From NCBI RefSeq assembly GCF_000743755.1, contig NW_014569443.1, positions 1-32,766 on the forward strand: a DNA stretch of 32,766 bases, read 5' to 3'. Of the stretch, positions 1-32,766 are shown one piece after another; the stretch's first letter is position 1, and every line of letters begins with the position of its first letter. Made by a program: the position numbers and the translations under genes. The stretch comes from Blastocystis sp. subtype 4 (Eukaryota). The notes under the pieces were generated by a model. It had not been told where the DNA came from. It saw only the letters and a list, made by a program, of their open reading frames with translations, and made no database searches.

Positions 1-143
1 AGAGATCTATCAATACACTCACCTTCTTCTCAGGGTTCTTCACCTCAGGAAGGAAGCCACATAAGGGCTCACAAATGTGAAGGAGATCAACTACATCAAC
101 GTTAGATGTGGATTATGCAACCAATTCACGGCTTACATTTCAT
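1..143 (-). CDS. SEC61A: Protein transport protein Sec61 alpha subunit, 5' end (continues off the left edge)
   Basis: ATG at 143; splicing the first GT-AG intron gives MKFDLLHICEPLCGFLPEVKNPEKK, which resembles the Sec61a N-terminus (..L.LVRPF...LPEV..P.RK); followed by another GT donor. Confidence 0.75.
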
Positions 144-255
144 GATGAACTGAAAATGAGGAAATGCAAAAATGACAAGAAGGTTTCATTTCCATGCTAT
201 CAAATATACAGTGAATATTGTGTATTGAAACCGGAAACATCAAATCCCAATTACT

Positions 256-1719
256 TTATATCTTCTTATCGGTAATAGCCGCTGTGTGATCTCCACCACA
301 TACAATTCGCATAACTTTCGCTTTCTGTAGATATTCTACAAGAGTAGGTGTTACACGATAAGCAGCGATGCTCTCTACCTTATCTCCTCTTCCTAACTGA
401 CCATTTCGTCCACTTCCAAACTATACATCAATTTCCTCACTTATTCCAACTGTCATGATACGACCTTTATCATCGAGTACAGCGCTATGACTGCCTCCAG
501 CTGCAATGTCCACAATACGGAACTCTCGAAGCGAATCGATGGTATGAGGAATATTCGTATCTACTTTCCTTTCATTTGCAGTCTGTCCCTGCAAACCCTG
601 TCCCCAAGCATACACATCTCCATTCACTACCTTTCACTTTCATCCCATACACAAACCCGAGAGAGCGAGCATATGATACTGTCCGCAAGCAATACGAGCA
701 ATCGGAACATTCTTGAAGGTGCGAATCTTAGTGGGTTTGTTCACATAACGAGGTCCCTGTCCCTGACCTAACTGACCATAGTTATCAGCACCCCATGTGT
801 ACACTTCATGGTCCTCTGTAAGAGCAGCAGAGGATTCCATGCCAGCACTGATGTCAATCACCTTCTTGCCCTCTAACCCCTCAACTAATTGAGGAGCACA
901 CGTTCCACGGTTCTCCGCTCCAACACAACCCGTCTTGTTATTACCCCAAGCATAGACTCTTCCATCCTCTGTCAGAGCAAGTGTATGAACATGTCCTGCA
1001 CTGACCTTCACGAATTTAATGCCTTCCAGTCCAGGGACCCGCTCAGGAATACCCGCTTCCGTCACTCTACGATGTTATTCAACTCCCATCTGTACTCATG
1101 ACCCAGACGTCCAAAGCTACCACGACCCCATGTCCAAATAGAACCATCACGTGTCACTGCTGCCATATGTCCATCACTCACGGAGCAACATACAACAGGC
1201 TGGCCATCAAACGCATCTTCCACTTCACAAGGAAGGACCTGATTCGGACTATCCTCTGTGTTTCCCTGTCCCAGCTGATTGCTATCACCCTGACCAAAGG
1301 TCCAGAGACGACCTCCTTCAGTGATTACAGCGGTTGCTAATTATGAACCCTCAATCAAACGATCACTATTCGATCCAGCAGTAACAAAAATAGTCTTCTC
1401 ACCTTCAATCTCCTTCACCAGGTGAGGAAGAGACTCATCATGCTGAGTTCCAAGGCCGAGTTGTCCAAACTGTCCGCTTCCCCTAATTAATGATTTCCAA
1501 CCAAAGAACTACGAACCAAGTATACAGATATCCTCCTTCTTCTTCCTTGGCACTTAGTTTGTGATTCAGCACACAGATAGTGGTAACTCCAAATCCGCCA
1601 AGTGCAATTGCATATCCCCAAGCATTCTGACGTGTTCCATGGGCTTTTACAGTCATTCCTACAGATCTCACAGTCTTAACACTGCCACGTCCAATTCTAT
1701 TGACAAAGGTACCAAACAT
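256..1719 (-). CDS. RCC1-repeat beta-propeller protein with a basic, presequence-like N-terminus and a hydrophobic segment (possibly organelle-targeted)
   Basis: Several RCC1 repeats (VYAWG..N..G, VSAGHVHTLAL, IACGQYHMLAL, IAAGGSHSAVL); about 30-nt introns; N-terminus MFGTFVNRIGRGSVKTVRS is rich in R/S/T and lacks acidic residues; TAA at 256-258. Confidence 0.9.
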
Positions 1720-1890
1720 TTGAATGGAATGGCCTTGAAGCGTAATAATGGAAAAGGAGAAATCGGTGCGCCATACGAAATGGGCTGACCAAAGGCGCAA
1801 CTCCTGTCTAAGACACAGAAAGACTATCCCATTCCTTTTTAACCACTAACGTATATACTGAGTGCGAAGATTCATTGCTTTAGAACAGCC

Positions 1891-2312
1891 ATGTTGATGA
1901 ATGTCCTCGCCAACGCTCTTAAGACCATTACTAACGCTGAGAAGCGTGGTAAGCGTCAGGTTCTCGTTCGTCCTTGCTCCAAGGTGCTTCTGAAGTTCCT
2001 TCAGTGCATGCAGAAGAAGGGTGAGTAATAGGATGAGAAACTGATGGAATAGGATACATTGGTGAAATCACTGTTATTGATGATCATCGTTCTGGAAAGG
2101 TGGTTGTGGATCTGAATGGTCGTTTGAACAAGTGTGGTTGCATCTCTCCTCGCTTCGATATCAAGGTGAACGAAATTGAGATGTGGACTCGCAACCTCCT
2201 TCCTTGCCGTCAGTTCGGACATATTGTGTTGACCACTTCGATGGGAATTATGGACCACGAGGAGGCTAAGCGCAAGCATGTAGGTGGAAAGGTCATTGGT
2301 TTCTTCTACTAA
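1891..2312 (+). CDS. RPS15A: 40S ribosomal protein S15a (uS8)
   Basis: [32 protein letters not shown]..., intron 2021-2052, ...[14 protein letters not shown]...[18 protein letters not shown]. Confidence 0.98.
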
Positions 2313-2325
2313 AGGGAATGGATTC

Positions 2326-2340
2326 TCTTTGTTACAAACA
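2326..2340. terminator. Shared back-to-back poly(A) downstream elements of RPS15A (+) and KDSR (-)
   Basis: TCTTTGT-T-ACAAACA, near-palindrome. Confidence 0.65.
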
Positions 2341-2344
2341 TGTG

Positions 2345-3490
2345 AAAGAGAAGTATATATGTTCTCTTCCGCTCCTTGAGAGATAAAACCAGTGGTCCAT
2401 TTCTTCTCTCGCTCAGCTCCAGTGAATCGCTTGAACTTATAGATACCCAACAGAATAAGACGGAAAAGATTTGTAATTATCATTGCAGGAATGACGAACA
2501 AGACGGAGGCGAAAACGTTATTATGTGGTCCCATACTACAACTCGTGAGAGCGACTCCCCATGTGTCTACATCACAATAGATATGAGGGTCACCTCGTTT
2601 TATATGTCGAATGGCTCTAGAAGCAATATCAGCAGGAGAGAAGAGTGATTCCAGATAGTGTTCCACGAAAAGTCCTTCTTCGGGTTTCGTTTCATTTTCT
2701 TTCTTGAGACAAGGTGTATCCATATTGGGTGGATAGATACAACCAACCTGGATATTGTTGCGATGTAATTCTAACCGCAAGCCATCTGCCAGTCCTTTTA
2801 CAGCATATTTACTTGGAGCATAGGCTATGTAGCCTGTATAGCTAAGCATACTGCACGTACTACCCACCAAATACACTTCACCCTACTATTCATGATGATT
2901 GGCTCACGTACTCTCTTTCTCCGGATCATTTCTGGAACAATGGGGAAAAGTGTATTCACAACACCCATGTAATTAACATCAATGGAGGTTTCATAATCCT
3001 GAATTGTCTGCCCAAATGCATATCTGTCTATTAGGAACACTTTATAATCACATACCCCGTTTTAGCCATCCCAGCGTTACAAATGATGACATCGATAGTG
3101 CCGTTGTTTCGAACATCATTTACTATTGCATTCTGTATGTCTTCTTTGTTGCAAACATCAGCCACTGCAATATCAACGTGAGGAGTCATAACTCCTTTGC
3201 TCCTACAATAAGCATTTATCTCTTCTTTTGCTGTTTCCAGGAGCTTTATCTTTCGAGCAACAATTGTAACTTTGGCAGATTCAGCAGCAATCCGTTTGGC
3301 CAATTCAAGACCAAGTCCACTGGACCCACCTGTGATTACAACATGCTTTCCTGAAAATGAGTATCTCCAGGCTTTGACTCGATGAATGATTTCGGTGATC
3401 ACCAACCCAGTGACATCGAGTCCCAAGAGCCAAAGTACTAGTAATAAGTTGATAGAGATAGAGAGTACAGATTGTAGTTATTGTATCCAT
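2345..3490 (-). CDS. KDSR: Short-chain dehydrogenase, 3-ketodihydrosphingosine reductase (KDSR/TSC10)-like; stop predicted to be created by polyadenylation at T2345
   Basis: N-terminal TM; HVVITGGSSGLG; CNAG; YxxSK (YAPSKYAVKGLADGLRLE); YPPNMDTP..KKENETKPEE; C-terminal TM segments. No in-frame stop until deep inside RPS15A; in-frame T 4 nt before TGTTTGTA. Confidence 0.88.
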
Positions 3491-3615
3491 CAGAAGAATC
3501 TGTGGATGGAATTCAGATTTGACAAGTCGTTGACAAATTGTTGACAAGAACTGATTTGACTCCTTTCAAGATAAGAATCCATGGATCTGTAAGTGATAAA
3601 TCAAAATCCACTTCT

Positions 3616-3623
3616 AACAAACA
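3616..3623 (-). terminator. TGTTTGTT poly(A) element of CDPK (about 10-nt 3'UTR)
   Basis: AACAAACA on + strand, 14 nt past the stop. Confidence 0.75.
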
Positions 3624-3637
3624 ATCTACACTAGAAC

Positions 3638-5842
<2,205 letters not shown>

Positions 5843-5940
5843 GAGAAGAATAATAGTGAGATGTAACTTCCCTCAGAATTGATCAATAACCGTTTCGTTA
5901 GAATCTTGTATAACGCTCCTTATTCGATTGCTTTGGAGAA

Positions 5941-7335
5941 ATGCAAAGGGAGTTTTATGGGTATTCATGGACTCAATGGATCGTCATTTTGGTGTGCTAT
6001 GGGGTATTCTTCTTTTTTGGTGGTATTGAGGCCTCTCAGAGTATTTACTATTCTTTGATAAAAACTGAGTTGGAAATACCCTATAAGATACAGGGATGGC
6101 TTGTTTCAATGGGTTCATATTCGTTTATCATTGGTTCTCCAATTGTTGGCTATATCATGACACAAATCGATGTTAAACCCGTTATTGTAACTGCTTTTCT
6201 GTGTTATCTTCTCGCATACGTGCTGTTGTACTATTTCAAGAATCTTTGGGTTGTTTTTGTCTCTTTATTCATTGAGGGATTGGGAGGTGTTATGCTGGAT
6301 GTTGGTATGAATACTCTATCGACAGTTATCTTTGTTGTGCGTCGAGGTGTCATGATGAATTCTCTCCATTTCTTTTATGGGTTAGGAAGTGCAGTAGGTC
6401 CAACGTATTCTAGTTTTGTTTATTCTCTTCTCCACCAAGGCTATAAGGGAATCTTTCTGGGTTTGATGATTCCAGCGGGTCTGGGATTCATTTTCACGAT
6501 AACTACGCGTCTTTCATTAAATCAACCGGAGCGGGAAGAGGTATCTATAGCAGCACAAGAAGACGATAATCAAGGGGACCAGAAGGTGGAAGAGATATCT
6601 GCAGAAACACGAGGAAACACCGATCAAGTGGATCTATCAATGCAGTCAACCCAAACTCATCATAATAACAAAGACGAACTAACAATCTGGAAAGCATTTA
6701 TCACTCCAATGGTGTGGCTCTTAGGAATTAGTATGGGGGCCGTATATGCAATCGAATCAGTCACCGTGAATTGGGCTCCATTATATCTGAAGGAAATGTT
6801 CGGAATGAATCCAGAAGAGGAAGGAACTCACTTCATCTCGCTCTTCTTCATCTACTACACAGTCGCCCGACTACTCATCGGATTCATTATCGATTGGTTA
6901 GGAGATGTAACAAGTATGCTGGTATTCAATCTTCTTCTGATTATCCTTTATCTGATCGGATTTGGATTCAAGCGAAATGGAGTCTGGATCCTGGCATTCT
7001 CGGGGTTCTTGATATCTCCATTTTATCCTACATCCATTACTGTACCAATGGAGGTATTTGGGAACGAAGCAAAGAATACCATTAGTGTGATTCTTTGCTT
7101 GGCTCTGATCGTCAACGCATTGATTCAAGTGGTCATTGGGTATGTGAATGAATATTTGGGACCACAATGGGGTTATCCATTGATGAGTTTTGCAATGTGT
7201 TTCCTTATGATTCTGTGTATGGTGATTACTCAGTGGTGGTTAAAGAAGCATAATGGCAACAAAACAGAGAATCAAGTCCCTTCTGAGATTCAGGTGGTTG
7301 TTCCCAATACAAATGAAATCAAGCAGACGATCTGA
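5941..7335 (+). CDS. Major facilitator superfamily transporter (about 12 TM; FucP/MFSD4-like), intronless
   Basis: 464-aa ORF with 6+6 hydrophobic segments around a hydrophilic central loop; MMNSLHFFYGLGSAVGP; ARLLIGFIIDWLG. Confidence 0.9.
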   Translation: MQREFYGYSWTQWIVILVCYGVFFFFGGIEASQSIYYSLIKTELEIPYKIQGWLVSMGSYSFIIGSPIVGYIMTQIDVKPVIVTAFLCYLLAYVLLYYFKNLWVVFVSLFIEGLGGVMLDVGMNTLSTVIFVVRRGVMMNSLHFFYGLGSAVGPTYSSFVYSLLHQGYKGIFLGLMIPAGLGFIFTITTRLSLNQPEREEVSIAAQEDDNQGDQKVEEISAETRGNTDQVDLSMQSTQTHHNNKDELTIWKAFITPMVWLLGISMGAVYAIESVTVNWAPLYLKEMFGMNPEEEGTHFISLFFIYYTVARLLIGFIIDWLGDVTSMLVFNLLLIILYLIGFGFKRNGVWILAFSGFLISPFYPTSITVPMEVFGNEAKNTISVILCLALIVNALIQVVIGYVNEYLGPQWGYPLMSFAMCFLMILCMVITQWWLKKHNGNKTENQVPSEIQVVVPNTNEIKQTI

Positions 7336-7443
7336 GGCGATAGGAAGTTGTGTTGGTGACTAATTGTATTAAGTACAATTCTCAATGTTGTTTACAACAT
7401 TCTTCTGTTTCTTATCAAACACATCAGAATACACAAAAGGGCT

Positions 7444-10019
7444 CTAAGCTTCTTTTCTACAGTCCACAGCTGACAATGACTCTAATGCAGGAGCATGTTC
7501 TCTTTCTAACCTCAGATCATCTGCGGCTACTGTCATTAAGGCATCCCAACGTCTACACATTACTTCACAATTCAGCACTTCACATGTCATTCGCTTGCAG
7601 TGAAGGCGATAGTGACGTTCGAAGCGTCAACAGCGCTTGGAGGCCTGCTGCTCCCTGAGGGTCTTCTCCAGTCAGCATCGGTGACTTACTCATATCCATT
7701 CGTTCCCGCCTACAGTCCAATCATTCCTTCAATCCTACTTCACTTGCTGACGTGTTTGGATCCCACTCGAAGGAAGAGGGGATGATCGGCTACTTGTACG
7801 ATTCCGATTTACTTGACCACCCAAGGTGGGAGAGATTGAACTCCTCAACCGATGGCCGCCAACTTCATGATCCCCACGATTATCCTCTGATCCCACAGGT
7901 CCCAATTGTAGCGGAGTAGGGCAGACCATTGGCGACAGCGGATTTGAACGTGCGTTGTCTATTGCTGCCCGCTTGTTCACTGCAGAGTGCGTGGCGGGAG
8001 CTCTGGACCAGTTCACTGTCCCTCCTGTCAATCCAATTCCTGCCCCTGGCTTATACTTGGTAGAAGGGGCTAGTAAGGTACTCTGATGGATTGTGTGTTG
8101 GGTATAGACCGGATAACTCTCTGACGGAGTTGTAGTAGGTTTGATTCGTTTGGGAGTAAGATCCTCTGATGATTGGTAATTATACGAAGGCGGAAAAATG
8201 GCACTATTTTGGATCCCACTCGAAACAGGAGCATTGGATGTTTGTGTTCCCAAAGCCACAGGAGGAGTGGCTGTATGAGCATAACGATGTTTCTTTTGAG
8301 GAATAGGAAGGAAGTTGAATACATGCTTCTCATATGCCAAGAGATACTTGGTATACATCTTCTTCAGACGGAATGAAGCACTTGTTTCAGTAGGTGAGAA
8401 ATTATCCAAGCCTCGATATATCTTGGCCCATGTCCCTTCCTTACTCACAACACTATCACATCCTCCATATGCAGTCACTTCACGGAAAAGTCGATACAAA
8501 TCAACTTCTTTCCGTCCAAGCGTAGGAGGTCGATATGACATATTCTGATTCACGACATAGAACTGTTTGAGTTTGTTGATAAAATGAGTACAGTCCTGTT
8601 CATAATTAGGACCCTTCTTCTAGAAGTGAATTCAATGAATCAAAGTAACAGCTAGGTTGATCACATAGTTCACATCAACATTCTCTTCAATATTACAATT
8701 ATTGTATTTGTTATCATCCCAGATGTTCATGCTACACTCGAAATTTGGAAGTAAACTTGCGTCAAGGGTTCTAGTTGAAATCATCAAATTATGATTACGA
8801 TGGAACTGCTCGACGCTTACCACACTTGCAACAAATGATATATTGAGCTGATTGATTACTTGCCATTTTAGCATCTGAAACTGGCTTCGATGAGACCTGT
8901 TGGGATAGTGGTGATGGAGGACTCGATAATGACTGAGTAGGCAAAGTATAAGCAGAGAGAGGAGTGTAACTAACTTGCTTTGGAGTACTCTCCAGGTCAC
9001 AAGAGAGTGCAGATTGGTTAAAACTCATCATGGATGGAGATTTGGGAGGGAGATCTGTGGATGTATCTGTCTATATGTCAGAAATCAGAACCATTTCTAC
9101 ATTACTGTTCTTGGAGTTACGAGAATGAAGTTTCTTTCCAGATGGAGCTGTTTCATGTGACTAGAATCAATGAAAAACATAGAGCATACTTCAGTTTTGA
9201 CTTTAGGAAGTTCTAATTTGTGTGTGAAGAGAAGATTGATTCGAGGAACTGGAAGACCCTGAAGACTGTGTTCAAATAGGGACCAGGCTGCTCGATACCG
9301 CTAGATTCAATGACCACAACTAGATGTACAGGACAAAGGTTAATCTGACATTGATCATCTTTGCAAGTGATGCTGTGTAGGAGAATAAGAGGACGGATGT
9401 ACTGGCAGCGCTGACAGTTATCATCTGTACAAACACAAGAATGAAAACTACATTCACAGAATTCATCAACAATTACATGTCGCGTTTTAGATTTACACAG
9501 AGTGGATAGGAACAGTCACTTTCCAGCTGATGGCACTGACTCACATGACGAATCTGATCTAAACACTCCGACAGAAATGTCGCATTCTCGGTAAGATAAC
9601 CAGCTAACTGTGTGAAGGAGGTGTTTGATGTTTTGACAGCACATTCGGGCAACATGATGAGGGGAGGAGTCGTCTTTGTTGTGGAGGTCTCGTCTGCAAG
9701 ATAATGGAAAAGAAGAAATCGAACCTCGACTCTTATCTTCACCAAAGGATGCCGAATATAACTTGGAATCGGCACCGCTCCTTTCAGGATACGGTAACTG
9801 CATGAAAAATGGGGAATATACAGTGGAAGAACCACCATTCATCAAAGAAGAACCCAGCTCGTTCTCTTGGAAATCAAAATTATCAGCCGATGTCATCTGA
9901 GCTCCTATCGTCGGTGAAAAAAACTCAGACGTAGAAGCAAGCATCTCATTTGAGTTTGGTTCTGGTGGTTGTGAAATCGGTTCCTTCTTCGGTTCAACAG
10001 GTTTCGGATCTGATGACAT
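7444..10019 (-). CDS. Chromatin protein with TAZ-like zinc finger, CW-type zinc finger and ARID domain
   Basis: TAZ-like HVSQCHQLESDCSYPLC...HSCVCTDDNCQRC...CKDDQCQINLC; zf-CW IICCKCGKRR...FECSMNIWD..YNNCNIEE; ARID PTLGRKEVDLYRLFREVTAYGG..W..RLKKMYTKYLLAYE; spliced model ends CRKEA* at 7444. Confidence 0.85.
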
Positions 10020-10229
10020 TCCTACACGACGTTAAAAACCATTCTTCCATCCAATCTCCAATACCTACGTTTACGTCCTATGTATGCCAATGATCAATCC
10101 AGCTTGGTATAATTGATCACAACAATAAATAAGTAAGTCCTAACAGAGAGTTTTCTGCCATTTCTCATTAACTTGTTTTCAGGATGATTCTGTCTTCTAG
10201 TTGTTGTGGTGCTGTTTAGTTTTGTTTGG

Positions 10230-11944
10230 ATGATGGCTTCTCGTTTTCCTCTCAATTGGGGTGAATCATCCTTTTCTTATGAAATCCTTGCAGATGTACT
10301 TAGAGAGCCATTTTTATTACTCTTGTCGGTATATTATCGATAGCTTTCATTGAGGTACATTGAATCATTGATTCCGTTTCTATTCTCTTGGCAATGATCG
10401 TTAATAGAGAATTGAGTTTTGGATTGGTACTTAGGAAGATGTTGTCATGATCGTATTAATCCCTTTCATTCATTTCCGTTTACGAACCTGATTTGACACC
10501 AAGGATATTATCACTCTTAATGCTTGTGCCATGGGATCATTGTTTGTTATGAAAAGTGATAAATCTTCCATATTGGACGAATTATGGGAGTATCGATTTA
10601 TACGCTTTATCAAACGGAAAAGAAAGCGATCATTAACGCGTTTACTTCTTGAGGGTGTTTATCTCTTTGTACCTCAAAACGAAGCTCTTCCATGTAATTT
10701 GAAGTATTCTGATATTGGTACTTCGTGGATTCTTTTGTAATGTGTAGAATACCAAGTAATGAAGCAGATGGACGATATTCATTATGAAACTGTCAATGGT
10801 ATGGGGATTTGTATGACGGGTTGTGACATTCGTACTGGAAAGGGTTTTCCTAAGGAACGATTTCTTTTTGTACTGAAATCGTATGAACTATCTGAAGAGG
10901 AGACTAAATCTCTCTTTAGTATTCGACACCACAGTGCACTGAGAGGTAAAATAGGTCTCTTGCACGTTTATATTGTAAATGGTCTCTTTGTACTTGATGG
11001 CCTGTAACTTAATTCATAGTATGATGGTCTAATCTTTCCTTTTGAAGCTGAGGCCGTTACGGATCAACAGACACTTACTCTAATCCAGTACTTGGCTTCG
11101 GTAAGCAAATTCTCTGCGTTATTGGATTTGGTCAAAGATTCTCTTGAGGAGAAGGGATTTCTCTTATCGCTAAAAGGAAGTGAATTGGACTGCTCTTCTC
11201 AGCATTTAAGTAGAAAAGGGGCTGCCATTTTGTCCAAATGCAAGCGCTTGGCATCCCTCATTTGTTCGTGTAATGACTCTCTCAAACAGTCTCAGCTCCT
11301 TGTTACATATTCCCTACATAATTACTTCATGCAATTGTTCTGCCCATATTTCATCGCTGATTTGGAATCAAACTACAAGGATCATGTTCATCGGTTTCAA
11401 TTGTGTAGACAACAATGTATCAACTTGAGTATGGCAGATTTGCATATTCCCTCTATTTTTCGTTGTAACGTATGTTATAAGAGTGGGACTTTTATAGTAG
11501 TTTACAAAAGTTGTTTCAATGTTCAATCAGACATATTTCGACTTTTCGAATCATCCTGATACAGTTTATCCGTTGAACATTTTATCCTGTTGGAAACGAC
11601 TTATTCAAGAAATTGGATACACGATCAACTCAACAATTCTATCATCATCCTCGTCCACATTAGATTCTCTCTCAAGTGAGCTCGAGATCTTTTTCTGATA
11701 TCTAGCATTAGCGTTATCAACTGATGATACGATTGCAATTGTTACTTATGTTATTATCAAAGCGTATTCGTGTAAAGACTGTTTCATATCTAGAGAACAT
11801 GTCATGAGTTTACCTGTGCATCTAGTACTGGTAGATGCTTTTTCTCCGTGTGATTTATCGACTTCTTCTCTTGGTTATGTCTATGGTGTAATTGATACTG
11901 CTGTTATGTGGATCCTTGATTATGGATCTCGGCATTTACGGTGA
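10230..11944 (+). CDS. VPS9-domain (Rab5-family GEF-like) protein, divergent
   Basis: Spliced C-terminus LSTDDTIAIVTYVIIKA...SSLGYVYGVIDTAVMWI matches the VPS9 signature (.ADD..P...YV.IKA...GY.....AV..I); TGA 11942-11944 followed by TGTTTGTT; 5' exons uncertain. Confidence 0.7.
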
Positions 11945-11949
11945 TGAGA

Positions 11950-11957
11950 TGTTTGTT
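11950..11957 (+). terminator. TGTTTGTT poly(A) element of the VPS9 gene
   Basis: Exact motif 5 nt after TGA. Confidence 0.75.
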
Positions 11958-12045
11958 TAAGTATTTTTTGGGACAAAAGATACAGAATTGGGCATCCCAA
12001 CCGTCAACCCATTTCCCTCATTATCTCTCATTGTACTCCTCGTTG

Positions 12046-12651
12046 ATGTCTGACGTTATTAAGGCTGAGGAGATTCTTCCAGACAGTACAATTTGTGGTG
12101 TTTGTATTTATTGAATAGCCTTCAAGAAACCTGGAGCTGATACACCTGGAAAGAGAGACGATTTGGATTATGATATTGGCAATATGGAAGCTACAGATAA
12201 TCACCAAGTGAATATGGAGGTAAGAATTGTTTCTCAGACGAAATGGCTCATTTGTAGGAGTTTGAAGCTGACAAAGAGGCTTATCTTCTTCGAATTACCC
12301 GAGATAACACACAGTTTCTTATCAATCATATGTTTGAACTGCCTACAGAAAACACGGATGTAGGTCCGATCGTGAGTGGTTGGATGGTTGTGTAATGTGA
12401 AGGCAACCCTTCCTGAACGGAAGACAAAGATTCCTCGTGAGAAGCCAATTCCAAAGAAGGTGGAGACAAAATGGGAGAAATATGCCAAAGCCAAAGGTAT
12501 TAAGAAACATAAGAAGGAACGTATGGTTTATGATAAGGAGGCAGATGAATGGAGACCTCGTTGGGGTTACAAGGTGTGGAAGCGAAGAGTATTTCATGTA
12601 TAGAGAGTGGGGTCGGATCCTATGGATGGTTGGGTTACAGAGGATAAGTAG
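12046..12651 (+). CDS. RRS1: Ribosome biogenesis regulatory protein RRS1 (short form)
   Basis: DYDIGNMEATD, ITRDNTQFLINHMFELP, TKIPREKPIPKKVETKWEKYAKAKGIKKHKKERMVYD..EWRPRWGYK; TAG 12649-12651. Confidence 0.93.
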
Positions 12652-12669
12652 TTGGTTGTTTTAGTATGT

Positions 12670-12684
12670 TGTTTGTGACAAACA
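12670..12684. terminator. Palindromic bidirectional poly(A) element of RRS1 (+) and RUVBL1 (-)
   Basis: TGTTTGT-G-ACAAACA, perfect 7-bp inverted repeat. Confidence 0.75.
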
Positions 12685-12688
12685 AGTG

Positions 12689-14289
<1,601 letters not shown>

Positions 14290-14418
14290 AGAAACCAATT
14301 CAACAAGTGGGCTTTGAAAACAAGCGATGAAAAGAATCGGGAAAAATCGGCTTGTTTTAGTCTGCAACAATTCCCGCGGATGTCCTGAGCATCTTCATAA
14401 ATCAGATTGGAATATCCT

Positions 14419-15540
14419 ATGTATCATCTCTCAACAAGAAATGATAAAACTCCTAAGGATATGAGCATGGTATCTGGACATAGCAAAATGTTTAGTCTTC
14501 GTAGTGGTCGTGTAAAGATGGATATTTTTCCTTTATAGCAGATTGCGAAGCCATATTCTTCAAATGAGAGGTTCTGTTATAAGACTGCTTTTCAACAGCA
14601 CAGTCCCCTCACTCGTTACATCGCTCGGTATTATGGTTCGTGTTCTTTGGATGTATGAATGCTTATTACACTTGCTGTGGTAGGATCTTCGCCTTTTGAG
14701 TGATGATCCAACACTTGATATAACTTTTCCAAAAGAACATATAACTGTGAGTGTGGATAATGTGTATCCTGAGTCGTGATCTGTGGTAGTCTGTTTTCAG
14801 TCGTAGGATATCGCAAACAAATCGATTTATTATTATTGAAAACTTGGAAGAGGGATTTAAGTATCCCTGCATGTTAGATATCAAGTTGGGAACGCGAATG
14901 TATTGTAGCATTTCTGCTTCGTCTTTATGTAGGGGATGGAGCTCCCAGAGATAAGATTGAACGTCATGTAGCCACTTGCAAAGCCACTACATCGGGATCC
15001 TTGGGAATGCGTATTTGCGGCATGAGGGTTGTAGTATTCACGATATCTGATCGATAGTTGTATTGTCCACAGACAGGTTCATGGACCTATCAGGAAAAAG
15101 CATGGGGGAAGAGTTTACAAGCTGACGACATGTTGGATGCAGTTGCATTGTTTTTCTTCGATGGTGTTAATCTTCGAATAGATTTGATGGATGAAATCTT
15201 GGATAAGTTGTGTGAGATTCGTGATGCTGTCGAAGCTGTAGATATGGATGTTGAATGGTGATTATAGTGCACATGGCGATTTTGGTCATCGAGTCTACTC
15301 TTTGTATATGAGGGAGGCGGCGAATCCCATGTTGACATTCACCTCATTGATTTTGCAAACTGCAACTTTGCGAATTCATATACAACTCCAGATGAGGTGA
15401 AAATTGATTAAGAGATTCATGTGTAGGGTTACTTGTTGGGGATTAGCAATCTGATAGCAACAATTCGGTTACTACAAAACGGAAAAGTGTCTGTTAAAGA
15501 ACTATTAGTATGTGAGCTGAGAAAACAGCTCTTTGGTTAA
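14419..15540 (+). CDS. Inositol polyphosphate kinase (IPK/IPMK family)
   Basis: VSGH; IENL..GFKYPCMLDIKLGTR (PxxxDxKxG); SSLLFVYE; IDFA; PDEGYLLGISNL; TAA 15538-15540. Confidence 0.93.
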
Positions 15541-15542
15541 TG

Positions 15543-15581
15543 TGTTTGTTAGGAAGCCTGTCTATATAGGCTGAACAAACA
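15543..15581. terminator. Paired TGTTTGTT elements of IPK (+, 15543-15550) and USP39 (-, 15574-15581)
   Basis: Both are exact motifs, each 4 nt after an in-frame T. Confidence 0.85.
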
Positions 15582-15585
15582 ATTG

Positions 15586-17445
15586 ATTCCTGTCTCTTAT
15601 ATATTAGAATACTACTTTCAGATACACTCACAAGTTCTGGTTGTGTCTCTTTCACCAACAATTCCTGAACTTCATACCAGGTATTATCAGCAGCGTTCCG
15701 AAGATGAATACGATAACAACCAGTCTCAATAGGATTCTGGGCCACCTTCCTTGTATCATCACCTCCTTCTTTCAATTCCACATCATGACACAAATTAGCT
15801 ACCAAATCGAACTTTGTACATGTCATTACTGGAAGGAGCATTCCACCTCGTTCCACCATAGCCAGAGCATGCGCACGTAGATCCTCGAAGGAAGCATCCT
15901 TGGCACATTCTTCTCCATTGTGTGTGATGAACGCACGCAGAGGCTTTGAACTCATTTTCATCACGATCTCACGCGTTGCAGCTCGGACTGGAGGGAAGAA
16001 AAAGTCCTTCATCTCGAGGTTTCGAACAGGGAACAGCACAATTGATGTGTCCTTCTCAAAGAAGAACTCATTTTTGGTGAATCGGTTGATATTCATGAGC
16101 AGATAACGTGGTAACGATGTGATTCGATACGTCTTTTCAATATTGTTCCAGATCTCCTAATTCTGAGTCCATTCCCTCAATGTGACTTTGGTTGTTTTAA
16201 CTCCATCAAATTTTCCAAGTAACGAATATAATGGGAGCTGTTGAACCACCAAGTCTCGATTCTTATTTTTGAACAGTGGAATTGGAGGCAGGTCCAGTGA
16301 GAGCATGAGGAAATCTGAGATCTTAGTACTTGTAGTAACCTATATGATAGTGTGACTCTGAATATTACATCATAATCGGTATAATTGGTCTCACTCTTCC
16401 CTGTTTCCATTTCTTCATGAGAACGTTTTTTCGATTCAGCCTACATATTAGACCATCTTATGAACCCAACCAATGTAAACTTCTTCGAAGTTATTTCAAT
16501 ACGACCCTTAAAACACATATCAATCACAGTTGTTTCTAATCTTCATTTTTCTCTTCATTATCTACTGTGTTCCTTATCATGCAATCCAGTATTAAGAGAA
16601 TTGATGAGCCAGCGGAGGAAATCAGCAGCGTCTTTTCTCTCATTAACTGTGTATCGATCCTTGCTACTTCGGATTACTTCATTTACGAACTTCAGTGGAG
16701 TAGGAAACAAAAGACTTACTTCATGAGGCGAGACATGACTTTTAAAACGGTAATGTGACCATAACTTCCTCATGAGAACACCAAAAGCATGAACAAGAGG
16801 ACTCTAAACTGAAATCCATTATGAAATAGTACTTTAGAATACGAATAATTGGATGGAATGAGGAAGAAATCACGAATTGGAGTAACATGAGAAAGTGCCT
16901 CCACAACAACGTTTATGTAATCCGTTTTCCCGATTACATTCATTCCCATAACTCCAGGAAGATACTCGTCTCCTGAAGGAACACGATAAACTCGACTATT
17001 GCTATCGAGTTGCTTGATATCGTCTGTTGTGTATTCAGGATCAAGAGCCATTTTGATATCATTGAGTGAAGGATCAAATACTTCGTAATTGTCAGGAAGA
17101 CAGTAGAATCTACATGTGAGTCAATTCTCTTGCTCTAACTTTTTGGTTTCGACATTTAAGAATACATGATGTCCGTGTTCCAGAGAATGAGTAAATGCAT
17201 GTGTATTCTCACCTCTTCCCTAAAATACGAGATGTAACAAATGCCATACCTGGATATATACTCCACAAACTAGACAAATGTAGACATTCTTGTGTGAGAG
17301 AGAAATGGAGCATTCCTATTTCTGAGAAACAAATGTTACACCAAACTTTTTCCAAATCAAAGTCAAGTACTTTCCGATCCACAGTATCTAGATATGGGCA
17401 TTTTCGTTGTTCTCGTTCTTGAGCGACCCGAAGACGCGGTTGCAT
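15586..17445 (-). CDS. USP39: U4/U6.U5 tri-snRNP protein USP39/Sad1 (inactive deubiquitinase); stop predicted to be created by polyadenylation at T15586
   Basis: CPYLDTVDRKVLDFDLEK, zf-UBP, YLPGVMGMNVIGKTDYINVV (Asp at the catalytic Cys position), FKSHVSPHE, RFTKNEFFFEK, WYEVQEL..SESSILIYKRQE. Confidence 0.95.
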
Positions 17446-17530
17446 TCTTTACATAATGCTCATACGAAAGGACATACGTGGACTATTTGTATAAGAGAAG
17501 TATGAATAAGAGTGGTACAAGAAACAAATG

Positions 17531-19452
17531 AAAAGTGCATGAGCAACACTAGCAGGCGTTCTCGCAGCCATCCAAAACAGCCACCACATTCATGTCGACA
17601 ATTGTCGGATGTCGCACAAAGTGTATATTGAATGACTAAGTGTGGATATATAAAGCTTAAATCACTGACTTCACAGTCATTATCTAAAAAGAAGGCAATC
17701 ACTACGTTTCACCTATCCACAACCAACGTACTTCCATAGAGTTCAATCCACTCAATACGCATTTCTGTTTCCTGTTTGTACTGTTTCCCAATTGATTCTA
17801 CCACAAATCGGTTCCAGGTTGCCACTCCCTCTTCCATGAGTGAAGAAACTGGATTCTCTGCAACAAACGAACTCTGAAGAAGCTGAGAACAACACTTGTA
17901 CTGGAGTCGATGCCACTGACCACAGAATCGAGTGATTACTGCTATGGTTTGGAGAGCATAACGTCGTGTGGCCTATGATCAATCCAAAGAGAAAGATTAA
18001 CATGTCGAGAAGAAGTAAGCGAAGCTTGGAGAAGTGTCTGAATGGAGGATTGGTGTCGAAGAAGGAGAGGAAGCGCTAATACACTCTGCATACACTCACC
18101 AACACACTCACACAACAACTGAAGTAGGATTTCTCGATTGGATGTTTGCAAATCCAGAATAGGGATATTGAAGAGGGCATCAAACACTGAGTGATGTCCA
18201 GTGATTGTATTCAGAGCATCGACAGATACGGTTCGAATAGAAGAAGCGATATAGTCGAAAAGTGGAAAGAATTGATTACATTCCCAGGTGGAACTGACTT
18301 GTGTGATGAAGGAGTAGGAGAGGATGCAGGAGGTGTCAAGGGGAGTATGATGCATATCACAGAAAGAACTCAGTTTGTTGAGAATTCTAGTTTGGAGAAA
18401 GGATCAAAACCTACCTTGAGAGATTACTTGTAACACGATAGGTGTGAAAATCGAGAGACGATGTGTCGATCCACGATGAGAGCGATGAAAGTGAGATGGA
18501 AAAGGACTTCCAAGAAGTATGAAGATGATCAAAACAGACTTCAATGGAGAATGAAGGATGTTGATTTCGGAAGAGGAGCAGGACGAGTAGCTGCGGTAAA
18601 CGATCATATGGATTGTCGCAGGATAGGAGGATGGGAGGTGATAGCGAGAGAGAATGCTGTATAGAAGAGAGTCCCTCCTGCAGGCAGGTTGAAGCAACAG
18701 GCAGGAATATTGAGGAAGAATCACATAGATTAATAGTTGATTTGATGGGGAAAAGCGAAGTATCAATAGAACTAGAAATCAAATAGTACATCAAAGTCAA
18801 CCCGGAGGAAATGAAAAGAGAGGAATCTGCCAAGGAAAGAGGAAGAATGCCATGAATTACAGGAGTATAGGAAGAAGTAATAAATGGAAAATCCTGATAA
18901 ATCTGAGAGAATGGAGCAATCGTATGCATAATGGGACAAGAGAAGTGGACCTTTCCTAATTGGTGAAGAAGGACGTCGATTTGAACTCTAGCATCAACAC
19001 TACATTCAATAAATACTGTGACTCTCCATAAAGACAGCAAAGATACTGAACAGAAGGATCGAGACCAACATCACAAACAGCTGATCCTAAGTGAGACGAA
19101 TTCGTTGCATCTACTGTTTACAAATAAGTGAATTGAAACTTGCAGGAATACTGATCGATTGCACAATGTGATTCTCTTCATACGCTTTTCCGTCTCTGCA
19201 GTCAATCAACAAGAGTTGAAGATCCTACATGAGAATCCAGAAGAAGTGCTACTTCATTCTCTTTGGTTTCCTGAATCATATTGTAAAGTGCTTCAATGGA
19301 ACATTCCACTGACGAGCACTGTCTGATATCCACCTCTTCTCCGTTGAGCAATTCTGGTTGTTATCAGGAATTTGGATCGTACGTTGTATCTTCTCTGCCG
19401 AAGAAAGCATTTGCTTAAAGTTAATTGGTTGGATATAGTCTTTGGGTTGCAT
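17531..19452 (-). CDS. Hypothetical multi-exon protein, Leu/Ser-rich; product not recognised; probable poly(A)-created stop at T17531
   Basis: Chain of minus-strand ORFs joined by short GT-AG introns, starting MQPKDYIQPINFKQML; last exon ...CRHECGGCFGWLRERLLVLLMHF, then in-frame T 4 nt before TGTTTCTT. Confidence 0.6.
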
Positions 19453-19473
19453 AATAATGGAAAGAAACAAGGC

Positions 19474-20239
19474 AACTCTCTTCGTAATGAAACCATTTGA
19501 AAATGTAGAGCAACTCTTCTTTATTGAGAGGGACTGTTCGATTCAATTCCTCCAAGGAAGCATGAAGAATGTTTCGAAGCGAACCTAGATGAAATTGTAT
19601 CTAAGGATTTGTACCCATTGCGTCCAACAGAATTGCAGCCTTTGTTTCTGTCATTGAAGGATGGATGGCTTTGAGTAATTGAACAACTGTCTGTTCGCTG
19701 ATCTGTTGCTGTGCATTCTAAGGATAACAAGAGAGAGACAGTTTGACTTGTTGACAGAATTGTGTCACCTAGGGATGAATGAACATTAGAATTGACTACT
19801 TCTTCCTTTCGTTCGGATCCAACAAGTTTGCTCACTTGCGTCTATCTTTGAGTTGACTGTTCAGAAATACGAGCATTTCGACAGCTTGAAGTTGATTACT
19901 TGCAAAGAGAAGACAGTTTGAAGTGATTCTTTGTATCGTTTCAATTTCAGGCCATAGGATGGTTGAACTGATGTATAGGATGAAGGCGTTCTTGAATGTT
20001 TTGGATACGTCGTCAATTCGTTTTTGTAAGGCTTCATTGATCGGTTCATTCCCTTTGAGGAACAGGAAGGCGATCGTTTCGTTGCCATTCACAATGACAT
20101 CCTATAATGGGAGTTTTGAACAATGGTATACAGGTAACATCGAATCATCCAATGCGGTTCGAACGGTAAATCCCTTTTGTTGGAGAAGGGAGGAGTAGTG
20201 AAGATTGGAGTTGCGTAGTATTGCAATATTCGGAGTCAT
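19474..20239 (-). CDS. Non-catalytic XPF/ERCC1-fold protein with C-terminal HhH2 (PARTING DANCERS/Spo16- or FAAP24-like); poly(A)-created stop at T19474
   Basis: Spliced model (four introns of 29-31 nt plus one 30-nt intron): ...PDVIVNGNETIAFLFL...QKRIDDVSKTFKNAFILY...QAVEMLTQVSKL...QLLKAIHPSMTETKAAILLDAMGSLRNILHASLEELNRTVPLNKEELLYIFKWFHYEES. Confidence 0.75.
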
Positions 20240-20306
20240 TACAGGGGAGAAGGATGGAGGGAAAAGATTGAATAATTGTTGTACTTCATGGTTAAATATT
20301 CAATTT

Positions 20307-20314
20307 AACAAACA
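20307..20314 (-). terminator. TGTTTGTT poly(A) element of the RhoGEF
   Basis: Exact motif; T20319 is codon position 1. Confidence 0.8.
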
Positions 20315-20318
20315 TAGG

Positions 20319-23300
20319 ATCGATTTGGCAGAAACGATGATCTGCCAGCAATACAGGCTAACTTTTCAAAGAATGCTTCTTTTTCTTCAATACCATTACA
20401 ATATACACTTAGAGAGGAATCCGATGTAAATAGTTCAAAAGAGGCTTCATCCAATTCCCGAACCCGAAGAGTACTGACAGGGAGTTGTGTTAGATAATGG
20501 TACATGCTCTTTGACGAAAACAGGGAATGATAAAGCTGTGCGATTACAATAATATCACTGAGCAACAACACTCTCATCTCCTTTTTCCCTTTTCGATTCC
20601 ACTCACCTTTACAATACAATTCTGTAACAAAACGTCGTCCTTTGATCACCAGATCCTTCTGTGGTGGTTCCAGACTACAGCATACTTCCTGGAGGGTGTT
20701 CATTGTATCAACCTCATTCATCTTGTCATTGATAGCAGTAACAATCTCCACGACTTTTGTGTTTAGAAAATCGATTTCAGGCCTAAACGGATGATTTGGC
20801 TCCATATTGGAGAGAAGTCGTGTGAAGAAGAGAGAGTACTTGCAGATGCGCTACAAATAACAATCATCATTCAGCGGAACTTGAATGGGCTTGATCAAAT
20901 AACTAAACAAATCCAGTCCCTTCGTACGGGGATCTCGAGACAAATAGCTAACATACTCCTCCAAACCTGGTCTTTCTCGATAAAGTGTTTGGAGAAGTGC
21001 AATCGATTTGTAGTATGCATTGCAGTAGTCTGAATACAAATAGAATTGATTACTCGTTTTGAGGAATTCCCGTGATATCAGTTGTGAGAGACGAATTTCG
21101 GTGATATGTTCTTTGATAGCCATATAAAATTCGGTATGAATCTGAAGTGAATGGAGAGGAGAAGATGTACCTGAATGATCCGTTCGACATTGCAAAATAC
21201 TGTTTCAATTTCAGCTTCACTCAGCAGAGGATCTTTCTTGGATAGATTGTTAACGAAGGATGTCTGGAATACATCCTTCAATACGGTCAGATCCTTAATA
21301 TATCCATGTTCTGAAGAGAGAAACTCCCGATAAATAGCTAATCTATTGTTCATCTGGAGAACCATCTCCTACCTCTGCATGGCCATAACATCATTCATAA
21401 CAGCAAATCGCGAATTCTTGGGGTCCATGGCCTTTTCAAGATCATCATCCAATTCAATTCGGTTTGTGGAACTAGTTTTACTTTCATTCTACGTGATAGG
21501 CATTCAGGATCCTTACAGTTTGTCCCACTTTGAGACCTCGCTGAATCATCACAATGGTATTTTCACACGCAATCTTATCGCTACTGCTATCGAATCTATA
21601 TCTCAGACCTACAATTACTGGTTACACTAAGGCATACTCTTCCACTGAAATATTCACCTCTTTCTCCACAGGAACAATAAATATGATGAGTCTAGTAGGT
21701 TCGATCCGACTTTTCTCGAGTGAGAGTTGGGTCATTCGGAATTGAAACAGAATCACATATTGCCCACTGCGCCTCCATAGATTTGGGACAGCAAAGAAAC
21801 AGCAATGATCATAGATAAACAAACGGCCTCGGATTCCCTCAACAGTTCCGATTTCCTCGATTTCTTGACGATATCCAATAAGAACATCATAGCTTCCATA
21901 GAAACGATAAGGACGAGGCCAAAGAAGAGTCAGAGAGAGATTAAGAGCAATGACAGAATCGATAGGAGGAAGAGGAGTTAAAACAGGAAGGCAACAATGG
22001 ACCTAAAGGTGAGTAGTATGGTGGAGAGGAACCTAGACATGAGTGTAGCGCAATAATAGAACCTAGATATGAGTTTAGTAAAGAAGCCGTACCTGATCAT
22101 TGAGGGTGAGAACAAAGCGATATGTCTTGTTGATCAAGGTGAGAGCAGCAGACCCTTTTGGAAGTTTGAGACAGAGATTACCAAAATACATCTCATAGGA
22201 TACAATACGCTAGAGTTGAGAGTACAAATGAGAATGACTTCAAGAGGAAGAAAGAGACACGTTTCAAGGGATAATCCTCGCATTTCAACTCCATTTTGAA
22301 TGTTCTACTGTGAAAGACTCTTCCAAAAACTACTTCCATACAATAACTGAATTCATTGTTCTGTTCCAAATTAGCCAATTCTTTTAATGCAGTTCGAAGA
22401 TTTCCAATATACTTGGAAACTGTTTGAAATGGTTCATGTAGTGAGAGAAAGAGAGAAGCGAGAGCTTCTGCTTCCTCTTCTCTCTGTTTGGCTTTCACTT
22501 GAGTATCCATTCCTTCAAGGAGTTTGTCGCTAAGTTGAATCAGTTCCGGGATATTGGCAAAAATGTTCTGAATAGCATTTGGATCAAACCGTCGTAGTAG
22601 CTGATCACGGTATGTCGTGAGTGTCTGTTTCATATCTCTACAGTACCGTTGTTCCGAGAAGTAGAATTCCTCACAAAGAGAATGACTACATAACACATAT
22701 TTCACAATGATACATGAAACAGGGGTCAAGACTACGGTCCGATCGAATGGAGGGCTGTGAAACTAATAGCTCTGATTTCAGTTGATACGAAGTTGCACTA
22801 TCTCCTCCAAAATGACATTCCAGAGTTGGAGCAGGTGCAGTTCCAGAATAGACTCTCCATGAAGAAGTGGGTGGAAAGGCGTTTGGTGTGGGTTGACCAT
22901 AATAGCACACTTGCATATTTCCAAATATCCAACCAATAGCACCATCAATCCACTCTCGAGAAAGATACATATGCTGATTGTTTTCCCAGACCATCGAGTA
23001 GTTTAGCAAGCCAATGGGATAGTACGTTCCATTCACATCATGGGTACCAGCGTTGGTCACAGTAATGAATGAATAACGTTGAAGAAACTCGTTGTGATAA
23101 GAAAACATGAGCGGATGCGGAAATGGATTCCAATACATCCGGACAGCTTCACGTTTCCGGAGGTCATCGTTTACTTCATCGAAGCAAGCGAGAAAGGTAG
23201 CATTAAGGGTTTGACTAGGTAGACTACAAAATGAAAACAATCTGAGGACTATACGATACAAAGTAATGTACAACAGATTGGAATCGATCGTGGGTGGAGA

Positions 23301-23780
23301 TCATGATGACTGATTGTTTCGAATCCACTTCTTTTGGATCTTCAAGACGGATTGATTGAATTGGAAGTTGATATTTCACATAATACCGTTTACTGTACTT
23401 TCTAGGTCGACAGATGAGAAAGGAGTCTCCGACAATATAGATCATGCAAGGCTTTCGATGCTTCCCTTCTTTATTGGCTTCGGCGGTACTCTCGAAATAC
23501 AGTTTACAGTTTGGGTCTGAAAGAAGGGATGTAATTCCGCCTCCTAAGAAGGAATTGATTTGGCATAGTTTGGCTTCCGGAGTATTCATCCTTGTCAAGT
23601 TGGTTAATAGGGATGGGTGTCTTGGGTGGCGCAAAAAGTGGTTGGCGCAGGGGAATGAGATATGTATGGATAAAGAGGTGATATGTGGTAGAATAGGTGC
23701 AGATACGGGACTGTAGGTTATTTACTGCATTTTGTGATGTCAAGCATTAAGATGATGTACCTTGAACAAGGGATGCCCAT
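20319..23780 (-). CDS. Large RhoGEF: PH-like, small PP..W domain, DH-PH, DH-PH; poly(A)-created stop at T20319
   Basis: Two DH domains (EEFYFSEQRYCRDM..IFANIPELIQLS; REFLSSEHGYIKDL..VFCNVERI..LDLFSYLIKPIQ); C-terminal PH (GRRFVTE..VLLLSDIIVIA); start MGIPCS is tentative. Confidence 0.85.
22003..22092 (-). other. Three abutting 30-nt GT...TAG intron-like units with no intervening exon, inside the RhoGEF
   Basis: GTACGGCTTCTTTACTAAACTCATATCTAG|GTTCTATTATTGCGCTACACTCATGTCTAG|GTTCCTCTCCACCATACTACTCACCTTTAG; each unit ends in an in-frame TAG. Confidence 0.8.
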
Positions 23781-23799
23781 CTCCACAACCACTTCACCG

Positions 23800-23807
23800 A
23801 ACAAACA
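23800..23807 (-). terminator. TGTTTGTT poly(A) element of the RRM gene
   Basis: Exact motif 4 nt after the T of TGA. Confidence 0.8.
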
Positions 23808-23809
23808 AA

Positions 23810-25150
23810 TCAATCTAACATCCCCAGTCCAACCCCAAATTGATACGGATTCTTCTCCTCATAGGCCTATATCACACCAATCAAGTACTTCCTACACGAA
23901 CAATCTGATCAATCACAGTACTATTTCCTTTAACCCTCTCCACAGTCTTCTTTGAAGGAGAGGCTAAGGTCACAAACAACCCTAAGCGAGTAAACCGTTT
24001 CTGCTTCAAGAAGGACAAAACAGCAGCAGCATCTTCAGGTCGAGAAAACGTCACAAATGCCCGTTTCAGCTTCTTCTGCAGAAAATCGTTCATAACGGAA
24101 AAATTGTCGGTTGGGTGAATCGAATCAATCTCCTTCTTCAATCTTTCCACATTCATCGAAGAAGGAATATTTTTGATTAGCAGAACTCGCTTCTCTCTGC
24201 ATGCCGTTTCCTTTTCCTTCTTCTTCTGTTTCTTCTTCTTCTCGTTCTCCTTTTTCCGATCCTGAGCGCTCACAAAGCGGAAAAACAAAAGATGTTCCGG
24301 GTTCTACCTTAAAGAGGCACATCCAATCATACATTATCGAATCTCTCTTCAACGGAATCTTCAATAATCCGCTTCGACACTTTATGATCCACAAAGGAGA
24401 CATATCCACATTGAGTGGTGGACTCTGGTCCCTCCACAGGACCGCGGAGCTTAACCGAATCAACATCACCAAATCGCATGCAGTAATGAAGTAATTCATC
24501 ATCCGACCACGATAATGGGATATTTCGCACAAAGCAATTACGTTGATTCTTTTCCTGATACTCAGAATCGAATACAGAGCACGAAATTACGACACCTTCG
24601 ATGTCCAGACCATCTAGTACTTTTATTACACGATTCAAATCCTGTGTTGATTGCAAGACCACACCGACAGTGCCCGTAAACGATCCATCTGGGCGAAATA
24701 AAGGGTTGAGTGAACTGACAGGTGCTATGTCCCCAACTATACACTCAAGAACGTCTAACGAAATCGGAGGTTCCACTCCTTTAATATACAGCATTCTGGA
24801 TTGTTCAGATAGGAGCTCTTCTTTTGATTTCTTGTATTCAACAGAAACTATACGAGATCCGATAACATTTCCGTTGTACTTTTGAATCACTTGTTTCGCT
24901 ATATATGAATCAATTGAACATGCCAAACCATCTTCACTGTTCGTGAAATCAACAGCGGCAGTGCGTTTGCCATCAATAGACTAGAAATGAAACAAAGAGG
25001 AAGATTAAAACAGTGCTTATCGTAACTCCAATAAGGCTGTGATAGCATTGAAGGAGTTTAACGATGTCAATCTAGATTGACAACAATACTCAATTATACT
25101 TCTTTCGTTAGGCTATCTAGATTCTTGATGATCAGTGTAGGAAGGGACAT
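23810..25150 (-). CDS. Multi-RRM RNA-binding protein (about 4 RRMs)
   Basis: RNP2/RNP1-like motifs LIIKNL, LYIKGV, CFVRNIP..CGYVSF, LLIKNIP..RAFVTF; spliced end GMLD* (TGA 23812-23810). Confidence 0.85.
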
Positions 25151-25226
25151 GTGAGAGGTTCGAAATGAGGAGGAATTTGACAAAGAATTATCGGCATAAT
25201 CGTAGTTGTGGACTCGTCGTTTTGGG

Positions 25227-26068
25227 ATGAGTGATGATGACTCTGTTCCCTACCAACCCGTGCAAATTGACTATATGCGTGATGTGTTTCGACCGAAGCA
25301 GTTTGTGAAAGAAACCAAAGAAGTAAAACCAAAAGAATTGTATCAAAGTGTTTATGATAATTTGAATGTGAAAAGAAGCAGTGACAATCCAATTCGGAAA
25401 GAAGATGATCCGAAGGCACTGGAATTGTACCAACGAATTCAAGAAATCGAAAGGAAACATGAAGCTGATATTCCAAGGTATACATCTCCATCTTTTCCTC
25501 CTTTTGAAATCGATCGTTGTGCCTGTAATGAATGTAGTCCTACAATCCAAGATGATGGGTATTTATTCTGTGAATTGTGTAAAGTGGTTCTTCGGGAAGA
25601 TACATGGGTAGCTCATTTCCAGTCAATCTGTCATCAGCTGAAGCGATCCCAGTCCCATCATACCTATATTAATCCACATATGAAACCTTCCTCTTATGCC
25701 TATCACTTGTTGGAGTCTATGGGTTGGACGGAAGGTGAAGGTTTAGGTCGTGATCATCATGGAAGATTAGAGCCAATTCCAACACGATTGAAAAGGAATC
25801 GTTTGGGAGTAGGAGCCAAGGATGATAGGTAGATTGTGGTTTGTTGTGTTAATTGATAGTCCTCTCCAAGTTACTCATTCCTTTGAAGAAGATCCTAAGG
25901 TAGCAAAGGAGCGAGAGCGTTTATTGAAGGTGAGTGTATGCACCTGGAATGATGGCTAGAAGTATGGAGCGAAGCGACTAAGGAGGATCGTGAAACGTTA
26001 CTTTGCTAAGAAACGTGAGAAGGAGTTGAAAGAGCGTGAGATATGGTTAAGGGAAGAATTTCGCATAT
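25227..26068 (+). CDS. G-patch protein with C2H2/matrin-like zinc finger (GPANK1-like C-terminal module); poly(A)-created stop at T26068
   Basis: FCELCK...HFQSICH; YHLLESMGWTEGEGLGRDHHGRLEPIPTRLKRNRLGVG; last exon ...EREIWLREEFRI, then T + GGAT + TGTTTGTT. Confidence 0.88.
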
Positions 26069-26072
26069 GGAT

Positions 26073-26080
26073 TGTTTGTT
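26073..26080 (+). terminator. TGTTTGTT poly(A) element of the G-patch gene
   Basis: Exact motif; T26068 is codon position 1. Confidence 0.8.
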
Positions 26081-26215
26081 GAGAATTGCTTGTGGAAGAG
26101 ATAATGTAGTTGTTGGACGTTTGGGAGTAAGTTGAATGATAGGACTAACAAGTGTGATTATGTGGACGTTCTAGTAACATACAAATATGATAGTGTCACT
26201 GCTCATCAACACATA

Positions 26216-27207
26216 CTATAAACACAATGCAGTAATCAGAACAACTAAAACTGCAACGGCTACAGATAATGAAACGAAACGACGCTTTGGAGGGACTGAC
26301 TCACTCTGGAAAGATTCAGGATCAATCCCAGGAAGAGGTCCAAAAAATTCGTGACCATCCGATTCTGTACTCTCCAAATACTCATAGGCCTCCTTCCATT
26401 TCGCATTGACAAACTCAAACCACTCTTCCTTGGTTGCAAACTTGGTTGGATCCATCACCTCCGAGACAAATATCGTAACCAGAGAATTCTTATTAATGGT
26501 AAGGTTAACTTCGTCCATCAGTTTCTCCTTTCCATTACTCATAACAATCTGACAGGGAGTGTGCAGATTATAGGCAACTTCCATTACACCCGTCTTTAAC
26601 GATAAAGTACCTTCTCCCTTATATCGATGTCCTTCAGGATACACGATTACACCGAAATTGTCTCTACAGAATAGTTCAAATGCAAAAATAAAAACCTCAC
26701 AGCCCAATTCTTCTTGAAAAACGAAGTGAACCAATCTCGACTAATCCCACGGTGACGTTTAAAAAACCAAATGAACTGATTTAGGTAGCCGCAAAGACAA
26801 GCAGTAGGAAATGCAAATATTACAGCCATTCTAGAAAGATAGCTACTGTTAGGAATCATGTCCCTATAATTCAGTCTAGTCCCATATCTGGCACCCATCC
26901 ACAAAAAAGTCTGCCCAAGAACGATGATTCACAAAATACATTGTTTTTCCACCATTCAACTTATGAGATCCTTTCACACAAGTATATCTGGGATTAAGGT
27001 ATTGTGCAAGCTACAAAAAAGGAAAAAAAAAAGAAATGTACGGCATGAACGATGTGGTAGGGAGTTCCCTTTCCAGTAATCATGACATAGAGTGCATATC
27101 TACACTGATTCAGACCAACGTATCGAGTACACAAGACTGTACATGTTCAAACGTATGTACACAATCCCGAGAAGAATAACATTGAAAATTCGCTTAATAG
27201 AGATCAT
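26216..27207 (-). CDS. Phospholipid/glycerol acyltransferase (PlsC/LPAAT family)
   Basis: NHRSWADFF (NHxxxxD), IWFFKR, VYPEGHR, LKTG, C-terminal TM anchor. Confidence 0.9.
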
Positions 27208-27252
27208 TAAAGGGAAATGTGAGCAAAATGTAAATACCGTGGTTATTCACAA

Positions 27253-27260
27253 AACAAACA
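27253..27260 (-). terminator. TGTTTGTT poly(A) element of the SLC35B1-like gene
   Basis: Exact motif; T27265 is codon position 1. Confidence 0.8.
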
Positions 27261-27264
27261 ATCC

Positions 27265-28611
27265 AGTTTCCATGCGATTTCTTTCGGTTTCCATGCACTT
27301 TGTCGAACGAAATCCCGACAAAAACAAGAATAACTCCACACCACTACAAGTGAGTTACGAAACGAAGAATGACCTGATAAGGAGAAATGTAGTTTCCCAT
27401 GAACAAAACCGATAGAAGAATACTAAAAAACTTGCGAGTTGTGGTAATTGTTGATAGAACCAGGGGAGGAAAGTGACGTACTGTGTACAAGATAAAGAGT
27501 TGGCCAACAGAAGAACACAGCCCAAATTGGACTGCAAGCCACAGACACCTTCGATTTGTTAAGAAAAAGGAGACTCCTGGAACTAACTCTTTCAGGAGGA
27601 GAGAAGTGATCAGAGAGACTAGTATTCCATACACATTGAGCATTTGTTGAAGTCGAAGAGGAGACGGTTTGAATCGAGGAACCACTACATCCTGCTGCAT
27701 TCCACAGACACCATCCATACACAAAGAGAGGAAGAGAAGAATCAATCCAAACGTGCTATTGGATGCTGTGCTGTTCTTTTTGGATTTAGAAAAGAGTTGA
27801 AAAACTATGGATTGTCAATGAGACAAAACCAGACCCACAATTCCTGCAGTCATGAGAAATACCGAAATGTACTTTTGAATCGAATAGCGACGAGCTACAT
27901 GTTAAGAGCCAACGAAGAGTCCACTTCCAAAAAGAGTACCAGCAACAAGAACTGGAATCATTTTGCACGATTTAGCTAATACCTGCGTTGGATAATTCAC
28001 ATGTTTGAGCGAATTGTTGGAAAAGATCATGGCAAGGGTATAGCAAATACCATAAGTAGCATAATCTGATAGATGGTCATCTACAAACGACACTTCCTAT
28101 AGAATAAAACAGACAGAGAATGGAAACAGCCGAATCTCGGATCACCCGTTCCAAAATCTCTCCACTAGGTAGCTCAAAGGCCACTCGAGCAGTAGCTCCA
28201 TCAACGGAAATGTCTCGAATAATGCACGTTTCTCTATAATGATAGTAAAAAACCAATTGAACCCCTCTTTTCGATTTCGTAAAGTCACTTTCCGACCCAC
28301 AAGGTCGGCTTTCGGAATTTGAATATCAAATGACTTCTTTCGCTGATCAAAGAAGAAAGAACCTTAATATAAAACTGAATAAAATCGAATCGTACCGATA
28401 GAAGCAATGATGAGGTTAATCGAGCATTGGAGAAGTAAAAGTACGGAGGTATAGGTGAATCGACTACCATCGGGACTAACATAACGATATCTAGGAGATG
28501 AAGAAGAAAGCTAAGGCTGGACATTCTCTCCTGAACAAGTCCATAATTCAAGTAGACAGAATAGATACCGACAATGGATATTAGGAGTCGTTTATAGTAT
28601 TGATAGTCCAT
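27265..28611 (-). CDS. SLC35B1: UAA-family nucleotide-sugar / ER ATP-ADP transporter, SLC35B1/HUT1-like, with an inserted soluble domain; poly(A)-created stop at T27265
   Basis: GIYSVYLNYGLVQE, SLKHVNYPTQVLAKSCKMIPVL, LSLCMDGVCGMQQ, GQLFILYTV..ITTTRKFFSILLS, ends GNRKKSHGN. Confidence 0.9.
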
Positions 28612-28709
28612 CTTGAGATGGATAAGAATGAGTGATTTAAAGTGATATTCGAAACAAAATACTGGTTCCTAGTTGAAACTTGAGTAATAATGGGAAACAG
28701 TTAGTTTTG

Positions 28710-30216
<1,507 letters not shown>

Positions 30217-30218
30217 CC

Positions 30219-30226
30219 TGTTTGTT
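30219..30226 (+). terminator. TGTTTGTT poly(A) element of PFKFB
   Basis: Exact motif 4 nt after the T of TAG. Confidence 0.8.
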
Positions 30227-30392
30227 TAGTGTGAATGAAACTAGCAATCTTGTAAATGAAAAGGAACACGAGTGTTCGTCATTAGGACTTGTCATACACT
30301 GGAGTGATCAGATTCCCAACAAATATAATTGAATTCGATATTATTACAGATAACATTGATTCGATGGTCTTAATGAAGAACAACTTGAAGGA

Positions 30393-32766
30393 TCATTTAT
30401 TACACTGTATGTTAAAAGGATTCTCAACTGAGGTATATGATTTCTTAGTTTGAGGAGAAGCGATACTGCAATGTAAGTCCTGGTCTGGATTTGAAGAGTG
30501 ATGAGACTTTATCTGAATGGTAACAGTAGGAACAATAAGTATAATAATGAGAACAATGGTAATAGAGATCAGAAGAATTGAAAGAGTCGATAGAACCTTC
30601 ACACGAAAGGATAATTGAGTTTGGATCAAACTGATTCTATTAGAAACTTCAATTGTGATATGTGTGTTTTTGAATGTAGTTGAAGGAGTTCCAGATATGA
30701 TTCCAGAAGATGAATTGAGCGACAGACCAATAGGAAGAGATCCTGATGAGATTGAGAACGAGAGTTCATCTCCATCAACATTAGGAGTGATAGAAAATGA
30801 GTTATTTAACGTTAGAGCATAAGAAGTCCGAGGATAAGAGAATGAAGTGATGGGAGTGAGAATGGTGAATGAAAGAGAGAATGATTGATTACTCACTTCA
30901 TTGAATGCTTTGAGAGTGACTGATTGAGATGATACAGATTGAAAAGGAAATCCTGAGATAACTCCATTTGATGAATTGAGTGATAGACCAACAGGAAGAG
31001 ATCCTGATGAGATTGAGAATGAGAGTTCGTCTCCATCAACAGAAGGAGTGGTAGAGAATGGATCATTCTTTGACAGAACATATGAAGACTGAGAATATGA
31101 GAATAAAGAAATAGGAGTGAGAATGGTGAATGAAAGAGAAAATGACTGACTGCTTACCTGATTTGATGCTTTGAGAATGACCAATCGAGCTATAACAATT
31201 TGAGAAGGAATTCCTGAGATGATTCCATTTGATGAATTGAGTGACAGACCAACAGGAAGGGATCCAGATGAGATGGAAAATAATGGGCTATCTCCTTTGA
31301 CAGTGGGAGTGATAGATAATGGAATGTTCTTTGACAGAACATATGAGGATTGAGGATAAGAGAATGAAGATATACATTGAAGAATGGTGAATGAAAGAGT
31401 GACAGATTGACTACTCACTTGATTTGATGATTCAATTGTAACTGAACGAGATGATACGGACTTAGAAGGAGTTCCAGATACGAATCCTGTTGTCAGATTA
31501 AGTGATAGGCCAATGGGAAGAGATCCTGAAGTAATGGAGAATGACAAATCATCTCCATTTACTGTAGGAGTTATTGCTACGGGTTTATCTCTAGATAGAG
31601 TATATTGTGATTGAGGATAGAAGAATGAAGTAATGGGAGTAAGAATAGTAAATGATAGAACCACATTTTTATAACTCACTTGATTCAATGCTTTGATTGC
31701 AACTGACTGAGATGATGTGAATTGAGAAGGTGCTCCAGATATGATTCCAGTTGAAGAATTTAGAGACATATTCATAGGAAGAGATCCATATGAGATAGAG
31801 AATGAGAGTTGATCTCCATTAACAGTGGGAGAGATAGAAAATTGATTGTTCTTTGATAAAACATATGAGGATTGAGGATAAGAGAATGAATAGATAGGAG
31901 TGAGAATGGTGATTATTAGTGAGATAGATCGATTACTCACTTGATTTGATGCTTTGATCTTGACAGATTGAGATAATACTGATTGAGAAGGAATGCCAGA
32001 GATTGTTCCATTAGATGAATTGAGAGATAGTCCAGTAGGAAGAGATCCTGATATGATAGAGAATGAGAGTTGATCTCCATTAACAGTGGGAGAGATAGAG
32101 AATGATTCATTCTTAGATAGAACATACGAAGACTGAGAATAAGAGAATGAAGAGATAGGAGTGAGAACAGTGAATGAAAGAGGGAATGATCGATTACTCA
32201 CTTCATTGAATGCTTTGATGGTAACAGATTGAGATGATATGACAGATTGAGAAGGAGTTCCTGAAATGATTCCAGAAGATGAATTGAGAGATAGACCACT
32301 AGGAAGAGATCCAGATACGACAGAGAATGAAGGCTCATATCCACTGACAGAAGGAGAAACAGAAAATGATTCATTCTTTGATAGAGTATATGAAGACTCA
32401 GGATAAGTAAAAGAAAGGATAGGAGTGATAATTGTGAATGTGAGTGTAACAGATTGATCACTCACTTGATTGGATGCTTTGATAGTGACTAATTGAGATA
32501 TGATGAATTGAGAAGGAGTTCCATCTATTACTCCAGTTGATGGATTTAGAGATAGACCAATAGGAAGTGATCCTGATGTGATGGAGAATAAAGGCTCAGA
32601 TCCATTGATTGTAGGAGAAATAGAGACTGATTCATCTTTTGCGAGAGCATAGGATGATTGAGGATAAGAGAATGAAGAGATAGGAGTGATAACAGTGAAT
32701 GAAAGAACAACAGTTTCAATTGCTGTTCCACTCACTGCTTCGATTGTGACTGATTGAGAAGAGAGT
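30393..32766 (-). CDS. Surface protein with tandem putative-Ig (He_PIG-like) repeats and a C-terminal TM helix; N-terminus lies beyond the window
   Basis: Uninterrupted ORF; repeated FSITSGSLPxGLSLNxSTGxISGTP; Ser/Thr-rich; TM LSILLISITIVLIIILIV; short cytoplasmic tail. Confidence 0.88.
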   Translation of the reverse strand, partial: LSSQSVTIEAVSGTAIETVVLSFTVITPISSFSYPQSSYALAKDESVSISPTINGSEPLFSITSGSLPIGLSLNPSTGVIDGTPSQFIISQLVTIKASNQVSDQSVTLTFTIITPILSFTYPESSYTLSKNESFSVSPSVSGYEPSFSVVSGSLPSGLSLNSSSGIISGTPSQSVISSQSVTIKAFNEVSNRSFPLSFTVLTPISSFSYSQSSYVLSKNESFSISPTVNGDQLSFSIISGSLPTGLSLNSSNGTISGIPSQSVLSQSVKIKASNQVSNRSISLIITILTPIYSFSYPQSSYVLSKNNQFSISPTVNGDQLSFSISYGSLPMNMSLNSSTGIISGAPSQFTSSQSVAIKALNQVSYKNVVLSFTILTPITSFFYPQSQYTLSRDKPVAITPTVNGDDLSFSITSGSLPIGLSLNLTTGFVSGTPSKSVSSRSVTIESSNQVSSQSVTLSFTILQCISSFSYPQSSYVLSKNIPLSITPTVKGDSPLFSISSGSLPVGLSLNSSNGIISGIPSQIVIARLVILKASNQVSSQSFSLSFTILTPISLFSYSQSSYVLSKNDPFSTTPSVDGDELSFSISSGSLPVGLSLNSSNGVISGFPFQSVSSQSVTLKAFNEVSNQSFSLSFTILTPITSFSYPRTSYALTLNNSFSITPNVDGDELSFSISSGSLPIGLSLNSSSGIISGTPSTTFKNTHITIEVSNRISLIQTQLSFRVKVLSTLSILLISITIVLIIILIVPTVTIQIKSHHSSNPDQDLHCSIASPQTKKSYTSVENPFNIQCNK
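30600..32687 (-). repeat. Eight tandem coding repeats of about 261 bp (87 aa)
   Basis: Units start TPISSFSYPQSSY-like; DNA-level similarity is visible (recurring gataagagaatgaa, ggaagagatcc, ctcacttgat). Confidence 0.92.

Follow-up and report, generated by a model that had tools for sequence, protein, structure and literature searches.

Three abutting 30-nt intron units in a RhoGEF gene of Blastocystis sp. subtype 4: likely tandem duplication and probable stepwise removal

Splicing at zero-length exons in other organisms

Recursive splicing at zero-length exons, or ratchet points, has been described for long introns of Drosophila and of vertebrates (PMC5126111, PMC2773006, PMC6110456, PMC10156609). 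At these ratchet points a 3' splice site adjoins a 5' splice site (AG/GT, the slash marking the junction) and no exon sequence is found in the mRNA, as is also the case for the 90-nt block described here, which is located in a RhoGEF gene of Blastocystis sp. subtype 4 (ST4; contig NW_014569443.1, whose 32,766 nt are in the following referred to as the window). However, the pieces in flies and vertebrates are mostly those of long introns, whereas the pieces of the block are full introns of the modal size of 30 nt, amount to 90 nt in total and have intermediates that are predicted only. The initial annotation of this DNA regarded recursive splicing as mainly known from very long animal introns; such cases are known, in humans as well as in flies, but recursive splicing is also found in snoRNA-host introns of yeasts.

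In Schizosaccharomyces pombe a zero-length exon was reported within a 336-nt intron of SPNCRNA.445 (bioRxiv 10.1101/226894), which resembles the block in that a short intron of a unicellular eukaryote carries an internal 3' splice site beside a 5' splice site. SPNCRNA.445 is a non-coding snoRNA host that is conserved across species, and its splicing was shown by spliceosome profiling. The block, in contrast, lies in a protein-coding gene, consists of three units, has no snoRNA match in Rfam and is apparently lineage-restricted. The snoRNA polycistrons of Candida and Debaryomyces, for which recursive and nested splicing have been described (PMC5033589), likewise contain introns in direct succession, with exons of zero size between them, that are removed in turn. 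Those introns each carry a snoRNA, however, whereas the units of the block comprise 30 nt without any detected RNA and are situated inside coding sequence. An Rfam search of positions 21800-22300 gave no match near threshold. An assignment to juxtaposed introns of snoRNA hosts or to structured RNAs was rejected due to the lack of a stable fold and the unit size of just 30 nt.

The spliceosomal twin introns (stwintrons) of fungi (PMC7138796) are, similar to the block, complex intervening sequences of U2-type units, for which intron definition and removal of the smallest unit first are assumed. Stwintrons are nested: the donor, branch point or acceptor of one unit is split by another unit, so that the order of removal is fixed, while the units of the block lie side by side. 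The block was therefore not classified as a stwintron, since none of its adjoining units lacks a complete set of GT, branch triplet and TAG. In anatomy and outcome it agrees with a recursive intron, with two internal TAG/GT junctions at 30 and 60, internal acceptors of normal strength, a branch point adenine assigned by position, and the absence of the whole block from the mature mRNA. A literature search covering few subscription journals found no report of recursive splicing or stacked mini-introns in Blastocystis, and none of recursive splicing arising from tandem intron duplication at AGGT in unicellular organisms.

Structure of the block and its host gene

Read along the minus strand (22092..22003) the block consists of three abutting units of exactly 30 nt apiece (Table 1). 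As described in the initial annotation, all three start with GT, end with TAG and contain ACTCA at the same offset, namely unit positions 19-23, which places an A at -8 in each of them. The terminal TAG is in frame in every unit, again as annotated, and unit 1 has an additional in-frame TAA. Within the block, AG dinucleotides are confined to the unit ends (30, 60 and 90). Since the block is flanked by CAG upstream and by GT downstream, AG/GT occurs four times at a spacing of 30 nt.

Table 1. Location of the intron units and of the neighbouring features of the RhoGEF gene (positions in the window).
Feature	Position	Strand	Description
Host gene	20305..23589	-	RhoGEF of 976 aa up to the genomic stop; weakly PH-like at the N-terminus, then two DH domains and a PH domain at the C-terminus
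Upstream exon	22093..22209	-	End of first DH (RhoGEF) domain, CAG end; ungapped alignment to orthologue P0011
Intervening block	22003..22092	-	Phase-0, fifth intron of modelled RhoGEF gene, wholly absent from mature RNA
Unit 1	22063..22092	-	30 nt, complete as an intron: GT, TCA at -10..-8 resembling a branch point, TAG
Unit 2	22033..22062	-	30 nt, complete as an intron; probably a copy of unit 1
Unit 3	22003..22032	-	Complete 30-nt intron unit with terminal acceptor
Downstream exon	21626..22002	-	GT start; linker and domain placed as PH partner of first DH

The 90-nt block is a real feature and not a product of chance. In the Blastocystis ST4 sheet of the published intron table (PMC5608401, S11 Data), exactly these 90 nt make up a single entry, intron KNB44308_1. 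The block and its 30-nt flanks are identical in 3/3 metagenome contigs that cover it, one of which could be the source of the window itself (a fourth locus, an unrelated weak match, was set aside), and an assembly error thus seems unlikely. The probability that both internal junctions and the branch-like triplets occur by chance in a given 90-nt intron is ~4e-9 for the exact positions and ~8e-7 if positional slack is allowed. In simulated windows a triple was obtained in 0/60 and 1/60 runs at two thresholds, and a scan of both strands of the window with a splice-site matrix revealed no second triple.

This matrix was built from 23 other introns of the window, which are 28-32 nt long and 8 of which were placed by inference. 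The three units scored 14.3, 11.4 and 8.7, compared to 3.3-13.4 for the 23 ordinary introns (leave-one-out). Unit 1 (donor 5.7 bits, acceptor 8.6 bits) falls at the upper end of what normal introns score, their acceptors ranging from -0.7 to 8.7 bits. Units 2 and 3 have donors of 3.5 and 3.4 bits and acceptors of 8.0 and 5.3 bits, respectively, so that both internal acceptors outscore the terminal one; moreover, the spacing of each from a donor is the modal one. RNA folding of the block did not reveal a structure masking the internal sites (z-score +0.99). A putative fourth unit in the downstream exon was rejected on account of its matrix score of -8.4.

The host gene was modelled with 10 introns, nine of which are 28-31 nt long. 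Its short introns were placed from the gap totals of an RNA contig (86 and 147 nt) and checked by depth arithmetic; these totals allowed for 2 and 3 open-frame solutions, respectively, and the solution was chosen in which all introns are GT..AG and 28-30 nt long. The removal of the 90 nt restores an open frame, as stated in the initial annotation; in the gene model this frame comprises 976 aa and aligns along its length with the 1310-aa orthologue P0011. According to Pfam it contains PF00621 twice (E 5.6e-14 for the first DH domain and pieces at 1.5e-10 and 8.7e-13 for the second) as well as a PH domain after the second DH domain (PF22697, E 1.8e-4, below its curated cut-off), and the succession of DH and PH identifies the protein as a RhoGEF of the Dbl family. 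The downstream exon matched no Pfam family and is regarded as PH-like by its position alone; it has 11 homologues in a HMMER search and is collinear with P0011. Between two anchors spanning the junction there are 53 residues in the host protein and in P0011 alike, without a gap.

Four sequencing runs were compared over positions 12800-32766, and the block was covered by run X1 alone and not by X2-X4. X1 is presumably RNA according to automatic classification, and it skips many GT..AG stretches of ~30 nt, which is consistent with this origin. A 3480-nt contig of X1 spans positions 20376-24238 without a single differing letter; missing from it are precisely the 90 nt of the block and the other introns. 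The 90-nt intron is thereby confirmed by RNA and is made of three complete 30-nt units. The skip and the collinearity with P0011 indicate a single gene and a block that neither conceals a micro-exon nor has lost one, no residues being missing in comparison to P0011; they refute the suggestion of two separate genes meeting at this position. The block does not appear to alter the host protein.

Of the junctions suggested for checking, the removal of 90 nt was found in the contigs, while a skip of 30 or 60 nt was not found among the best-supported X1 joints listed, which derive from assembled contigs in which rare forms get dropped. The mean depth of three bins was 75.3, 67.6 and 75.6, compared to 75.29, 67.59 and 75.68 calculated for the fully spliced contig alone, the second value of each series referring to the bin over the block (21458-22123). 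No contig of a partially spliced or retained form was present over the block in X1, the sole covering run, and neighbouring depth bins showed no retention of other introns either. Given that rare variants are lost on assembly and that the neighbouring introns behave alike, the contigs and their depth are weak evidence; they argue against an abundant partial isoform, yet not against transient intermediates.

The downstream motif TGTTTGTT, which is known from Blastocystis (PMC5608401), was detected on the minus strand at the 3' end of the RhoGEF gene (20307-20314) and of the upstream gene (23800-23807). The stop codon of the RhoGEF gene may arise by polyadenylation a few bases ahead of the genomic TAA, a site beyond the end of the RNA contig (20376). 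The X1 contig at 20376-24238 crosses the motif at 23807 and connects the RhoGEF gene with the end of the gene upstream, which may reflect overlapping transcripts, read-through or an assembly join. Elsewhere in the window, X1 has no cover at 14800-19450 though both sides are covered, and the genes there may be silent, filtered or absent in the strain. Positions 30700-32766 form a diverged tandem-repeat region (~75% self-similarity over >1 kb, many variant contigs), which is probably a repeat-protein gene family.

Origin of the units and frequency of intron chains in Blastocystis

The likely origin of the block is the tandem duplication of one ancestral intron of ~30 nt, as judged from sequence comparison. 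Units 1 and 2 are identical at 19/30 positions, whereas the best of 253 ordinary intron pairs reaches 18; in their 3' part they agree at 14/16 positions, compared to a maximum of 12 in ordinary pairs. Unit 3 shares 15-16/30 positions with the other two, a value in the background range at which a relation is undetectable. Unit positions 3-14 have diverged to background (3, 5 and 4 of 12 identical), while each of the three units has retained its signal positions. The copying of a whole GT..AG intron head to tail would automatically create an AG/GT joint and leave the protein unchanged.

A single ordinary intron of 28-31 nt appears to be present at this position in two other lineages, as deduced from back-translated proteins and not from DNA. 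The read-through ORFs of these lineages fit an intron of 31 nt (P0005, P0015) and of 28 nt (P0008, P0032). All four homologous proteins had been called from unspliced DNA, and the upstream exon was recovered in another frame by back-translation, the score of which was reached by 0/60 shuffles in each of the four. The orthologue comparison proposed in the initial annotation accordingly provided apparent single introns in two lineages, in which the three-unit state thus seems to be absent, and points to an expansion to three units in the ST4 lineage and a lineage-restricted arrangement.

Furthermore, the published intron table (PMC5608401 S11 Data) lists for subtype 7 (ST7) an annotated 60-nt intron (XP_012895470_4) consisting of 30+30 nt. 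The first 16 nt of both halves are identical and the 3' parts have diverged, a canonical branch triplet and TAG being present in both. This twin, which is independent of the block, indicates that whole-intron tandem duplication occurs in Blastocystis.

The modal intron size is reported to be 30 nt in ST1, ST3, ST4 and ST7 (PMC5608401, PMC12129017). In order to survey longer introns the same table was sampled by motif and its rows were split by eye, covering places 1-90 of 96 for CTAGGT, 9-38 of 52 for TGTAGGT, 13/13 for CGTAGGT, 26-55 and 111-140 of 302 for ATAGGT and, as a control, 56-85 of 129 for CTAGGA. The sequence TGAGGCGTAGGT had 0 occurrences in the table file. In ST1, the annotation of which was corrected by RNA, no twin was present among the rows seen for CTAGGT (25/25 ST1 places), CGTAGGT (8/8), ATAGGT (30 places) or TGTAGGT (5 places). 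Among the rows seen for ST4, 7/11 introns of 55-75 nt with an internal TAG/GT split into two parts of 26-37 nt, compared to 0/2 in the control. These splits were not counted as twins, since several have one coding-like half and ST4 was annotated without RNA-seq; several may be mis-drawn exon boundaries. The most twin-like of the ST4 candidates are KNB42741_3 (31+33) and KNB45500_1 (26+33); further candidates are KNB42386_2 (33+30) and KNB45298_6 (29+32, opening a longer annotated intron). In ST7, 1/3 such rows was a clear twin among the rows listed. From these motif-sampled rows, chains look rare in Blastocystis and give no indication of a genome-wide system, although other rows may contain further cases, and the genome-wide enrichment of introns of n x 30 nt that had been considered was not demonstrated.

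Stepwise removal and alternative explanations

We consider it probable that the block is a tandem duplicate of a whole intron that is excised stepwise at zero-length exons. The stepwise removal of the units is itself held to be probable with regard to the site scores, the folding and the intact signals. Tandem duplication and stepwise removal had been posed as alternatives in the initial annotation; the evidence favours both, with duplication as the origin and stepwise removal as the likely mechanism. Starting from a GT, the spliceosome would use whichever branch point and TAG it meets first, at a distance of ~30 nt, just like in the remaining introns of this region, and each excision would join AG to the next GT and thereby expose another normal intron. 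An order from 5' to 3' is plausible as unit 1 has the best sites, but the units are self-contained and could be excised in any order to give the same mRNA. The splicing intermediates would presumably be short-lived. Damage to a unit would result in a longer intron that is spliced poorly, or in an in-frame stop, which may explain the retention of the internal signals. Re-splicing at the final AG/GT after the last step seems unlikely; the exon following the block on the minus strand is devoid of AG for 110 nt (21893-22002), which could protect the junction, and AG gaps of at least 108 nt account for only 8/1914 on this strand.

The removal of a single 90-nt intron in one step, with the internal sites as unused relics of a tandem duplication, appears unlikely. 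It would agree with the 90-nt junction being the only one seen among the contig joints listed, with the public annotation of one intron (although ST4 was annotated without RNA-seq, PMC5608401) and with longer introns annotated in Blastocystis that have no obvious chain structure. Nevertheless, in a one-step reaction the first donor would have to bypass two stronger acceptors at the usual distance, which favours stepwise removal. Moreover, no RNA fold conceals the internal sites, and their signals have remained intact despite the divergence of the 5' cores to background. A regulated switch, as put forward in the initial annotation, would tune the RhoGEF output by partial removal, giving a truncated product with a single DH domain or a target for decay. 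Every modelled partial product indeed stops 5-10 codons from the junction, at 465-469 aa and after the first DH domain. However, no partial contig was found over the region in the sole covering run, the depth fits the fully spliced contig only, and the arrangement is apparently not conserved in the two lineages that seem to have a single intron. Such a switch is thus unsupported and seems highly improbable.

With respect to the origin, three old separate introns could have been merged by the loss of micro-exons, or introns could have been inserted repeatedly at a regenerated AG/GT. Unit 3 is no closer to the others than unrelated introns are, and the flanks of the block do form an AG/GT site, hence repeated insertion is possible for unit 3 in particular. 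On the other hand, lost coding micro-exons are ruled out by the complete alignment to the orthologue, units 1 and 2 look related, and the ST7 twin shows that duplication happens, which makes this origin quite improbable for the block as a whole. As it concerns the origin only, stepwise removal would still be implied.

Stepwise removal of duplicated units might be taken further to a spliceosome with a fixed ruler of ~30 nt in human-associated Blastocystis, in which introns could grow by whole units only and all genuine longer ones would represent chains excised piece by piece. This generalisation is rather doubtful; if it were true, recursive splicing on the smallest scale possible would be exemplified most clearly by the triple and by the twin of ST7. 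For the annotation of genomes with tiny introns, the block suggests that introns of 60 and 90 nt may be chains. The duplication of entire introns would offer a silent route for their multiplication, and the locus is a natural and compact test case for intron definition as well as for spliceosome assembly on adjacent 30-nt units. If the units of the block are removed stepwise, recursive splicing would not be confined to very long introns or to the release of snoRNAs, but would follow when a spliceosome tuned to tiny introns meets a duplicated intron.
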